This document shows positions 1-64,000 of a stretch of 64,000 bases of DNA, piece by piece. Source of the DNA: Clostridia bacterium (GTDB taxonomy: Bacteria > Bacillota > Clostridia > RGIG6154); contig JAZUPZ010000007.1 of assembly GCA_045605445.1 (NCBI GenBank), forward strand, positions 2,924 through 66,923. The letters are read 5' to 3'. The notes beneath the pieces are model-generated. The model had not been told where the DNA came from, did no database searches, and was given only the letters and a program-made list of their open reading frames with translations. The position numbers were made by a program, and so were the translations under genes. How positions within the stretch are numbered: position 1 is the first letter of the stretch; each line of letters opens with the position of its first letter.

Positions 1-614
1 TCGTTTAAAGGTGCATGAATTGTAATGTAATCAGCTTTTGCGAAAATGTCGTTTAAGTTGTTAACGTGAACAATTGAACGGGAAAGTCCCCAAGCGGCGT
101 CAACTGAAATATAAGGGTCGTAGCCGAGAACTTCCATACCAAGGCTCTTTGCAGCGTTTGCTACCATAACGCCGATAGCACCAAGACCGATAACGCCAAG
201 GGTTTTGCCTGCAATTTCAGGGCCTGTATAAGCGCTTTTGCCTTTTTCAACAAGCTTTGGAGCCGCATCGCCTTCGTCTTTTAAGGTTTCAGCCCATTTG
301 ATACCGCCGGTAATGTCTCTTGAAGCAAGGAAAAGAGCGCAGGTTGCAAGCTCTTTAACTGCATTTGCATTGGCACCGGGAGTATTGAAAACAACAATTC
401 CCTTTTCTGCAAATTTGTCAAGAGGAATATTGTTTGTGCCCGCGCCTGCTCTTGCAACTGCCTTAAGATTTGCGGGAACCTCCATATCGTGCATCGATGC
501 ACTTCTTACCAGAACACCGTCTGCTTCGTTAATATCTTCTGTAACAGCAAAATTGTCGCCAAGCTTTTCAAGACCGATATCGGCAATTTTGTTTAATGTT
601 GCAATTTTAAACAT
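1..614 (-). CDS. serA: D-3-phosphoglycerate dehydrogenase (2-hydroxyacid dehydrogenase family), partial. The N-terminus is in the window and the C-terminus runs off the window start.
   Basis: The minus-strand translation starts MFKIATLNKIADIGLEKLG and continues to GKTLGVIGLGAIGVMVANAAKSLGMEVLGYDPYISVDAAWG, a Rossmann GxGxxG NAD-binding motif. RBS AAGGAGA lies upstream of the ATG at 612-614. It is co-oriented and adjacent to serC. The listed + ORF at 238..630 is its shadow. Confidence 0.75.
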   Translation of the reverse strand, partial: MFKIATLNKIADIGLEKLGDNFAVTEDINEADGVLVRSASMHDMEVPANLKAVARAGAGTNNIPLDKFAEKGIVVFNTPGANANAVKELATCALFLASRDITGGIKWAETLKDEGDAAPKLVEKGKSAYTGPEIAGKTLGVIGLGAIGVMVANAAKSLGMEVLGYDPYISVDAAWGLSRSIVHVNNLNDIFAKADYITIHAPLN

Positions 615-630
615 TTATAAATCTCCTTAA

Positions 631-1710
631 TTATTTGTTTTCAGCTTCAAATTTTTTCATAAATTCAACAAGAGCCTTAACGCCGTCGATTGGCATAGCG
701 TTGTAAATGCTTGCTCTCATACCGCCGACAGATCTGTGACCCTTAAGGTTTTTAAAGCCTGCGGCATCTGCTTCCTTGCAGAATTTCTTGTCAAGCTCTT
801 CATCGCCTGTAACAAAGGTTACGTTCATAAGTGAACGGAATTCTTTGTCTGCACCGGGTTTGAAAAGCTCTGAAGAATCGAGATAATCGTAAAGGATTGC
901 AGCCTTTTCTTCGTTGATTTTCTTCATTGCTTCAAGTCCGCCAAGACCTAAAATCCATTTGTAAACCAGTCCTGCAACGTAAATTGCATAGCAGGGAGGA
1001 GTGTTGTACATAGAATCGTTATCAGCCATAACCTGATAGTTAAGCATTGTTGGTGTTTCCGGACGTGCATTTCCGAGAAGGTCTTCTCTTATAATTACGA
1101 TTGTAACACCAGCAGGAGCCATATTTTTCTGAGCGCCTGCATAAATAACGCCGAATTTTGTAACGTCAACAGGCTCTGAAATAATGCAGGATGACATATC
1201 TGCAACAAGAACCTTGTCGCCAACGTTTGGAACCTCAGGATATTTTGTTCCGAAAATGGTGTTGTTGTAGCAAACATGAACATAGTCAGCATCTTCACGA
1301 ACCATATCGGGAGTGATTGTAGGAATGTAAGCAAAGGTTCTGTCCTTTGAGCTTGCAATACATTTTGCATCGCCGTATTTTGCAGCTTCTTCGTAAGCTT
1401 TCTTTGAGAACTGACCTGAAACAACATAGTCAGCCTTGCCGTTTTTCATAAGGTTAAGAGGAACTGCCGCAAACTGGGTTGAAGCACCGCCCTGCATAAA
1501 GAGAACCTTGTAATTGTCCGGAATGTTCATAAGCTCACGGAGGTCTTTCTCAGCTTCCTTTATAATTGCATCGTAAACAGGAGAACGGTGACTCATTTCC
1601 ATTACAGACATTCCGCTTCCGTTATAATCTGTCATTTCCTTTGCACACTGTTCGAGTACCGGCATAGGTAACATAGAAGGACCTGCCGAAAAATTGTAAA
1701 CTCTACTCAT
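631..1710 (-). CDS. serC: Phosphoserine aminotransferase
   Basis: 359 aa PLP aminotransferase class V with typical SerC length and motifs (FSAGPSMLP, GGASTQFAAVPLNL). Forms a serC-serA operon. Confidence 0.9.
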   Translation of the reverse strand: MSRVYNFSAGPSMLPMPVLEQCAKEMTDYNGSGMSVMEMSHRSPVYDAIIKEAEKDLRELMNIPDNYKVLFMQGGASTQFAAVPLNLMKNGKADYVVSGQFSKKAYEEAAKYGDAKCIASSKDRTFAYIPTITPDMVREDADYVHVCYNNTIFGTKYPEVPNVGDKVLVADMSSCIISEPVDVTKFGVIYAGAQKNMAPAGVTIVIIREDLLGNARPETPTMLNYQVMADNDSMYNTPPCYAIYVAGLVYKWILGLGGLEAMKKINEEKAAILYDYLDSSELFKPGADKEFRSLMNVTFVTGDEELDKKFCKEADAAGFKNLKGHRSVGGMRASIYNAMPIDGVKALVEFMKKFEAENK

Positions 1711-1750
1711 TATATATACTTCCTTTCAAAATATGATTTACTGTTTAATT

Positions 1751-1794
1751 TCAACCAGCGGTTGATTTTTTAAAACCCATCAACAAGCGGTTGA
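1751..1794 (-). promoter_or_regulatory. Two near-identical palindromic operator-like sites upstream of the serC start: TCAACCAGCGGTTGA and TCAACAAGCGGTTGA, 29 bp centre to centre.
   Basis: Read directly from the sequence. 6 bp and 5 bp inverted arms around AGC or AAGCG spacers, each followed by a T-run. Confidence 0.3.
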
Positions 1795-1920
1795 TTTTTA
1801 CATTATATACCTAAAGTTTAAAAATGTCAATAACAAAAGTTGAAATAATTTAAAAATGTTTTAAATCTATTTACACAATTGAAAATTTGTGGTAAAATAT
1901 ATTCCGTATAACTGTATATA

Positions 1921-2545
1921 AATACAATGGCGCAGTATTCTAGTCAGAGTTGCTCATTTCCAGGACGGGCCTAAAAATCCGTTGAAGGGCATATCGATGA
2001 AGTTCCTGGTGCCGGCTTTCGATGCCCAATCGAGGGTTGGTGCTGGGAGTTAAGAATTAAGGGCGTACTGCAATGGCATGCAGAATACGTACCCTTTTTT
2101 CGTGGAGACCTGTGATTGTGGCGTATTTTCAGGATTGCTGTAAAGCAGACTAAAAAAAGCTACGACGCAGGGTTAAACCTGCTTGGCGGTAATTAAAAAG
2201 CTGTGGGCAGAGTAGCCTGCCTTGAGTGGCTATGGCGAATCAGGGATCAGACCCCGGGCGGTTAGGCCGATCGCCCCCGGTTATTGCTCTGTGAAACCAT
2301 ATCTGCAAAAGAGGCTAAGAATGAGTGAGTCTGCCAAGGAAATCTTCTAGACTGTTCTGACCAGGCGTATAAGGGATTGCAGTGCGGACTAAGTGGCAAT
2401 CAGGTAGCAAAGACCAGTAATGCTTTGAGGAGCGTTGTAAGCGGAAACCCCCGGGATTGGCGACGAGCCGGGAACGCTTCGGGAAAACCGACCGGACCTA
2501 AGCCGTAAAATTTACCTTGTACGCTGCCATTGTTTTATATATATG
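1921..2545 (+). ncRNA. ole: Putative OLE (ornate large extremophilic) RNA
   Basis: A ~620 nt GC-rich region with no ORF and many local stem-loops, immediately upstream of a small 4-TM protein and dxs-tlyA-nadK-argR-recN. This is the hallmark OLE/oapA gene neighbourhood known from Bacillus halodurans and Clostridia. A candidate promoter TTTACA-16-TAAAAT lies at about 1873-1905. Confidence 0.55.
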
Positions 2546-2563
2546 AATTAAAGGAGAAATTAC

Positions 2564-3130
2564 TTGGAACAAAAGAAAAGAAAAGTAAAATTCAAAACGA
2601 GTAAGAAAAAAATAAGCCTTAAGTATGTGTTTGGAATAACCTTTCTTACCTTTATAATAGCCCTTATTCTCCAGACGGTGTCAAAAATTCTTATGGAAAG
2701 CATTGCAATTTTCTATGCTTTCATTCTTCTTATCGTTGTAATAATGATAGGTATAGTGTTTGACATAATCGGTATGGCGGTTACCTCTGCCGACGATGCG
2801 GCGTTTTTCTCAATGGCGGCTGACAGGATAAGAGGCGCGAAGGAGGCCATTTCCCTTATAAAAAATGCGGAAAAGGTTTCAAATGTTGCAAACGACGTAA
2901 TTGGCGACGTTTGCGGAATCATAAGCGGAAGCATCGGCGCGGCGATAATTGCCTCCATTTCAGCGGGCAAAAGCGTAACCGAGGCGCTCTGGCTCTCCCT
3001 TCTTATAACGGGAAGCGTTTCAGCGCTTACCGTAGGGGGAAAGGCGGCAGGAAAATTTATAGCTATTTCATATAACAGCTATATAGTTTATGCGGCAGGA
3101 AAAATAATTGCTCTTTTTAAAAGAGGATAA
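2564..3130 (+). CDS. oapA: OLE-associated protein A-like small multi-pass membrane protein
   Basis: 188 aa, about 20 kDa, with four predicted TM helices. TTG start with RBS AAGGAGA. Sits between the putative OLE RNA and dxs, as oapA does. Confidence 0.5.
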   Translation: MEQKKRKVKFKTSKKKISLKYVFGITFLTFIIALILQTVSKILMESIAIFYAFILLIVVIMIGIVFDIIGMAVTSADDAAFFSMAADRIRGAKEAISLIKNAEKVSNVANDVIGDVCGIISGSIGAAIIASISAGKSVTEALWLSLLITGSVSALTVGGKAAGKFIAISYNSYIVYAAGKIIALFKRG

Positions 3131-3150
3131 TATAAAAAAGAGGAAATACT

Positions 3151-4968
3151 GTGAAAATACTTGATTCGGTTAATTATCCTAACGACCTGAAAAAACTGAA
3201 TAATTCGCAGCTTGAACAGCTTTCGGGAGAGATAAGGGAGCTTCTTGTTGAAACCGTTTCAAAAAACGGAGGACATCTTGCCTCAAACCTTGGTATTGTT
3301 GAACTCACCGTTTCTCTTCTTAAGGCTTTCAATCTTCCAAAGGATAAGATTGTTTACGACGTAGGTCATCAGAGCTATGTACATAAAATTCTTACGGGAA
3401 GAAAGGAAAGGTTTTCAACCCTAAGAACCTTTGGCGGACTTTCGGGCTTCCCGAAGACTTCCGAAAGCGAATACGACACCTTTGAAACAGGGCACAGCGG
3501 AACGGCAATTTCCGTTGCCTACGGAATTGCAGAGGCAAACAGGCTTGATAAAAATAATGATTTTGCCATTGCGGTTGTAGGCGATGCTTCTCTTTCAAAC
3601 GGGCTTTCAATGGAGGGAATGAACAACGCGGGACGTTCCTCCACAAGGCTCATTGTTATTTTGAACGACAATGAAATGTCAATTTCTCCAAACGTTGGTA
3701 ATTTAAGAACCTATCTTACAAAATTAAGAACTCAGCCGGGGTATAACAGCTTTAAGGCAGACGTGGAAAAGTTTCTTGAAAAAATTCCTCTTATCGGAGC
3801 ACCGGTAGGGAAATTTCTTAAAAAAACCAAATACGGAATTAAGCATATGCTTATTCCCGGAACCCTCTTTGAGGGCTTCGGCTTTAATTATATAGGACCT
3901 ATCGACGGTCACAACATCGGGCTTATGACAACAGTTTTCGAAAGAGCGAAAACAATGGAACAGCCTGTTTTTATTCACGTTGTTACAAAAAAGGGAAAGG
4001 GATATTCCTTTGCCGAGAAAACTCCCGGACTTTACCACGGAACGGGAAGCTTTAACAGCAAAAAGCCTATTGAATATAAGGTTAATGAAAACAGCTATTC
4101 GGAAATCGCAGGAAGAGAGCTTACCCGTCTTGGCAAGGAAAACGATAAAATTGTGGCGGTTTGCGCTGCAATGGAGGACGGAACGGGGCTTTACCGTTTC
4201 CACAGGGAAATTCCTGAAAGATTTTTCGATGTGGGCATCAGCGAGGAGCACGCGGTAACCTTCTGCGGAGGGCTTGCCTCGCAGGGGAAAATTCCCGTTT
4301 TTGCGGTTTATTCAACCTTTCTTCAAAGGTGCTATGATAATATAATCCACGATGTGGCTCTTTCAAAAAGGCACGTTGTTTTCCTTGTGGACAGAGGCGG
4401 AATTTCCGGTCCTGACGGCGAAACCCATCAGGGCATTTTCGACGTTCCTATGCTAATGAGCATTCCGGGGGTTAAAATTTACACTCCTTCTACAGACAAA
4501 GAGCTTGAAAAGGCAATAGAAACAGCGGTGCTTTATGACAACTGTCCCGTTTTTGTAAGATATCCCAAGGGAAATGCAAAAAAAGACAGCCGGGAGGTTG
4601 ACATAAGCAGGGCAAGAATTTTAAGGGAAGGCAAAAACGTAACCGTTGTAACAATGTCGAAAATGACAGAGGTAGTGTCAGAAACAGAATTTGACGGCGA
4701 CCATATTCATCTTAACTGCATAAAGCCGATTGATACAGAAACAATTTACAGCTCGGCTGTTAAAACCGGCAGGGTAATCACCTTTGAGGACAATATGGTT
4801 TCCTGCGGTATGGGACAGGCACTTTCAGACCTTTTGAGAGCAAAAGGCTTTGAAGGGAAAATTGAAAATGTGGGGCTTGACGGCTTTGTGGAGCACGGAA
4901 GCGTTGAAGAGCTTCTTGAAAAATACGGACTTAATGAAGAGGGTATTAAAAAGAGGATTTATAAATGA
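3151..4968 (+). CDS. dxs: 1-deoxy-D-xylulose-5-phosphate synthase
   Basis: 605 aa TPP-dependent transketolase-like protein with the DVGHQSY...GHSGTAIS motifs. GTG start. Confidence 0.9.
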   Translation: MKILDSVNYPNDLKKLNNSQLEQLSGEIRELLVETVSKNGGHLASNLGIVELTVSLLKAFNLPKDKIVYDVGHQSYVHKILTGRKERFSTLRTFGGLSGFPKTSESEYDTFETGHSGTAISVAYGIAEANRLDKNNDFAIAVVGDASLSNGLSMEGMNNAGRSSTRLIVILNDNEMSISPNVGNLRTYLTKLRTQPGYNSFKADVEKFLEKIPLIGAPVGKFLKKTKYGIKHMLIPGTLFEGFGFNYIGPIDGHNIGLMTTVFERAKTMEQPVFIHVVTKKGKGYSFAEKTPGLYHGTGSFNSKKPIEYKVNENSYSEIAGRELTRLGKENDKIVAVCAAMEDGTGLYRFHREIPERFFDVGISEEHAVTFCGGLASQGKIPVFAVYSTFLQRCYDNIIHDVALSKRHVVFLVDRGGISGPDGETHQGIFDVPMLMSIPGVKIYTPSTDKELEKAIETAVLYDNCPVFVRYPKGNAKKDSREVDISRARILREGKNVTVVTMSKMTEVVSETEFDGDHIHLNCIKPIDTETIYSSAVKTGRVITFEDNMVSCGMGQALSDLLRAKGFEGKIENVGLDGFVEHGSVEELLEKYGLNEEGIKKRIYK

Positions 4969-5753
4969 AGCAAAGACTTGATATATACCTGTTTGAAAAC
5001 GGACTTGCCGAAAGCAGGGAAAAAGCAAAAAGCATAATAATGAGCGGTAATGTTTACGTTAACGACCAGAAAACCGACAAGGCAGGCTTTGCCGTAAAGG
5101 AAGGGGACATGGTTGAGGTTCGCGGTAAAACAAACCCTTATGTAAGCCGCGGCGGTCTTAAGCTTGAAAAGGCTATAAACAACTTCGGCGTAAGCCTTGA
5201 GGGGAAGATTGCAATGGACATAGGCGCCTCTACCGGCGGATTTACCGACTGTATGCTGCAAAACGGCGCAGTAAAGGTTTTCTCGGTAGATGTTGGCTAC
5301 GGTCAGCTTGCCTGGAAGCTTCGCGAGGACAAAAGAGTTGTTAATATGGAAAGAACCAACATAAGAAACGTTACCCCTGAAGATATCGGGGACAAACTTG
5401 ATTTTGCTTCAATCGACGTTTCCTTTATTTCCCTTAAGCTGGTTCTTCCCGTTGCAAAGGAGCTTTTATCGGAAAACGGCGAAATCCTCTGCCTTATAAA
5501 GCCCCAGTTTGAGGCGGGCAGGGAAAACGTAGGCAAAAAAGGAGTTGTAAGGGACATTAAGGTTCATTACGAGGTTGTTAAAACAATTGCAGACTTTGCC
5601 CTTTCGATCGGGCTTTATCCTAAGGCGTTTGACTTTTCGCCCATAAGAGGCCCCGAAGGTAATATTGAATATTTAATGTATCTTGACAAAAAGGAAAATA
5701 ACATAGAAATAGATTATAAAAAAGTGGTAGACGAAAGTCACGCTTTATTGTAG
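4965..5753 (+). CDS. tlyA: TlyA-family rRNA 2'-O-methyltransferase (hemolysin A-like)
   Basis: 262 aa with an S4 RNA-binding N-terminus and an FtsJ-like methyltransferase domain (GASTGGFTD). Confidence 0.8.
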   Translation: MKQRLDIYLFENGLAESREKAKSIIMSGNVYVNDQKTDKAGFAVKEGDMVEVRGKTNPYVSRGGLKLEKAINNFGVSLEGKIAMDIGASTGGFTDCMLQNGAVKVFSVDVGYGQLAWKLREDKRVVNMERTNIRNVTPEDIGDKLDFASIDVSFISLKLVLPVAKELLSENGEILCLIKPQFEAGRENVGKKGVVRDIKVHYEVVKTIADFALSIGLYPKAFDFSPIRGPEGNIEYLMYLDKKENNIEIDYKKVVDESHALL

Positions 5754-5761
5754 GTGGTTTT

Positions 5762-6604
5762 ATGAAAATTGCTCTTGTTTCAAACCCAAGCCGTGATATC
5801 GGGCTTGCAGAGAGCAGAAAAACAGCGGAAAAGTTAATAGAAATGAACGTTCAGGTTGTTACCGAAAGCGAGGGCATAAAGGGAACAACGGTTGTAAAGG
5901 ATACTGATGCTCTGTTCAGAGAAGCCGACCTTGCTGTTGTTATCGGCGGAGACGGAACTCTTCTTTCAGCCGCTCAGTACGGAGCAAAATACAATGTTCC
6001 CCTTTTAGGGCTCAATGCAGGCAGGCTGGGCTTTCTTGTTGAACTTGAAAAGGGCGACGGTGCCCTTCTTGAAAAGGTTGTAAGGGGAGAGTATTCAACC
6101 GAAGAGAGAATGATGCTTTCCGCAAGGGTTGAAAGAAACGGCAAAGAGGTTTACCGCTGTGATGCTCTTAACGATATTGTTGTTTCCAAGGGCGTTCTTT
6201 CAAAAATGATAAATCTTCAGCTTAAAATCGACTCGGTTGGAGTTAACGATTATTATGCCGACGGGCTTATTCTTTCAACGCCTACGGGCTCAACGGCTTA
6301 TTCCCTTTCTGCGGGCGGTCCCGTTGTTGCTCCTGCCATAAATGCAATAGTGGTAACTCCCGTTTGTGCTCATACGATGACCTCAAGACCAATGGTAATT
6401 TCTGACAGTCAGACTGCCGAAATAACCGTTAAGTTTTATCATAACGAGGACGTTCGCCTAAGCCGTGACGGAGCAGACCATATTGCCCTTTGCGACGGCG
6501 ACGTAATAACCGTTACAAAGTCAGACAAAAAGGTTAAGCTTATAAGATGCAACAGCTTAAGCTTTTTCGACGTGCTTTACAGAAAGCTTTCAGAAAGGAA
6601 GTAA
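5762..6604 (+). CDS. nadK: NAD kinase
   Basis: 280 aa with the GGDGT motif (VVIGGDGTLL). Conserved position between tlyA and argR. Confidence 0.85.
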   Translation: MKIALVSNPSRDIGLAESRKTAEKLIEMNVQVVTESEGIKGTTVVKDTDALFREADLAVVIGGDGTLLSAAQYGAKYNVPLLGLNAGRLGFLVELEKGDGALLEKVVRGEYSTEERMMLSARVERNGKEVYRCDALNDIVVSKGVLSKMINLQLKIDSVGVNDYYADGLILSTPTGSTAYSLSAGGPVVAPAINAIVVTPVCAHTMTSRPMVISDSQTAEITVKFYHNEDVRLSRDGADHIALCDGDVITVTKSDKKVKLIRCNSLSFFDVLYRKLSERK

Positions 6605-6608
6605 AACA

Positions 6609-7064
6609 ATGTCCAAAAAATTAAGGCACAATGCCATAATTAAGCTTATAAATGAGCAGGTTATCGAAACTCAGGGACAGCTTACCCAGAAGCTGATTGA
6701 AATGGGCTATGATGTAACTCAGGCAACCGTTTCAAGAGACATAAAGGAATTAAGACTTGTTAAAATCGCAGACTATGCGGACAGATACAGATATGCAACT
6801 CCCGGCAGAAAAGACGAGGCAGACGTAAGAAGCCGTTACATTGGCGTTTTAAAACACGGGGCGGTTTCCATAAGAGTTGCAATGAATCTTGTGGTAGTAA
6901 AAACAATTGCAGGGTCTGCTCAGGGCTGTGCAATGGCAATAGAAACCTTAGGCTTTGAGGATATAATCGGGGTTATAGCGGGTGACGATACCCTGTTTAT
7001 CGCTCTCGGCTCCGAGGACGAGGCAAGAAGCCTTGTAGAAAAACTGGAAGAGGTAATAGGCTGA
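6609..7064 (+). CDS. argR: Arginine repressor
   Basis: 151 aa with an N-terminal winged HTH and a C-terminal arginine-binding oligomerisation domain (GDDTLF). Confidence 0.85.
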   Translation: MSKKLRHNAIIKLINEQVIETQGQLTQKLIEMGYDVTQATVSRDIKELRLVKIADYADRYRYATPGRKDEADVRSRYIGVLKHGAVSIRVAMNLVVVKTIAGSAQGCAMAIETLGFEDIIGVIAGDDTLFIALGSEDEARSLVEKLEEVIG

Positions 7065-8737
7065 TGCTTAGCAATCTGCATATAGAAAACATCGCAATTA
7101 TCGATAATGTGAATATAGATTTTACCGATGGCTTTCAGGTGCTCACAGGACAAACGGGCGCCGGAAAATCTATTATAATCGACTCTATAAATCTGCTTAC
7201 CGGGGAAAGAAGCTCCCGTGAGCTGGTTCGTACCGGAGCGGAAAAAGGTTTTGTTGAAGGCGCGGTATATACAACTGACAAAAAGGTTTATGAAATGCTC
7301 AACGAGGCGGGAATTTCATACTTTGAGGGAGACCCGCTTATTCTTTCAAGAGAAATAAGCAAAGACGGAAGAAGCGTTGTAAGAATCAATTCAAGAACTG
7401 CAACAACAGGGCTTTTAAAAAGCATTTGCGCAAGAATTATAAATATCCACGGTCAGCACGATAACCAGGCAATTCTTGACGTTTCCTGCCATGGGGAGAT
7501 TCTCGACAGCTACGCAAAAAACGAAGAGCTTCTTAAGGGTTACCGCAGGGAATATAACGAATATAAAAGAATAAAGAACGAGCTGGAATCCGAGGATGAA
7601 GACATTTCCTTAAAGGAACAGAAAAAGGAGTTTCTTGAATTCCAGATTGATGAAATTGAAAAGGCAAAGCTTAAGATTGGAGAAGATGAAGAGCTTTCGG
7701 ACATAAGAAAAAGATATTTAAACAGCGAAAAAATTCTTCTTAATCTTAATGCTTCCTACAGCGCTCTTATGGGCGACGAGGAAAGCCTTGGCGCAAATCA
7801 GCAGATTAAAGCCGCAATCAAGGGAATGCAGGATTTATCCGACCTGGTTGAGGACGCCGACGGGCTTTCAAAAAAGCTTGAGGAAATTTACTATCTTCTT
7901 GACGACGTTTCCGAAACCCTGAGGGATTTAAAGGATGGCGACAATTCTGAAGAGGTTGACATAAACTATATAGAAGAAAGAATCGACCTTATTAACCGTC
8001 TTAAAAAGAAATACGGTTCAACGGTTGAGGAAATTCTTGAAACAAAGGAAAAGCTTGAAGAGGAGCTTCTTGAAATTGAGAACTCCGATGAATATAAAAA
8101 GAAGCTTGAAAAAGAGCTGAAAATTCAGCTTAAAAAAACCTCAGCTCTTGCCGATGAGCTTTCAGAGAAAAGAAAAAAGGCGGGAGAGGAGCTGGCAAAG
8201 CAGGTTCTTGTTCAGCTTAAAGACCTGGAAATGCCAAACGTAACCTTTAAGGTTGAAATTGAAGATGCGCCCCTTTCTTCAAAAGGAAAGGATAAAATTG
8301 AATTTATGATTTCCGCAAATGCGGGCGAGGCGCTTAAGCCTTTAAGCAAGGTAGCCTCCGGCGGTGAGCTTTCAAGAATAATTCTTGCACTTAAAGTTAT
8401 ATTAAGTAAGAACGATTTTGTTTCAACTATGATTTTTGACGAGGTTGACACCGGCGTAAGCGGGAGTGCGGCTCAGAAAATTGCTGAAAAAATAAAGGCT
8501 GTTTCAAAGGAAAAACAGGTTTTTGTTATAACTCATCTGCCCCAGATGGCAGCTTTTGGCGACTCCCACTATCTTATAGAAAAGGAAGCAACGGGCGGCA
8601 AAACCTCATCAAAGGTAACTCTTCTTAATGAAGAGGGCAGAGTGGCCGAAATTGCAAGGCTTTTAAGCGGAAGCGTAATAACAGAAAATGCGCTTAACAA
8701 TGCAAGGGAGCTTATTTCTCTGGGAAAGGATTTTTAA
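7064..8737 (+). CDS. recN: DNA repair protein RecN
   Basis: 557 aa SMC-like protein with a Walker A motif (GQTGAGKS) and coiled-coil middle region. Confidence 0.9.
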   Translation: MLSNLHIENIAIIDNVNIDFTDGFQVLTGQTGAGKSIIIDSINLLTGERSSRELVRTGAEKGFVEGAVYTTDKKVYEMLNEAGISYFEGDPLILSREISKDGRSVVRINSRTATTGLLKSICARIINIHGQHDNQAILDVSCHGEILDSYAKNEELLKGYRREYNEYKRIKNELESEDEDISLKEQKKEFLEFQIDEIEKAKLKIGEDEELSDIRKRYLNSEKILLNLNASYSALMGDEESLGANQQIKAAIKGMQDLSDLVEDADGLSKKLEEIYYLLDDVSETLRDLKDGDNSEEVDINYIEERIDLINRLKKKYGSTVEEILETKEKLEEELLEIENSDEYKKKLEKELKIQLKKTSALADELSEKRKKAGEELAKQVLVQLKDLEMPNVTFKVEIEDAPLSSKGKDKIEFMISANAGEALKPLSKVASGGELSRIILALKVILSKNDFVSTMIFDEVDTGVSGSAAQKIAEKIKAVSKEKQVFVITHLPQMAAFGDSHYLIEKEATGGKTSSKVTLLNEEGRVAEIARLLSGSVITENALNNARELISLGKDF

Positions 8738-9148
8738 ATGGAAAAGGCAGAAGGAATCCTTGTGGAAAACAAGGGGGAACTTTCAAAGGTTAAAATAGTA
8801 AGAGGTTCAATGTGCGGAGAAAGCTGCGGAAGCTGCAATCTTTGCGGAAAAAGAGAAACCTTCGTTTTTGCCCGTAACAAAGCAGGCGCCGTAAAGGGCG
8901 ACAGAGTTGTTCTTGAAATGGACTCTGCTTCGGGACTTAAAGCGGCATTTCTTGTTTACGGCATGCCTCTTGTTATCCTTATTCTCGGAATTGTGCTTAT
9001 TGCTGTTTTTAATTCTGACCAGATAAAAGGGCTTTTGCTTGTGCTTTTTGCAATAGTTCTCTGGTTCTTTGTGGTTAAGCTTATTGATAAAAATATGAAA
9101 CCGGCGGCGGAAATAACTGAGGTGGTATGTAAAAATGATACCGAATAA
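8738..9148 (+). CDS. RseC/MucC-family protein (SoxR-reducing system component-like)
   Basis: 136 aa with an N-terminal CxxCxxC cysteine cluster and two C-terminal TM helices. Confidence 0.5.
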   Translation: MEKAEGILVENKGELSKVKIVRGSMCGESCGSCNLCGKRETFVFARNKAGAVKGDRVVLEMDSASGLKAAFLVYGMPLVILILGIVLIAVFNSDQIKGLLLVLFAIVLWFFVVKLIDKNMKPAAEITEVVCKNDTE

Positions 9149-10283
9149 TTCAAAAAACAACAAGGTTCAGAACAGAAATATAATACTTAAAATAATGGCT
9201 CAGAATGCGCCCGTTTCAAGAATTGAGCTTGCAAGGGTAACAGGGCTTTCAAAAATGTCGTTAACAAACATAATTGCCGAGTTCAACGAAAACAACTGGG
9301 TAAAGGAAATAGGCATAGACGTAACCGGCACAGGCAAAAGAAAACCCGTTCTTCTTGATTTTGTAGATAACTGCCTTTGCGCAATAGGAATAAATTTAAC
9401 AAGAGATTATGTTGAAGGATGTCTTGCAGACATCAAGGGAAGTGTGGTATACTCTAAAAGAATTGCCATTGAAGAAAACGATGATAACGAGGCAATAGAA
9501 AATCATATGACCGAGCTGGTAAACTCCCTTATGAATATGGGTAAGCATAATGTAATCGGCATAGGAGTAAGCACCTTCGGTCCCGTTGACCTTAAAAACG
9601 GAATTATTTACAAGCCTACAAATTTTCACAATATAGAAAATTTCAACATTGTGAAGGCTATTAAAAACAATTATTCTCTCCCTGTTTTCATTCAGAAAAA
9701 CAATAACTGCGCAATACTTGCCGAAAAATATTACGGCTTGTGTAAGGAGGATTCTAACTTTTCATATATTGGTGTTTCAGGAGGCGTTGGCGCATCCTCT
9801 GTTGCAAATGACACCCTTATAACCGGCGAGAGCGGCTATTGCTGCGAAATAGGTCATATAACCATTGACTACAAGGGCGAGCCCTGCTCTTGCGGAAACA
9901 GAGGCTGTCTGGAAAAATATGCAAATATAAATAAATGTATTGAATATGTAAAAGAAAAACGCCCCGACGTTAAAAATCTCGACTTCAACAAGGTTGTGAA
10001 TATGACAAGGGAAGGGGATAAGGCTTCAGGTGAAGCAGTTGACCAATTATGCGGATATATCGCAATAGGAATTATAAATCTTATAAAAATTTATGATCCC
10101 ACAAAAATTATAATAGGAAGCGACATCGCCGTTGGCGGTGATATAATACTTGACAAAATCAAAAAGAGAGTTGCTCAAACAGTTGATTTTGACAAGATAT
10201 ACATTTCCAGATTCTACGACAAGAGCCCGCTTATCGGAGCGGCAACTCTGGTGTTTGAAAATATGTTTTTCGGGAATGTATAA
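9135..10283 (+). CDS. ROK-family transcriptional regulator
   Basis: 382 aa with an N-terminal HTH and a C-terminal sugar-kinase-like domain carrying the zinc motif CSCGNRGCLE. Confidence 0.7.
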   Translation: MIPNNSKNNKVQNRNIILKIMAQNAPVSRIELARVTGLSKMSLTNIIAEFNENNWVKEIGIDVTGTGKRKPVLLDFVDNCLCAIGINLTRDYVEGCLADIKGSVVYSKRIAIEENDDNEAIENHMTELVNSLMNMGKHNVIGIGVSTFGPVDLKNGIIYKPTNFHNIENFNIVKAIKNNYSLPVFIQKNNNCAILAEKYYGLCKEDSNFSYIGVSGGVGASSVANDTLITGESGYCCEIGHITIDYKGEPCSCGNRGCLEKYANINKCIEYVKEKRPDVKNLDFNKVVNMTREGDKASGEAVDQLCGYIAIGIINLIKIYDPTKIIIGSDIAVGGDIILDKIKKRVAQTVDFDKIYISRFYDKSPLIGAATLVFENMFFGNV

Positions 10284-10308
10284 TGACAGAAAGTGAGGCA
10301 TTGAAAAA

Positions 10309-12564
10309 ATGTTGTGTTCAAGATGTAACCAAAACCCGGCGGTGGTTTTTGTAAACCGAATGGAAAAGGGGAAAACCGTAAACGAGGGGTATTGTCTTAA
10401 ATGTGCAAGAGAGTTGAAAATAGGACCTCTTGATGATATGATTCAGAAAATGGGAATCTCCCCTGAGGAAATGGACCAGATGCAGGAGCAGTTCGATTCT
10501 ATGATGGAAATGATGGAAAACGGCGAAATGCCCGAAGAACTGCAGGAAATGGGACTTGCGGGAATGTTTCCTTTTCAGATGCCCGGCGGGGAAAGCCCCT
10601 CGGAGCCTGAGGAAAAAGGCAAAAAATCCGACAAGGCCGACAAAAAACAGAATAAAAAGAAAAGACTTATCGACACCTTTGGGACTAACCTTAACAAAAA
10701 AGCCGAAAAGGGTGGAATTGACAGGGTAATCGGAAGAGATAAAGAGCTTTCAAGAGTTATTCAGATTTTAAACAGAAGGTCGAAAAACAATCCGGCGCTT
10801 ATCGGTGAACCGGGCGTTGGAAAAACGGCTATTGCCGAGGCTCTTGCCCTTCGTATTTACGAAAAGCAGGTTCCTGCAAAGCTTATTGAAAAACAGGTTT
10901 ATCTGGTTGACTTTACCGCGCTTATTGCCGGAACTCAGTTCAGAGGACAGTTTGAGCAAAGGGTAAAAACCATAATCGAAGAGGTTAAAAAAGACGGTAA
11001 CATAATTCTTGTTATCGATGAAATTCATAACATCGTAAGCGGTTCAAGCAACGACGGCGCAATGTCTGCCGCAAATATTTTAAAGCCTGCCCTTGCAAGA
11101 GGCGATGTTCAGGTAATCGGCGCAACAACCCTTGCGGAATACAGAAAGTATATCGAAAAGGATGCGGCTTTGGAGCGACGTTTCCAGCCGGTTCTGGTAG
11201 AAGAGCCCTCGGTTGAGGAAACCATTGAAATTTTAAAGGGCATTAAGGAATATTACGAAAAGCACCACAGCATTATTTTAAAGGATGAAATTATAAAGCA
11301 GGCGGTTGTTCTTTCAAAAAGATTCATTCACGGAAGATTCCTTCCCGACAAAGCGATTGACGTAATCGACGAGGCGGGCTCTGCGGCAAACCTTGACAAT
11401 GAAATTTTAACCCAGATAACAATTCTTGAAAAACAGCTTAAAGAGGTTAAGGCAGAAAGAGAAGCCGAAGAGGCAAACACGGAAAACGAAGGCAATTTTG
11501 AAAAAATAGCAGGTCTTAAGAGCAGGGAATGTGCTCTTGAAAACCAGCTTGAAGCTTTAAAACCTCAGTGTGTACCAACGGTAATTGAAGCCGATGATGT
11601 GGCAAGAGTAATAGAAATGTGGACCAATGTTCCCGTTAAAAAGCTTACTCAGGAGGATACGGAAAAACTTAAAGATCTTGAGGCTGCATTAAAGAGCAAA
11701 ATAATCGGCCAGGATAAAGCGGCAGAAACCGTTTCCAAAGCAATTATGAGAAAAAGAGCAGGGGTTGAAGGAAGACTTCGCCCGACATCATTTATCTTTG
11801 TCGGACCTACGGGAGTAGGTAAAACCGAATTTGTAAAGGTTCTTGCTCAGGAACTTTTCGGTTCTTCGGAAGACCTTATAAGGCTTGATATGACAGAATA
11901 TCAGGAACAGCACAGCGTTTCAAAAATGATAGGCTCGCCTCCCGGCTATGTGGGCTACGATGAAGCGGGACAGCTTACAGAAAAGGTCAGAAGAAGACCT
12001 TACAGTGTTGTTCTTTTCGATGAGATTGAAAAAGCGCATCCAAGCGTGTATAATATATTATTGCAGATTCTTGACGAGGGCAGACTTACAGACTCTCAGG
12101 GCAGAGTAGTAAGCTTTGAAAACACGGTAATAATTTTAACATCAAATGCAGGAATCGGCTTTGGAACAGATTCTCTCGGATTTGTTTCAGCAGAGGAAAC
12201 TCTTGATAATGTGGCAAATCAGAAATTAAAGCAAATCTTCAAGCCTGAGCTGTTGAACAGAATTGATGAAATAATTATTTTCAACAAGCTGAAAAAAGAG
12301 GATTTTGAAAAAATTTGTCGAATTATAACAGGAGAAACAGAAAATGCCCTTCTCGAAAAGGGAATAACTCTCGTGGTTACGGACAAGGCAATTTCCTGTC
12401 TTGCCGATAAAGGATACAGCGAAAAATACGGGGCAAGAGAGCTCCGCAGAACTGTTCAGAAAGAAATTGGCAATGTAATAGCAGAAAAAATTATTACCGG
12501 CGCCGCACCTTTTGGAACCGTTATAACCGTTGATGAAAACAACGGAGAAATACAAATAAACTGA
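10309..12564 (+). CDS. clpE: ClpE-like ATP-dependent Clp protease ATP-binding subunit
   Basis: 751 aa. N-terminal zinc ribbon (CSRC...CLKC) and two AAA+ modules with GEPGVGKT and GPTGVGKT Walker A motifs. Confidence 0.7.
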   Translation: MLCSRCNQNPAVVFVNRMEKGKTVNEGYCLKCARELKIGPLDDMIQKMGISPEEMDQMQEQFDSMMEMMENGEMPEELQEMGLAGMFPFQMPGGESPSEPEEKGKKSDKADKKQNKKKRLIDTFGTNLNKKAEKGGIDRVIGRDKELSRVIQILNRRSKNNPALIGEPGVGKTAIAEALALRIYEKQVPAKLIEKQVYLVDFTALIAGTQFRGQFEQRVKTIIEEVKKDGNIILVIDEIHNIVSGSSNDGAMSAANILKPALARGDVQVIGATTLAEYRKYIEKDAALERRFQPVLVEEPSVEETIEILKGIKEYYEKHHSIILKDEIIKQAVVLSKRFIHGRFLPDKAIDVIDEAGSAANLDNEILTQITILEKQLKEVKAEREAEEANTENEGNFEKIAGLKSRECALENQLEALKPQCVPTVIEADDVARVIEMWTNVPVKKLTQEDTEKLKDLEAALKSKIIGQDKAAETVSKAIMRKRAGVEGRLRPTSFIFVGPTGVGKTEFVKVLAQELFGSSEDLIRLDMTEYQEQHSVSKMIGSPPGYVGYDEAGQLTEKVRRRPYSVVLFDEIEKAHPSVYNILLQILDEGRLTDSQGRVVSFENTVIILTSNAGIGFGTDSLGFVSAEETLDNVANQKLKQIFKPELLNRIDEIIIFNKLKKEDFEKICRIITGETENALLEKGITLVVTDKAISCLADKGYSEKYGARELRRTVQKEIGNVIAEKIITGAAPFGTVITVDENNGEIQIN

Positions 12565-12584
12565 CAAAAAGAGGAGAAATATTT

Positions 12585-15539
12585 ATGAAAAAGTTAGTAG
12601 CATTTTTAGTGGTATGCATGATGCTGTTGTCAACAGTACCGGCACTTGCCGACCACGTGAATCCTAATGTTCTTCCCGAAGGTTCTATTGCAAAATATGA
12701 CCAGTACTATGAGGATCTGAACGTTACAAGATACACACCGTGGATCAGACTCTACCACATGGAAACACCTGAAAAGTATGCAAAAGGCGCATACGGCGGC
12801 GAAGGCGGTCAGGTTGTAATGAGCATTGCAGCTTCGCCACTTAACCCCGATTATGTAATTATGGGTACAGATACCTCCGGCGCATGGCTCAGCCACGACG
12901 GCGGTGAAAACTGGATTCTTCTTGATGACAACGTTAACACCTGGGCAGTTCCCGATGTCAAATGGCATCCTACAAAAGAAAACGTAGTTTATATGGTTCA
13001 GGGTAACAGAGGAGGATATTCTGTTAAAACCTATGCTTCAACAGTCGGCGGTCTTTATAAATCAGAAGACGCAGGCTTGTCATGGAAACAGATTTCAACC
13101 CTTGATACGGTTACTCCCGGTAACCAGGCAGAAAACCTTATTAACTTCGACCAGTATGGTAATATTTACTACCTTTCTTCATCAGGTCTTATGAAATCAA
13201 CCGACGATGGCGAAAGCTGGACTTGCCTTGGTAAGCTTGTTGCAGATACAAGCGTAGATGTTGAAGAAGATAATACCGATGCCGATGAAGGCGGATCAGA
13301 TACAGATACAGAAGCAGATGGTAGCGGATCTTCAGTTCCTACAGCAACCTACAGCTTTGTTCCGGGCGATAATGCAGATGAAACCCTTGTTCCCGATGTA
13401 AAAAGAGCTGTTTTCTCAACTTATGTTTCTCCTGACGGACAGACTCTCGTGGTTACACTTTACAGCGGTATGTATATTTCCCGTGACGGCGGTGCTACAT
13501 GGGTAAGAGGCGGCGGAGATACAACAGGTATCAACTGTTACTCAATCGCAGTTGACCCGACAAATGCAAACCACTGGGTTGCAATTTACGCAGGTAATAA
13601 GGCATATACAACAACTGATGCAGGTTACACCTGGCAGTCAATGAATATAGCAACTTATAACAATGGCAAATATTATGCTGCATATGCAAAATTCGGTGCT
13701 CCCAAAGCAGACGGAACTCCAACCTTGTTTGTTATCTTCGGAAATATGAACAAGCCTTTCACCTTTGCTCTTGACGGTACAAGAACCGACTTTAATGCAT
13801 ATCTTGCAGAAAGAGTAACAGGCGGAGACTGGAAGAGACCTACTTTCGTAAATTCTTCTGACAGATTCCTCTACGGTGCTAGCGGTTACACCTGTGAAGG
13901 CTTTGCAGTTTGCGAAAGCGATCCTAACATTCTTTACTTCTCCTTCGGTGACATTCTTTATAAGTCAACCGACGGCGGTCTTACCTTTGAAAAGAAAAAC
14001 TCAGGTTATTCAGGTAACTATGTAAGACAGTTCTATTTTGATAAAAACAACAAGCTCTGGCTTGCATTTACAGATAAGGGACTTGCAGAAACTTCAGAAG
14101 TTTACGACGGTGAAAATCTTCCTACAGGTAAAATGATTGACTACAACGGCACAGCTGCCAGCGTTGTAATCGACCCTAACAATCCTGACCATATCTTCAC
14201 AAACAGAGGCGGCTGGTCATCTCAGACTTTAGTTGAATCAACAGACGGCGGTGCAACATGGAGCACTGTTAAAGATGCTGACGGCAATTCGCTGTCCTGC
14301 AGCTGGTCAATACTTAAATACATCGGTGACAACACCATTATGTCAACCAACTATAAGAGCACAGATAACGGTGCAACCTGGGTAAGACATACAGATGCCG
14401 AAGGTAATAACTACAGTGTTCTTGCAATGAGCAATGTTGACAACAACATTCTTTATTCAACATCAGGTCTTTCTGGTTCTAATCAGTACAAACGTTCAAC
14501 AGACGGCGGTCAGACCTGGAGAACATATTCAATTTCGGGTCAGATAACAGAAGTTTATCCCGATGAATTCGATGCAAACACAGTATGGTTCGGAACATAT
14601 GCGGGACATATGGTTAAAACCACTTTCAGTACTATCACAGGAAATGCTACAAACAGAATAAGAAACTCTGATAACGGAATTCCGCTTATCGGTCAGTATG
14701 ACTATGTTTCTGTTTATGCAATCAAGCAGAATCCGAAAGATAAAAACCACTTTGTTGCAGGCGGTAAGGCAACTCACGCAGGTCTTAAATCCTACGGTAT
14801 TATCGAATCAAAAGACGGCGGTACAACCTGGTATCAGGTAAAAGGCTTCAAGGGCGTTATGAACGTTCAGACTCTTGAATTCTCTCCTGTTTCAACAGAA
14901 GTATTCATCGGAACCTGCTCAAACGGTACTCTCGTTTATGACTATTCAAAATATTCGCCAACAAACAACAGCGTAATTTTTGATATGGATGGGCTTGATG
15001 TTGAAGCTCCCGCGACACTTACAGGTAACTATGGCGATGTTGTAACTCTTCCGGGTGTTGAAGCCGATGCAACATTTAGATTCAACGGCTGGACACAGGA
15101 ATATACAACCTATGATTTCTATGGCAAGCCTACAAAGGTTGTAAAAGAATATGCTCCGGGAGACAGCTTTGTGGTTGAATACACAGATATAACTCTTAAA
15201 GCAAACTATAACTATGTAACAGAAACAGTATTTGAAGTTTCAGAAGACGGCGAAAGCTTTGAAGAAATGCCAAAGCTTAAGAGCGGAATAATCAAAGCAA
15301 CAGCTCCTGTTACAACAACAGGTTCAGCAGTTCCCGTTCTCGGTCTTTATGATATTAACGACCCTTCAAAGGTTATTAAATTCGTAATTGGAGCTCCGGT
15401 TAATGTTGACGGAACACAGCAGGTTGAAGCAACAATCGACCTTACAGGGGTTGACACAACAAATACAATTCTTAAGTATTTCGTTTGGAACAGCCTCGAT
15501 GCGGCAGCTCCGTTGAGAATCGTAGAAGCAATCAAATAA
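12585..15539 (+). CDS. Secreted BNR/Asp-box repeat protein (GH74/sortilin-like beta-propellers) with an acidic linker
   Basis: 984 aa. Signal peptide, then at least 8 SxDxGxTW repeats, a D/E/T-rich linker and a C-terminal beta-rich region. Confidence 0.55.
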   Translation: MKKLVAFLVVCMMLLSTVPALADHVNPNVLPEGSIAKYDQYYEDLNVTRYTPWIRLYHMETPEKYAKGAYGGEGGQVVMSIAASPLNPDYVIMGTDTSGAWLSHDGGENWILLDDNVNTWAVPDVKWHPTKENVVYMVQGNRGGYSVKTYASTVGGLYKSEDAGLSWKQISTLDTVTPGNQAENLINFDQYGNIYYLSSSGLMKSTDDGESWTCLGKLVADTSVDVEEDNTDADEGGSDTDTEADGSGSSVPTATYSFVPGDNADETLVPDVKRAVFSTYVSPDGQTLVVTLYSGMYISRDGGATWVRGGGDTTGINCYSIAVDPTNANHWVAIYAGNKAYTTTDAGYTWQSMNIATYNNGKYYAAYAKFGAPKADGTPTLFVIFGNMNKPFTFALDGTRTDFNAYLAERVTGGDWKRPTFVNSSDRFLYGASGYTCEGFAVCESDPNILYFSFGDILYKSTDGGLTFEKKNSGYSGNYVRQFYFDKNNKLWLAFTDKGLAETSEVYDGENLPTGKMIDYNGTAASVVIDPNNPDHIFTNRGGWSSQTLVESTDGGATWSTVKDADGNSLSCSWSILKYIGDNTIMSTNYKSTDNGATWVRHTDAEGNNYSVLAMSNVDNNILYSTSGLSGSNQYKRSTDGGQTWRTYSISGQITEVYPDEFDANTVWFGTYAGHMVKTTFSTITGNATNRIRNSDNGIPLIGQYDYVSVYAIKQNPKDKNHFVAGGKATHAGLKSYGIIESKDGGTTWYQVKGFKGVMNVQTLEFSPVSTEVFIGTCSNGTLVYDYSKYSPTNNSVIFDMDGLDVEAPATLTGNYGDVVTLPGVEADATFRFNGWTQEYTTYDFYGKPTKVVKEYAPGDSFVVEYTDITLKANYNYVTETVFEVSEDGESFEEMPKLKSGIIKATAPVTTTGSAVPVLGLYDINDPSKVIKFVIGAPVNVDGTQQVEATIDLTGVDTTNTILKYFVWNSLDAAAPLRIVEAIK

Positions 15540-15565
15540 TTTTTGGGATGTAAAAAATGCCCAAA

Positions 15566-15600
15566 TCGCAAAAAGAACCGTGATTTTCACGGTTCTTTTT
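15566..15600 (+). terminator. Rho-independent terminator
   Basis: Hairpin AAGAACCGTGA...TCACGGTTCTT followed by a T-run. Confidence 0.7.
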
Positions 15601-15602
15601 TA

Positions 15603-15715
15603 CTACGAACAAACTTCACCGCTCGACGTACCTTCGTACGCCTTCGGGTATCCCAAAACAAGAAAAATCTTGTTTTGGTTCAGTTTGTCCGTTTTGGTCT
15701 ATTTTTTCCTATCCC
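15603..15715 (+). repeat. Modular intergenic repeat, A-type copy
   Basis: Shares ACAAACTTCACC...CGTACGCCTTCGGG...GGTTCAGTTTGT...ATTTTTTCCTATCCC with the copies at 20077, 61892 and 62105. Its internal hairpin ACAAG/CTTGT is compensated relative to the 20077 copy. Confidence 0.6.
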
Positions 15716-15860
15716 AAAAAACATTGTTCATTCTACATTATTTTTTGCCGTTTTAAAATGACGGGGACCCGTGTGTATTCGGGGTTATTATGTTTCTCAT
15801 GCGGCAGAATGGTTTTTTCGACGGGCTGAAGGCTTTCACCGGAGAATCCGTCTGCCCTGA

Positions 15861-15889
15861 TTGACACAAATTTACAAATAATGTATAAT
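15861..15889 (+). promoter_or_regulatory. Sigma-A-like promoter TTGACA-17-TATAAT
   Basis: Consensus -35/-10 with a 17 bp spacer directly upstream of the 15920 start. The ORF-track ATG at 15881 lies inside the -10 box. Confidence 0.55.
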
Positions 15890-15919
15890 AAATTAAGTAA
15901 ATTTTTCGGAGGAACAAGG

Positions 15920-17239
15920 ATGAAAGGAAAAGTTTTTATAGGCTGGAGCGGTACAAATAAACTTGCATACAAGGTTAAAGCAAGCCTTGAAAAGGAAAAC
16001 TACGAGGGTGTGGTAGGTGGCCAGTCGGGGCAGGATGGCGGGCTTTATGTAGGTGCTGTTGTGCTGAATGAAATCGACGGTTGCAACCAGGCATTGTTTG
16101 TTGTGCAGAAAAAAGAAAATGAAAGAATCAGCAACAATCTTATGTTCGAGCTCGGTTATGCTCTTGCCAAATTCAATGCAAATAAAATTCATGTTGTTTA
16201 CGTTGATATTGATTCCGAGGACAAGGAAATTCCTTCAGACTTAAAAGGAATATGGGCAAGCCATTGCAGTACTGAGGGCGACGAAAAAATAGAAGATGAA
16301 ATTGTTGGCAAGTTCCTTGAAAACCAGAAAAATATAATTCCTGAAGAGAAAATGAGCGTAATCGGTTCTTATTATCATATGAAGGAGCAAATTAAAAAAT
16401 ATGCCTATGCGCCTCATTGCTCAGAGTATGAATTTGCTCAGTATATTCTCTTTTTCTCCCAGGCGGCTTATATGTACAGCAATGAAAAGGATGCTTTAAG
16501 AGCGCTTAAAGAGCTTATGAACCGTCTTCCCAATCCGGCACCGTCTCTTGACAGTGCTGTAAGATTCGCCGTTTGCTATCTTGAACTTTTCCTTTTTGTT
16601 AAAAAGGAGGAGGACCGTCTTTTTATTGACCGTCACGACTTCAGAACCCTTAAACGTAAGCTTAAGAGTATTGAAGAGAAAGTTGAGCCTATGGAAAAGG
16701 ATGATTTTACCAAGTGGTTCCTTGTTTTTATAAACGATACCATAAATTATTCTCATATTCTCTATTCGTACAATAGCGAGCATACCGAAGAAGAAAAAGA
16801 AGAAATTTTAAACAACAGTATTCCTTATGCAGAAAAATGTCTTAAATATTGTGAAGAACTTAAGGAAAACAAGGCAAATGCCCTTTGCTTAGAGCTTTAT
16901 ACGGCGTATATGTACAGAAACTTATCTACGGCATATAAGCAGCTTCCGGAGGGAACTGAAAAATCTCACACATATCTTAACAAATCCTTTGAAGCAAGGA
17001 AAAAGCTTGTGGAATATTATGAAATGCACGATATAAGTACAAAGCTTTTTGACAATTTCGAGCTTGAATACTATCTTGCTCTGAGCGAATGTCTTGAGTT
17101 TGTAACCGATGAGGACGATTTTCTTGATTACAAATACGATTGTGAGGAATACATAAAAAGGGTTAAGGAGCTTAACCGTGAGAAATCTTATTTCATAAAT
17201 AAAATTGAAAGACTTGTTAAACTTTGCCCGGAGGAATAA
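15920..17239 (+). CDS. Protein with an N-terminal nucleoside 2-deoxyribosyltransferase-like (TIR-like) domain and a C-terminal alpha-helical domain
   Basis: N-terminus KVFIGWSG...LMFELGYALA matches the NDT-family FE(L/I)GYA catalytic-Glu motif. RBS GGAGGAACAAGG. The ~330 aa C-terminus is helical with no recognisable domain. Confidence 0.45.
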   Translation: MKGKVFIGWSGTNKLAYKVKASLEKENYEGVVGGQSGQDGGLYVGAVVLNEIDGCNQALFVVQKKENERISNNLMFELGYALAKFNANKIHVVYVDIDSEDKEIPSDLKGIWASHCSTEGDEKIEDEIVGKFLENQKNIIPEEKMSVIGSYYHMKEQIKKYAYAPHCSEYEFAQYILFFSQAAYMYSNEKDALRALKELMNRLPNPAPSLDSAVRFAVCYLELFLFVKKEEDRLFIDRHDFRTLKRKLKSIEEKVEPMEKDDFTKWFLVFINDTINYSHILYSYNSEHTEEEKEEILNNSIPYAEKCLKYCEELKENKANALCLELYTAYMYRNLSTAYKQLPEGTEKSHTYLNKSFEARKKLVEYYEMHDISTKLFDNFELEYYLALSECLEFVTDEDDFLDYKYDCEEYIKRVKELNREKSYFINKIERLVKLCPEE

Positions 17240-17242
17240 TTT

Positions 17243-18034
17243 ATGGAAAAACTGATAATTTTTGCAGATTACGGACTTGACGATGCCGCCGCAACGGTAA
17301 GTATTTTAAAAAAAGCAGAGAAATTTGAAAAAATATATTTCGTTCCCATCGGCGGAAACGTTCCCGTTACAATGTCATATAAAAACTGTCTTCTGCTTCT
17401 TTCTCATATCGGATGTGATGCTCTTGAGAAAATTGTTATAGTTGATACAACAAAAATAAAACAGCCCTCGGAGTATCTGGCAGAAATTCACGGAAAGGAC
17501 GGAATGGGAGATTTCTTTGAAGAAATCGAATGTAACCTTAACGTACGATATACAGACTTTGAGGAGTTTAAAAACGAGCTTGACGGAAGTGAAACCGTTT
17601 TAAGTCTCGGGCCTATGACTTTGGTTAAGGAGATAATGGAAAAACATCCCCATAAGCTTATAATTATGGGAGGCTGTGTAAACGAGGAACCTAATTTTAA
17701 AGGCTATGAATTTAATCACTGTCTTGACAAAGAAGCTTTTTCTTATTGTGTGAAATTTCCTCACAAGGCAATAACTCTTGACACCTGCCGTACGGAAAAA
17801 CTCGATGTAAGAAGAGTTGAAATAAAGGGCGAGGATGTTCATTCAAGAATATTAAAAGCCGACCAGAGGCTCAGCATAACAAGGGGAGAGGCCGGTTGCT
17901 ATGTGTGGGACGATGTTGCGGCTTGTTGCCTTCTTTATCCTGAAAGGTTTGAGGTTAAAGAGGAAATTGACCCATACGGGAATAAAATTTCCAACACCGT
18001 ATATATTTCAGACAAGCTTTATTGGGAAGAATAA
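17243..18034 (+). CDS. Inosine-uridine-preferring nucleoside hydrolase family protein
   Basis: The N-terminal motif IIFADYGLDDAAAT fits the IUNH DxDxGxDDA signature. 4 bp from the upstream gene, so operonic. Confidence 0.5.
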   Translation: MEKLIIFADYGLDDAAATVSILKKAEKFEKIYFVPIGGNVPVTMSYKNCLLLLSHIGCDALEKIVIVDTTKIKQPSEYLAEIHGKDGMGDFFEEIECNLNVRYTDFEEFKNELDGSETVLSLGPMTLVKEIMEKHPHKLIIMGGCVNEEPNFKGYEFNHCLDKEAFSYCVKFPHKAITLDTCRTEKLDVRRVEIKGEDVHSRILKADQRLSITRGEAGCYVWDDVAACCLLYPERFEVKEEIDPYGNKISNTVYISDKLYWEE

Positions 18035-18106
18035 TTTTTAAATTACAACTTTCTGTGTTTTTCTTTATGATAAAAGTTGATAAATTATCAAAAAATTTTG
18101 TAACTA

Positions 18107-18135
18107 TTGAAATTTTGCAAAGGTTATTATATAAT
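18107..18135 (+). promoter_or_regulatory. Promoter TTGAAA-17-TATAAT. A perfect palindrome TTGATAAATTATCAA sits upstream at 18077-18091.
   Basis: Read directly from the sequence. Confidence 0.4.
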
Positions 18136-18205
18136 AGGCGAATAACAAGAAAAAAGTTGAAAAAAGTTTAAGCTTTGTTCTTGAAAAAAGAAAGGGGTTT
18201 GAGAT

Positions 18206-18862
18206 ATGTTCTCAAAAAAGAATAACAATCTGGTTCATACTCTTATTATGGAACAGATAAGTGACATTGAAAACTGCGTTATAAATTTTGACAGCTTTGT
18301 TCGTGCAAACTGTACTCCCGATACATCACCGGAAACTCTTAATGATCTTGCTCAGGCAATCGGAAAAGCAGAGGCTATTGCGGATAATTCTTTAAGAAGA
18401 ATGATTGACTCTTTAGAGGGCGGACTTTTCCTTCCTTCAACAAAAGAGGAAATAATTTCAATTGCAACAAGCTGCGACAGAATTGCAAACAAATGTGAAA
18501 GTATGGCAAAAACAGCCGTTTTCCAGAAATTCACTTTCCCGCAGGAGTTCGCAGGTGAGCTTCTTGAAATCATTGCAATTACCCACAAACAGTTTGAAAT
18601 TCTTGAAGAAAGTATAAGTGGGCTTTTCTCAAATTTTGGAAAAATGCTCAAGGACCACTCAATTCTTGATGAAATCCGTTCAGAGGAAACTAAGATCGAC
18701 GTAATTGAGGAAGGTCTTTACGGAAAAATTTTTGACCTTGATGTTGAGCTGGCAAAGCAAATGCAGATTGCAAACTTTGTTGAAATGATCTGTGATATTT
18801 CCGACATTATTGAAAACATAGCAGACAAAATTCAGATTATGCTCGTTACAAGAAAGGCGTAA
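18206..18862 (+). CDS. DUF47 (PhoU-like, YkaA-type) phosphate-transport regulator-like protein
   Basis: 218 aa all-helical protein adjacent to a PiT transporter, the classic ykaA-pit pairing. Confidence 0.6.
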   Translation: MFSKKNNNLVHTLIMEQISDIENCVINFDSFVRANCTPDTSPETLNDLAQAIGKAEAIADNSLRRMIDSLEGGLFLPSTKEEIISIATSCDRIANKCESMAKTAVFQKFTFPQEFAGELLEIIAITHKQFEILEESISGLFSNFGKMLKDHSILDEIRSEETKIDVIEEGLYGKIFDLDVELAKQMQIANFVEMICDISDIIENIADKIQIMLVTRKA

Positions 18863-18866
18863 AAAG

Positions 18867-19940
18867 ATGATATATTTATTACTTGTGGCAGGGGTTTTTA
18901 TGGGATGGTCCCTGGGCACAATGGACGCTGCCAGCGCTTTCGGCACGGCAGTTGCAACCCGAGTCGTAAGATACAGAACGGCAACGGTTATCATTTCCAT
19001 TTTTGTAATTATAGGTGCTTTTACAGCAGGACATAATAACATAGGCAAGCTTGCGGAGCTTGCAACAAGCAACGAGATAATTGCATCTGTTGAAGATGTG
19101 CAGATAGCTGCAGAAAACAATGAGGTTGATTTGCTTCGTCTGAAGTCAGCCCTTAAGGCGGCAATAATTTTTGCCTGCGCAGGATTTACCGTTTTTGTGA
19201 TGGGGCTTTTCAAGCTTCCCGTTTCCGCAAACCAGGCGATAACCGGCGCAATAATAGGCTGGGGACTTTGCTATGCCGATTATTCCAACCCTGCAATTGT
19301 AGCGGTAAATCTGCCGCAGATAGGGAAATTTGCTTCAACCTGGATTCTTAATCCCCTGGGGGCAGGAATAATTTCATTTATAATAGTAAGCCTGTTTAAC
19401 CGCTTTATAGGAAAACGACTTTCTACTCTGGCTTTTTACGATTCTATTATTAAATTCGGATATATTGCCGCGGGAATTTATGCTTCCTTCAGTATCGGAA
19501 TAAACAGCTCGGCAAACGTTACCGCTCTTTATTTTGATATGGTATACGACAAAACGGGCATTGTTTCAAACCTTATAATAAATCCGAGAATTGCGGCAAC
19601 AATCGGCGGTATTGCCATTGCCATCGGAGTTCTTACATATTCTAAAAAGGTTATGATGACGGTAGGCTCGGGAATTGCCGATATAAGTCAGATGGACGGT
19701 TTCCTTGTGGTTATTGCAATGGCAACAGCGGTGCTCCTTATGGGTAAGGTTATGGGAATTCCCGTATCAAACTCTCAGGCAATAGTAGGCGCCGTAATCG
19801 GAGCAGGACTTACAAGAGGCATAAAACACGTTAACTTCGGCGTATTCAAACGAATTGCCGTAGCCTGGGTAAGCTCGCCAACCGCAGCGGGACTTCTGAC
19901 CTATCTGATAGGGCTTTTAACAAAATTTTACTTTGCTTAA
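18867..19940 (+). CDS. pit: PiT-family inorganic phosphate transporter
   Basis: 357 aa multi-TM protein with a PiT-like motif region (GTMDAASAFGTAVATRVV). Confidence 0.65.
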   Translation: MIYLLLVAGVFMGWSLGTMDAASAFGTAVATRVVRYRTATVIISIFVIIGAFTAGHNNIGKLAELATSNEIIASVEDVQIAAENNEVDLLRLKSALKAAIIFACAGFTVFVMGLFKLPVSANQAITGAIIGWGLCYADYSNPAIVAVNLPQIGKFASTWILNPLGAGIISFIIVSLFNRFIGKRLSTLAFYDSIIKFGYIAAGIYASFSIGINSSANVTALYFDMVYDKTGIVSNLIINPRIAATIGGIAIAIGVLTYSKKVMMTVGSGIADISQMDGFLVVIAMATAVLLMGKVMGIPVSNSQAIVGAVIGAGLTRGIKHVNFGVFKRIAVAWVSSPTAAGLLTYLIGLLTKFYFA

Positions 19941-20003
19941 GGGGGATGTTAAAAAAGTCCGGAACGTCAAAAGGCTGTGTTTTCCCTATGAAAGACACAG
20001 TAA
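19941..20003 (+). repeat. C-type 60 bp repeat immediately after a stop codon. The second copy is inverted at 41756-41816.
   Basis: GGGGATGTTAAAAAAGTCCGGAACGTCAAAAGGCTGTGTTTTCCCTATGAAAGACAC matches the reverse complement at 41756-41816 at about 90% identity. Confidence 0.6.
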
Positions 20004-20029
20004 ATATAAAAAAATTTAACCAAATGTAG

Positions 20030-20068
20030 AAAAACCTCAATTTCTTGAGGTTTTTCCTTGTTTTTATG
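20030..20068 (+). terminator. Rho-independent terminator
   Basis: AACCTCAA...TTGAGGTT followed by a T-run. Confidence 0.65.
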
Positions 20069-20076
20069 CCTTTTGA

Positions 20077-20357
20077 CTACGAACAAACTTCACCTAACTC
20101 CGCGTAGCGTCGCAACCTTCGCTGTTAATTGAGCTTTTGCAAAGCACAAAGTTTACGCTCGGTTGCTCCTTTTCCCCATAAAGTCAATTGACTTTTTGGG
20201 GAAAAGGAAAAACAATGCAAAGAAGCGAAGTTTTGCATTTGTGCAAAACGTAGCAAGTCTGCTTTGTTTTGACGCGCGTTCGGGTTCCCACAAGCATAGC
20301 TTGTGGTTCAGTTTGTTCGTTCCAAACATTTTTTCCTATCCCCTTACGGGGTGAAGC
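20077..20357 (+). repeat. A-type modular repeat copy carrying a ~150 bp internal insertion rich in nested palindromes
   Basis: Same 5' module as 15603 (CTACGAACAAACTTCACCTAACTCCGCGTA) and same 3' module (GGTTCAGTTTGT...TTTTTTCCTATCCCCTTACGGGGTGAAG). The insert includes CCTTTTCCCC-ATAAAGTCAATTGACTTTTT-GGGGAAAAGG. Confidence 0.55.
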
Positions 20358-20476
20358 TGTTTAAAATTAAGTTTTTAAACAGCTTCTTTGTGTTTCTGTG
20401 CAAAAAATGGTACTTTGGTAAAATAGGGGATTGAAATTTATATCCCATGGTGTTAAACTTATACTACAACAGAAAA

Positions 20477-20676
20477 CACGGTTTTGCAGCAGTGCACATC
20501 CGTTTTTTAGAAAACACGGAGAGGGCAGCGAGTCGCTGCCTTGGGTTAGTTACCGGGGAACTTCGTTTCGCATCCGCGAAACGCCTCCCGGCATCGCTAC
20601 GACGAATAATAAATCATAATATGATTAACAAAATTCGCCTCCGCTCGCCGGGATAATATGTGCCGCAAAGCCGTGA
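20477..20676 (+). ncRNA. Putative retron non-coding RNA (msr-msd)
   Basis: a1 (CACGGTTTTGCAGCAGTGCAC, about 20477-20497) and a2 (GTGCCGCAAAGCCGTG, about 20660-20675) form a 13/15 bp inverted repeat bracketing ~160 nt. Inside is a long interrupted hairpin (CCGGGGAACTTCGTTTCGC-ATCC-GCGAAACGCCTCCCGG) plus the GGCAGCGA/TCGCTGCC and ATCATAATATGAT hairpins, directly upstream of the RT. Confidence 0.5.
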
Positions 20677-21773
20677 ACTGTAAAAAAGCAAAGGAGGGGG
20701 AACTGTTGAAAATTATAGGCGGAGCTGTAATTTTTGAGGAATGTGATTCTCATTTTGTTGAAAAGTTTACATTCCCAAAGGCAATGGAAATAGTTCATAA
20801 TTTTATCAGTACAAATTCCCATCCTTTTATTTTTGATACCTATCAGCTTTCTGATTTTATAAACGTAAGCAGAAAAAGGCTTTTTGTGCTTTCCCGCTTC
20901 AGGGAGGAGCACTATAAGGTTTTAAAAGTAATAAAGAAAAACGGGAAATACAGAACCCTTAAAATTCCCGATGAGGAGCTTAAAGATGTTCAGAAAAAAA
21001 TCTTAAGGCAGATTTTGCTTTATTATGATGTTTCTGAATATGCAACGGCGTATGAGAGGGGCTCAACTCTTTATAAAAATGCCGTGGTTCACAAGGGCAA
21101 AAAATATCTTCTGAAAATGGATATTTCCGATTTTTTTGACAGTATAACCTCCGATATGGTTCACGACAAGGTGTTCAACACAAAATATTTCCCAAAGCAT
21201 ATCGGCTCCCTGCTTACTCAGCTTTGCTGTAACGAGGGTTGTCTTCCTCAGGGAGCGCCTTCCTCACCGAAGCTTTCAAACATAGTTATGGCAGACTTTG
21301 ACGGAGCCATAGGAAGATGGTGTTCAAAAAAAGGGGTTTCCTATACAAGATATTGCGACGATTTAACCTTTTCTTCTGATGAGCCTCTTTACAACGTTTA
21401 TGTAAGAGTAAAATCAATGCTTGAGGAAATGGGCTTTGAGGTTAACGAAAATAAAACCGGATTTTTTACCAATGCCTGCCGCCAGAGCGTAACGGGACTT
21501 ACCGTTAACGAAAAGGTGAGGGTTTCAAGGGAGTATAAAAGAAAGCTCCGTCAGGAAATTTACTACACTTTAAAATACGGTCCTTCTGATGTTATCACAA
21601 AAGAGGATAAGAAGGAATTTGTGTTTTTCGGAGAACCGGAGATACAGACTTATATGGACTCACTTATAGGAAGAACGGCTTATGTTCTTCAGATAGAACC
21701 GGCGAATAAAAGCTTTGACGACTTTCTTAAAAAGCTTATAAAGCTGAAAAAAGAACTGAACAGGGAACAATAA
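20658..21773 (+). CDS. Retron-type reverse transcriptase
   Basis: QGAPSSPKLSNIVMADFD and YTRYCDDLTFS (the YxDD box) plus NENKTGFF...VTGLTVNEKVRVSRE align to retron Ec86-type RT motifs. The true start is probably the TTG near 20706, behind the RBS AAGGAGGGGG. Confidence 0.75.
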   Translation: MCRKAVNCKKAKEGELLKIIGGAVIFEECDSHFVEKFTFPKAMEIVHNFISTNSHPFIFDTYQLSDFINVSRKRLFVLSRFREEHYKVLKVIKKNGKYRTLKIPDEELKDVQKKILRQILLYYDVSEYATAYERGSTLYKNAVVHKGKKYLLKMDISDFFDSITSDMVHDKVFNTKYFPKHIGSLLTQLCCNEGCLPQGAPSSPKLSNIVMADFDGAIGRWCSKKGVSYTRYCDDLTFSSDEPLYNVYVRVKSMLEEMGFEVNENKTGFFTNACRQSVTGLTVNEKVRVSREYKRKLRQEIYYTLKYGPSDVITKEDKKEFVFFGEPEIQTYMDSLIGRTAYVLQIEPANKSFDDFLKKLIKLKKELNREQ

Positions 21774-21868
21774 AGCAACAGGCAACGGTAAATTTTATAA
21801 TAAACGGGAATATTGCGTAAAATTCACCCGAAATGTAATAAAATCTACAGAATTTTGACGTTAAAAGG

Positions 21869-21897
21869 TTGACAAATACGCTGTAAAGTGATATTAT
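21869..21897 (+). promoter_or_regulatory. Promoter TTGACA-17-TATTAT
   Basis: Read directly from the sequence, upstream of the small TM ORF. Confidence 0.45.
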
Positions 21898-21928
21898 AAA
21901 GTATATTATTTTCGGAGGTACGGAAAAG

Positions 21929-22168
21929 ATGACAGTTGTAAAATCAAATTTCAACACTTCATCTGAAGATGCAAAAACTTTTGCACCTTGTTCTTGTGCT
22001 GCTGAAACAATGAATAATAGCGTTTTTTCAGGCATTGCTCTTGCAATGTCTGTTTTATTATGCCTTTGCCTTGTTAATGTCCTTAGCATTTATGGCATAA
22101 TTACAGGCATTATTATACTAAACATAATTACAGGAAACAAATATGAAAAGGCAAAGAGTTTAAGTTAA
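21929..22168 (+). CDS. Small 2-TM membrane protein, candidate retron effector
   Basis: 79 aa with two hydrophobic helices (VFSGIALAMSVLLCLCLVNVL and IYGIITGIIILNIITG). 155 bp downstream of the RT. Confidence 0.35.
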   Translation: MTVVKSNFNTSSEDAKTFAPCSCAAETMNNSVFSGIALAMSVLLCLCLVNVLSIYGIITGIIILNIITGNKYEKAKSLS

Positions 22169-22179
22169 TTTTGCAGAGT

Positions 22180-22218
22180 TATGATTTTGACGGTTTTGCC
22201 TTTTCAGGGTAAAACCGT
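22180..22218 (+). terminator. Putative terminator
   Basis: ACGGTTTT...AAAACCGT stem followed by TTTTT. Confidence 0.4.
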
Positions 22219-22238
22219 TTTTGATTGAAGGAGACAAA

Positions 22239-23033
22239 ATGGAAATAATTGATTTTCATGCACATATATATCCCGAAAAAATAGCAGAAAAGGCAGTTTC
22301 AAGCGTTGGCGAGTTTTATAATATTAAAATGGACGGCAGAGGAACGGCAAAAACTCTTATTGAAGAAAACAAAGAGGTTTCTGCTTTTGTGGTTCACTCG
22401 GTTGCGGTTGCGCCGAAAACCGTTGTGGCAATTAACGATTTTATTTCATCAGAATGCGAAAAACACAGCAATTTTTACGGGTTTGGAACAATGCATGCCG
22501 ATTTTGAAAACAAAATAGAAGAAACAAAAAGAATGGTTGAGCTGGGGCTTAAAGGCGTTAAAATTCATCCCGACACTCAGATGTTCAATATGGATGATAA
22601 AAAAATGTTTGAGCTTTACGATTTTCTCAGAGAGGAAAAAATCCCCCTGCTTATTCATTGCGGCGATTACCGTTACGATTATTCTCATCCGAGACGACTT
22701 AAAAAAATTCTCAGACTTTTCCCGGGGCTTGTTGCCATAGGGGCGCACTTCGGCGGATGGTCTATGCACGACCTTGCTCTTGAATACCTGAAAGACGAAA
22801 ATTGCTATCTCGACACATCGAGCTCCTTTTTCGTAATGGGAATGCAAAGGGCTAAGGAGCTTATAAGAATTTACGGCGCCGAAAGAATGGTTTATGGAAC
22901 CGACTTCCCCATGTGGGACGGAAAAACCGAGCTGGAAAGATTTATGAGTATGAATCTTACCGACGAGGAAAATGAATTGATTTTAAGCAGAAATGCTAAA
23001 AAAATATTAAACATTAAGGAGTGTAAAAAATGA
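22239..23033 (+). CDS. Amidohydrolase-2 family metal-dependent TIM-barrel hydrolase
   Basis: MEIIDFHAHIYPE N-terminal HxH motif. RBS AAGGAGA precedes the ATG at 22239. Confidence 0.6.
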   Translation: MEIIDFHAHIYPEKIAEKAVSSVGEFYNIKMDGRGTAKTLIEENKEVSAFVVHSVAVAPKTVVAINDFISSECEKHSNFYGFGTMHADFENKIEETKRMVELGLKGVKIHPDTQMFNMDDKKMFELYDFLREEKIPLLIHCGDYRYDYSHPRRLKKILRLFPGLVAIGAHFGGWSMHDLALEYLKDENCYLDTSSSFFVMGMQRAKELIRIYGAERMVYGTDFPMWDGKTELERFMSMNLTDEENELILSRNAKKILNIKECKK

Positions 23034-24418
23034 AAAAAATCAAAATCACAGACATTACTCTTAAGAAGCTTTCACAGGAACGTGAGACCTCTCTACTTTT
23101 CCGTGAAAAGACAGCTGTTGCCGCTTGTGCAGATGCGTTGGGAGTTGATGCTGTTGAAATAGCTCCTGTAAAAAATGTAAGAGAAGATACCATTATTTAT
23201 AAAACAATTTCCCAGAAGGTTAAAAATGCAGCGGTTGCAATTCCCGTTGGTTTTACAACAGAAGAGGTTGCAGTTGCCTGGGAATGTGTTAAAGAGGCTG
23301 CAAAGCCCCGCCTTCAGGTAGAGGTTCCCGTTTCAACGGTTCAGATGGAATATACATATCATATCAAGGCTGAAAAAATGCTTCTTAAAATTGCAGAGCT
23401 TGTAAAGGCTGCAAAGGAGCTTTGCGACGATGTGGAATTCTGTGCACTCGATGCAACAAGAGCCGATGAGGCTTTCCTTATCGCTGCGGCAAAAGAGGCA
23501 GAAGCACAGGGGGCAGGAATTGTTACAGTGTGCGACGATGCGGGAGCATTTCTTCCCGAAACTGTTGCAGAGCTTGTTTCAAAAGTTAAAGAGGCTGTAA
23601 GCGTTCCTGTTTATGCTCAGGTTTCCGATAAAATCAGCATGGGAGTTGCCTCCTCTGTTGCGGCAATCAGAAAGGGCGTTGACGGACTTAAATGTGCCAT
23701 GGCGGGCAAAGACGTTGTTTCAACAGGCAGACTTTCAGATGCTATGACCGCCTGCACCGCTGAAATTGGCGCAGAAACAAATCTTAACAATACGAAAATT
23801 CATGCAAGCACAGCTGATTTGCTGGCAAGCATTAACCATCAGGATTATGAAACCGACCCCACTGTAAGCGAAAAGAAGAAAATTCTTCTTGATTCAGAAA
23901 GCACTCTGGCTCAGGTAGCTCAGGCGGCTCAGGTTTTAGGCTACGACCTTTCCGATTCCGACTGCGGAAATGTTCACAAAGCCCTTCTTAACATTTGTGA
24001 AAAGAAGGATGCCGTTGGTGCAAAGGAGCTGGAGGCTTTAATTGCAAGCTCCGCTATGCAGGCTCCTTCAACCTACCATCTTGAAAGCTACACAACAAAC
24101 AGCAGTAACCTTTCAAGCTCAATGTCTCAGGTTACCTTAAAGAACGGCGATGAAATCATCTGCGGTGTAAGCACAGGAGACGGCCCTATCGATTCAGCTT
24201 TCAGAGCAATAGAACAGTGTATCGGTCACCACTACGAGCTTGACGATTTCCAGGTTCAGTCGGTTACCGAAGGAAAAGAAGCTCTTGGCTCTGCGGTTGT
24301 AAAGCTCCGCAACAACGGAAAGCTTTACTCGGGCAACGGAATTTCAACCGACATTGTTGCCGCAAGCATAAGAGCATATATAAACGCTCTTAACAAAATA
24401 GTGTTTGAGGAGGCATAA
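23030..24418 (+). CDS. LeuA/homocitrate-synthase-family homolog that has lost the catalytic residues but keeps the C-terminal LeuA allosteric domain
   Basis: The C-terminus (YELDDFQVQSVTEGKEALGSAVVKL...ISTDIVAASIRAYINALNKI) matches the LeuA dimer/regulatory domain. The N-terminal barrel lacks RDGxQ (it has TLKKLSQERE) and lacks HxHND (it has VSDKISMG). Confidence 0.5.
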   Translation: MKKIKITDITLKKLSQERETSLLFREKTAVAACADALGVDAVEIAPVKNVREDTIIYKTISQKVKNAAVAIPVGFTTEEVAVAWECVKEAAKPRLQVEVPVSTVQMEYTYHIKAEKMLLKIAELVKAAKELCDDVEFCALDATRADEAFLIAAAKEAEAQGAGIVTVCDDAGAFLPETVAELVSKVKEAVSVPVYAQVSDKISMGVASSVAAIRKGVDGLKCAMAGKDVVSTGRLSDAMTACTAEIGAETNLNNTKIHASTADLLASINHQDYETDPTVSEKKKILLDSESTLAQVAQAAQVLGYDLSDSDCGNVHKALLNICEKKDAVGAKELEALIASSAMQAPSTYHLESYTTNSSNLSSSMSQVTLKNGDEIICGVSTGDGPIDSAFRAIEQCIGHHYELDDFQVQSVTEGKEALGSAVVKLRNNGKLYSGNGISTDIVAASIRAYINALNKIVFEEA

Positions 24419-24426
24419 TGTAAAAA

Positions 24427-26886
24427 ATGAAAATTGTATTTTCGACAAAAAATGTAAACTGTGCATCTTTCATTAACCTGTGCCGCTATGCTTATGATTA
24501 CGGATTTTCCGGATTTGAAATATATGATGCTGTTAAAGAACGTAATCAGCATCACGACAGTATATTGCGACGCGAGCGCACAGCTGATGCAAAAAGAAAG
24601 CTTATTAACAGAAATCTTTCCGTTTCGGCGCTTCGTATGCCATATCCTGTTGAAAGTGCAGATACAACTTCGGAAACGGTTTTAAAATATGTTGAAATGG
24701 CGGCATCCTCCGGCGTTTCATATGTAATAGTAAGAGTTGAAGAGGAAACTCCTTTTGAGGCTTTAAAGGAAAAGCTCTCAGCCGCAATTGCCCGTGCAGA
24801 GAAAAGCGACGTTGGAATTTTGTTTGAAACGGTAGGCTTTCTGGCAGATACGGAAAACGTAATTAAAATAATCAATTATTTTTCTTCTGCGGCAATCGGC
24901 GCTTCCTGGAACGTAAGAGGAACTTACTTCGGAGCGGGAGAAACTGCAGAGGCTACAATTAAAACTCTCGGCGCATATATAAAATATGTCCGTCTGGGAG
25001 ATATGAAGGATTCAAAAACAGTTTTAATCGGCGAGGGAACTCTTCCCGTTGAAAATTTAATCAATGCTCTTTCCTCTCTTAACTTTGACGGATTCATCTG
25101 CGCCGCATGGAATGAAGATATTAACGATGCAGACATTGTTCTTACTCATTTTACAAACTATATCTCTTCCTTAAGCAGAGAAAAGAAGAGCTTTGAACAC
25201 GCTTATTATAACAGAGCAAAAACAGGCACCTTTGTCTGGAAAAAATACGACGTTATCGATGCAACCTTCTCAGAGGTTTTAGATACAATGGCGGAAAAAT
25301 ATCCCGACCAGTATGCCTTTAAATATCCGACTCTTGATTATACAAGAACCTATGCTCAGTTCCGCCGCGATGTTGACGAATGTGCCGCAGCCCTTATATC
25401 CCTTGGGGTAAAGGCGGGCGACCACGTTGCAATCTGGGCAACAAACGTTCCCCAGTGGTATGTAACCTTCTGGGCAACAACAAAAATCGGTGCCGTTTTA
25501 GTTACGGTAAATACCGCATATAAAATTCACGAAATTGAATATCTTTTAAAGCAGTCTGATACTCATACTCTGGTTATGATTGAATACTGCAAGGATATAA
25601 ACTATAAGGAAATCATAAAAGAGCTTTGCCCCGAGCTTGAAAATCTTAATCCGGGCGATCCTCTTTACTCGAAGAATCTTCCATTCTTAAGAAACGTAGT
25701 AACGGTAGATTTTTCAATGGAAGGCTGTCTTACCTGGGAGCAGATGCTTTCCCGCTCAGCCCTTGTTCCGAGGGAAGAGGTGAGAAGAAGAGCCTCTCTT
25801 GTAAAGCCCGACGATGTCTGCAATATGCAGTACACCTCGGGAACCACGGGCTTCCCCAAAGGGGTTATGCTTACTCACAGAAACATTGTTAACAACGGTA
25901 AAACAATAGGCGACAGAATGGACCTTTCAACGGCAGACAGAATGATGATTCAGGTGCCGATGTTCCATTGCTTCGGAATGGTTCTTTCAATGACTTCAAT
26001 GATGACTCACGGCGGAACCCTTTGTCCTATTCCGTACTTTTCGCCGAAATCCTCTCTTGCCTGCGTAAACGACGAGAGAATAACCTGCTTCAACGGCGTT
26101 CCTACAATGTTTATTGCAATGTTTAATCATCCTGATTTTGCCAAAACCGATTTTTCTTATATGAGAACGGGTATTATGGCAGGTGCCAACTGCCCTGCAG
26201 ACTTAATGCGCCGCGCGGCAGATGAAATGAATATGAAGGAAATTATTTCCGTATACGGTCAGACAGAGGCTTCTCCCGGTTGTACCATGGGCGAGGTTAA
26301 TGAAGATATTGACCACCGTGTTGAAACAGTCGGAAGTCCCTTCCCGGGAGTTGAATGTAAGGTAATCGACCCGGAAACAGGCGAAGAAGTTCCCGACGGT
26401 GAAAACGGCGAATTCGTTGCAAGAGGCTTTAACATAATGAAGGGCTATTACAAAATGCCCGAGGCAACCGCTCAGGCAATCGACTCTGAAGGCTGGCTTC
26501 ATTCGGGAGATATCTGCTGCAGAACTCCCGACGGCTACTACAAGGTAACCGGCAGACTTAAAGATATGATTATACGAGGCGGCGAGAATCTTTACCCCCG
26601 TGAAATTGAAGAATTTTATCTTACTCATCCGAAAATAAGAGACGTTCAGGTTGTGGGCGTTCCCGATGAGAAATACGGCGAAGAATGCTGTGCCTGGGTA
26701 ATTCTTCACAAGGGTGAAAGTGCCGACGAAAACGAAATGAAGGAATTCGGAAACGAGTTTATTGCCCGTCATAAGGTTCCAAGATACTTTGTTTTTGTTG
26801 ATGCCTTCCCAATGAACGCGGCAGGAAAAATTCTTAAATATAAAATGCGCGAAGAAGCAATTAAAATGTTAAAATTAAACGGTTAA
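24427..26886 (+). CDS. Fusion of a xylose-isomerase-like TIM-barrel domain and an AMP-dependent acyl-CoA synthetase/ligase
   Basis: 819 aa. Residues ~1-260 look like a sugar-phosphate isomerase/epimerase TIM barrel. The C-terminal ~560 aa is an AMP-binding enzyme (YTSGTTGFPKGVMLTHRN, with a GYYK-containing C-terminal domain). Confidence 0.6.
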   Translation: MKIVFSTKNVNCASFINLCRYAYDYGFSGFEIYDAVKERNQHHDSILRRERTADAKRKLINRNLSVSALRMPYPVESADTTSETVLKYVEMAASSGVSYVIVRVEEETPFEALKEKLSAAIARAEKSDVGILFETVGFLADTENVIKIINYFSSAAIGASWNVRGTYFGAGETAEATIKTLGAYIKYVRLGDMKDSKTVLIGEGTLPVENLINALSSLNFDGFICAAWNEDINDADIVLTHFTNYISSLSREKKSFEHAYYNRAKTGTFVWKKYDVIDATFSEVLDTMAEKYPDQYAFKYPTLDYTRTYAQFRRDVDECAAALISLGVKAGDHVAIWATNVPQWYVTFWATTKIGAVLVTVNTAYKIHEIEYLLKQSDTHTLVMIEYCKDINYKEIIKELCPELENLNPGDPLYSKNLPFLRNVVTVDFSMEGCLTWEQMLSRSALVPREEVRRRASLVKPDDVCNMQYTSGTTGFPKGVMLTHRNIVNNGKTIGDRMDLSTADRMMIQVPMFHCFGMVLSMTSMMTHGGTLCPIPYFSPKSSLACVNDERITCFNGVPTMFIAMFNHPDFAKTDFSYMRTGIMAGANCPADLMRRAADEMNMKEIISVYGQTEASPGCTMGEVNEDIDHRVETVGSPFPGVECKVIDPETGEEVPDGENGEFVARGFNIMKGYYKMPEATAQAIDSEGWLHSGDICCRTPDGYYKVTGRLKDMIIRGGENLYPREIEEFYLTHPKIRDVQVVGVPDEKYGEECCAWVILHKGESADENEMKEFGNEFIARHKVPRYFVFVDAFPMNAAGKILKYKMREEAIKMLKLNG

Positions 26887-26904
26887 TATAAAGGAGAGAA
26901 AAAA

Positions 26905-27963
26905 ATGGATATTAAAATTACAAAAACAACTAATCCAAAAGCAAAACCAACAGGAAAATTAGGCTTCGGTAAAGTGTTTACTGACCATATGTTCGTAATG
27001 AACTACACCGAAGGTAAAGGCTGGCACGATGCAAGAGTGGTACCTTATGAAAAGCTTACTCTTGACCCGTCAGCAATGGTTTTCCATTACGGTCAGGAAA
27101 TGTTTGAAGGTCTTAAGGCTTATAAGGGCGCAGACGGAAAGGTAAGACTTTTCAGACCTGATATGAATGCAAAAAGAACTAACGATACTAACAAACGTCT
27201 TTGCATTCCTCAGCTTCCCGAAGAAGATTTCGTAGAAGCAGTTAAGGCAGTAGTTAAGGTTGACGAAGACTGGGTTCCCACAGAAGACGGAACATCGCTT
27301 TATATCAGACCTTTCATTATTGCAACAGACGAATTTTTAGGAGTTGCTCCTTCAAAAACATATCTCTTTATTATAATTCTTTCACCAAGCGGAGCTTACT
27401 ATGAAAGCGGTCTTGCTCCCGTTGGTATCTGGATTGAAGACGACTATGTAAGAGCAGTAAGAGGCGGAATGGGCTTTGCAAAAACAGGCGGAAACTATGC
27501 AGCAAGCCTTGCAGCTCAGGTTAAGGCTCACGACGACGGTTATTCTCAGGTTCTCTGGCTCGACGGCGTTGAAAGAAAATATATCGAAGAGGTTGGCGCA
27601 ATGAACATCTTCTTCAAAATTGACGGAAAAATCGTTACACCAATGCTCAACGGAAGTATTCTTCCCGGTATTACAAGAAACTCTGTAATTCAGCTCTGCA
27701 AAAACTGGGGATTTGAAGTTGAAGAAAGAAAGGTAAGCGTTGATGAGCTTATCGAAGCTCAGAAGAGCGGAAAGCTTGAAGAATGCTTCGGAACAGGTAC
27801 AGCGGCAGTTATTTCTCCTGTAGGAAAGCTCCGTTATAAAGACGATGTTATGCTTATCAACAACAATGAAATCGGCGAAATCAGCCAGAAGCTCTATAAT
27901 ACCATTACCGGTATTCAGTGGGGCAAAATTGAGGATGAAAACAAATGGACGGTAGAAGTTTAA
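26905..27963 (+). CDS. ilvE: Branched-chain amino acid aminotransferase
   Basis: 352 aa PLP fold-type IV enzyme. FGKVFTDHM is the BCAT N-terminal signature. Confidence 0.85.
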   Translation: MDIKITKTTNPKAKPTGKLGFGKVFTDHMFVMNYTEGKGWHDARVVPYEKLTLDPSAMVFHYGQEMFEGLKAYKGADGKVRLFRPDMNAKRTNDTNKRLCIPQLPEEDFVEAVKAVVKVDEDWVPTEDGTSLYIRPFIIATDEFLGVAPSKTYLFIIILSPSGAYYESGLAPVGIWIEDDYVRAVRGGMGFAKTGGNYAASLAAQVKAHDDGYSQVLWLDGVERKYIEEVGAMNIFFKIDGKIVTPMLNGSILPGITRNSVIQLCKNWGFEVEERKVSVDELIEAQKSGKLEECFGTGTAAVISPVGKLRYKDDVMLINNNEIGEISQKLYNTITGIQWGKIEDENKWTVEV

Positions 27964-28637
27964 AAAGAATATCTGTCTTTGCAGGTCACTACGGAAGCGG
28001 GAAAACAAATATTGCGGTAAATTACGCAATAATGCTTAAGGCTGAAGGCAAGGAGGTTTCAATAACCGACCTTGACATTGTAAATCCCTATTTCAGAACA
28101 AAGGACTCTCAGGAGGTTCTTGAGGAAAAGGGAATAAGGCTTATTTCTTCTCCTTATGCAAATACCAATGTAGATACTCCTGCCCTCCCCGGCGATGCTT
28201 ATACTGCTTTTGAAAACAGGGAAATGTATGCGGTTGTTGACGTGGGCGGCGACGACAGAGGCGCTCTTGCCCTGGGAAGATATGTTCCCCAAATGGTGGA
28301 AGAGAACAACTACGAAATGTTTTTCGTCATAAATAAACACAGATTTTTAACCTCCGATGCAAAATCAACGGTTGAAGTAATGAGAGAAATCGAAGAGGCG
28401 GCAGGGGTTAAGTTTACAGCAATAGTAAATAATTCAAACATCGGTGAGGAAACAACCAAAAAAACGGTTCTCGATTCCGTTGCCTATGCAAACGAGGTTG
28501 CAGAGCTTACCGGTTTAGATGTGAAAATGACAACAGTCGACCGAAGACTTTTCGGGGAACTGGAGTCGCAAATTAAAAATTTACAACCAATCGATTTGTA
28601 TGTAAGACAATCCTGGTTGAGAAAAGAGGTAAAATAA
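27945..28637 (+). CDS. P-loop ATPase (MinD/ParA/CooC-like)
   Basis: GHYGSGKTN Walker A motif. 230 aa, operonic with the VOR subunits. Confidence 0.5.
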   Translation: MDGRSLKRISVFAGHYGSGKTNIAVNYAIMLKAEGKEVSITDLDIVNPYFRTKDSQEVLEEKGIRLISSPYANTNVDTPALPGDAYTAFENREMYAVVDVGGDDRGALALGRYVPQMVEENNYEMFFVINKHRFLTSDAKSTVEVMREIEEAAGVKFTAIVNNSNIGEETTKKTVLDSVAYANEVAELTGLDVKMTTVDRRLFGELESQIKNLQPIDLYVRQSWLRKEVK

Positions 28638-28840
28638 TGGCAAAAGTTTCATTTAATGAAAATCTTTGTAAAGGCTGCGGACTTTGCGTAACAGCCTGCC
28701 CGAAGAAAATTGTGGAATTAAAAGATACTCTTAATGCAAAGGGTTACCGTGTTGCAGGCGTTGAAAAACAGAGCGAATGCATTGGCTGTGCATTCTGCGC
28801 AACTATGTGTCCCGACTGCGTAATTACGGTTGAAAAGTAA
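28637..28840 (+). CDS. vorD: 2-oxoacid:ferredoxin oxidoreductase delta subunit (2x[4Fe-4S] ferredoxin)
   Basis: 67 aa with two CxxCxxCxxxCP motifs. Confidence 0.8.
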   Translation: MAKVSFNENLCKGCGLCVTACPKKIVELKDTLNAKGYRVAGVEKQSECIGCAFCATMCPDCVITVEK

Positions 28841-28853
28841 GGAGGAAAAACAA

Positions 28854-29924
28854 ATGTCAGAAAAAGTATTGATGAAGGGCAACGAGGCTATGGCTGAAGC
28901 TGCTATTATGGCAGGCTGCAGACATTACTTCGGATACCCCATTACCCCGCAAACAGAGGTTGCGGCATATATGTCAAAAAGAATGCCTAAAATTGAAGGC
29001 GGCGTATTCCTGCAGGCTGAAAGTGAAATTGCGGCAATAAATATGGTTATCGGTGTAGCTTCAACAGGTAAGAGAGTAATGACCTCTTCCTCAAGCCCCG
29101 GAATTTCCCTTAAGAGTGAAGGTCTTTCATATCTTGCAGGCTGCGACCTTCCTGCTCTTATTGTTAACGTTCAGAGAGGCGGCCCCGGACTTGGTGGAAT
29201 TCAGCCTTCTCAGTCAGACTATTTCCAGGCTACAAAGGGCGGCGGACACGGCGATTTCCATATGCTGGTTCTCGCTCCTGCTTCAATTCAGGAAATGGTT
29301 GACCTTACCTTCAAGGGCTTCGACCTTGCAGAAAAATACAGAATGCCCGCAATGCTCCTTGCCGACGGAACAATGGGCCAGATGATGGAACCTGTTTCTC
29401 TCGATTCAGGCGTTGTAAATGAATACGACAAATCCTGGGCACTTACAGGAACAAAGGGCGAAAGAAAACGCAACATTGTAAACTCTCTCTTTATCAAACC
29501 CGAAGAGCTTGAGGTTCTTAATATTGAAAGATATAAGAGATATGAAATTATCGAAAAAACCGAAGCAATGTACGACGAATATCTTATGGAAGATGCAGAA
29601 TACTGCGTAGTAGCATTTGGTATTGCGGCAAGAGTTGCTCAGAATGCAATTGACGAAGCAAGAAAGAAGGGCATTAAAATCGGTATGATTAGACCAATTA
29701 CCCTCTGGCCGTTCCCGAAGGATGTTCTTAACAAAGCTGCTGACAAGGTTAAAGCATTTATTTCAGTTGAGCTCAATATGGGACAAATGCTTGAAGACGT
29801 TGAGCTTGCAATTCGTTGCAAGAAGCCCGTTCACCTTTGCTGCAGAACAGGCGGTATGATTCCTACAACCCAGAACGTTCTGGATAAAATTGAGGAAGTA
29901 GTAAAAATGGGAGGTGCTGAATAA
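28854..29924 (+). CDS. vorA: 2-oxoacid (2-ketoisovalerate):ferredoxin oxidoreductase alpha subunit
   Basis: KorA/VorA-family pyruvate-flavodoxin domain. RBS GGAGGA. Confidence 0.8.
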   Translation: MSEKVLMKGNEAMAEAAIMAGCRHYFGYPITPQTEVAAYMSKRMPKIEGGVFLQAESEIAAINMVIGVASTGKRVMTSSSSPGISLKSEGLSYLAGCDLPALIVNVQRGGPGLGGIQPSQSDYFQATKGGGHGDFHMLVLAPASIQEMVDLTFKGFDLAEKYRMPAMLLADGTMGQMMEPVSLDSGVVNEYDKSWALTGTKGERKRNIVNSLFIKPEELEVLNIERYKRYEIIEKTEAMYDEYLMEDAEYCVVAFGIAARVAQNAIDEARKKGIKIGMIRPITLWPFPKDVLNKAADKVKAFISVELNMGQMLEDVELAIRCKKPVHLCCRTGGMIPTTQNVLDKIEEVVKMGGAE

Positions 29925-30655
29925 TGACAGTATTTGAAAAACCGAAGGCTCTTACAGATGCAGTTCTTCACTATTGCCCCGGTTGTACCCACGGTATTAT
30001 TCACAGGCTTGTTGCTGAAGCAATTGACGAGCTTGGAATTGCCGGCAGAACAATTGGTGTTGCATCGGTAGGATGCTCAGTATTTACATACAATTATTTT
30101 GATGTTGATATGGTTCAGGCGGCTCACGGTAGAGCTCCGGCTGTAGCAACAGGCGTTAAACGTTCCGATCCGAACAATATCGTTTTCACCTATCAGGGCG
30201 ACGGCGACCTTGCGGCTATCGGAACAGCTGAAACAGTTCACAGCGCTGCAAGAGGCGAAAATATTACAGTTATTTTCGTAAACAACGCAATTTACGGTAT
30301 GACAGGCGGTCAGATGGCTCCGACAACTCTCCCCGGTCAGGTAACTCAGACCTCTCCCTACGGAAGAGATGTTGAAAAGGTTGGTTATCCTATAAAGGTT
30401 TGCGAAATGCTTTCTCAGGTTGACGGCGCAACATACTTAGAAAGAGTTGCAGTTAACAACGTTAAAAATGTAAAAGCTGCAAAAGCGGCAATTAAAAAAG
30501 CATTCCAGAACCAGATTGAAGGAAAAGGCTTCTCTTTGGTTGAAGTTCTTTCAACCTGTCCTACAAACTGGGGTATGGCTCCCGACAAGGCTATTAACTG
30601 GCTGGAGGAAAATATGTTACCGTATTATCCTTTGGGTGTCTATAAAGATAAATAA
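29924..30655 (+). CDS. vorB: 2-oxoacid:ferredoxin oxidoreductase beta subunit (TPP-binding)
   Basis: 243 aa with the TPP motif GDGDLAAIG. Confidence 0.8.
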   Translation: MTVFEKPKALTDAVLHYCPGCTHGIIHRLVAEAIDELGIAGRTIGVASVGCSVFTYNYFDVDMVQAAHGRAPAVATGVKRSDPNNIVFTYQGDGDLAAIGTAETVHSAARGENITVIFVNNAIYGMTGGQMAPTTLPGQVTQTSPYGRDVEKVGYPIKVCEMLSQVDGATYLERVAVNNVKNVKAAKAAIKKAFQNQIEGKGFSLVEVLSTCPTNWGMAPDKAINWLEENMLPYYPLGVYKDK

Positions 30656-30661
30656 TGTCGG

Positions 30662-30752
30662 CTAAATTTGTCCATATTGCACCTTTGCCTGCCCCCTCGA
30701 GTACACAAAGTACACTTTGGGCAGACAAATGCACAATCTGAATCAAATTTAT
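30662..30752 (+). repeat. B-type modular repeat copy inserted between vorB and vorC
   Basis: AAATTTGTCCATATTGCAC-CTTTGCCTGCCCC-CTCGAGTACACAAAGTACAC-TTTGGGCAGACAAATG-CACAATCTGAATCAAATTT. Confidence 0.6.
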
Positions 30753-30917
30753 TTCGACTTAAACAGTCAGTTTTCTTTGAAAGCTGAAGCGAATAGATAA
30801 TAGTTCGGGCAGAATTTCTTTGAGATAAAAGCAAATCCGAAGGTTTTGCACGTCAACTATTAACTATTCGTTATTCACTATTAACTATTCGTTAATTTTC
30901 GGAAAGGAATAATAACA

Positions 30918-31454
30918 ATGAATAAACAAATTTTAATCGCCGGCTTCGGCGGACAGGGAATTTTGTTCTCAGGAAAATTCCTTGCATATGAAGGCCTTAT
31001 CGACGGTAAAGAGGTTTCCTGGCTTCCTTCTTATGGTCCTGAAATGAGAGGCGGTACCGCAAACTGCAGCATTATTTTAAGCGATGCTAAAATCGGCTCA
31101 CCAATCGTTGACCAGCCCGACATTTTAATTGCAATGAATGCACCTTCTTTTGATAAATATATTAACGATGTTAAGCCCGGCGGACAGGTATTTATCGACA
31201 GCTCCCTTATCGACCAGAAATGCGAAAGAAACGATATTGAGGCTTATTATATCCCCGCAACAAAAATTGCATCGGATGAAGGACTTACAGGTCTTGCAAA
31301 TATGATTATGATTGGTCTTCTTATTAAAAAGGCAGACATTATGCCTTATGAAAATATTGAAAAGGCAATGAAAAAAGTTGTTCCTGCCAAAAAGCAGAAT
31401 TTGTTCGACCTTAATATGAAGGCAATAGAAATTGGTTATAACTACGAAGCGTAA
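30918..31454 (+). CDS. vorC: 2-oxoacid:ferredoxin oxidoreductase gamma subunit
   Basis: 178 aa with the gamma-subunit family N-terminus ILIAGFGGQG. Confidence 0.8.
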   Translation: MNKQILIAGFGGQGILFSGKFLAYEGLIDGKEVSWLPSYGPEMRGGTANCSIILSDAKIGSPIVDQPDILIAMNAPSFDKYINDVKPGGQVFIDSSLIDQKCERNDIEAYYIPATKIASDEGLTGLANMIMIGLLIKKADIMPYENIEKAMKKVVPAKKQNLFDLNMKAIEIGYNYEA

Positions 31455-31468
31455 AGGGGTTTATAGTT

Positions 31469-32020
31469 ATGAATAATCAGATTAAAGATATAGGTATGCG
31501 TCTTGCTTTTCTTCGTGAGGAGGCTGAATTTTCAGAAAAGGAAATGGCTGAAAAATTAGGCGTTGACGAGGAAACCTACAAAGCCTACGAAAACGGGGAA
31601 AAAGACTTTTCCTTCAGTGTTATTTACAATGCGGCTGAAATTTTAGGCGTTGACGTTCTCGACCTTATCAGCGGAAGCGCGCCAACCCTTTCAATGTGCT
31701 GTATGGTGAAAAAGGGCAAGGGCTACTCCGTTAAAAGAGAAGACGAATACGACTATAAGCATCTGGCGTACACCTTCCGCAACAAAAAAGCGGAGCCCTT
31801 CCTTGTAACAATAACTCCCGACGATAAGCCTCCTGTTATGCACGGGCACGAGGGTCAGGAATTCAACTATGTAATTTCGGGAAAAATGATGCTTTATATA
31901 GGCGACATTTCATACGAGCTTTCAAAAGGCGACAGTGTTTATTTTGATTCAAGCGTACCTCATGCAGAGGTAGCCCTCGGCGATAAGGAAGCTCAGTTTA
32001 TCGCCGTAGTTATTAAATAA
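31469..32020 (+). CDS. XRE-family HTH regulator with a C-terminal cupin domain
   Basis: N-terminal Cro/C1 HTH plus a cupin with HGHEGQE...H motifs. Confidence 0.65.
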   Translation: MNNQIKDIGMRLAFLREEAEFSEKEMAEKLGVDEETYKAYENGEKDFSFSVIYNAAEILGVDVLDLISGSAPTLSMCCMVKKGKGYSVKREDEYDYKHLAYTFRNKKAEPFLVTITPDDKPPVMHGHEGQEFNYVISGKMMLYIGDISYELSKGDSVYFDSSVPHAEVALGDKEAQFIAVVIK

Positions 32021-32044
32021 AACACTTAAGCGGAGGAGATTCCA

Positions 32045-33745
32045 ATGGCTATATATGAAAAATATGTGGGCGCTTCAAGAGACGAGTTTTTGTCTCTTAA
32101 AGATGCTCAGAAAAACTTTAAACTTGCATATCCCGACGATTTCAACTTTGCCTACGATGTAGTTGACGAGCTGGCAAAAACAAAGCCCGACAAGCTTGCA
32201 ATGCTCTGGGTATCTAAAAACGGAGAAGAAAAACGCTTTACCTTTAAAGACCTTATGGTTTATTCAAACAAAGCGGCAAACTACTTTAATTATATGGGAA
32301 TTAAAAAGGGAGATGCGGTTCTTCTTGTTCTCAAAAGAAGCTACTTCTTCTGGTTCTGTATGCTGGGGCTTCATAAAATCGGAGCCGTTGCGGTTCAGGC
32401 AACCAATATGCTTAAGGCAAAGGACTACGTTTACCGTTGCAATGCGGCAAAAATAAAGGCCGTTGTTTTAACGGGCGATTCCGACGAAACAGAAGAGTTC
32501 GACAAAATGCAGGACTCTTACGAAACTGTTGAAAAGAAGTTTGTTATAGGTCACAAAAAGGCGGAAGGCTGGATTGACTTTGAAGAGGGAATAGAGCTTG
32601 CAAATGCCGACTGGGTAAGACCCAAAGGCAAGCAGGGCACAACTGCCGAAGATACAATGCTTATGTCCTTCTCTTCGGGAACCTCGGGCTATCCTAAAAT
32701 TATTACTCATAATTTCAAATATCCTTTAGGTCATATAATGACAGGTGTTTTCTGGCACAGAGTTGTAGATGGCGGAATTCACTTTACCATTTCCGATACC
32801 GGCTGGCTTAAATCCCTCTGGGGTAAATTTTACGGTCAGTGGTTCGGAGAATCGGCAGTTTTTGTTTACGACTTTGAAAAGTTCGACGGTGCCGACATTC
32901 TTTCAAAAATGGAAAAATATAATATAACAACCTTCTGCGCGCCTCCTACAATGTACCGTATGATGCTGCAGAATGAAGTTAAAAATTACAATCTTTCTTC
33001 TCTTGTTCACTGCTGTACGGCAGGAGAGGCGCTTAATCCGGAAATCTTCAACAGATGGAAGGAGGCAACGGGGCTTAAAATTTATGAGGGCTTCGGTCAG
33101 ACCGAAACAACCCTTTGTATTGCAACAATTTATCCCTGGTCAGAGCCTGTTCCCGGCGCAATCGGCTATGCCGTTCCCGGCTATGATGTTCACATTCTTG
33201 ATGAAAACGACGAGTCTTGCCCAAGAGGTGCAACGGGAGAAATAAGCATAAGAGTTTTAAGCAAATCAAGAAAAACCTGCGGTCTTCTTGATACTTATAA
33301 TATGAGTGCAGAGGACACCGCCGTTTCCCTTCACGACGGCTTTTATCATACCGGCGACACAGCTTACCGTGATGAAACCGGAATGTTCCGTTATGTTGGC
33401 AGAAATGACGACGTTATAAAATCCTCAGGTTACCGTATAGGGCCCTTTGAAATTGAAAGCGTTCTTGTGGAGCATCCTGCCGTTGTTGAGGTTGCCGTAA
33501 CCGGCGTTCCCGACAAGGTGAGAGGCTTTGCGGTAAAGGCAACAATTGTTCTTGCCAAAGGCTACGAGCCTTCCGAAGAGCTTACAAAAGAGCTTCAGAA
33601 ATATGTTAAAGACAATACGGCTCCTTATAAATATCCAAGAGTGGTTGAATATGTTCAGGCACTTCCAAAAACCTTTAACGGTAAAATCCGCCGTCGTGAA
33701 ATAAGAGATAACGATGCGGAAAATTACAAAGCAGCGGAGAAATAA
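32045..33745 (+). CDS. AMP-forming acyl-CoA synthetase (medium/short-chain type)
   Basis: 566 aa AMP-binding enzyme with SSGTSGYPK and a C-terminal ANL domain. Confidence 0.7.
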   Translation: MAIYEKYVGASRDEFLSLKDAQKNFKLAYPDDFNFAYDVVDELAKTKPDKLAMLWVSKNGEEKRFTFKDLMVYSNKAANYFNYMGIKKGDAVLLVLKRSYFFWFCMLGLHKIGAVAVQATNMLKAKDYVYRCNAAKIKAVVLTGDSDETEEFDKMQDSYETVEKKFVIGHKKAEGWIDFEEGIELANADWVRPKGKQGTTAEDTMLMSFSSGTSGYPKIITHNFKYPLGHIMTGVFWHRVVDGGIHFTISDTGWLKSLWGKFYGQWFGESAVFVYDFEKFDGADILSKMEKYNITTFCAPPTMYRMMLQNEVKNYNLSSLVHCCTAGEALNPEIFNRWKEATGLKIYEGFGQTETTLCIATIYPWSEPVPGAIGYAVPGYDVHILDENDESCPRGATGEISIRVLSKSRKTCGLLDTYNMSAEDTAVSLHDGFYHTGDTAYRDETGMFRYVGRNDDVIKSSGYRIGPFEIESVLVEHPAVVEVAVTGVPDKVRGFAVKATIVLAKGYEPSEELTKELQKYVKDNTAPYKYPRVVEYVQALPKTFNGKIRRREIRDNDAENYKAAEK

Positions 33746-33748
33746 AAA

Positions 33749-34450
33749 ATGATTAACCGTGAAAATTTATATTCAGATTTTTCAAACTGTATGTTTGATG
33801 CGGTCGTAAAGCTTGACCCTTACAGCGGAATTCTTTATGTGGCGCACTTTAAAAGCACTCCCGCTTTTAAGGGGAATGAATATACCTTTGAGCAGGCAAT
33901 AAAATATCTTGAAAAAAGGCTGGTTATTGATACAAACAACGTTTGCCTTATAACCTTAGACGAGCTTAAAAGACTGGTTGAGAAAAACTCGGGAAGAACG
34001 AGATACCGCTTTTCTGCCCTGACAAGACCAAACATTGCCAAAAAATACGATTTGCTTCTTGCTCCCGACAGCGAAAATAAGGTTGTTTACTGCGCCGTTA
34101 AAGCGTGCACAGTGTATGAAAATACAATAACCTTTATGACAAAAAAAACTGCCGCAAACTTTAATATATGCGACATAGTTTACGTTGGTTACGGTAACCA
34201 CTGCGTTGAAATTCATACAGAAAATGAACAAAGCAATATGTTCAATATTTCCTTTAACGATGCGGCGGAAATTCTTTTAGAGCACGACTGCTTCGTAAGA
34301 AGCTATAAAAACTGTCTTGTTAATATGGACAATGTGGTTAAAATTGAAGACGATACCTTTTTTATGAATAACGGCGCTTATCTTACCATTCCCAAAAGAA
34401 GGCTGAAGGAAATTACAAATATTTATAACGAATATAAAATTTTAAAATAA
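33749..34450 (+). CDS. LytTR-family DNA-binding protein
   Basis: C-terminal LytTR domain (ICDIVYVGYGNHCVEIHT...FVRSYKNCLVNMDNV). Confidence 0.55.
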   Translation: MINRENLYSDFSNCMFDAVVKLDPYSGILYVAHFKSTPAFKGNEYTFEQAIKYLEKRLVIDTNNVCLITLDELKRLVEKNSGRTRYRFSALTRPNIAKKYDLLLAPDSENKVVYCAVKACTVYENTITFMTKKTAANFNICDIVYVGYGNHCVEIHTENEQSNMFNISFNDAAEILLEHDCFVRSYKNCLVNMDNVVKIEDDTFFMNNGAYLTIPKRRLKEITNIYNEYKILK

Positions 34451-34451
34451 G

Positions 34452-34488
34452 ACTGTAAAAGCAGTCTTGTTTTTTTGCCGTTATTATT
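34452..34488 (+). terminator. Rho-independent terminator
   Basis: AGACTGTAAAAGCAGTCT hairpin followed by T7. Confidence 0.7.
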
Positions 34489-34583
34489 ATAAAATAATAT
34501 ATGAATAAGATAAACACAGTTACAGGGAAAAGCTTTTCTTTCCGTTGTGTTTACAGCAACTTTAAGTATAAGGAGGATGCTTT

Positions 34584-36167
34584 ATGAAAAAAACAATAAT
34601 ATTTATTCTTGTGCTTTGTATGCTTTTTTCCGTTCAACCGGTAACTGCAACAGAGGAGACGGGTGAAGTAAAGGATATAACCGTTGTTGTTGGCGGAGAG
34701 AAGATTAAGTGCGACGTTGCCCCATTTATGGTGAACGACAGAACAATGCTTCCCGTAAGAGCTGTTTTTGAGGCAATCGGAGCTGAGGTTTCATGGGATG
34801 AGTCAGCTCAGAAGGTTACTGCAAAAAAAGAAAACACAACGGTTGAAATTGTAATAGGAAGCAATATAATTAAAATAAACGGCGAAGAAAAAATAATCGA
34901 TGTTCCCGCAATGGAAAAGAACGGCAGAACCTTTGTTCCCGTAAGAGCCTGCGCCGAAGCCTTTGGTTTTAAGGTTAACTGGTACGAGGGTGCAAATATG
35001 ATAAAGCTTGTAGAGGAAGCCTGGGTAATAAGCAGAGAGGAAAACTATTACGGCTTTACGGAATATAAATATAATCCCAACGGAACCCGGTCATGTATTT
35101 ATTCCGAAAAGAAAACAGGCGAGTGGGAAAAAGAAGAATACAATCTTGCAGGAAAGCTTATATTGGTAGACAACTCCGACGGAGAATGGATAAAATATTA
35201 TTATGACCACGAAGGTAACTGTATTTTTGTACTCAGCTATGAAGGAAGCTGGATGAATTATGCTTATGATGCCAACGGAAATATGACCTATGAAAATGAA
35301 GACGGAATGGGTTGGATGAGAAAAACTTATGACGAGCAGGGAAGATTGAAAACTATGGAGCTCCCGGGACAAAAAACGGAATATGTTTACACCGATGATG
35401 GATATACAACATATTTTGAAAATAAATGGGGAGAGGAATGGGTAAATAAATACGACAAAAACGACAATTTGCTCTCAGCCGATCTTGTATCAGATGTAGC
35501 CGATTATCGTACCAAGGATAAATACGGTAACATTCTTATCGTAAGTCACAGCGCAGGAAAGTATGAAATAAAAAAATACAGCAGAGACGGAGCTCCGCTT
35601 GGAACCTACAGCACAGAAGGACCTTACATAGTCAGAAAGTATAATGAAAACGGCAAAATAATAAAAGAGGAAACCGCCTTTGGTCTGGTTGAGGTTTACG
35701 AATACGACGAAAAGGGTAACCTACTTTCTGTGACCTCTTCCGATAACAACGGTGAAAAATATATCTATGACGAGGCAGGAAATAAAATACATTTTGAAAA
35801 AGAAAACGGATATTTCGAAAAATATGAATATGACAAAATGGGGAATATTATTTATTTCGATACCTCCGATAAGCCATGGGAAAAGTATGAATACGACGAG
35901 GCGGGCAATAAAACATATTTTGAAAATGAAAACGGATATTTTGAGAAATATGAATATGATGAAAAGGGCAACCTTCTGAGTTATTCAGATTATTATAAAA
36001 AGACAAAAAACTATACCTATGACGAACGTGGAAATCTGATATATTATGAAGATTCCGACGGATACTGGACAAAGTATGAGTATGACGAAAACAACAATTT
36101 GATATACAAAAAAACTCAGCGTTTTGACGAAGAATTCAAATATGAATATATAAAAATAGAAAGATAA
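34584..36167 (+). CDS. Secreted YD-repeat protein with two N-terminal copper-amine-oxidase-N-like (cell-surface) domains
   Basis: Signal peptide, two CuAO-N-type domains (DRTMLPVRAVFEAIGAEV, GRTFVPVRACAEAFG), then at least 9 YDxxGN repeats. Confidence 0.55.
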   Translation: MKKTIIFILVLCMLFSVQPVTATEETGEVKDITVVVGGEKIKCDVAPFMVNDRTMLPVRAVFEAIGAEVSWDESAQKVTAKKENTTVEIVIGSNIIKINGEEKIIDVPAMEKNGRTFVPVRACAEAFGFKVNWYEGANMIKLVEEAWVISREENYYGFTEYKYNPNGTRSCIYSEKKTGEWEKEEYNLAGKLILVDNSDGEWIKYYYDHEGNCIFVLSYEGSWMNYAYDANGNMTYENEDGMGWMRKTYDEQGRLKTMELPGQKTEYVYTDDGYTTYFENKWGEEWVNKYDKNDNLLSADLVSDVADYRTKDKYGNILIVSHSAGKYEIKKYSRDGAPLGTYSTEGPYIVRKYNENGKIIKEETAFGLVEVYEYDEKGNLLSVTSSDNNGEKYIYDEAGNKIHFEKENGYFEKYEYDKMGNIIYFDTSDKPWEKYEYDEAGNKTYFENENGYFEKYEYDEKGNLLSYSDYYKKTKNYTYDERGNLIYYEDSDGYWTKYEYDENNNLIYKKTQRFDEEFKYEYIKIER

Positions 36168-36215
36168 AACAAACCCTCTCAGGTGTGCTGCAATAAGCAT
36201 CTGAGAGGGTTTTTG
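36168..36215. terminator. Bidirectional terminator between convergent genes
   Basis: CCCTCTCAG...CTGAGAGGG hairpin with T-run. Confidence 0.65.
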
Positions 36216-36226
36216 TTCTATTCTTT

Positions 36227-37471
36227 TTATTCTATTACAACATTTTCAACGTCGTCAATGTTTCTTTCAACGTCTGCGGTTATGTTTACGTTTTTAATTG
36301 TAACGTTTTTAACGGGGCGTTCTTTAAGACCCAGAATTTCAATGCCAACGGGAGCGCTTTCGCAGGTAACGTTTTCAATGTAAACGTTTTCAAGGTGAGA
36401 AATTTTCTGTTCACATTCGGGAACCGGGTAGCAATCGTTATATCTTAAGGTAAGCTGAATTGCCTGCTGGTTCATTTTCTTAAGGGTAATGTTGCGGCAC
36501 TCAATGTTTCTTATATATCCGCCACGTACTCTGTTTGCCTTAAGGCGTATTCCGCCGTTGGTATCGTCTAAGGAGCAGTTTTCAAAAAGAACGTTTTCAA
36601 CCCCTGCGCTCATTTCCGAGCCTACCGAAAGACCGCCTCGGCTCATGGTTACATCGCAGTTTCTTACAATAACGTTTTTAAGGGGAATGTTAACCTCCCA
36701 GGCGTCCTCATTTCTTCCCGCCTTTAATGCAAAGGCATCGTCGCCCGTATGAATTCTGCAGTTTTCAATAAGAACGTTTTCGCAGGAGTCGGGGTCAATT
36801 CCGTCGGAATTTTTGGCTTCAACGGGGCTGTTTAAAGTAATGCCCGAAACAATAATATTTTTGCAGTAAACGGGGTGAATCGTCCAGGAGGGGCTGTTAA
36901 TAAAGGTAACCCCCTCAATAAGAATATTTTCGCTGTTTAAAAACTGAAGAAATGGCGGACGAATTCCGTATTCAATTTTGTCAAAAACCCTTTCATCAAG
37001 AGGTGTTCCTGTTCTGCACATTTCTGCAAGCATATCCATCCCCGGCTGATTAAGCTGCATAGGCCACCAGAAATGACCGTTGCCGTTTAAAGTACCTTTG
37101 CCCGTTACCGCAATGTTCTTAACCTTATAAGAATACAAAAGGGGAGAAACTGCAAAGCATCTTACTCCGCCCCTTTGCATATACCTTGGGGGCATATAGT
37201 CGTTAAAGTCGGTTGAAAAAAGAACCTCTGCGCCCTCTTCAAGGTGAACTTCAATATTGTCTTTAAAAACAATAGGTCCGGTAAGATATTTCCCCTTTGG
37301 AAAAACAAGCCTTCCGCCGCCCGCCTCTGAAAGCTTGCAGATAGCCTTTTCAATAATTTCCGTGTTTTTAAAAATGCCGTCATTTTTTCCGCCCAAGTCA
37401 ATAATATTTATTTCCCTGTGGGGAATTTCCGGCTTCTCCGGAATTGGGAATTCCCTGAAAATTTTATACAC
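36227..37471 (-). CDS. Glycoside hydrolase family 28 (polygalacturonase-like)
   Basis: Parallel beta-helix protein with GH28 motifs (NSPSWTIHP, DGIDPDS, GDDAFALKAG, RIK-like). Confidence 0.7.
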   Translation of the reverse strand: MYKIFREFPIPEKPEIPHREINIIDLGGKNDGIFKNTEIIEKAICKLSEAGGGRLVFPKGKYLTGPIVFKDNIEVHLEEGAEVLFSTDFNDYMPPRYMQRGGVRCFAVSPLLYSYKVKNIAVTGKGTLNGNGHFWWPMQLNQPGMDMLAEMCRTGTPLDERVFDKIEYGIRPPFLQFLNSENILIEGVTFINSPSWTIHPVYCKNIIVSGITLNSPVEAKNSDGIDPDSCENVLIENCRIHTGDDAFALKAGRNEDAWEVNIPLKNVIVRNCDVTMSRGGLSVGSEMSAGVENVLFENCSLDDTNGGIRLKANRVRGGYIRNIECRNITLKKMNQQAIQLTLRYNDCYPVPECEQKISHLENVYIENVTCESAPVGIEILGLKERPVKNVTIKNVNITADVERNIDDVENVVIE

Positions 37472-38150
37472 GTTTAATAAACTCCTTTACGATGTTAATA
37501 GAATTTTCCGCCGCTTTTTTTACAAAGGTAGGGTAATCAATATCAGAGGAATCATCGGCGCTGTCTGAGATAGCCCTGATAATAACAAAGTCGGTATTGT
37601 TAACATAGCAAACATGGCCTATACTGCCTCCTTCCATTTCACAGCAGATTCCGCCGAATTCATTAACAAGAAATTCCTTCTTTTCTCTGCTGTTTATAAA
37701 CTGGTCCCCGGTTGCAATAGTGCCCCTGTAAGAGTTTATTCCAAGGGAGGAAAGAATTTCCATAACCAGCTCTGAATATTTTTCGCTTGCGGGAATTTTA
37801 ACAATGTTTATTCCCGAAAGAAGCCCCTTGGGGTCGCCCAGCGGACTTGTATCCATATCGTGCTGAACAACGTTTTCGCTTACCGCAACGTCGCAAACAG
37901 AAAGCTTGTCTGTAAGAGTTCCGCCAACGCCGGTGTTAATAATAACATCGGGGTTGTATTTTAAAATCATAGCCTCTGTGCATATTGCGGCAAAAACCTT
38001 GCCTATTCCGCAGCAGGCAATAACAACATCCTTGCCGAAAATCTGCCCCGAAACAAATTCAACTCCCGAAACTGTTTCTCTTTTTGCATTTTCCGTTATT
38101 TTCTGCAGGGCATTAACCTCAACCTGCATAGCACCAATAATGCCTACCAT
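37464..38150 (-). CDS. mtnN: 5'-methylthioadenosine/S-adenosylhomocysteine nucleosidase
   Basis: 228 aa PNP/UDP phosphorylase fold with a typical MTAN N-terminus (IGIIGAM). Confidence 0.8.
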   Translation of the reverse strand: MVGIIGAMQVEVNALQKITENAKRETVSGVEFVSGQIFGKDVVIACCGIGKVFAAICTEAMILKYNPDVIINTGVGGTLTDKLSVCDVAVSENVVQHDMDTSPLGDPKGLLSGINIVKIPASEKYSELVMEILSSLGINSYRGTIATGDQFINSREKKEFLVNEFGGICCEMEGGSIGHVCYVNNTDFVIIRAISDSADDSSDIDYPTFVKKAAENSINIVKEFIKRV

Positions 38151-38182
38151 AACTTCTCATTCCTCATTTCTAATTTCTAATT

Positions 38183-38638
38183 TTAATACTTAAAATCGTT
38201 TTCTTTGTTCTCTAAAATTTCAAGATAATTTTTTGCAATTTCAACTGCCTTTTCAAGCTTTAAGGTTTTGTAGTTTCCGCATTCAATTTCGCTGCAGCCG
38301 AAAACCTCGCCCTTGTGGTTTATAATAAGCTTTAAAACCTCAATAACCACAGAAAGAACCCTTTCGTTGTCGGCATTTCTTATTAAAAGATAAAAACCCG
38401 TCTGACAGCCCATAGGTCCGAAATAAATAACGTTGTCGGAAAGGGCACTGTTTCTTATATAGGTTGCAAAAAGATGCTCAAAGGTGTGCATCTGCTGATT
38501 GTCAAGGTAAATATTTTCCTTGTTGTTGGGATGCATAAATCTTAAATCGTAGGTAGTAATGTCCCCGTCAATTCTTGAAACGTAAATTCCCGGGTTTAAG
38601 GTGGTATGGTCAATTTTAAAGCTTTCTATTTTGTTCAT
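38183..38638 (-). CDS. luxS: S-ribosylhomocysteine lyase
   Basis: 151 aa with the HTFEHL metal-binding motif. Confidence 0.85.
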   Translation of the reverse strand: MNKIESFKIDHTTLNPGIYVSRIDGDITTYDLRFMHPNNKENIYLDNQQMHTFEHLFATYIRNSALSDNVIYFGPMGCQTGFYLLIRNADNERVLSVVIEVLKLIINHKGEVFGCSEIECGNYKTLKLEKAVEIAKNYLEILENKENDFKY

Positions 38639-39579
38639 TGTTTTTTCTCCTTTTTAATTATTTCGTTTCGTGCCCTTTTGCCGTCAGCCTTGGGGGAAAT
38701 GCCAAAATGCTTTTTGTAGGCTCTGTAAAAGGACGAATAGTCGGCAAAGCCAAACTGCTGACTTGCCTTTATAATGGGAACTCCCGAATGAATAAGGTTT
38801 CTTGCGCCCATAAGCCTTTTAATTACAACGTATTCCCAGAGCGATGTTCCCGTCATATCCTTGAAAATTCTGTTCAGCTGAGATTTGCTTAAAAAGAAAT
38901 GGTCGCTTAAAATGTCAAGGGAAAGGTTGTCGCTTATATGCCTGTTAATAAAATAAACAAGCTCGGAGAAAACCTCGTTTTTTCTTTTGCCGGGAGAGTG
39001 TTTTTTTGCAGTATGGGAAAGAGTGCTCAGCTTGCGCAGAATGGGAATAAGGTTAGCGGTAACCGCAAGCTGTTTTTCAACGGCAGTACCCTCTGTTTTC
39101 ATTTCCTCAAAAAGACGCTTAATGTCAAACTTTCCGAATTCCTCGGGAGCATAAAAATTTCCTTCGCCCATCGGGCGGTCGTCAAAAACTCCGGTGAGAA
39201 TTCCCTCACTGTCAATTCCCGAGAGAATTTCCTTTTTGAAATGAACAACCATTCTTTCATAAGGCTCGTCGCAGGAAACGGAAATTTTGTGAAACTCTGC
39301 GGGACGCATAAGAATAAGACAGTCTTTTGTAAGGTTGTAGGTGCTGCCCTCAATGGTAAAGGTTCCGCTTCCGCTGACAAAATATAAAAGCTCGTACTGG
39401 TCGTGAACGTGCATACGAAAATTTTTCTCAACGGGTTTTTTGTCAATGCTGTGATGAAAACCAAGCATATTGTCGTTATACTCGTAAATAATGCTCATAT
39501 TTACCTCGTTTTTATTATAATTAAACAAAAGACAATGTTGAATAGTAAAAACAACTTTTTCTTTGTTATTTTCAATCAA
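38635..39579 (-). CDS. AraC-family transcriptional regulator (cupin plus HTH)
   Basis: C-terminal AraC HTH signature. Confidence 0.7.
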   Translation of the reverse strand: MIENNKEKVVFTIQHCLLFNYNKNEVNMSIIYEYNDNMLGFHHSIDKKPVEKNFRMHVHDQYELLYFVSGSGTFTIEGSTYNLTKDCLILMRPAEFHKISVSCDEPYERMVVHFKKEILSGIDSEGILTGVFDDRPMGEGNFYAPEEFGKFDIKRLFEEMKTEGTAVEKQLAVTANLIPILRKLSTLSHTAKKHSPGKRKNEVFSELVYFINRHISDNLSLDILSDHFFLSKSQLNRIFKDMTGTSLWEYVVIKRLMGARNLIHSGVPIIKASQQFGFADYSSFYRAYKKHFGISPKADGKRARNEIIKKEKKQ

Positions 39580-39709
39580 AAGGTCTTTTCAAGGTGATTT
39601 TAACATAAAATGCGCCTTTTTGCAATATAAAATGCCTTAAAATGCAATAGAATTGCAATTGAAAATATTGTATAATAAAGTCAACAATGTGTTTAAAGGA
39701 GTAGTTAAA

Positions 39710-40753
39710 ATGAAATTAACCTTCAGATGGTATGGCGAAAGCGAGCCCGTTACTCTTGACCATATTCGTCAGATTCCGTCAATGACGGGTATCGTTTCCG
39801 CTGTTTACGACGTTCCCGCAGGGGGCGTTTGGAGCAACGAGAGCATTGCCGGATTAAAAAGAAAAGCAAATGAAAAAGGACTTGCCTTCGAGGTGGTAGA
39901 ATCGGTTCCCGTTCCCGAAGACATAAAGCTTGGAAACGAGAAAGCGCCTCAGCTTATTGAAAATTATTGTGAAAACATAAGAAGGCTTGGCAAGGCGGGG
40001 GTTAAGGTTATCTGCTATAACTTTATGCCTGTTTTCGACTGGCTTCGTTCAGAGCTTGAAAGACCGTCGGAAGACGGCTCAAATTCCCTTGCCTACGATG
40101 AAAAAAACGTTCTTGAAATGAATCCTTTAACCTCAGAGCTTTCTCTTCCCGGCTGGGACGAAAGCTATACAAAGGAACAGCTTAAGGATCTTCTTAATCA
40201 GTACAGTAAAATTGATGAGGAACAGCTCTTTAAAAATCTTGAAACCTTTTTAAAGGCAATAATTCCCGTTGCAGAGGAAAACGATATCAAAATGGCAATT
40301 CATCCCGACGATCCGCCCTGGGGACTTTTCGGTCTGCCGAGAATTATAACAACGGAAAAGAATTTAGACCGCTTCTTAAAGCTGGTTGACTCGCCCAATA
40401 ACGGTCTTACCTTCTGCACAGGCTCCCTCGGCGCAGGTCAGGAAAACGACCTGGTTAAAATGGCGGCAAAATATGCCGACAGAATTCATTTTCTCCATCT
40501 GAGAAATATTAAATTTACAGGGGATAAGTGCTTCCACGAGGTTGGACATCCCACAGAGTGCGGCTCAATTGATATGTACGGCATAGCAAAAGCCCTTGTT
40601 GAAAACGGCTTTAACGGATATGTTCGTCCCGACCACGGCAGAATGATATGGGGAGAAAAGGGCAGATACGGCTACGGTCTTTTCGACAGAGCCCTCGGCG
40701 CTACATATATCGCAGGACTTTTTGAAGCCCTTGAAAAGGAGATAAGAAAATAA
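39710..40753 (+). CDS. uxuA: Mannonate dehydratase
   Basis: MKLTFRWYG N-terminus and xylose-isomerase-like TIM barrel. RBS AGGAG. The ORF-track start at 39653 is probably too early. Confidence 0.75.
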   Translation: MKLTFRWYGESEPVTLDHIRQIPSMTGIVSAVYDVPAGGVWSNESIAGLKRKANEKGLAFEVVESVPVPEDIKLGNEKAPQLIENYCENIRRLGKAGVKVICYNFMPVFDWLRSELERPSEDGSNSLAYDEKNVLEMNPLTSELSLPGWDESYTKEQLKDLLNQYSKIDEEQLFKNLETFLKAIIPVAEENDIKMAIHPDDPPWGLFGLPRIITTEKNLDRFLKLVDSPNNGLTFCTGSLGAGQENDLVKMAAKYADRIHFLHLRNIKFTGDKCFHEVGHPTECGSIDMYGIAKALVENGFNGYVRPDHGRMIWGEKGRYGYGLFDRALGATYIAGLFEALEKEIRK

Positions 40754-41577
40754 TGAGAAAAGTAGTTGTAATAACAGGCGCAGGCGGAATTTTGTGTTCC
40801 TCCTTTGCAAAGGAAATGGCAAAGCAGGGGCATAAGGTTGCAGTTTTAGACCTTAACCTTGAGGCGGCGCAGGCTGTTGCCGAAGAAATTGTAAAAGAAG
40901 GTGGAATCGCAAAGGCTTATAAAACCAATGTTCTTGATAAGGAAAATCTTATTGCGGTTCACGATGAAATTGTAAAAGACCTGGGCAAATGCGAAATTTT
41001 AATAAACGGGGCAGGGGGAAACAGCCCAAAATGCACCACCTTTAACGAAACCTATCAGCCCGGCGACGAAGAAAGAGAGGATATTTCCACCTTCTTTAAT
41101 CTTGACAAAGCAGGCTTCAACTTTGTTTTCGACCTTAACATAATGGGAACAATTCTTCCAACTCAGGTTTTTGTTAAGGATATGCTGGGCGTTAAAGGAT
41201 GTTCCGTTTTAAATATTTCTTCAATGAACGCCTACAAACCGCTCACAAAAATTCCTGCCTACTCTTCTGCAAAGGCAGGGGTTCAGAATTTAACCCAGTG
41301 GCTCGCAGTTCATTTTGCAGAGCAGGGGATAAGAGTAAACGCAATGGCTCCCGGCTTTTTTGTAACCAATCAGAATAAAGCCCTTCTGTTTAATGAAGAC
41401 AAAACACCAACAGCAAGAACCGGCAAAATCTTAAACGCAACACCAATGAAAAGATTCGGCGAACCAGAAGAGCTCTTAGGCACACTTCTGTTTTTAACCG
41501 ATTCTGAAAAATCAGGCTTTATAACGGGAGTAACGATACCGGTAGACGGCGGCTTCTCCGCCTACTCAGGAGTCTAA
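40753..41577 (+). CDS. SDR-family oxidoreductase (D-mannonate/fructuronate reductase-like)
   Basis: TGAGGILC Rossmann motif. Operonic with uxuA. Confidence 0.65.
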   Translation: MRKVVVITGAGGILCSSFAKEMAKQGHKVAVLDLNLEAAQAVAEEIVKEGGIAKAYKTNVLDKENLIAVHDEIVKDLGKCEILINGAGGNSPKCTTFNETYQPGDEEREDISTFFNLDKAGFNFVFDLNIMGTILPTQVFVKDMLGVKGCSVLNISSMNAYKPLTKIPAYSSAKAGVQNLTQWLAVHFAEQGIRVNAMAPGFFVTNQNKALLFNEDKTPTARTGKILNATPMKRFGEPEELLGTLLFLTDSEKSGFITGVTIPVDGGFSAYSGV

Positions 41578-41585
41578 TGGAATGC

Positions 41586-41672
41586 TAAAATTGCCCATAT
41601 TGCACCTTTGCCCTCACTGAAGTACACAAAGTACTGCCCGTTCGGGCAAATGCACAATCTGAACAATTTTTC
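41586..41672 (+). repeat. B-type modular repeat copy
   Basis: TAAAATTGCCCATATTGCAC-CTTTGCCC...GTACACAAAGTAC...GGGCAAATG-CACAATCTGAACAATTTTTCC. The inner stem TTTGCCC/GGGCAAA is compensated relative to other copies. Confidence 0.6.
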
Positions 41673-41725
41673 CGATTCCATTGAAATGAATAGTTAAAAG
41701 TCAATAGTTAATAAAAAATGAAGGA

Positions 41726-41760
41726 ACTCGGGTATACCGAGTTCCCACAATTTTTATGTT
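41726..41760 (+). terminator. Rho-independent terminator
   Basis: GGAACTCGG-GTATA-CCGAGTTCC followed by a T-run. Confidence 0.65.
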
Positions 41761-41816
41761 TATCGTGTCTTTCATAGGAGAAAAACAGTCTTTTGACGTT
41801 CCGGACTTTTTTAACA
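41756..41816 (-). repeat. C-type repeat, inverted copy, immediately 3' of the AraC gene stop
   Basis: Its reverse complement matches 19941-20003. Confidence 0.6.
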
Positions 41817-41823
41817 TCCCCTC

Positions 41824-42672
41824 TTACTGTTTATTCTGCATTTTCTTGCGGTACTCCAGCGGCGGGATGCCCAGATATTTTTTAAAGGTTTTGCAAAAAT
41901 ACATCGTTGAGTTAAAGCCCGACTCAAAGCCTACATCGGTTATGTTTTTGTTGCTGTTTGCAAGAAGCTCGCAGGCGTTCTGAACCTTAACGTTGTTAAG
42001 ATAAGAAATAACCGACATATTAAGGGTTTTCTTGAAAATTCTGCAAAGGTGACCCTTGGTAATGAAAAAATGACTGCATATGTCGTCGAGAGACTTTATT
42101 TCAAGGTAGTTTAAGTTTATAAATTTAACAATTTCCGCCGCCTGCTTTTCGTTGGTTGAAATAATTTTTTTGTCGGTTGTGCAGGATTTTGAAGCGTTTT
42201 TAAGAAGAACAAGAAGCTCGGAAACGAAAACAAATCTGTCCTCCTCGGGAGTTGAAATAAGCTTCTGGGAAACTGAGCGGAGCTTTGAATAAAGGTTGGC
42301 ATTAAGAGAAATAACCCTGTGGTTAAAGGGCTCAAGAAGGTGAGAAATAACCTCTTCGGAAAAGTGCTTTTTAAGATATCCCGGGCGAATGCTTATAAGA
42401 GTTCTTTTAAAGGGTCCGCCCGTGGTTTTGTGAAGCACATAAGGGTTAATAAGGGCAACATCCATTTCCGAAATTTCAAAAAGCTCATCGTCAATAATAT
42501 AGGTTCTGTTTCCGCTTTCCAAAATATAAATCTCATAGGAGTTATGGTGGTGGGCAAAGGGCATATCGTAAGGCCGTTCCTGACCTTCAACGAGAATTAA
42601 AAGGTCAACAGTTTGCTCGTTGTATACTGAATTTGTCCGCATTTTATCACCTCCTGTGTTAAAATAATACAA
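41824..42672 (-). CDS. AraC-family transcriptional regulator (cupin plus HTH)
   Basis: 282 aa with a C-terminal AraC HTH. Confidence 0.7.
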   Translation of the reverse strand: MYYFNTGGDKMRTNSVYNEQTVDLLILVEGQERPYDMPFAHHHNSYEIYILESGNRTYIIDDELFEISEMDVALINPYVLHKTTGGPFKRTLISIRPGYLKKHFSEEVISHLLEPFNHRVISLNANLYSKLRSVSQKLISTPEEDRFVFVSELLVLLKNASKSCTTDKKIISTNEKQAAEIVKFINLNYLEIKSLDDICSHFFITKGHLCRIFKKTLNMSVISYLNNVKVQNACELLANSNKNITDVGFESGFNSTMYFCKTFKKYLGIPPLEYRKKMQNKQ

Positions 42673-42763
42673 TAAATCTTTAAATAAGTCAATATCGTGA
42701 TAGAAATTTGTAATATTTTACCTTATGATATGTTTGTAAATTGATTAAAAGGGGATATAAGAA

Positions 42764-44164
42764 ATGGTAAAATATGTTGAAAACAGAGCGGAAAATGTTA
42801 AAATTGCTTACATCGGCGGCGGCTCAAGAGGCTGGGCATGGGGACTTATGTCAGACCTTGCAGAGGAAAAGGAGTTAAGCGGCGAGGTTTGCCTTTATGA
42901 TATAGACAAAAAGGCTGCAAAGGATAACGAAATAATCGGAAACAAAATAAAAGACTATAAAAAAGGTGCCGACAACTTTGTATATAAAGCTGTTGATACC
43001 TATAAAGAAGCTCTTACCGGCGCCGACTTTGTTATAATTTCAATTCTTCCCGGAACCTTCGACGAAATGGCGTCAGACGTTCACACTCCCGAAAAATACG
43101 GAATTTATCAGTCGGTTGGTGACACGGTTGGCCTTGGCGGAATTGTAAGAGCATTAAGAACTCTTCCAATGTTTGAAGAATTTGCTCTTGAAATTAAAAA
43201 ATATTGCCCCAATGCCTGGGTTATTAACTATACAAACCCAATGACAATGTGCATCAAAGCTCTTTACAAGGCTTTCCCCGAAATAAAGGCTTTCGGATGC
43301 TGTCACGAGGTTTTCGGAACTCAGAAGTTCTTAGGTCAGGTAATGGCAAGATATCTTGGCTTTGAAAAAGACATAGAAAGAACAGAAATAAAAACAAACG
43401 TTGTTGGTATTAACCACTTCACCTGGATTACAGAAGCTAAATATAAAAATATCGATATTTTCCCGGTTTATAAAGAATTCTGCGAAGCACATAAAGATAC
43501 AGGCTTCGTTCCCGAAAAAAAGGACGACCACTGGATGAACGGCGGCTTCAATACAAACGAAAAGGTTAAAATGGACCTGTTTTTAAGATATGGTGTAATT
43601 GCCGCTGCCGGCGACAGACATCTTGCAGAGTTCTGCCCGAACAAATGGTACTTAGGTTCTCCCGAAAACGTTGCAGAGTGGGGCTTTGGCTTAACTACTG
43701 TTGACTGGAGAAAGAACGACCTTAAGGAAAGACTTGAAAAGAGCGCAAAGCTCGTGTCGGGCGAAAAAGAATTTGAATTCAAGCCAACCGGCGAAGAGGG
43801 AGTAAGACAAATTAAAGCCCTTCTGGGACTTGACGATTTTGTTACAAATGTAAATGTGCCCAATATAGGTCAGATTCCTAATCTGCCCTTCGGTTCGGTA
43901 GTTGAATCAAACGCAAGATTCTGTGCAGATACGGTAATTCCCGTAATGGCAGGCAACGTGCCCACAGCGGTTCACGGCCTTCTTTCAACAATAGTTGACA
44001 ATCAGGATATGGTAGTAGATGCGGCAGCTGCAAGAGATTTGGAGCTTGCCTTCAAAGCCTTCTGTAAAGATCCGCAGAATACACTTTCTCTTGAAGAATC
44101 AAGAAAGTTGTTCAACGAGATGCTTGAAAATACCAAGAAGTATCTTAAAGATTACCAAATATAA
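42764..44164 (+). CDS. Glycoside hydrolase family 4 (NAD/Mn-dependent; alpha-galacturonidase/alpha-glucuronidase-like)
   Basis: N-terminal KIAYIGGGS Rossmann motif. 466 aa. Confidence 0.7.
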   Translation: MVKYVENRAENVKIAYIGGGSRGWAWGLMSDLAEEKELSGEVCLYDIDKKAAKDNEIIGNKIKDYKKGADNFVYKAVDTYKEALTGADFVIISILPGTFDEMASDVHTPEKYGIYQSVGDTVGLGGIVRALRTLPMFEEFALEIKKYCPNAWVINYTNPMTMCIKALYKAFPEIKAFGCCHEVFGTQKFLGQVMARYLGFEKDIERTEIKTNVVGINHFTWITEAKYKNIDIFPVYKEFCEAHKDTGFVPEKKDDHWMNGGFNTNEKVKMDLFLRYGVIAAAGDRHLAEFCPNKWYLGSPENVAEWGFGLTTVDWRKNDLKERLEKSAKLVSGEKEFEFKPTGEEGVRQIKALLGLDDFVTNVNVPNIGQIPNLPFGSVVESNARFCADTVIPVMAGNVPTAVHGLLSTIVDNQDMVVDAAAARDLELAFKAFCKDPQNTLSLEESRKLFNEMLENTKKYLKDYQI

Positions 44165-44169
44165 GAACG

Positions 44170-44410
44170 GTTAAATTTGTTCATATTGCACCTTTGCCTG
44201 CCCCCTCGAGTACACAAAGTACACTTCGGGCAGACAAATTCACAATCTGAAGCAAATTTTCCACGTTCTTGACAGGTTAAATATTTGTTCATATTGCACC
44301 TTTGCCTGCCCACTCGAGTACACAAAGTACACTTCAGGCAGTCAAATTCACAATCTGAAGCAAATTTCCCACGTTCTTGACAGGTTAAATTTGTTCATAT
44401 TGCACCTTGT
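44170..44410 (+). repeat. Tandem array (2.3 units of ~108 bp) of the B-type modular repeat
   Basis: Unit: GGTTAAATTTGTTCATATTGCAC-CTTTGCCTGCCC-CTCGAGTACACAAAGTACAC-TTCGGGCAGACAAATT-CACAATCTGAAGCAAATTTTCCACGTTCTTGACA. Confidence 0.65.
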
Positions 44411-44515
44411 TTTCACAAACACACGGCGTACGGGAATTAACAATGTGAGGCAGGTTTTAAACAGCTGAAAAAGTCGTCTTTCAGGCGGCTTTTTTCAAAA
44501 AAGGGGAGAAAAACT

Positions 44516-45724
44516 ATGGCAGATTTTAAAAATAAATTCGGAATGTTTATTCACTGGGGAATTTATGCCCTTACCGGTCTCCAGGAGCAGGCTTTTGTAA
44601 GATATAATATGAAAAGGGAAGAATATGAGGCTCTTGCAAAAGAGTTTAACCCTGTTGACTACAATCCCAAAGAGTGGGTTAAGCTTGCAAAGGAAGCGGG
44701 AATGAAGTATATCTGCATAACAACAAAGCATCACGACGGCTTTTGTATGTGGAATACAAAATATACCGACTATAATATTATGAACACGCCCTACGGAAAG
44801 GACGTAATAAAAATGCTTGCCGAAGAGTGTAGGGCGCAGGGAATGAAGCTTTCCTTTTACTACTCCTGCCCCGATTGGCACTATGAATACGGCTACAATA
44901 AAAAATCAACCCACCAGTGGAAGTCTGTAAATAAAAATCACGGAGATTTCAGCAAATATATAGAATATGTTAAAAATCAGATAACCGAGCTTTTAACAAA
45001 TTACGGCGAAATTTACACTCTGTTCTGGGATATTCCTCCCTGCATTGAGGATAAAAGCGTAAACGAGCTTGTAAGAAAGCTTCAGCCGGATATTCTGATA
45101 AACAACAGAGGCTTTGATAAAGGCGATTTTTCAACGCCCGAGAGAGAATATGAAACCATTGAAGGCTCCTTTAGATTTGAAAGTATGACAGAAGCCTGCA
45201 ATTCTGTTGGCGAGCAAAGCTGGGGCTTCAGAAAAAATGAAGACTATCACTCTTTAAGATATCTTACTTATTCAATTGACAAAATTATGGCAATGGGCGG
45301 AAGCTATCTTCTGAATGTGGGGCCCGACGAAAAGGGAGTTATTCCCGAAAGATCAAGGGAAATAATTAAAAAGGTGGGCGACTGGTACAACAGAATGGGC
45401 GGCTGCCTCGAGGAAACAAAAGAGGATAAAAATGAATACAAGGTGTTTAAATATAACTATATTGTAAACACAAAAAATGGCAAATCATATTTCCATTTTA
45501 AAGACGGTATTGCTTCAAGTTCGGTATCTTTTGAAAAATATCCGTCTGTTCCCAAAAGTGTAAGTCTTGTTAATTTTAATATGCCTCTGCCCTTTGAAAT
45601 AACCCTTCTTCCCGAATATTTCGATATGGAAACGGGAAAGGGGCAGGACAAATTGCTGCGAATTTATTCAATTCCCGTAGAGGAGCTTGAAAAAGAACCT
45701 GTAGTTCTTGAAATAGAGTGGTAA
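44516..45724 (+). CDS. Alpha-L-fucosidase (GH29)
   Basis: FGMFIHWG...HHDGF N-terminal GH29 signature. Confidence 0.75.
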   Translation: MADFKNKFGMFIHWGIYALTGLQEQAFVRYNMKREEYEALAKEFNPVDYNPKEWVKLAKEAGMKYICITTKHHDGFCMWNTKYTDYNIMNTPYGKDVIKMLAEECRAQGMKLSFYYSCPDWHYEYGYNKKSTHQWKSVNKNHGDFSKYIEYVKNQITELLTNYGEIYTLFWDIPPCIEDKSVNELVRKLQPDILINNRGFDKGDFSTPEREYETIEGSFRFESMTEACNSVGEQSWGFRKNEDYHSLRYLTYSIDKIMAMGGSYLLNVGPDEKGVIPERSREIIKKVGDWYNRMGGCLEETKEDKNEYKVFKYNYIVNTKNGKSYFHFKDGIASSSVSFEKYPSVPKSVSLVNFNMPLPFEITLLPEYFDMETGKGQDKLLRIYSIPVEELEKEPVVLEIEW

Positions 45725-45802
45725 GAAAAGAGCTGTAAGTTTTTACAGCTCTTTTCTTGACGGTTAAAGTATTTAACTGTATAATAAAAAAGAGGTGAAA
45801 AT

Positions 45803-46933
45803 ATGATTTACAGAGATTTTCAGGGTAAAAAAATATCAATGCTCGGAATGGGCACAATGCGCTTTCCTTTGGTTGAAGGAAACGATTCTCAGATAGACGA
45901 AGTTAAAACGGCAGAAATGTTTGACATGGCAATAGAAAACGGAGTTAATTATTTTGACACCGCCTGGGGTTATCACAACGGAAACTCCGAGCCGGTGGTG
46001 GGAAAGCTTCTCAAAAAATATCCCAGAGAAAGCTTTTTTCTCGCTTCGAAATTTCCCGGCTACGACCTTAAAAATATTGACAAGGTTGAGGAAATTTTTG
46101 AAAAACAGCTTGAAAGATGCGGCGTTGATTATTTCGATTTTTACCTGTTCCACAACGTTTGCGAAATGAACGTTAATGAATATCTTGACGAAAAATACGG
46201 AATTCTTGAATACCTTCTTAAGCAGAAGGAAAAGGGCAGAATAAAGCATCTTGGCTTTTCTGCTCACGGAAATATGCAGACAATGACAAAGTTCTTAGAG
46301 GCTTACGGAAAGCATATGGAATTTTGTCAGCTTCAGATAAACTGGCTCGACTGGTTCTTCCAGGGAGCAAAGTCCAAGGTTGAGCTTGTTAAAAAGTACA
46401 ACATTCCCGTGTGGATAATGGAGCCGGTAAGGGGCGGAAAGCTTGCAAAGCTTGAAGAAGCTTACGAAAAAACCCTTAAGGAATTAAGACCTGATGAGAG
46501 CATTCCCGCCTGGGCGTTCAGATTTTGCCAGAGTGTTCCGGAAACGGTTGTTATTCTTTCGGGAATGAGCAATATGGAGCAGGTTAAGGAGAATATAAAA
46601 ACCTTTTCAGAGGAAAAGCCTCTTGAAAATAACGAGCTTTCGGCGCTTTATGAAATTGCAGGCAAAATGCTCGACAGAAAAATTCTGCCCTGCACCGCCT
46701 GCCGCTACTGTACCTCTCATTGCCCTAAAGAGCTGGATATCCCAACTCTTATTGACCTTTATAATGAACACAGCTTTTCTGAAGGCGGCTTTATTGCCCC
46801 TATGGCGCTTGAAGCTTTCGAAAGCGAAAAGCTTCCCTCGGCGTGTATCGGTTGCAGAAGCTGCGAGGCGGTATGCCCTCAGAACATAAAAATTGCCGAT
46901 GCAATGGCAGACTTTGTAGCAAGACTGGGGTAG
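45803..46933 (+). CDS. Aldo/keto reductase with a C-terminal 4Fe-4S ferredoxin domain
   Basis: AKR N-terminus and two C-terminal CxxCxxCxxxCP-like motifs. Confidence 0.7.
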   Translation: MIYRDFQGKKISMLGMGTMRFPLVEGNDSQIDEVKTAEMFDMAIENGVNYFDTAWGYHNGNSEPVVGKLLKKYPRESFFLASKFPGYDLKNIDKVEEIFEKQLERCGVDYFDFYLFHNVCEMNVNEYLDEKYGILEYLLKQKEKGRIKHLGFSAHGNMQTMTKFLEAYGKHMEFCQLQINWLDWFFQGAKSKVELVKKYNIPVWIMEPVRGGKLAKLEEAYEKTLKELRPDESIPAWAFRFCQSVPETVVILSGMSNMEQVKENIKTFSEEKPLENNELSALYEIAGKMLDRKILPCTACRYCTSHCPKELDIPTLIDLYNEHSFSEGGFIAPMALEAFESEKLPSACIGCRSCEAVCPQNIKIADAMADFVARLG

Positions 46934-46936
46934 AAA

Positions 46937-48247
46937 ATGATGAAAGGATTTTTAAAGCATCTGGGAGTGTTTTTGCTTACGCTGTTTATCCTGTGGGGAT
47001 TTCTCTATGCTTCGGCGTGCATTCCCAATGAAATGATTTATGAAAATATGATGGAAAGCGCTTTAAGCTACGAGCCCAAGGAGGCTTTTCATCATATAAA
47101 CGGCAGGCTGTGTAATACTCAGGATAATTATGCCGATGTTATTCTTCTTGACGTGTCCTGGGGAATGGGCAGAAATCCGAAGGTTACCCATCTTGACACC
47201 TGGTATCACGAGGACCAGAACAACGGCTTTGAATACGGCTTTGTGCGTTCGCTTACCGAGCCCGACCTGGAGCTTAATACCGATTATTCCCGTTACTGGC
47301 ACGGGAGCGGAGCCTTTGTAAGAATTTTACATCTTTTTACAAATGTAAACGGCATAAAGCTTATTGCTCTGTTTTTTATACTTATGCTTGCCCTTGTAAC
47401 AATAATGATTTTAGTTGATATGAAGCAAAAAATGCTTGCGCTTTTGTTTGGAGCATCCCTTGTTCTTGTTCAGGTATGGAATTTAAGGCTTTCAATGGAA
47501 TATCAGTCAACCTTTATAATTGGCTTTATAATGTGCATCCTCTTTCTTTTTCTTGAAAGAAAGGGGGACAAATGCCTTTCTCTTGCCTCGGTTGCCTGCG
47601 GCGTTACAACCGCCTTTTTCGACTTTCTTACAACCGAAAGCGTAACCTTTATTCTTCCGCTTATTTTAGTTGTGGCGGTAAGATACAAAGAGGACAGGCT
47701 TAAAAGCTTTAAGGAAGAATTTATAAATATAGTAAAATGTGTTTTCGGCTGGGGCTTTGCCTATGTGGGAATGTTTTTGTCAAAATGGACCCTTGCAAGC
47801 CTGGTTACCGGGGAAAACAAATTTACCGAAGCAATACTTTCCGCCTCTGTAAGAGTTGCGGGGGGAAATGACTTTATTGTAAAGGATTTTACTGTGGCAA
47901 GAAGGCTTGTAAACGGGGTTCTTGCAAATGTCTGCGCAGTTTTCGGCGGTGGGGACCGTAGCCTGTGGCTGTTTGCAGTGGTAATGATGCTTGTAATAGC
48001 TCTTCTTGCAACTGCATATTTTTGCATTTTCAAAAGAAATAAAGACAAAACTCCCTTTGCACTTCTTGCAATTCTCGGCGGAGCGGTAATAGTAAGATAT
48101 CTTCTGCTGAGTAATCATTCTTATATTCACTGCTTTTTTACATACAGAGCGCTGGTTTCCTGCTGGTTTGCTCTTTTTGTGAGTATGTATTTTGCAGTTC
48201 TGCCGGGAAAAAACAAAAAGGAGAAAAACTATGACACAAAATCCTGA
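46937..48247 (+). CDS. Multi-pass membrane protein of unknown function (possible GT-C-like glycosyltransferase partner)
   Basis: 436 aa with at least 10 predicted TM helices. Overlaps the downstream GT2 gene. Confidence 0.35.
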   Translation: MMKGFLKHLGVFLLTLFILWGFLYASACIPNEMIYENMMESALSYEPKEAFHHINGRLCNTQDNYADVILLDVSWGMGRNPKVTHLDTWYHEDQNNGFEYGFVRSLTEPDLELNTDYSRYWHGSGAFVRILHLFTNVNGIKLIALFFILMLALVTIMILVDMKQKMLALLFGASLVLVQVWNLRLSMEYQSTFIIGFIMCILFLFLERKGDKCLSLASVACGVTTAFFDFLTTESVTFILPLILVVAVRYKEDRLKSFKEEFINIVKCVFGWGFAYVGMFLSKWTLASLVTGENKFTEAILSASVRVAGGNDFIVKDFTVARRLVNGVLANVCAVFGGGDRSLWLFAVVMMLVIALLATAYFCIFKRNKDKTPFALLAILGGAVIVRYLLLSNHSYIHCFFTYRALVSCWFALFVSMYFAVLPGKNKKEKNYDTKS

Positions 48248-48929
48248 GCTTACGGTTTTAATGCCCTGCCTTAACGAAAAGGAATCTCTTGCCTTTTGTA
48301 TAAGGGAGGCTCTTGAATGTATAAAAGAAAACAACCTTTCTGCTGAGGTTTTAATTGCCGATAACGGAAGCACCGACGGGTCTGTTGAAATAGCAGAAAA
48401 AGAGGGCGCAAGAGTTGCCCATATAGAGAAAAAGGGCTACGGAAACGCTCTTATCGGCGGAATAAAGGAAGCAAGGGGAAAATATATAATAATGGGCGAC
48501 TGCGACGGAAGCTATAACTTTTCCCATTTAATGCGCTTTGTTGAAAAGCTCCGCATGGGGTATACTCTTGTTATGGGGAACCGCTTTAAGGGCGGAATTG
48601 AAAAGGATGCAATGCCCTTTTCCCATAAATATATCGGCGTGCCCGCTCTGTCCTTTATCGGCAGAGTGAGATACAGAACGAAAATCGGAGATTTTCATTG
48701 CGGTTTAAGAGGCTTTGACAGAGAAAAGGCGCTTTCTTTTAATCTTGAATGCGGCGGAATGGAATTTGCAACGGAAATAATAGGCAAATTCGCTCTTGCA
48801 AAGGAAAAAATCTGCGAGGTGCCCACCAATTTAAGAAAAGACTTGAGAGGCAGAAAGCCTCATTTAAGAAGCATCCCCGACGGACTGAGACATCTGAATT
48901 TAATTCTCTTCAACAAAAAAGGAAAATAA
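48230..48929 (+). CDS. Family 2 glycosyltransferase (polyprenyl-phosphate sugar transferase-like)
   Basis: PCLNE...ADNGSTDGS GT2 motifs. RBS AAGGAGA precedes the ATG near 48230. Confidence 0.7.
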
Positions 48930-49049
48930 AACCCTTTGCCGGGCGTAGCGAAAAACGCCCGGCAAAATTGTATCTTGGTATGAAATATCCCTCTTGGTAA
49001 GAAAAATTTTTTGTGTGGTACAATAAAGAAAAAATATAAGGAGAATAAT

Positions 49050-51224
49050 ATGGCAACATTCAAAGTAAAAGTTAAAAATGAAAACGAAGTGGAGAAAAAA
49101 CCAAGGGTGTACTTTACCTGTCATCCGGAGGATTTTGAAAAGTACTTTGATAAAATCTGCAACGATATTTTTAAAACTCACGATTGCGCCATTTACTATA
49201 AAGAGGATATGACCGAAAGAATTAAAGAGGAGGAAAAAGAGGCAGACCTTGGTCGAAACAACCTTTTTGTTGTTCCCGTTACATACAGGCTTTTGTCTGA
49301 GCCGAACCCTGCAATGGACGAGGAAATTCCCTATGCCGTAAAGGAGCATATTCCCGTCCTTCCCGTTATGATGGAGCCGAGGCTTGATGCAGTTTATTCA
49401 AAGCCCGATAAATTCGGCGAGCTTCAGTATCTTAACCCCTTCAGTACAGACTTAACGGAAATTTCCTACGGGGAAAAGCTTAAAAAATACTTAGAGTCTG
49501 TTTTAATAAGCAATGAAATGGCAGAGCGAATCCGCAAAGCCTTTGATGCCTACATTTTTTTAAGCTACCGTAAAAAGGACAGAAAATATGCCAACGAGCT
49601 TATGAGGCTTATTCACAGCAATCCCGAATGCCGAGACATTGCCATATGGTTTGACGAGTTTTTAACTCCCGGGGAAAGCTTTAAAAAGACAATAGAAAAA
49701 ATGCTTGACGACTGCAAGCTGTTTACCCTTCTTGTAACTCCTCAGCTTCTTGAAAAGGTTGTTGATGAAAAAGGAGAGGAGAGAGACAATTATGTTGTTT
49801 CAACCGAGCTTCCTCTGGCAAGGGAAAAGAAAAAGGAAAATGGAACAGATATTTTTGCCGTTGAAATGGAGGAAACCAACAGAGAAGAACTTTCTTTGAT
49901 AGATATAAAAGAATGTGTAAATTCAAAGGATGAGGAATTCAGAAACCGCCTGATTGAAGCAATCTCAAAAATTGCAACAAAGGAGAATAACACTCCCGAG
50001 CACAACTTTTTAATAGGACTTGCTTACCTTGATGGTATCGACGTTGAGGTTGACAGAGAAAAAGGCATTGAGCTTGTAACTTCCTCCGCAGAAGAAGGCC
50101 TTCTCGAGGCAATGGAAAGGCTCTGCTCAATTTATTCTGAAGGTATAGGTACAAATGTTGATTACAAAAAAGCAGTATACTGGGCGGAAAAAATCGTGGA
50201 GTATAACAAAAAATGCCACGGCGATGAGCATCCCGATACTTTAGATGCGCTTCACAAGCTTGCATATACATACAACATTTGCGGAGATTACAGAAAATCA
50301 ATAGAGCTGAATGAAAATGTATACAATTTAATGTGCCGTGTGTTGGGTGAGGAACATCCTGACACGTTGTCGGCCTTAAATAATATGGCAACGGGATACA
50401 TCTTTCTTGGAAAATATGAAAAAGCTCTTACGTTAGAAAAAAAGGTGTATAAAATAATCCGCAGAATATCGGGAGAAAAAAGTTCGGATGCACTTAAAAT
50501 TCTGGGTAATCTGGGATATATTTATACTAAACTCAACAAGCATAACAAAGCATTGGAAATACAGAAAAATGCGTATGAGCTGAGCTGCAGAATACACGGA
50601 GAAAATGACGGGGAAACATTGATATATCTTCATAACCTTGGTTTAGCATACGGAAATCTTAATGAACACGAAAAAGCCCTGGAGCTTAAACAGAAGGCAT
50701 ATGATATGAACTGCGAAATTTCGGGGGCTGAGCACCCGAAAACATTGGCAGCAATGAATAATCTGGCGCACACCTTAGGCAGTCTTAAAAAATATGAAAA
50801 AGCTATAGAGCTTAAAGAAAAGGCATGCGATATCGGCAAAAGGGTGTTGGGAGAAGAGCATCCCGATGTGCTGATATATATGAACAGTCTTGGAATTACA
50901 TACAGCGATAATAAAGAATATTTCAAAGCCCTTAAAATTTATAAAAGGGTGTACGAACTGAGAACTAAGGTGTTGGGAGAAAATGCGCCCGATACAATTG
51001 ACAGCTTGTATAATATAGCTTTTAATACTTATGCTTCAGGGGATGGCAAGCAGGCATTTTTGTTACTTAAAAAGGCTTACGAAAAACACTGCGAGGTGTT
51101 TGGCGAAAACGACCCGGAAACTGTTGGAATCCTGAAAGAGCTGGTGCAAATTGCCGGTTTAACAGGTAACCTGCCGGCGGAAATGATTTACAAAAACAAG
51201 CTGAAAAGCCTGAAAAAGAGCTGA
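49050..51224 (+). CDS. Tandem-TIR-domain protein with C-terminal kinesin-light-chain-type TPR repeats
   Basis: Second TIR: YIFLSYRKKD...IAIWFDEFLTPGESFKKTIEKMLDDCKLFTLLVTPQLL...VVSTELPLA. First TIR-like: RVYFTCHPEDF...VVPVTYRLLSE. At least 8 HPDTL-type TPRs. RBS AAGGAGA. Confidence 0.55.
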   Translation: MATFKVKVKNENEVEKKPRVYFTCHPEDFEKYFDKICNDIFKTHDCAIYYKEDMTERIKEEEKEADLGRNNLFVVPVTYRLLSEPNPAMDEEIPYAVKEHIPVLPVMMEPRLDAVYSKPDKFGELQYLNPFSTDLTEISYGEKLKKYLESVLISNEMAERIRKAFDAYIFLSYRKKDRKYANELMRLIHSNPECRDIAIWFDEFLTPGESFKKTIEKMLDDCKLFTLLVTPQLLEKVVDEKGEERDNYVVSTELPLAREKKKENGTDIFAVEMEETNREELSLIDIKECVNSKDEEFRNRLIEAISKIATKENNTPEHNFLIGLAYLDGIDVEVDREKGIELVTSSAEEGLLEAMERLCSIYSEGIGTNVDYKKAVYWAEKIVEYNKKCHGDEHPDTLDALHKLAYTYNICGDYRKSIELNENVYNLMCRVLGEEHPDTLSALNNMATGYIFLGKYEKALTLEKKVYKIIRRISGEKSSDALKILGNLGYIYTKLNKHNKALEIQKNAYELSCRIHGENDGETLIYLHNLGLAYGNLNEHEKALELKQKAYDMNCEISGAEHPKTLAAMNNLAHTLGSLKKYEKAIELKEKACDIGKRVLGEEHPDVLIYMNSLGITYSDNKEYFKALKIYKRVYELRTKVLGENAPDTIDSLYNIAFNTYASGDGKQAFLLLKKAYEKHCEVFGENDPETVGILKELVQIAGLTGNLPAEMIYKNKLKSLKKS

Positions 51225-51326
51225 GAGAGCAAAGAGTTTATCCGTTTTTTGTTGCATATTATGAGCATTTGTGGTAAAATTGAGAATGCTTTTGTTATGA
51301 AACTTTAAAGAAACGGAGATTTTGAA

Positions 51327-52244
51327 ATGCTTGAAAATGCACTGACAGTAGGAAGTAACGTTTTAATTTTGTTTATACTTATAGCGGTGGGATACATCTG
51401 CAATAAAACAAAGCTTTTGTCCGCAAAAGGCATTAAGGATATGACAAGCTTTGTTTTGTATATTGTAACCCCCTGCGTTATCGTAAATTCTTATCAGAGA
51501 GAATTTGACAAGGAAATGCTTATAGGCCTGGGACTTACTCTTCTCACCTCTTTTTTGTCTTTCGTTGCAAATATTTTACTTGCACATCTTTGTGTTAAAG
51601 ACAGCGATAAAAGAAGAGAAAAAACCTTAAGATTCGGAGCGGTGTTCTCTAACTGCGGATTTATGTCTCTGCCCCTTCAGAAGGCAATGCTGGGGGATAT
51701 CGGCGTATTTTACGGCGCAACCTATATCGCAGTTTTCCAGATTTTAATCTGGACCTACGGCGTTATTCTTATGAGCGGTAATTCAAAAAACTTTTCAATA
51801 AAAAAAATCATACTTAATCCCGGCGTAATAGGAACAACAATAGGAATAGTTCTTTTTGTATGCTCAGTTTCCCTGCCAACGGTAATACTTGAGCCCTTAA
51901 AGCATTTTGCGTCTTTGAACACTCCTGTTCCTATGGTTATAGTGGGATATCATCTTGCAAATTCAAGCTTTAAGGTTAAAGGACTGTCGGCATATGTTTC
52001 GGGAATATTAAGACTTGTTGTTTCTCCCATAATTATGGTGCTCATTTTATGGCTCTTTAAAATCAGCGGAGATATTATGGTTGCCTGCACAATTGCGGCA
52101 GCAGCACCAATTGCGGCAAACACAACTATGTTTTCCGAAAAATTCGGCGGTGATACAGCAGTATCTGCCTCGCTTGTTTCAATAACAACCCTTTTGTCAA
52201 TAATAACAATGCCCCTTATCGTAGGATTTTCCGCAACGCTGTAA
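51327..52244 (+). CDS. AEC-family (auxin efflux carrier/MleP-like) transporter
   Basis: 305 aa with 8-10 TM helices and a typical AEC N-terminus. Confidence 0.65.
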   Translation: MLENALTVGSNVLILFILIAVGYICNKTKLLSAKGIKDMTSFVLYIVTPCVIVNSYQREFDKEMLIGLGLTLLTSFLSFVANILLAHLCVKDSDKRREKTLRFGAVFSNCGFMSLPLQKAMLGDIGVFYGATYIAVFQILIWTYGVILMSGNSKNFSIKKIILNPGVIGTTIGIVLFVCSVSLPTVILEPLKHFASLNTPVPMVIVGYHLANSSFKVKGLSAYVSGILRLVVSPIIMVLILWLFKISGDIMVACTIAAAAPIAANTTMFSEKFGGDTAVSASLVSITTLLSIITMPLIVGFSATL

Positions 52245-52256
52245 TAAGGTGATGTT

Positions 52257-52508
52257 ATGAATATGAGGAAAAAGAAAAATATATTTACAGTCTGCATAGT
52301 TGCAATTCTTTTAATTGCATTTTCTGTTTATCTTGTACCCGATGCCATAAAGCCTTTTTTTATGGCGGTATCCATAATTTCAGTTACAATTTTTATGATA
52401 GTGTTTTTTGCAATGTGGCGATGCCCGCACTGCGGCAGAAGTCTTGGCAGGCTCGATAACGCAACTCATTGTAAATATTGTGGCAAAAAACTCTACGAAA
52501 ATGAATAA
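52257..52508 (+). CDS. Small membrane protein with a C-terminal zinc ribbon
   Basis: 83 aa with two TM helices and CPHCG...CKYCG. Confidence 0.4.
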   Translation: MNMRKKKNIFTVCIVAILLIAFSVYLVPDAIKPFFMAVSIISVTIFMIVFFAMWRCPHCGRSLGRLDNATHCKYCGKKLYENE

Positions 52509-52586
52509 AATCAAACAAAGTCAGGCGATTTGCCTGACTTTTTACATCAACTATTCACTAAAAAAGAGCCTTTCGGCTCTTTTTAT
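52507..52586. repeat. D-type repeat carrying two terminator hairpins (copy 1)
   Basis: AAAATCAAACAAAGTCAGGCGATTTGCCTGACTTTTTACATCAACTATTCACT...AAAAAGAGCCTTTCGGCTCTTTTT. The second copy is at 53897-53997. Confidence 0.65.
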
Positions 52587-52789
52587 TTGTTCATTTTCGG
52601 ATTGTCGGTTCTTCCGAGAAGGTAATCAATCGAAACATCGAAGTAATCTGCAAACATAATAAGAGTGGCATAATCAGCTTCCCTTGCTCCGCTTTCGTAT
52701 CTGCTTATGCTGTTCTGATTCATATTCAAATCCATTGCAAGCTTTAACTGTGAAATTCCTTTTTCTTTTCGAAGAGCCTTAAGCCTCAT
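52583..52789 (-). CDS. XRE-family (Cro/C1-type) HTH regulator
   Basis: 68 aa with SQLKLAMDLNMNQNSISRYESG. Confidence 0.7.
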   Translation of the reverse strand: MRLKALRKEKGISQLKLAMDLNMNQNSISRYESGAREADYATLIMFADYFDVSIDYLLGRTDNPKMNK

Positions 52790-52790
52790 T

Positions 52791-52819
52791 GAATCACCTC
52801 TTGACTTTATTATCCCACT
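52791..52819 (+). promoter_or_regulatory. Promoter TTGACT-17-TATAAT
   Basis: Read directly from the sequence, in the divergent region between the XRE gene and the secreted-protein gene. Confidence 0.45.
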
Positions 52820-52875
52820 TTGGTATAATAAAAATATCCCAAAACGGGATATTTATTCAACAAAGGAGAATGAAC

Positions 52876-53883
52876 ATGAAAAAACTTATTACAATGGTAT
52901 TGGTTTTAAGTATGCTTATCAGCTGCTTTGCCGCTCTTCCTGCCCAGGCAAGAGTAGGAGATGTTGTAGGAACAGCATGGCACACAGATATTGTTACATA
53001 CATAAACCACTATGCGGTTCCGACTTATGTTGTTAACGACAGAGTTGTTGTTATTGCGGAAGATTTAAGAAACTTCGGCTTTAGTGTTATCTGGGACGGA
53101 ACCCAGAGAACTCTTACGATCTACAGAGACACCTATATCAACGTCGTAAAAATGATGAACGTAACCAAGGCCGGACAGCCTTCTACAAAATACAGAGATG
53201 TTCTTGAAACAGATATCAGAGTTTATGCAGGCGGAAGACAAATTACTTCTTATAACATCAACGGAATGACAATGATTCCTCTTGAAGAGCTCACAATGTT
53301 TGGCAGCTTTGTATGGCTGGATGAACAGAGAGTTCTCAAAATGTGGGTAGAAGACGGACTTTCAATGAACTCAACAATGCAGTATGTTGCGCCTTACGGT
53401 CAGGCTCCCGCACCAACACCAACTCCGACACCTTCTTATCCTTCTTACAATTCCTATTCTTCATCGTTTAATAATTTGAAAAATACAATACGCACAAAAG
53501 GAAGATATGTTACCGAAGGAGCTTATGCTTTAAGTCGTTCTTACAGCAACGGCTCTGAAATATCTTTAATGTATCTTCCTTCATCAGGTACAGCAGGAAA
53601 CTTTATAACTCTTTCGTTTTACCCTTATAAGGGCGATCGTGACAGCAGAGTAACCTTTTTTATAGAGGAAGATAAAACAATCCTCCTTCCGTGGGTTCTT
53701 ATTAAAATAGACGATGTAACTGCCTTTCAGGCAGAATTTAATAACGGAATAATGGAAGTTGAAAAAGGTCAATATACCTCCTCTACGTCCGGTTTGCTTA
53801 AATCTTGTATTTCACTTTTTGAAGAAGAATTATCCGACTGGGGATGTAATATAAAATTGAGCGACTTTGGTATTACTTATTGA
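52876..53883 (+). CDS. Secreted protein with a CuAO-N-like cell-surface domain, PT linker and unknown C-terminal domain
   Basis: Signal peptide MKKLITMVLVLSMLISCFAALPAQA, a PAPTPTPTPS linker, and RBS AAGGAGA. Confidence 0.5.
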   Translation: MKKLITMVLVLSMLISCFAALPAQARVGDVVGTAWHTDIVTYINHYAVPTYVVNDRVVVIAEDLRNFGFSVIWDGTQRTLTIYRDTYINVVKMMNVTKAGQPSTKYRDVLETDIRVYAGGRQITSYNINGMTMIPLEELTMFGSFVWLDEQRVLKMWVEDGLSMNSTMQYVAPYGQAPAPTPTPTPSYPSYNSYSSSFNNLKNTIRTKGRYVTEGAYALSRSYSNGSEISLMYLPSSGTAGNFITLSFYPYKGDRDSRVTFFIEEDKTILLPWVLIKIDDVTAFQAEFNNGIMEVEKGQYTSSTSGLLKSCISLFEEELSDWGCNIKLSDFGITY

Positions 53884-53896
53884 TATAACTGAAAAA

Positions 53897-53997
53897 TAAA
53901 ATCAAACAAAGTCAGGCGATTTGCCTGACTTTTTACATCAACTATTCACTATTCATTATTCACTATTAACTAAAAAAGAGCCTTTCGGCTCTTTTTT
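53897..53997. repeat. D-type repeat copy 2, with expanded ACTATTCA heptad repeats
   Basis: Same two hairpins as copy 1. Confidence 0.65.
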
Positions 53998-54449
53998 TAT
54001 ACAAACAATTCCTCCGAATCAAGGGGGATGGTGAAGGGTCCGTCGTTTAAGAGGGAAACCTTCATATCTGCGCCGAAAATTCCGTGCTCAACCTTTTTGA
54101 AGCATTGAGAGAATTTTGTAAGGCAGTATTCGTAAAGGGCATTTGCGTGGTCGGGCTTTGCACCGCCGTTAAAAGAGGGGCGGTTGCCCTTTCTGCAGTT
54201 AGCATAAAGGGTGAACTGGGAAACAACGAGAATTTCCGCTCCCACATCATCTGCCGCAAGATTTGTTTTTCCGTTTTCGTCTTCAAAAATTCTTAGCTTG
54301 TGAATTTTTTCAACCATTTTGTCGCAAATTTCCTCGGTGTCGGTTTCTGCAACGCCAAGGAGGGCAAGGTAGCCGTGGCCTATTTTACCAACGGTTTCCC
54401 CTTCAACCTCAACAGAGGCTTCTCTTACTCTCTGAAGTATTACTTTCAT
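53997..54449 (-). CDS. dtd: D-aminoacyl-tRNA deacylase
   Basis: 150 aa with the SQFTLYA motif. Confidence 0.85.
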
Positions 54450-55522
54450 ATATATTTCCTTTCAACGGCGCTGTCGGTTAAAATAGGGTTTGCATCGGCA
54501 ATAACAATGTCTCCGGCTTTAACGTTAAGTCCCGTTACGTCGGCAATAATGTTAAACATTCCAATTCGTCCCAGAATCTGAGCCCTTTTGCCGTTTATTT
54601 CAACGAAGTATTTTTTTGGTTTAAGGTCATTGTAAATATATCTTAAAATATCGAAAAATCTGAAGGCGTCGTTTTTCTTTTCAACCATAAAGCCGTCGGC
54701 ATAGCCAATTGGAATTATAGCCGTTTGAGTGTCCCTTTTAACCTTAAAGGTGTTGGCATAGCCAATGTTTTCGCCCTTTTTAAGAGCGTTTGTTTCAATT
54801 ACCTTCGATTTTAAATAGCCAACTTTTTTAAGACCAAATGCCTTTGCGCCCTCAATTCTTCCAAGAAGCGCCGAGCCGGCTCTTACCATATCAAAATGAG
54901 TATTTTCATATTTTAAGAAGGCAGAGGAATTCGCCGCGTGAAGAACTCCCGTTTCAAAGCCCTTTTCGTTAAGGTATTCAACCGCTTTTTCAAACTTTTC
55001 TCTTTGTTTTTCAACAAAATCAGGCTTTTTGGCAAAGCTGAAGGAAAAGTGGGTAAAGGTTCCGCAAAAGCTTATTTCAAGCTCCCTTAAGGAAAGAATT
55101 TCCTCAAGACGGTCAACGTCAAAGCCGCATCTGCCCATACCCGTGTTTATCTCAAGGTGGGCAAGAGGTTTTTTGCTAAGCTCTTTTCCTGCTTTATCTA
55201 AAGCAAAAGCGCTCTCAACCGAGCCTACTGTTGCAACAATATTGTTTTCAACAATTTTAAGGGCATCCTCTTTATCTGCATAAGAGGTTAAAAGAAGAAT
55301 GTCCGCCTCAATGCCGTTTTTTCTTAAAAGTAACGATTCTTCAAGGGTTGAGGTTCCCAGCAAATCAACTCCGTTTTCAAGAAGAAGCTTTGCATAGGGA
55401 ACAAGGTCCATTCCGTAACCGTTACACTTAACTATTCCGCAAAGGGGAACGCCCTTTGCCTTTTCCTTTAAAACCTTTATATTATGCTTTAAAAGCTCTT
55501 TTTCAATAATATATTCTTTCAT
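54446..55522 (-). CDS. Alanine racemase family (PLP fold-type III) protein
   Basis: VKCNGYGMD aligns with the VKANAYGHG PLP-lysine region. Alanine racemase N- and C-domain architecture. Confidence 0.6.
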
Positions 55523-56578
55523 TTATTTGCGAAGCATAACCTTTCTTCTCAAGTTTCTGTAAATTGGTTCGCCCTTTTCAACCAAAAGCTTCATAAGGGG
55601 CTTGAAGGTTAAATCGATATCGCCGATAAACTCGGTAAATTCTCCGTTAAAGCCTTTTTTGAATCTGTAAAGGCCGTAAAGAGGATTTGAAGGGTCAAGG
55701 TCACCGGAAACACCTCTGAAGTCGTACACTCTGCATTTTTCCTCAATTGCCCATTTTATCATTTCCCACTGGAGCAGATAGTTCGGCATAACGTTTCTGT
55801 ATTCGTTTGAGCTTGCGCCGTAAAGATACCATACCTTGTCGCCGTATTTAATTGCAATTGTACCTGCAACAATTTTGTCCTCATAGTGAGCAAGGTAAAG
55901 TCTTAAGCTGTCGCTTGGCGCCATAACGTCGTACATTTTTTCAAAATATTCAAGAGTTCTTACAACAAATTCGTCTCTTGCGCCGGTTTCAACCATAATT
56001 TCGTGAAATCTTTTAAGGTCGTCACGTCCGCCCATTGTAACGGTAACGCCTTTTTTAACCGCAACACGAACGTTGTATCTTGTTTTATTGTGGAAGGAGG
56101 CAAAAACCTCGTCCTCCGTTTTGCCTTCAACGTCCATTCTGAAAACGAATCGGGGCTGAATTCCCTCAAAGTTCTTGGAAGCCTTTTTAACGGAAAAGCC
56201 GTAGTCCTTAACAAGCTTTTTAAACTCTTCATCGTCAATTTTAATATCCGGGTCAAGCTTTAAAACGTAGGCATTGTGTTTTTTTGCAAGCTCCTTTGCG
56301 CCGTCGAAAAGAGTTTTTAAAATTTCCTTGTCGTGACAGTCGCAAACAGGGCCTCTGGGGGCATACATAAGGGTTGAATTAAACATGGGCACCTTTCTTA
56401 TTAAAATGCTCAGCGCACCGTTTATTCTGCCGTTTTCGTCACGGCTTATAACAACCTCGTTTTTCCAGTTGTCCTTTATTTTTGCCCACATTTCGCTCTG
56501 GCAGAAATGCCCTTTGGGGCAGCTTTTTAAAAATTCTTCCAGCTCTCTTACTGATTTTTCATCCTTTGAAAGTATCAT
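55523..56578 (-). CDS. FemAB-family peptidoglycan interpeptide-bridge aminoacyltransferase
   Basis: 351 aa GNAT-like tandem domains with FemX-like length. Confidence 0.7.
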   Translation of the reverse strand: MILSKDEKSVRELEEFLKSCPKGHFCQSEMWAKIKDNWKNEVVISRDENGRINGALSILIRKVPMFNSTLMYAPRGPVCDCHDKEILKTLFDGAKELAKKHNAYVLKLDPDIKIDDEEFKKLVKDYGFSVKKASKNFEGIQPRFVFRMDVEGKTEDEVFASFHNKTRYNVRVAVKKGVTVTMGGRDDLKRFHEIMVETGARDEFVVRTLEYFEKMYDVMAPSDSLRLYLAHYEDKIVAGTIAIKYGDKVWYLYGASSNEYRNVMPNYLLQWEMIKWAIEEKCRVYDFRGVSGDLDPSNPLYGLYRFKKGFNGEFTEFIGDIDLTFKPLMKLLVEKGEPIYRNLRRKVMLRK

Positions 56579-56627
56579 AAATGTCTCCTTTGGTATTGTT
56601 AATATATATTTAAGAAATAAGTTTACG

Positions 56628-56675
56628 TGTTGATTTCAATTCGTGCCGTAAGGCAATTCATTGATTTCATCTTCG
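56628..56675. repeat. 42 bp direct repeat (copy 1) containing the perfect palindrome GATTTCATC-TTC-GATGAAATC
   Basis: CGTAAGGCAATTCATTGATTTCATCTTCGATGAAATCATTAT versus CGTAAGGAATTTATATCGCTGATTTCATCTTCGATGAAATCATTAT at 57286-57335. Confidence 0.6.
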
Positions 56676-56684
56676 ATGAAATCA

Positions 56685-57032
56685 TTATTTTGGTTTTTTC
56701 TTTGCGGTTGTAATTGACGCTATAAGCTTCCTTCGAATTGTTCCGCATTTGTTATTCAAATTACTATATGTTATTTTGTCTATTGCATTCACTTTGAACA
56801 AAATTTCCAACCAATATTCTGTTTCAAAGCACTCTTTGAGAGCAATTTCAAGCTTGTGTATAAAATCTGCTCTGCTCTGGGCATATTTTGCTTCGTGTGA
56901 ATTTGCACCAATTGATGAGCAAGAACGCAAAAGTTGATTTGTAAATACTGCTCTGCCCTTTAATTCATCACAGATCATAGTTGTTTCAACAATCAACTCT
57001 ACCGCTAATTCCTTGATAGTTTTATTGTTCAT
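56685..57032 (-). CDS. Four-helix-bundle protein (23S rRNA intervening-sequence protein family, Avd-like fold)
   Basis: The 115 aa core MNNKTIKELAVELIV...SCSSIGANSHEAKYAQSRADFIHKLEIALKECFETEYWLEIL fits PF05635-type proteins. RBS AGAGG upstream. The ORF-track N-terminal extension is probably not translated. Confidence 0.6.
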   Translation of the reverse strand: MNNKTIKELAVELIVETTMICDELKGRAVFTNQLLRSCSSIGANSHEAKYAQSRADFIHKLEIALKECFETEYWLEILFKVNAIDKITYSNLNNKCGTIRRKLIASITTAKKKPK

Positions 57033-57048
57033 AATATAAGCCTCTTTC

Positions 57049-57300
57049 TGCGATATACTCACTTTGCTCGTGCGATATATTTTCGCTTTGTTCAAATGCG
57101 ATATAACTTCGCTTTGCTTAGTTGCGATATGATATAAGAACCTCACGAAATATGACAAAATCAAAGATTTCTATATTTCGGAGAACCTTAATACTCGCAG
57201 GCTCGTATTAAATTCCTTTGTCATTTTTGCAATCTCATTACGAAGTAATATATCGCATCGAAGATATATCGCGTACAAAGTGCATATCGCAAATGACGTA
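57049..57300. promoter_or_regulatory. Iteron-like array: 4x TGCGATAT (57049-57135) and 3x ATATCGC (57245-57290), in inverted orientation around a central region
   Basis: Read directly from the sequence. Lies upstream of the four-helix-bundle gene. Confidence 0.4.
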
Positions 57301-57335
57301 AGGAATTTATATCGCTGATTTCATCTTCGATGAAA
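57286..57335. repeat. 42 bp direct repeat, copy 2
   Basis: See copy 1. Confidence 0.6.
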
Positions 57336-57392
57336 TCATTATACAATATATTTTCCCTTTTTTCAACATACATTTAACTGAGGTGATAATGT

Positions 57393-57473
57393 TGAAAAAA
57401 CTTGGTTATGCTTTTGTGGCAGCTTTGTTGCTGCTTGCGATTTTAACTATATCAAGGAATCTTTTTTAGTCCA
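57393..57473 (+). CDS. Possible 26 aa hydrophobic peptide (MLKKLGYAFVAALLLLAILTISRNLF)
   Basis: RBS-like GAGGTGA 7 nt upstream of the ATG. Single TM helix. Unverified. Confidence 0.2.
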
Positions 57474-58716
57474 TATTCTTTTTAATCTGCTCTCTTTTTT
57501 TTCGGCGCTCCTCTTTCTTCTTTGCGGCGTTGTACCTTAAAAGAATTAAAACAAGAATAGCAACGACAACGAAGAAAAGCAGCTTTGTGTTTAATTTGCC
57601 CAGAATGGGGGAAACAAGTCCAAAGCTTACGTTTTCGCTGGCAACAACTGGAACCTGAGCAATTTCTGAACCCTCGTAGTAGTAAATTGCCTTGCCTAAA
57701 ACCTCGCCCTTTTTAACGGGGGCGGTAACCTTTTCATCGGTAACAACCTCGTAGCTTAAAAGGCTTTCATTGTAGCTTATGGGGGTATATGCCGTGCAGT
57801 TTTCCGCAGCCTCCAGGGTAACCGAATCCTCGGCGCCCGAGGAAACCTCAACCTGTCCTAAAATAGTGTTTTCCCTGCAAACTGTTCTTACGGTGAAGTT
57901 GTTGAAGCCGTGTTCAAAAAGGTTAATTGAATCAAGAAAGTGCCTTCCAAGGTCAGACTTAGGACTTCCGATTACAATGGCAAGAAGACTTGCTGAGCCT
58001 CTTGAGGCGGTAGCAACAAGGTCGCAGGAATCCTTTCTCTGACAAACCATCATACCCGTTGCCGCAGAGTATGTAAAATCAGAATAGGTATATTTGCTTA
58101 AAAGGTGATTTCTGCTGGTGTGCCTTTTGCCGTTTAATTCAAATTCAACGGTGGAAAAAATGTCTGCAAGAAAGTCGTTTTCATATGCCGTTTTTGCAAG
58201 AGCGGCAAGGTCTTTTACGGAAATTTTCGACTTCCCCGAAGGGTCGCTTCCCGAAGGAGAGGTGAAAAAGGTGTTTTTAAGTCCAAGCTTTTCTGCACGC
58301 TTGTTCATTTCTTCCGTAAACTTTTCACAGCTTCCCGAAATTTGCCTTGCAACAGCGTTTGCGCTGGCATCGGAGTATAAAAGAAGCATATTGTATAAAT
58401 GCTCCTTAAAGGTAAGGGAATCTCCCGCTTTAAGGGGCGCAATGCTTCCGTAGGAGTTGGTAAAAACCATATCCTCCTTTTTAAATTCAATAACATCCTT
58501 TTCCTTAAGCTTCTCCGAAGCAATAAGGGCGGTCATTATTTTTGAAAAATCCCCCGGGGTTAAAGCTGCCGAGCAGTTTTCCTCAACAAGAACAGCTCCC
58601 GTGTCAAGGGTTGCAAGATAGTAGGAGGGAGCCTGAACGTGGGCAACTCTTGCGGCGCTTACCGGAAGAGAGGATATTAAAATTAAAACAACAAGAAATA
58701 AAGCGGTTTTTCTCAT
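57466..58716 (-). CDS. dacB: D-alanyl-D-alanine carboxypeptidase (peptidase S11, PBP5 family) with a C-terminal membrane anchor
   Basis: Signal peptide, SxxK motif (FSKIM) and a C-terminal TM helix plus KKKEERRKKRE tail. Start at MRKTALF behind an AGGAGA RBS. Confidence 0.7.
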   Translation of the reverse strand: MRKTALFLVVLILISSLPVSAARVAHVQAPSYYLATLDTGAVLVEENCSAALTPGDFSKIMTALIASEKLKEKDVIEFKKEDMVFTNSYGSIAPLKAGDSLTFKEHLYNMLLLYSDASANAVARQISGSCEKFTEEMNKRAEKLGLKNTFFTSPSGSDPSGKSKISVKDLAALAKTAYENDFLADIFSTVEFELNGKRHTSRNHLLSKYTYSDFTYSAATGMMVCQRKDSCDLVATASRGSASLLAIVIGSPKSDLGRHFLDSINLFEHGFNNFTVRTVCRENTILGQVEVSSGAEDSVTLEAAENCTAYTPISYNESLLSYEVVTDEKVTAPVKKGEVLGKAIYYYEGSEIAQVPVVASENVSFGLVSPILGKLNTKLLFFVVVAILVLILLRYNAAKKKEERRKKREQIKKNMD

Positions 58717-58869
58717 TTTGTTCTCCTGTAATATATAATCAAGGGTAATATATATAATTAGTCTACCATAAAACGACAATCTTTACAACAAACAAATTTA
58801 AAAAAATATTGCAAAAACAAGGGTTTTGTTTTAAAATATAATAAGATAACAATTTTTCGGAGGAAAAAA

Positions 58870-59547
58870 ATGAAATTACTGATTGTTGACGATGAAAGAC
58901 TCCTTGTAAAAGGACTTAAATTTAACTTTGAACAGGACGGCTACGAGGTTGAAACCGCCTCCGACGGGGTTGAGGCGGTCCGCCTTGCCAAAAACAGAAA
59001 TATCGATCTTATAATTTTAGACCTTATGCTTCCTAAAATGGACGGTCTTCAGGTTTGCCAGAAGGTAAGGGAAACTTCCAATGTTCCTATTATTATGCTT
59101 ACCGCAAAAAGTGACGATATGGACAAAATAATGGGCCTTGACTACGGCGCAGACGATTATATGACCAAGCCCTTCAATATTTTAGAGCTTAAAGCAAGGG
59201 TAAAGGCAATTTTAAGAAGAAAGCAAAACGGCGGAAAAGCTCAGGAAAGCGAAAAGTCGAAAAACGTAAGACTTGATTTCAGAACAAGACAGGTAACCGT
59301 TGACGGAAGGGTTATAAGCCTTACCGTAAAGGAATATGACATTATGGACCTGTTCATTTCGAATCCGGGCAGAGTTTATTCAAGAGAAGACCTTTTAGAC
59401 CTTATCTGGGGCAATACGAAAACGGGCGATGCAAGAACTGTTGACGTTCATATGAGAAGACTGAGAGAAAAAATTGAGCCCGATCCGGCACAGCCGAAAT
59501 ATATAATGACAAAATGGGGTGTTGGCTATTTCTTCAAAGAAGCTTAA
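58870..59547 (+). CDS. OmpR-family response regulator
   Basis: REC domain (D-D-K pattern) plus a winged-helix trans_reg_C domain. Confidence 0.85.
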   Translation: MKLLIVDDERLLVKGLKFNFEQDGYEVETASDGVEAVRLAKNRNIDLIILDLMLPKMDGLQVCQKVRETSNVPIIMLTAKSDDMDKIMGLDYGADDYMTKPFNILELKARVKAILRRKQNGGKAQESEKSKNVRLDFRTRQVTVDGRVISLTVKEYDIMDLFISNPGRVYSREDLLDLIWGNTKTGDARTVDVHMRRLREKIEPDPAQPKYIMTKWGVGYFFKEA

Positions 59548-60955
59548 GAAAAAATTCGGAAAAACAAGAAAAAGACTGGTTGTTACCTATCTGGGAATAA
59601 TAGTACTTACCCTGCTTTTCATTGCATCTTATATTCTTGCCTCAATCAGCCGCTATCTTTATAATCAGAACAAAATAGAGGTTGTTACCAATGCAAACGT
59701 TATTGCAAATATGGTGGGAAGCTATGTTGAAAACGATGTAAGCAATATTCCCCTTGTGGTGAATCAGCTTAATCTTAACGATAATACCCGTGTTGTTGTA
59801 ACCAACGACAAGGCAGAGGTAGTTTACGACTCTGCTTTAAACAGTAATATTATGGGAAAAATCCTTGTAAAAGAGGAAATAATTTCCGCAATTAAGGGAA
59901 CCGACGTTGCCAATACCTATACAGAAGAAGACGTGGGCACTGTGGTTCAGGGAGCGGTTTCAATTATTTCAAATTCCCGCACCATCGGCGTGGTTTACGT
60001 TTCAACGGTAGCAAAAGCAACCGACGATTTTATTGCCGACATAAAATGGATTTTAATAGTTATTTCCCTTATCGTGTGCGTTCTTATCGGAATTTTAAGC
60101 TCTGTTATGGCAGACGTTATAATAGGCCCCGTTGAAAAGCTCACAAAGGTTATAAAGGGAATGCAGGACGACGGACGTCTCGACGAAAAGGTTGAGGTTA
60201 CGGGTAACGATGAAATTTCCCAGCTGGGCGAGGCTTTCAATACTTTAATTGATAAGCTCAACGAGTTTGAAGAGGACCGACGTGCCTTTGTTTCAAACGC
60301 TTCCCACGAGCTGAAAACGCCCTTAAGCTCCATAAAGCTCCTTTCCGACTCAATTCTTTCAATGGGCGAAAATGTTGACGGGGAAATGGTTCTTGAATTT
60401 ATGGAGGACATAAACGGCGAAATTGACCGTCTCAATAAAATTATTTCAAGACTTCTCGACCTTACAAAGCTCGACGTTAAACACGATGCTCTCGACTTAA
60501 AGGTTACCGATATAAACGAAATGGCGCAGAGGGTTGTAAAAAGCCTCAGCCCCGTTGCAAAGGACAAGGAAATTTCAATTTCAATTTTAACCACCAACGA
60601 GGTTCTTGCCATGGTAGACAGGGAAAAATTCTGGCAGGCGGTTTATAATATTACCGATAATGCCATTAAATATACCCCGTCGGGAGGAATGGTTCAGCTT
60701 CTTGTTTATAACGAGGGAGAAAGATGCCGTATAGAAATTTCCGACAACGGAATCGGAATCCCCAAAGAGGATGCAGAAAAAATATTCGACAGATTTTACA
60801 GGGTAGATAAAGCCCGCGCAAGAGAAAGCGGCGGAACCGGCCTCGGGCTTGCCATTGTTAAAAGCGTTGTAGAGTCCCATGGCGGAACCATAAGCGTTGA
60901 AAGCGATGTGGGTGAAGGGACAAGATTTATTATCTCAATCCCAAAACGACTTTAA
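59519..60955 (+). CDS. Sensor histidine kinase (two TM helices, HAMP, HisKA, HATPase_c)
   Basis: SHELKTPLSSI H-box and N/G1/G2 boxes (DNGIGIP, GGTGLGLAI). Confidence 0.85.
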   Translation: MLAISSKKLKKKFGKTRKRLVVTYLGIIVLTLLFIASYILASISRYLYNQNKIEVVTNANVIANMVGSYVENDVSNIPLVVNQLNLNDNTRVVVTNDKAEVVYDSALNSNIMGKILVKEEIISAIKGTDVANTYTEEDVGTVVQGAVSIISNSRTIGVVYVSTVAKATDDFIADIKWILIVISLIVCVLIGILSSVMADVIIGPVEKLTKVIKGMQDDGRLDEKVEVTGNDEISQLGEAFNTLIDKLNEFEEDRRAFVSNASHELKTPLSSIKLLSDSILSMGENVDGEMVLEFMEDINGEIDRLNKIISRLLDLTKLDVKHDALDLKVTDINEMAQRVVKSLSPVAKDKEISISILTTNEVLAMVDREKFWQAVYNITDNAIKYTPSGGMVQLLVYNEGERCRIEISDNGIGIPKEDAEKIFDRFYRVDKARARESGGTGLGLAIVKSVVESHGGTISVESDVGEGTRFIISIPKRL

Positions 60956-60972
60956 TGAAAGGACGTGAATTT

Positions 60973-61881
60973 ATGAAAAAAATTCTTGCTTTGTGCCTTG
61001 TGCTTATTCTTTCTGTCAGCCTTTTCGGCTGTGAAAACGAAAAGGATGCCGAAACCTATGAAGCAACTCTTTATTTCGTGAACGCTGCAAAAACAGACCT
61101 GGTTCCCGAAACAAGAAAAATTAAATATACCGTTGAAGAAAAGCTTGAACAAAAGGTTGTTGAAGAGCTCCTTAAAGGACCTCTGGACAAAACAAATCTG
61201 CCGGTAATTCCAAAGGATACCGAGCTTCTTTCCGTTAAGATTAAAGACAATTATGTTGAGGTTAATTTCACGGCGGGAATTTACAGCGGCATAGAAACAG
61301 ATAATATTTTAATAAGAACCTCTCTTCTTAAAACTCTTACCTCCATTCCCGGAGTAGAGGGAGTAAAAATTCTTGTAAACTCCGGAGCATATATCGACAA
61401 TAACGGAATGGAGGTTGGCACAATTTTTGCCAACGATATTGTTTACGATACCGAGCTTGAAGACGAACAGCACAGGTATGTAAGGCTCTATTTTGCCGAT
61501 AAGGATGCAGGAAAGCTGGTAGCCGAGGCAAGAAAGGTTGAGCTTTCGCCAAAAGAGTCAATAGAAATGAGAATTCTCAAGGAGCTTATAAAAGGCCCCG
61601 AAAAGAATTTCCTTTCAAAAACAATCCCCGAGGAAACAAGAATCCTCTCGGTAGAAACCAAAGAGGGCGTTTGCTTTGTAAATCTCTCCCAGGAATTCAT
61701 AACAAAGCATATCGGCGGTTCAAGCAGCGAAATGATAACCGTTTACTCAATCGTAAACTCTCTTACCCAGCTTGAAAACGTTGATAAGGTTCAGTTCTTA
61801 ATCGAAGGACAGAAAACGGAAGTATACATTCAAATGATTTTCAACGAGCCGTTTACACAGAACGATTCAATAATAGGCTAA
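60973..61881 (+). CDS. GerMN-domain lipoprotein (tandem GerMN)
   Basis: Lipobox LFGC and two GerMN-like repeats. Confidence 0.6.
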   Translation: MKKILALCLVLILSVSLFGCENEKDAETYEATLYFVNAAKTDLVPETRKIKYTVEEKLEQKVVEELLKGPLDKTNLPVIPKDTELLSVKIKDNYVEVNFTAGIYSGIETDNILIRTSLLKTLTSIPGVEGVKILVNSGAYIDNNGMEVGTIFANDIVYDTELEDEQHRYVRLYFADKDAGKLVAEARKVELSPKESIEMRILKELIKGPEKNFLSKTIPEETRILSVETKEGVCFVNLSQEFITKHIGGSSSEMITVYSIVNSLTQLENVDKVQFLIEGQKTEVYIQMIFNEPFTQNDSIIG

Positions 61882-61891
61882 AATCAGGAGT

Positions 61892-62350
61892 GTTAAAATT
61901 GCCCGGATATGCACAAACTTCACCTAACTCCGCGTACCTTTGTACGCGTTCGGGTTCAGTTTGTACATCCCGGACAATTTTTCCTACTCCTTTACGGGCG
62001 TTAAAATTGCCCATATTGCACGACTAAGCTCCCTTGTGTACACAAAGTACACGACGGTCGCTTATTCGCACAATCTGAACAATTTTTCTTACTCCTTTGC
62101 GGGTGTTAAAATTGCCTGGATATGCACAAACTTCACCTAACTCCGCGTACCTTTGTACGCGTTCGGGTTCAGTTTGTACATCCCGGACAATTTTTCCTAC
62201 TCCTTTACGGGCGTTAAAATTGCCTGTATTACACGGCTAAGTCCCTTGTGTACACAAAGTACACGACGGTCGCTTATTCGCACAATCTGAACAATTTTTC
62301 TTACTCCTTTACGGAGTGTTAAAGTTATCTGAATACGTACAAACTTGGTA
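61892..62350 (+). repeat. Tandem array of about 4.3 modular repeat units alternating A-type and B-type cores
   Basis: All units share GTTAAAATTGCC(C/T)(G/A)(G/T)ATATGCAC at the 5' end and CAATTTTTC(C/T)TACTCCTTT(A/G)CGGG at the 3' end. Cores alternate between AAACTTCACCTAACTCCGCGTACCTTTGTACGCGTTCGGGTTCAGTTTGTACATCCCGGA and GACTAAGCTCCCTTGTGTACACAAAGTACACGACGGTCGCTTATTCGCACAATCTGAA. Confidence 0.7.
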
Positions 62351-62482
62351 TATACAGAACGATGCAATAGTTGAACAAAATGAGGCTTCGGGAACTCCCG
62401 AGGCCTGATTTTATAAAAAAGAGTTCTGAAAGTGTATTGATGTATAGCGGTTTAAGTGATAAAATTAAAGAAGGTGATTAAA

Positions 62483-64000
62483 ATGAGTAAATTAACAGTT
62501 AAAAACATTTCCTCTCTTGAAAAGGTGTTGCCGGCGGCAGAATGTGATTTTACAGAGGTAAACAGCGGCAGTGCCCTTTTAAATGAAGAGTTTTCCTATC
62601 AGGTGGCATATAAAGGGGAAAATGAGGAAATAATCCGTCAGATTAACACCGTTGAGGTTGAATCGGATATATCAGAATATATTAAGTTATATGTGGCAAA
62701 GGGGGTTCCCGTAACCTTCAGGGATACGCCAAAAACAGACAAGGCTTTTGAAAATGTGTCTTCTGCGGTTATTCCCGATGTGCTTGAGCCTTATAACAAG
62801 TGCCTTTCCGTTTCTCTTATATCTTTCAGAACCCTCTGGGTAAGTGTAAAGGCTGACAAAAAGGTAAAACCCGGTAAGCACAGAATAAAAATAATTTTCA
62901 AATCCAACGGCGAAGAAACGGGAATAAGCGAATTTGAGCTTTCTGTTATCGGCGCAGAGCTTCCTGAACTTGATATTCCCAATACAAACTGGATTCATGC
63001 CGATTGTATTGCAGATATACATAACTGCAAAATTTTTTCAGCCCGTCATTGGAAGCTTATTGATAAGTATATAAAAATGGCATCAGACCACGGTGTTAAT
63101 ATGATGTATACCCCGGTAGTCACTCCTGCTCTTGACACGCAGATTGGTATAGAGAGACCGACCGTTCAGCTTGTGGATATAGCGCTTGATAAAGGCAAAT
63201 ATACATTTGGGTTTGAAAAGCTTGAAAAATGGCTTAAGCTTTGCAGAAAAAACAAGATTAAATATATAGAGGTTGCTCATTTGTTTTCCCAGTGGGGCGG
63301 AAAGAAAACTCCAAAGGTTGTTGTAAAGGAAAATGGCAGAGAATATGCAAAATTCGGCTGGCATACAGATGCCCTTACAAAGGAATATAAAGAATTTCTT
63401 AAGCAGTTTGTTCCCGCTCTTGCAGGCTTTTTTGAAGAAAAATGGGACAGGGAAAAGGTTTATTTCCATCTTACCGACGAGCCTGAAACAGAGCACCTCG
63501 ACCATTACGGAGAGCTTTATAAGCTTGTAAAGCCTCTGCTTGGCAATTTTAAGCAAATGGACGCTCTTTCCGACTATGTTTTCTATGAAAAGGGAATTAT
63601 GGATACTCCCGTGGTTATTACCCCAAAGATTATGAATTATGTAAACAACGGCGTTGAAAATATGTGGGCATACACCTGCAGCTGGCCTTATGACGAAAAA
63701 TACGGTAACCGTTTTATCGAAATGCCCTCCTGCAGAAGCAGAATAACAGGGCTTCAGCTTTATAAGTATAACATAAAGGGTTTTCTTCACTGGGGATTTA
63801 ATTTCTATTACAGCCGTCTTTCGGTTCAGCTTATAAATCCTTATATAAATAACGATGCAGAGGGCGGATTCCCGGCAGGGGACGGCTTCAGCGTATATCC
63901 CGTTTTTGAGGGAGTAATTCCTTCAATAAGATTAAAGGTGTTTAACCAGGGAATGCAGGATTTTATGGCGGCAAAGCTTCTTGAAAGACTTGCAGGAAGG
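62483..64000 (+). CDS. DUF4091/GH123-like putative glycoside hydrolase, partial. Continues past the window end.
   Basis: Open frame from the ATG at about 62483 to the window end (>500 aa). RBS AAGGTGA. The listed - strand ORFs at 62687..63022 and 63083..63790 are shadows. Confidence 0.45.
   Translation, partial: MSKLTVKNISSLEKVLPAAECDFTEVNSGSALLNEEFSYQVAYKGENEEIIRQINTVEVESDISEYIKLYVAKGVPVTFRDTPKTDKAFENVSSAVIPDVLEPYNKCLSVSLISFRTLWVSVKADKKVKPGKHRIKIIFKSNGEETGISEFELSVIGAELPELDIPNTNWIHADCIADIHNCKIFSARHWKLIDKYIKMASDHGVNMMYTPVVTPALDTQIGIERPTVQLVDIALDKGKYTFGFEKLEKWLKLCRKNKIKYIEVAHLFSQWGGKKTPKVVVKENGREYAKFGWHTDALTKEYKEFLKQFVPALAGFFEEKWDREKVYFHLTDEPETEHLDHYGELYKLVKPLLGNFKQMDALSDYVFYEKGIMDTPVVITPKIMNYVNNGVENMWAYTCSWPYDEKYGNRFIEMPSCRSRITGLQLYKYNIKGFLHWGFNFYYSRLSVQLINPYINNDAEGGFPAGDGFSVYPVFEGVIPSIRLKVFNQGMQDFMAAKLLERLAGR

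Follow-up and report, generated by a model that had tools for sequence, protein, structure and literature searches.

Genes and features at the locus

The locus lies in a 64,000-nucleotide stretch of DNA (the window), and the ORFs within about 3 kb of it are dtd, alr, femX, dac, and those for a response regulator and a histidine kinase. Between dac and femX, the minus strand carries a gene for a small four-helix-bundle (4HB) protein, and directly upstream of it is a leader with two arrays of 7-nucleotide boxes interspersed with small hairpins (hp). A further hairpin, HP0, is present both at the start of the leader and after the gene. The features are as follows:

57338-57366, minus strand: host sigma-A-type promoter, TTGAAA-17-TATAAT (-35 box 57366-57361, -10 box 57343-57338; 11/12 matches)
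56631-57337, minus strand: whole insert relative to the closest relative (L084), about 707 bp, edges uncertain by a few bases
57316-57338, minus strand: HP0, upstream copy, TGATTTCATC-GAA-GATGAAATCA, perfect 10-bp stem and 3-nt loop, with box 1 directly next
57250-57315, minus strand: 5' array, GCGAUAU boxes 1-4 (57315-57309, 57290-57284, 57272-57266, 57256-57250) with hpA, hpB and hpC between them; Gut-1-like part
57131-57249, minus strand: central region, with hpD, GGAATTT, an extra structured insert and a degenerate linker
57237-57249, minus strand: hpD, ATTAC-TTCG-GTAAT
57210-57216, minus strand: GGAATTT, part of the central region
about 57131-57209, minus strand: extra structured insert of about 79 nt, common to the window and L018
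57050-57130, minus strand: 3' array, AUAUCGC anti-boxes 5-8 (57130-57124, 57104-57098, 57078-57072, 57056-57050) with hpE, hpF and hpG between them
57041-57049, minus strand: ribosome-binding site AGAAAGAGG, directly past box 8 and 8 nt ahead of the ATG
56685-57032, minus strand: 4HB gene, 115 aa, ATG at 57032, pI 9.2
56662-56684, minus strand: HP0, downstream copy, same sequence as the upstream HP0, beginning right past the stop codon
56631-56661, minus strand: decayed leader restart, box 1 missing, with an hpA relic ATGAATTGCCTTACGGCACGAATT and terminating in TGAAATCA (56638-56631)

The sequence GCGATAT occurs 13 times in the window, and eight of these copies fall within 57050-57315, on the plus strand at 57050, 57072, 57098 and 57124 and on the minus strand at 57250, 57266, 57284 and 57309. 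In shuffles, the whole window averages 5.7 copies and never has more than 12. The initial annotation described inverted sets of four and then three copies; the inverted sets are real, but the count is four and four, as a fourth minus-strand copy abuts the right hairpin. No further box arrays were found in the 64-kb window.

TGATTTCATCTTCGATGAAATCATTAT is a perfect direct repeat of 27 nt that contains the 10-bp stem and 3-nt loop, and it has exactly two copies in the 64 kb (56662-56688 and 57316-57342); none of 100 shuffles gave such a repeat. Similarity extends to about 43-50 nt (CGTAAGG..AATT), but only past a 7-nt gap, because the left copy lacks one GCGATAT box. Direct repeats with perfect hairpins, initially given as 42 bp long, are therefore present with a perfect core of 27 nt, and the T-rich tail ascribed to each hairpin exists solely at the left copy, read on the plus strand. 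On the gene strand, GCGAUAU or AUGAAUU comes next, so the HP0 copies are not terminators of that strand, and we rejected HP0 as an intrinsic terminator since the U tract is absent there. HP0 was also rejected as the dac terminator, because dac has a separate hairpin at 57358-57400 that is kept in L084. The apparent cassette repeat is a second, decayed leader start, consisting of HP0 and the first hairpin with box 1 deleted.

The segment behaves as an insertion between femX and dac, in keeping with the small mobile cassette initially suggested. In the closest relative, L084, whose FemX is 93% identical, 156 bp separate dac from femX, and the same promoter is there but not the module. The module begins directly past the -10 box, with which it has one T in common, and ends at 56631, with L084 homology picking up again at 56630. 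Counting the common T at 57338, the ends of the insert are TGATTTCA...TGAAATCA, the latter being the same 8 nt as the last 8 nt of HP0. The empty site in L084 contains no HP0-like target, and therefore the repeat in the window is not a target-site duplication.

In Rfam searches at the gathering threshold, nothing matched in the region and no rRNA was found in the window; the only match was OLE, elsewhere in the window. Weak matches to SAM-II, snoRNAs, GAIT and a microRNA were dismissed as chance. No integrase adjoins the module, as judged by Pfam searches of the dac and femX products and by eye for the remaining ORFs in the list for 54-60 kb.

The four-helix-bundle protein

Profile HMMs place the 4HB protein in PF05635 (77 bits, cutoff 33.8) and TIGR02436 (87.2 bits, cutoff 24), and it matches PDB entry 2RLD, deposited with five chains, with an E-value of 2.6e-22. 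Its initial identification as a 23S-IVS/Avd-type protein was thus correct, as was the remark that it lies neither in rRNA nor beside a reverse transcriptase, its neighbours being dac, femX, alr and dtd. The conserved PF05635/S23p motif, (G)xxRxxxSxxxNxxE (PMC3936711), is present as RSCSSIGANSHE. Structures of S23p/IVS four-helix bundles have been solved since 2006 (Lin et al. 2006, as cited in PMC4990558), and homopentameric rings are reported for the family (PMC4990558). The window protein has more than 8000 relatives. PADLOC and PHROGs gave no match for it, and exact-sequence look-ups of the window 4HB and FemX proteins, and of P0001, matched no contig.

The ORF is intact in 80 of 84 homologues, and differences among them are distributed 7512/3807/20874 over the three codon positions. 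This pattern points to clear purifying selection on the ORF, and therefore the protein matters.

A conserved module upstream of homologous genes

Homologues of the window 4HB gene have the same leader module in 80 loci, which come from many different Oscillospirales MAGs. The order is a variable HP0, four GCGAUAU boxes each with a small covarying hairpin, a linker, four AUAUCGC boxes with hairpins, and a ribosome-binding site; the leader measures about 215-290 nt. Upstream sequence is readable at 77 loci, and every one of them has the array directly upstream of the 4HB gene in the same orientation. The ribosome-binding site, which is conserved in the alignment, follows the end of the array after 0-3 nt. 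Exactly 4+4 boxes are found in 67 of these 77 loci. HP0, strictly defined, occurs in 68 of them as 53 distinct sequences, with a stem of 10-13 bp; a TG start is counted 48 times and a CA end 48 times. The window copy is atypical, in that hpA and the linker (which ends in ..GGTTCTTATATC) are degenerate and about 79 nt are added in the center.

A -10 box abuts HP0 in 26 of 68 loci, 22 of which also have a -35 box. In at least 26 others, the module is located at the 3' end of rumA, and there is no promoter at HP0. A second array past the gene occurs in at least 13 loci other than the window, but past the gene a hairpin copy is lacking in most loci, and so direct repeats are not the defining boundaries that they were at first taken to be. 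Likewise, the initial reading of the GCGATAT arrays as DNA iterons of this one locus does not hold; they are boxes of a structured leader, probably RNA, conserved in 77 of 77 loci, with covarying hairpins between them.

Covariation and families of boxes

In a model-fitted alignment (A3), 94.7% of the cells in the local hairpins are paired, versus 19-55% with slid partners, and both sides change in all 19 pairs (317 such cells). For hpA, the paired share in an unfitted MAFFT alignment is 94.8%. A longer-range helix of 12 bp, in which box 1 and the first hairpin arm pair with the linker, is 97.8% paired on the unfitted MAFFT alignment, versus 27-51% with slid partners, and has 14 double-change cells. 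RNAalifold and RNAfold also pair boxes 1 and 8, 2 and 7, and 4 and 5, and the window and L006 have folding z-scores of -6.3 and -4.7, respectively.

Complementarity of boxes and anti-boxes is kept in five complete families: GCGAUAU/AUAUCGC, GUGAUAU/AUAUCAC, UGAAAU/AUUUCA, AGCUAAAU/AUUUAGCU and UCGAUAU/AUAUCGA. In a sixth, AUGAUAU, a contig end cuts the array off. Four of the families still have the gene, and their protein subfamilies, 53-56% identical to the window protein, change alongside the boxes. Boxes are uniform inside each module. Because they are almost invariant within a family, the pairing of box 1 with box 8 and so forth rests on changes between families and on a compensated change in L071. 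Inverted DNA sites are equally expected to give box/anti-box complementarity.

These observations bear on whether the module acts as DNA or RNA. The GCGATAT sites and the HP0 palindrome might be bound by a DNA-binding protein, possibly the 4HB protein itself, that represses the promoter. Such an operator would account for the inverted 4+4 sets, for the position of HP0 from -7 to +16 of a good promoter, and for the extension of the palindrome upstream of the expected +1, where an RNA offers no explanation. Moreover, the 3' array on the opposite strand resembles a 5' array: in the window, read on the plus strand, it scores 26 bits as such with model R1. However, double-stranded operators have no need of spacers that form small hairpins with abundant compensatory changes, or of a covarying 12-bp long-range helix; HP0 is highly variable, and the rumA loci have no promoter for it to overlap. 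We therefore consider a DNA operator very improbable.

The reading that we favor, at about even chances, is an RNA leader probably bound by its own pentameric protein and carried on a horizontally moving cassette. We infer that the leader acts as RNA, rather than as single-stranded DNA, and that in the window it is transcribed from the host femX promoter; on the gene strand, the promoter and the ribosome-binding site bracket it. Two folds are probably available to it. Pairing of boxes 1-4 with boxes 8-5 would produce a rod made up of short helices, with hairpins along its sides; alternatively, the 12-bp helix would form between the linker and box 1 with the first hairpin arm. The basic 4HB protein, being of the pentameric-ring type, may bind its own leader via the repeated boxes, the HP0 stem-loop, or both, with autoregulation or a ribonucleoprotein particle as the possible outcome, for which the binding of Avd to a stem-loop beside its own gene is a precedent. 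The earlier phrase "autoregulated operator array" may thus be right in spirit, at the level of RNA. In the window's lineage, the cassette entered between the -10 box and the femX 5' UTR, which puts the 4HB gene, femX, alr and dtd behind a single promoter. With the -10 box abutting HP0, the start is expected inside the 5' arm of HP0, and a full HP0 would then be absent from the RNA of promoter-type loci. The number of boxes per array, four, does not correspond to a five-fold ring. Some arrays (L015, L042, L053, L077) have no 4HB gene in cis.

Relationship to Gut-1 RNAs

The 5' array of the window aligns over the whole of the Gut-1 model (RF01706), comprising CA plus a box, three hairpins, and repeated 7-nt boxes between them. 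Its score of 22 bits (E-value 0.13) is below the gathering threshold of 50 bits, as are those of relatives (26-41.6 bits). Model R1, built without the window, detects the array at 57317-57215 on the minus strand with 68.5 bits and an E-value of 3e-12. L170 and L169 contain true Gut-1 RNAs, scoring 65 and 59.1 bits respectively; a homologous 4HB gene follows each after about 140 nt, and one of these two RNAs agrees by eye with a Gut-1 sequence in Weinberg's alignment file. Judged by this alignment, the 5' half of the leader is a sub-threshold relative of Gut-1.

Gut-1 was rated "probably not" cis-regulatory by Weinberg et al. in 2010, who gave no function (PMC2864571). The two elements share the CA-box start, three small hairpins between 7-nt boxes, and an origin in gut metagenomes of Clostridia type. 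However, the boxes of Gut-1 are UGAAAU, whereas those of the window are GCGAUAU, and the published motif covers the 5' third only, without the upstream hairpin, linker helix, complementary 3' array or link to PF05635 (PMC2864571). We found no report that connects PF05635/S23p genes with Gut-1 or with box arrays in the literature covered, which was incomplete. Gut-1 has been without a function, a host or an associated gene since 2010, and a PF05635 gene is now its partner. Conversely, the S23p/IVS four-helix-bundle family is widespread and without a known role outside diversity-generating retroelements (DGRs), and the leader is now its partner.

Perhaps the leader is instead an independent noncoding RNA of Gut-1 type that merely neighbors the 4HB gene, with boxes that act in trans, as they would if they paired with anti-box arrays in other mRNAs. 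Lone 5'-type arrays with a terminator past the gene (L046, L056, L073), arrays ahead of other genes (L042, L076, L077), and some Gut-1 sequences in Weinberg's file whose arrays stand alone with a terminator, without a 4HB gene in cis, are in keeping with this idea. An unlinked RNA would not, however, be expected directly upstream of the gene on the same strand in every readable locus, within 3 nt of the ribosome-binding site, or to have boxes that change together with the protein subfamilies. We regard independence from the gene as quite improbable.

Mobility of the module

The leader with its protein is compatible with a further explanation, near to the cassette initially suggested, in which HP0 is a structure-specific recombination site, analogous to integron attC sites, IS200/IS605 ends or a palindromic hot spot. 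The unit HP0-leader-gene-HP0 would then move by hairpin cutting, and the arrays would be end structures, not regulators. In the presence/absence polymorphism relative to L084, one break falls on the first base of an HP0 and the other on the last base of a third HP0, which is partial. Exact HP0 copies surround the gene in the window, L001, L060, L041 and L027, and identical HP0 sequences are found in other genomes in unrelated contexts. There are tandem or partial units and relics of the 4HB 3' end upstream of HP0, and the module in L037 is flanked by a 25-nt repeat of the rumA 3' end (22/25 identical). The recurrent location just past a -10 box or at the rumA 3' end is precise, and PF05635 genes elsewhere are wedged into operons or genes. 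On the other hand, the module encodes no recombinase or transposase, the downstream hairpin is missing from most loci, usually one copy per genome is present among the 80 listed loci, and L084 lacks an HP0-like target. A fixed element end also leaves unexplained why the 5' arm of HP0 in rumA loci is host coding sequence when native rumA genes end without a hairpin. This last point was established by rejecting the possibility that rumA naturally ends in one: 80 of 80 close metagenome homologues have no module, and the endings inspected have no strong hairpin. We find it possible, if rather doubtful, that hairpin-bounded recombination is the explanation for the module.

Known mobile elements provide partial parallels. 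Like foldback or MITE-like elements and integron cassettes, the module combines short repeats in inverted arrays with direct repeats that carry hairpins and surround one small gene, and it shows presence/absence polymorphism. Unlike them, it has no transposase or integrase and no attC anatomy, no target duplication is seen at the one empty site (L084), and most copies have no second hairpin. The GTTRRRY core of attC sites is missing from HP0, a perfect palindrome of 10 bp whose ends are TG..CA, and there is a single gene. In comparison with a PATE of the IS200/IS605 type, the window hairpins are identical, in direct orientation and right past TATAAT, without duplication relative to L084; most loci have no second hairpin, and rumA-type sites have a different left flank.

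Comparison with RNA-associated systems

The protein-bound leader that we favor has its closest counterparts among RNA-associated systems. 23S rRNA intervening sequences (IVSs) with an S23p ORF in Coxiella, Leptospira and Brucella have the same protein family and self-complementary flanks, their start codon is closely preceded by heptamer repeats, and they are regarded as selfish or possibly mobile (PMC4990558). The window module differs in lying outside rRNA, whereas IVSs reside in helix 25 or 45 of a 23S rRNA gene, and in having both complementary arrays upstream of the ORF rather than around it. Its ORF is also intact and selected, unlike the decaying and probably untranslated ORF of Coxiella (PMC4990558).

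Heptamer repeats are also found on both sides of distantly related PF05635 genes of Nostoc, Bernardetia, Treponema and Monoglobus, as in the Nostoc arrangement (AATTCGC)x4-ORF-(GCGAATT)x4. In L046, L056, L073 and Nostoc L173, the ORF is enclosed by complementary arrays, which is not the case in the window.

By analogy with these IVSs, the stacked box/anti-box helices and HP0 might make up a nearly continuous double-stranded RNA and be cut by RNase III, splitting the operon mRNA or destabilizing parts of it, with the protein incidental or dispensable. Homologous ORFs in 23S IVSs reside inside RNase III-cut stems, with heptamers ahead of the Coxiella ORF (PMC4990558), and distant homologues in Nostoc, Monoglobus and Treponema are enclosed by complementary heptamer arrays. 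Where there is a second 5'-type array past the gene, it could pair with the anti-boxes and so enclose the ORF. However, the helices span just 7 bp each and are broken by junctions, the downstream array is decayed in the window, and the selection on the ORF indicates a protein that matters. We consider such a processing element unlikely.

Avd of DGRs, a pentameric barrel, is, like the 4HB protein, a basic four-helix bundle encoded beside a structured RNA, in its case the DGR spacer RNA, and all five of its subunits contact an 11-bp stem-loop, compared with 10-13 bp for HP0 (bioRxiv 2023.10.23.563531). In contrast to DGRs, the window locus has no adjoining reverse transcriptase, template repeat or variable repeat, its RNA is upstream rather than downstream of the gene, and its repeated boxes have no DGR counterpart.

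Regularly spaced short motifs are a feature of autoregulatory leaders to which a ring-shaped or ribosomal protein binds, such as TRAP on the trp leader. As in these, the module's repeated motifs are in a 5' leader ahead of the ribosome-binding site and alternative pairings are predicted, but its motifs have complementary partners in cis.

If the protein does bind the leader, no more than a 115-aa protein and a 200-nt RNA is needed to test the question directly. In the five complete families, the conserved box/anti-box design, taken with the heptamer arrays of distant homologues and the Coxiella IVS, suggests one principle behind "intervening sequences" within and outside rRNA. A bolder and, in its full extent, unlikely proposal is that PF05635 rings with box/anti-box arrays constitute one self-contained cassette class across bacterial phyla, of which Gut-1, 23S IVSs and the cyanobacterial copies with flanking heptamers are variants. 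The pentamer would recognize family-specific heptamers in RNA or single-stranded DNA, and the cassette would invade transcribed DNA at stereotyped sites, directly past a -10 box or within the rumA 3' tail, by a hairpin-templated process in which the HP0 palindrome is built from the host flank. Because the module is placed between promoters and essential cell-wall genes, it may also modulate the expression of those genes.

Several minor observations concern individual loci. A divergent second 4HB copy was sought in all loci and is present only in L034. A location of L069 and L077 after the gene for mini-RNase III was considered and rejected, as the upstream gene encodes seryl-tRNA synthetase by sequence. 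Gene callers often run the 4HB ORF into the array, which results in versions of 155-167 aa.

The module in the window

The initial annotation had described a cassette enclosed by hairpin-bearing direct repeats and holding a gene for a four-helix-bundle protein and inverted GCGATAT arrays. All of these elements are present in the sequence, with corrections to the extent of the repeats and the number of boxes. The gene order, entirely on the minus strand, is dac, module (structured leader plus four-helix-bundle gene), femX, alr, dtd.

Features of the window's module
56662-56688 and 57316-57342: the two copies of the 27-mer TGATTTCATCTTCGATGAAATCATTAT
56685-57032, minus strand: four-helix-bundle gene (115 aa, basic, pI 9.2)
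57050-57315: 8 of the window's 13 GCGATAT copies, 4 on each strand

The protein is a clear member of PF05635/TIGR02436 (here 4HB), and its nearest solved structure is 2RLD. The 27-mer contains a perfect 10-bp stem with a 3-nt loop, and occurs exactly twice in the window and never in shuffles. On the minus strand both copies continue alike, from TCA into GCGATATAAATTCCTTACGTCATTT on the right and from TCA into ATGAATTGCCTTACGGCACGAATT, minus one GCGATAT box, on the left; the direct repeat therefore reaches ~43-50 nt, with one box lost from the left copy. The inverted arrangement of the boxes stands, and their number is 4+4 rather than 4+3.

A conserved leader precedes 4HB genes

Relatives of the window's 4HB protein number more than 8000, and the best 120 listed share 78-100% identity with it. 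We sampled Oscillospirales MAGs, many of ruminant-gut origin, at 80 genome loci. The layout before the gene is shared by 77 of 77 loci having enough upstream sequence, and 67 of the 77 have exactly 4+4 boxes.

Layout of the leader, 5' to 3'
HP0: variable hairpin at the leader start, stem 6-17 bp, loop mostly 3 nt (77 loci)
Box 1 (GCGATAT) and hpA (AAATTCC-loop-GGAATTT): immediately 3' of HP0
Box 2, hpB, box 3, hpC, box 4, hpD: rest of the 5' array, in that order
Linker ..GGAATTTATATC: between hpD and box 5
Box 5 (ATATCGC), hpE, box 6, hpF, box 7, hpG, box 8: 3' array, in that order
AGAAAGAGG, then ATG: after box 8

A covariance model built from other loci only gives the window's 5' half 68.5 bits (E 3e-12). 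The window's module is otherwise typical but has a ~79-nt extra central insert, shared with L018, and both its hpA and its linker are degenerate. The 4HB ORF is intact in 80 of 84 copies, and its differences fall mostly in third codon positions (7512/3807/20874 by position), so the protein is under selection. We regard the module architecture and the family assignment as nearly certain.

Deposited 4HB homologues (P0007, P0010, P0013 and others) are often 131-167 aa long, mostly 155-163 aa. The window has its own 159-aa TTG ORF, in which the 4HB ORF extends upstream through the 3' box array (57033-57164, minus strand). The longer database versions are probably ORF calls of this kind, likely a systematic start-site error.

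Alternative helices and box families

All inter-box segments form small hairpins, and each position shows 35-52 different sequences. In a model-fitted alignment of 88 arrays, 94.7% of cells are paired versus 19-55% in slid controls, and two-sided changes occur in 19 of 19 pairs (317 cells). Because such an alignment is biased towards the structure, plain MAFFT alignments were added, in which hpA is 94.8% paired; in hpB, hpD and hpG RNAalifold counts 8-19 double changes for each pair. An unexpected long-range 12-bp helix, joining box 1 GAUAU and the hpA 5' arm to the linker GGAAUUUAUAUC, is better kept than hpA itself (97.8% paired, 14 double-change cells, versus 27-51% in slid controls). The three strands change together (AAATCC with GGATTT and GGATTT; AAATCCC with GGGATTT), and the hpA 5' arm thus has two alternative partners, the hallmark of a switch.

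Both thermodynamic folding and RNAalifold join boxes 1 and 8, 2 and 7, and 4 and 5, with folding z-scores of -6.3 for the window and -4.7 for locus L006. Boxes are nearly invariant within the GCGAUAU family, where L071 is the only compensated locus (GUGAUAU with AUAUCAC); in the AUGAUAU array of L071 the contig end precedes the anti-boxes. Changes between families are better evidence for box/anti-box pairing than changes within one. In the families compared, the two sets are always complementary, and always uniform inside one module.

Box/anti-box pairs of other families
AGCUAAAU/AUUUAGCU: L034, second gene, 54% identical
GUGAUAU/AUAUCAC and UGAAAU/AUUUCA: L169, L170
UCGAUAU/AUAUCGA: L015

The L015 leader is complete (3905-4130), and its HP0 is essentially the window's, with G rather than A as last base. 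Deletion has left only the final ~20 nt of its 4HB ORF and the tail, and a short-chain dehydrogenase gene now has this leader in its 5' UTR.

An RNA leader is indicated by the promoter and the RBS at its two sides, by its strand and by the covariation of its hairpins. We consider it improbable that the arrays are DNA operators. PF05635 proteins form homopentameric rings (PMC4990558), and the relative Avd, an accessory protein of diversity-generating retroelements, grips an 11-bp stem-loop beside its own gene with all five subunits (bioRxiv 2023.10.23.563531). Boxes are uniform in each module and differ along with the protein subfamily, which fits recognition by the protein. We therefore favor a leader that would be bound by its own 4HB product, resulting in autoregulation or a ribonucleoprotein particle. 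The leader would toggle between the box/anti-box rod and the helix of box 1 and arm with the linker. We give this full reading roughly even chances. Processing by RNase III would be compatible with it and is rather unlikely.

In most loci hpE-hpG (window 57105-57123, 57079-57097 and 57057-57071, minus strand) show a stem-GA..GA-stem pattern that combines tandem G.A mismatches with a triloop, GAA or AAA, as in ACGAAC-GAA-GUGAGU. This pattern resembles known protein-binding RNA motifs.

Relationship to Gut-1

The Rfam model of the orphan motif Gut-1 (RF01706) matches the 5' array below its gathering score of 50, with 22 bits in the window and at most 41.6 in relatives. The 2010 publication of Gut-1 describes a non-coding RNA known from human-gut metagenomes only, grades it "probably not" cis-regulatory and assigns it no function (PMC2864571). 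Two contigs found via the protein (4HB 53% and 56% identical) carry above-threshold Gut-1 matches (65 and 59 bits) ~140 nt upstream of the 4HB start, and one of them corresponds, by eye, to BAAZ01025322 in Weinberg's alignment file. Gut-1 thus represents the 5' third of a longer leader belonging to PF05635 genes, and the window has a Gut-1-type variant whose boxes differ. That the RNA instead acts independently in trans is quite improbable.

The gene family and Gut-1 are both already known. Neither Rfam 15 nor the literature searched describes the leader in its entirety or the alternative helices within it, and the box/anti-box rule, the Gut-1/PF05635 link and the insertion behavior are likewise absent from both. 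The sole above-threshold Rfam family in the window is a full-length OLE (ornate large extremophilic) RNA (1911-2546, plus strand; 467 bits, E 6e-134).

Genomic locations of modules

A -10 box abuts HP0 in 26 of 68 strict-HP0 loci, 22 of them with a proper -35 box and none of them a rumA site. In promoter-type loci the HP0 palindrome extends upstream of the expected +1. At least 26 loci lie at the very end of a RumA-type 23S rRNA methyltransferase gene, where the HP0 5' arm codes for E-x-V-x-x-L and the final residues and stop codon come from the 3' arm. The module is absent from 80 close rumA homologues in metagenomes, and no strong hairpin was found in those of their endings inspected. The 3' arm at rumA loci has thus been shaped to match host sequence, as is also the case with two further upstream genes (L075, L082). 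About 90 nt beyond the 4HB gene of L037 come the native end of rumA and the ASCH gene that usually follows it, which creates a 25-nt direct repeat (22/25 identical). Template-switch "correction" of quasi-palindromes may be the origin of HP0.

The rumA 3' end also hosts other mobile elements. Upstream of HP0 in L047 and L058 lies an ORF for a large serine recombinase, which ends in rumA-like C-terminal codons adjoining HP0, and in many metagenome loci (among L089-L168) the rumA ORF runs on into foreign sequence (..LLSKGEVDSKKIRVEF.., ..LLSRETNPLTVEV..).

Insertion between dac and femX

In the closest relative (L084, FemX 93% identical) the order is response regulator, dac, 156 bp, femX, alr, dtd; the dac terminator and TTGAAA-17-TATAAT promoter of the window are present and the module is absent. 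The module is therefore an insertion in the window's lineage. The extra ~707 bp begin directly after TATAAT and end at the junction of ..CGAATTGAAATCA with ACACGTAAAC; its final 8 nt are identical to the HP0 end, which makes TGATTTCA...TGAAATCA the boundaries of the insert. In more distant relatives dac and femX overlap, or a pantothenate kinase gene lies between them. The module's strand has no terminator, and femX-alr-dtd are therefore presumably read through it.

Hairpin repeats on both sides, as in the window, are not the rule: downstream of the gene most loci lack one. Exact HP0 copies follow the stop codon in the window and four other loci (L001, L060, L041, L027), and in at least 13 loci a whole second 5'-type array follows the gene, often ending in a terminator. 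The window's left repeat is a leader restart of this kind, decayed to HP0 and an hpA relic. A hairpin-mediated mobile cassette is a tentative possibility, compatible with an own-product-bound leader.

Additional copies of HP0 and the 5' array, lacking a 4HB gene, occur 0.6-2 kb beyond the 3' end of the main module in L053 (4986-5090, after a second rumA paralogue), L042 (2064-2171, before a lipoprotein gene) and L077 (3588-3696, directly before an rlmB-like rRNA methyltransferase gene).

A second window gene is bounded by hairpin-bearing direct repeats, just upstream of dtd.

52504-52584 and 53895-53996: direct repeats of 57 nt (100% identical) and 35 nt (97%), with a terminator-like hairpin in each
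52789-53883, plus strand: 364-aa ORF with a hydrophobic, signal-peptide-like N-terminus

Repeat arrays in the wider family

PF05635 genes have been reported wedged inside cas operons and between housekeeping genes. Distant plasmid-borne members are framed by short repeat arrays and their complements.

Arrays at distant PF05635 genes
Nostoc sp. ATCC 53789 plasmid pNsp_c (L173), 46534-46899: (AATTCGC)x4-RBS-ORF-(GCGAATT)x4
Bernardetia: (ATTAGTG)x15 upstream
Treponema: long purine heptamer arrays and complementary pyrimidine arrays
Monoglobus: inverted AGGAATGAG repeats, between hsdS and hsdR

The Nostoc gene has a 76-aa "DNA cytosine methyltransferase" fragment on one side and a 92-aa hypothetical ORF on the other, and its cassette may have split the methyltransferase gene. 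In the Coxiella 23S intervening sequence, GACAGAT repeats precede the homologous ORF (PMC4990558).

Follow-up and report, generated by a model that had tools for sequence, protein, structure and literature searches.

A gene-oriented family of hairpin-forming intergenic repeats in uncultured gut and rumen Clostridia

REP elements lie mostly downstream of open reading frames (ORFs), where they sometimes supply the stop codon, and the survey that describes them makes no mention of Firmicutes or Clostridia (PMC3733652). Here we characterize a family of intergenic repeats in a 64,000-nucleotide stretch of DNA from a Clostridia bacterium (the window), and compare it with the described systems that it most resembles. 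Like REP/BIME and REPIN-RAYT elements, its members are high-copy extragenic palindromes found mostly 3' of ORFs, each a hairpin of ~100 nt built from two inverted arms; they occur in head-to-tail clusters with short linkers, have no terminal-inverted-repeat transposase of their own, and exist as lineage-specific variants. The differences are equally clear. The conserved GTAG/CGTC tag is absent (the minus strand reads GGAGTAGG in the first A unit, GTAA in the first B unit, ATAG at 15700 and ATCG at 41584), the arms are not themselves small palindromes, and the apical modules are interchangeable. BIMEs alternate, whereas all copies of the new family follow the orientation of the upstream gene. 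Its host is an uncultured Clostridia lineage rather than Enterobacteria, Pseudomonas or Stenotrophomonas, and no RAYT was identified.

Pneumococcal BOX elements are likewise modular and lie between genes; their conserved ends can pair, the copy number within an element varies, and they are co-transcribed with their neighbours. The new family shares this modular make-up, the conserved pairable ends, the variation in copy number and the co-transcription, but an earlier description of the repeats as BOX-like is an analogy only. BOX iterates only the internal boxB, between boxA and boxC, whereas here whole units or A-B dimers are iterated, and the likeness is one of modular form, not of sequence as far as seen. 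ERIC/IRU and Neisseria Correia (CREE) elements are imperfect palindromes of 100-150 nt in transcribed intergenic regions, whose fold and effect depend on orientation, with G.U pairs on one strand only. The new family has the same imperfect-palindrome form in transcribed intergenic regions and the same dependence on one-strand G.U pairs, but ERIC and Correia elements occur in both orientations, Correia with TA target duplications, whereas the new family is seen in one orientation only and no fixed duplication was found. With MITEs it shares a short, non-coding form, polymorphic insertion, nested and tandem arrangement, and terminal inverted repeats (the arms beginning TAAAATTG and ending CAATTTT, with longer arm-to-arm complementarity). 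It departs from MITEs in that neither a target-site duplication of fixed length nor a parent IS was found, and its variable ends are in part of host origin at one locus or more.

The kind of element is known, namely a structured intergenic repeat of the REP, BOX or MITE sort; the family is new, and no new biology is demonstrated. Its host lineage is that of uncultured gut and rumen Clostridia (Monoglobaceae- or Ornithomonoglobus-like MAGs), and its unusual traits in comparison with known repeats are a strict sense orientation and the inclusion of the gene end in its stems. We favour, with moderate confidence, the explanation that these repeats form a previously uncatalogued family of non-autonomous, REPIN/BOX-like mobile hairpins that are constrained as a single strand of antisense polarity.

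The array at 61887-62346, downstream of the GerM-domain gene, had been described as 4.3 tandem units. The tandem array is real, but it does not consist of 4.3 like units. TRF reports a period of 108 (70% matches) together with one of 213 (2.2 copies, 93%), and direct reading resolves the array as A-B-A-B-A', two alternating unit types followed by a 34-nt fragment of an A unit (Table 1). The stretch 62103-62241 is 96% identical to the A1-B1 stretch 61890-62028. From its 5' side, the first A unit consists of the outer arm GGAGT, GTTAAAATTG, the stem CCGGATATGCACAAACT/AGTTTGTACATCCCGG and the apex hairpin GCGTAC-CTTT-GTACGC, and 3' of the apex follow CAATTTTTCC, the outer arm ACTCC and the linker TTTACGGGC. 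Its predicted fold reaches -43.9 kcal/mol on the plus strand (z = -6.5) and -58.6 kcal/mol on the minus strand (z = -10.0); the corresponding values for the first B unit are -33.3 and -43.2 kcal/mol. A CRISPR array had been considered and rejected at first reading, and we reject it as well, since the whole 213-nt period recurs at 93% identity and leaves no unique spacers. An imperfect 38-nt direct repeat flanks the array, its left copy running from the final codons of the GerM-domain gene through the stop (61879-61881) to 7 nt past it; 29 of 38 positions are identical in the local alignment, and none of 300 shuffles scored as high.

Table 1. Coordinates of the repeat units, modules and flanking features in the window.
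Feature	Coordinates	Strand	Evidence or context
A-type unit 1	61887..61999	+	nhmmer, TRF, direct reading
B-type unit 1	62000..62099	+	blocks TTGCAC / GTGTACACAAAGTACAC / GCACAA
A-type unit 2	62100..62212	+	TRF, nhmmer
B-type unit 2	62213..62312	+	nhmmer
Truncated A' unit, 5' module only (GGAGTGTTAAAGTTATCTGAATACGTACAAACTT)	62313..62346	+	nhmmer, direct reading
Left copy of 38-nt imperfect direct repeat flanking the array	61851..61888	+	local alignment
Right copy of 38-nt repeat, extending into terminator stem	62348..62385	+	local alignment
Intrinsic-terminator-like hairpin and T-run 3' of the array, closing the transcription unit	62383..62406	+	terminator scan
B-B-B' array downstream of GH4 glycosidase gene	44163..44408	+	TRF, nhmmer
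Single B unit downstream of SDR gene	41576..41682	+	nhmmer
Solo 5' module (GGATGTTAAAAAAGTCCGGAACGTCAAAAG)	41790..41822	-	directly 3' of stop of AraC-type gene (minus-strand gene)
Single B unit between beta and gamma subunit genes of 2-oxoacid:ferredoxin oxidoreductase operon	30657..30760	+	nhmmer
Composite A-type copy, ~180 nt	15540..15720	+	nhmmer, inverted repeat pair
Composite A-type copy, ~405 nt	19941..20346	+	nhmmer, inverted repeat pairs

Fold prediction makes each unit, of ~105 nt, one long imperfect hairpin in which conserved blocks (TAAAATT, CAT.TTGCAC, the GTAC..GTAC apical hairpin, GCACAATCTG and AATTTT) are separated by stems that vary in sequence yet remain complementary. Read from the outside inwards, a variable outer stem is followed by a small asymmetric internal loop, a stem of an A-run and a T-run (TAAAATTG / CAATTTT), variable stem II, the facing blocks TTGCAC and GCACAA, variable stem III and the apical hairpin, which is GTGTAC-ACAAA-GTACAC in B units and GCGTAC-CTTT-GTACGC in A units. 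The strings ACAAACTTCACC and TTCGGGT are conserved in A units in addition, and a further hairpin may be present; four of six A-type copies keep a CTTCGG that might form a cUUCGg tetraloop. In the alignment, unit ends read (G/C)TAAAATT ... AATTTT(T)CC, and blocks and internal mismatches alike are conserved across genera. The claim that copies share terminal modules and exchange their cores holds beyond the window, where the B-type apex GGTGTACACAAAGTACACC is found on the A-type scaffolds of L102 and L087; modules are interchangeable between unit types. The 5' edge, placed at first at GTTAAAA, lies 5-10 nt further left, within a variable outer arm that often holds the stop codon. The outermost stem differs from locus to locus, with at least 5 contiguous pairs at 19 of 22 loci and a mean of 6.4, vs 4.1 when flanks are paired across loci.

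Searches with single units bear out the family and the array, as nhmmer recovers on the plus strand every member listed in the first-pass annotation. A-type matches fall at 15604, 20076..20350, 61887 and 62101, and B-type matches at 30660, 41583, 44169 and 44277 (plus a partial one at 44383), 62000 and 62213. The first figure of at least 11 copies becomes 10 complete and 3 partial units (the latter at 44383, at 62313 and, as a solo 5' module, at 41790-41819), distributed over the array and five further loci. That solo module lies on the minus strand after a minus-strand gene, so the statement that all members follow plus-strand genes on the plus strand applies to the listed ones; the broader rule is that each copy in the window is oriented like the gene ending just 5' of it. 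Cores of the GTACACAAAGTAC type were counted 6 times against 0.00 expected, ACAAACTTCACC 4 times against 0.4, and the 30-nt 5' module of the minus-strand element at 41790, identical to 19944-19973 on the plus strand, has 2 exact copies against 0.00 expected.

A unit length of about 108 bp, as first proposed, fits units generally but not the two A-type copies at 15540-15720 and 19941-20346, both of which are composites. In the former, the outer stem (TTTTTGGGAT/ATCCCAAAAA) is of 10 bp and encloses two additional hairpins, a terminator-like one at 15574-15601 and another at 15653-15678. In the latter, the 5' module is followed by ~100 nt that include a terminator-like hairpin (20029-20056) and then by the core, nested palindromes totalling ~165 nt (20107-20272) take the place of the apex, and a further hairpin (20288-20306) precedes the 3' module; a 28-nt direct repeat (19921-19947 / 20403-20430, p = 0.002) flanks the locus. 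The array after the GH4 gene has a 5' outer arm, AAGAACG, that overlaps with the stop of this gene; the complementary CGTTCTT ends each unit, and the final 26 nt are a 5' module only. The outer stem of the unit after the SDR gene (AATGGAAT/ATTCCATT) takes in two bases of the stop codon.

Further copies, which the first reading had suggested looking for, were found by nhmmer in about a dozen other Clostridia MAGs from gut and rumen and in metagenome contigs. Homologous B units are present in MAGs labelled Clostridia bacterium (several), Eubacteriales, Monoglobaceae and Candidatus Ornithomonoglobus and in JGI metagenome contigs, and A-type scaffolds in L087, L102 and L120. A 15-mer scan of the genome collection gave 119 hits, mostly by chance since a 15-mer is too short, from which nhmmer sorted out the true homologues; a more specific metagenome scan returned 13 stretches, 5 of them real copies. 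As to catalogued families, no Rfam family matches the repeats at the gathering threshold over the whole window, in which only an OLE RNA (1911-2546) passes, and at E <= 10 over 61700-62500 only chance-level matches to unrelated families appeared. The A-B dimer had no blastn match among plasmids and phages, a pattern scan of viral contigs gave 0 matches, the motif strings occurred in no paper of the full-text collection searched, and searches of this collection on MITEs in Clostridia and on REPIN/RAYT in Firmicutes brought up no description of the family.

The elements sit at gene ends, between cistrons or between a stop codon and a terminator. At 18 of 22 independent B loci a long sense ORF ends directly at the element, its stop lying -11 to +4 nt from model position 1 and, in about a third of cases, inside the element; one starts directly after tRNA-Ile in a 16S-23S spacer, and three have no long sense ORF ending there. 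The next downstream feature is 9 to 367 nt away from B-type loci. Many MAG loci have a ribosome-binding site and start codon 10-30 nt downstream, from which we take many copies to be intercistronic, and L129 has, read by eye, two copies inside a putative ATP-synthase operon, after c- and b-subunit-like ORFs. Neighbours scanned with Pfam or annotated, in the window and in related contigs, are housekeeping or glycan-utilisation genes. No element antisense to the adjoining gene end was seen among the copies examined, and minus-strand members were seen only after minus-strand genes (41790 in the window; L144).

We considered and rejected a simple intrinsic terminator, because the hairpin formed by the 5' and 3' modules of a unit is not among the plus-strand calls of the terminator scan and because many copies lie between cistrons of one operon. 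What the scan does call are short inner hairpins, at 15653-15678 and 20288-20306 in the composite A-type copies and at 41649-41634 on the minus strand, in the inner stem of a B unit. A separate terminator-like hairpin lies 3' of the element at four of the six window loci (19944, with the hairpin at 20353-20386, 41584 and 61887 by scan; 44170 by eye).

The reported compensating changes in the inner stems are real. In a MAFFT alignment of 21 B units with a 32-pair structure, changes on both sides occur at 19 of the 32 pairs, and the number of cells with a both-sided change (123) exceeds that obtained by shuffling (53 +/- 5; 0 of 500 shuffles reach 123) and with slid partners (20-52), demonstrating that the stems are kept complementary. 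The two strands do not fold equally well. The minus strand folds better in 24 of 25 copies, with a mean gain of 12.3 kcal/mol under RNA parameters and 5.5 under DNA parameters; the RNAalifold consensus is -21.2 kcal/mol on the minus strand vs -6.0 on the plus strand, and 89.5% vs 82.7% of cells are paired. Of the mismatches of arm against arm, 111 are of the type that is G.U on the minus strand and 43 of the type that is G.U on the plus strand. At columns 35/107 and 36/106 of stem II, the minus strand shows the states UG/CG/UA and UG/GC/AU/UA, respectively, so that on this strand compensatory change proceeds by way of wobble pairs. On its sense strand the element is C-rich (C 463 vs G 272) in surroundings whose sense strand is G-rich, so that the asymmetry is not accounted for by a mutation bias of the genome. 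Stem II and the conserved block hold most of the asymmetry and the outer stem none, and the independent events behind it are limited, many wobble positions being common by descent. Given that pairing is better on the strand complementary to mRNA, the selected fold is probably not that of a sense 3'UTR RNA; the proposal of a 3'UTR structure or small structured RNA is weakened accordingly, and also by the terminator-like hairpins between modules in the two composite A-type copies, with which a sense transcript would often miss one arm.

That presence of the elements is polymorphic, as the first-pass annotation had suggested examining, is evident from empty sites in congeners at three loci, downstream of korB, gerM and GH4, which indicate that elements have been gained or lost. 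The korB-korC spacer is 13-14 nt in relatives (KorB 95% identical) vs 262 nt in the window; L126, where the only element is a different one, has a spacer of 172 nt, and a 97%-identical relative has at this locus a B-like unit with the same outer arm and a different apex. In two congeners a terminator follows gerM 0-9 nt after the stop, where the window has the 460-nt array in between. In L144, the closest relative for GH4 (92% amino-acid identity), a 63-nt spacer takes the place of the B-B-B' array. This empty site reads TAAGAATG and contains AAGAATG, implying that the 5' outer arm AAGAACG of the GH4 array is host flank, and the 3' arm CGTTCTT of each unit complements this host-flank arm. We found no fixed-length target-site duplication, and direct repeats in the flanks of the single-copy loci that we tested did not reach significance; a 3-4 nt duplication (AAA/TAAA) is possible at the kor locus, whereas the GH4 locus shows no evident one. 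At two loci, gene ends recur as long, imperfect direct repeats (38 nt at the 61887 array, 28 nt at 19941), which are not general elsewhere. Insertion cuts with a wide stagger might have produced them, as might a tandem duplication that took in the end of the gene.

A host cis-acting RNA, whose sense hairpin in the 3'UTR or intercistronic spacer is selected as an exonuclease barrier or RNase processing site that adjusts how strongly the genes of an operon are expressed relative to one another, or as a leaky attenuator, and has been recruited at many operons, is a real but minor possibility. It would account for the invariable sense orientation at gene ends and inside core operons (ATP-synthase-like, kor, rRNA spacer), for the ribosome-binding sites and start codons close behind many MAG copies, for the U-rich run that ends the 3' arm, for the CTTCGG kept in A-type copies, and for blocks conserved across genera. 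The same sense strand, however, pairs systematically worse, with conserved C.A and A.C mismatches, and in two copies terminator-like hairpins part the pairing arms; close relatives have no element at the same operon positions, and tandem arrays and truncated units are unexpected for a regulatory RNA. The better folding of the other strand raises the converse proposal of an antisense RNA, in which the very stable minus-strand hairpin (-43 to -62 kcal/mol) and the short U-run after it would stop convergent or antisense transcription before it reaches the upstream gene, or insulate the gene from it. Promoter-like matches do occur on the minus strand at unit junctions, but they are weak, scoring only 9 of 12, the longer U-run is on the sense side, and many copies sit between co-directional cistrons of one operon, where there is no space for an antisense promoter, all of which makes this very improbable.

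It is also conceivable that no fold is selected, the repeats being quasi-palindromes, selfish or neutral, in which template switching within the molecule during replication (quasipalindrome correction) keeps the arms complementary and lengthens them into the flank, with covariation as a by-product. The locus-specific outer stems, the host-derived arm of the GH4 array with its complement in each unit, and the imperfect gene-end duplications around the 61887 and 19941 loci all agree with this. Template switching would nevertheless yield perfect pairs on both strands instead of a one-strand wobble bias, and the internal mismatches and blocks conserved across genera are not its expected product; we rate it quite improbable. 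Recombination sites that act as single strands, like the attC sites of integrons or others of mobile gene cassettes, have much the same form, being defined by structure more than by sequence: imperfect palindromes of ~100 nt directly 3' of ORFs in gene orientation, with the bottom strand folding better. Yet the ends, read in the alignment, have no RYYYAAC / GTTRRRY core sites (R and L boxes), the flanking genes are not cassettes but syntenic housekeeping genes, which relatives possess without the element, some arrays consist of consecutive sites that enclose no genes, and there is no integrase among the neighbours scanned or annotated, so that an attC-like identity is scarcely credible.

We return to the explanation that we favour, that of mobile hairpin repeats. 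According to this model, the elements would be non-autonomous mobile DNA, and constraint would act on the mRNA-complementary strand in its folded, single-stranded form. By analogy with REPIN/RAYT or IS200/IS605-type systems, this form would most likely be a DNA intermediate that is recognised by an enzyme encoded elsewhere and acting in trans. Copies would survive only in those sites and in that orientation that give the host transcript the weaker, C.A-mismatched hairpin, as the reverse orientation would put a hairpin of -45 to -60 kcal/mol and a U-run into operons. Being co-transcribed, they probably also form 3'-end or intercistronic mRNA hairpins, which would be a by-product and not the reason for their conservation, and arrays may have formed by neighbouring insertion and tandem duplication. 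Neither a transposase, a RAYT nor another candidate enzyme was found in the ~64 kb of this genome and scattered 8-kb loci, where a tblastn search with Y1 transposase sequences gave no hits but is uninformative, and there is no autonomous IS with the same ends in the 64-kb window or the related loci compared.

Several observations weigh against this model. An IS608-type mechanism is expected to act on the lagging-strand template, which GC skew and gene orientation identify as the plus strand, yet it is the minus strand that folds better; in these genomes skew follows the gene strand, so that local GC skew cannot separate replication from transcription as the cause of orientation. Orientation follows the gene even for minus-strand cases, which fits a constraint at the transcript level better than one linked to replication. 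The CTTCGG of A-type copies is a feature of the sense-RNA type, and template switching can regenerate complementary arms in palindromic DNA without selection for a fold. A more specific proposal, speculative and in our estimation rather unlikely, is an undescribed mobile hairpin that seeks gene ends: it would move as an antisense single strand, insert in fixed orientation at the 3' boundary of a transcribed gene (a stop codon or the 3' end of a tRNA), extend its palindrome over the flank so that the stop joins the stem, and sometimes duplicate 25-40 nt of the gene end. If true, insertion would be coupled to transcription or to gene-end structure, or would involve an RNA or cDNA intermediate, unlike cut-and-paste or RAYT-type transposition.

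Structured intergenic repeats are well studied in Proteobacteria and pneumococci and barely described in gut Clostridia known only from MAGs. The combination of sense orientation, antisense-biased pairing and a stop codon within the stem makes the family a clean natural system for the study of hairpin mobilisation and of host tolerance in essential operons. If it is plain REP-like DNA, it still provides a new family of markers, and a caution that covarying stems in palindromic DNA are not in themselves proof of a functional sense RNA. The family also matters for MAG quality, operon annotation and strain typing, as it fills the spacers of core operons and breaks assemblies; the latter is seen at the 61887 array, where the only Logan contig with the upstream gene stops 34 nt past the stop codon, approximately where the array begins.

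The convergent SDR-AraC spacer carries different members of the hairpin-repeat family, whose units of about 105 nt sit at gene ends, in three related genomes: that of the window, a congener (L143) and the closest relative (L144), in which the apex differs again (see table). At the korB-korC spacer, which holds a B unit in the window, KorB (the beta subunit of a 2-oxoacid:ferredoxin oxidoreductase) ends in ...YKDK (30650-30655) and is 1-8 residues shorter than its counterparts with C-termini that were read in relatives L121, L124, L125 and L126 (...YKDKQ, ...YKDKTAE, ...YKDKTADEK and ...YKDKFAGKEE). The end of korB appears to have been remodelled at its junction with the element.

A second intergenic element, distinct from the hairpin-repeat family, consists of small hairpins flanked by arms made of AATAGTT/ACTATTC heptamer runs. 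It adjoins B units at two loci, and in L126 the korB-korC spacer contains this heptamer-arm element alone.

In the composite A-type copy near 20 kb, the apex is replaced by approximately 165 nt of nested palindromes, including a pair of 26-nt arms with no spacer between them; these palindromes may represent a further hairpin element inserted into the first. The right copy of the PHO4 gene-end repeat, a 28-nt direct repeat flanking this composite copy, is followed by GGGGAT-TGAAATTTAT-ATCCC, in which the element's outer arms stand just 10 nt apart; this sequence could be either a collapsed copy of the element or the hairpin that was originally targeted.

The exact GerM protein is encoded by only one public contig, L001 (Logan contig SRR31940145_576964), which terminates 34 nt past the gerM stop codon, just within the first repeat unit. 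This contig end suggests that repeats of the hairpin family break short-read assemblies.

Positions of the elements, repeats and RNA discussed (window coordinates unless a relative is named)
Feature	Position	Strand	Description
SDR-AraC spacer, window			full B unit
SDR-AraC spacer, L143	18394-18420		solo 5' module and terminator
SDR-AraC spacer, L144	980-1215	-	2 units
Heptamer-arm element	30790-30905; 41684-41710; 53941-53972		
Heptamer-arm element, L126	2250-2400		
Apex-replacing palindromes	20107-20272		
26-nt arm pair	20162-20213		
PHO4 repeat (right copy) and outer arms	20403-20445		
Direct repeat	52504-52560; 53895-53951		57 bp, perfect; terminator-like hairpin inside
Tandem repeats	35697-36074		63 and 126 nt
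Tandem repeat	57049-57130		26 nt, 3.3 copies
OLE RNA	1911-2546	+	full-length; 467 bits vs gathering score 50

Other repeats are also present in the window. The 57-bp pair flanks a 364-aa ORF (52789-53883) with no Pfam match at E <= 0.001. The 63- and 126-nt repeats lie inside an ORF (34584-36167) and are therefore protein repeats. The 26-nt repeat occupies a spacer (56579-57465); in L142, a syntenic contig from a congener, the FemAB-PBP5 spacer measures 146 nt and is thus shorter by about 740 nt. Downstream of the OLE (ornate large extremophilic) RNA lies a 188-aa ORF (2564-3130).
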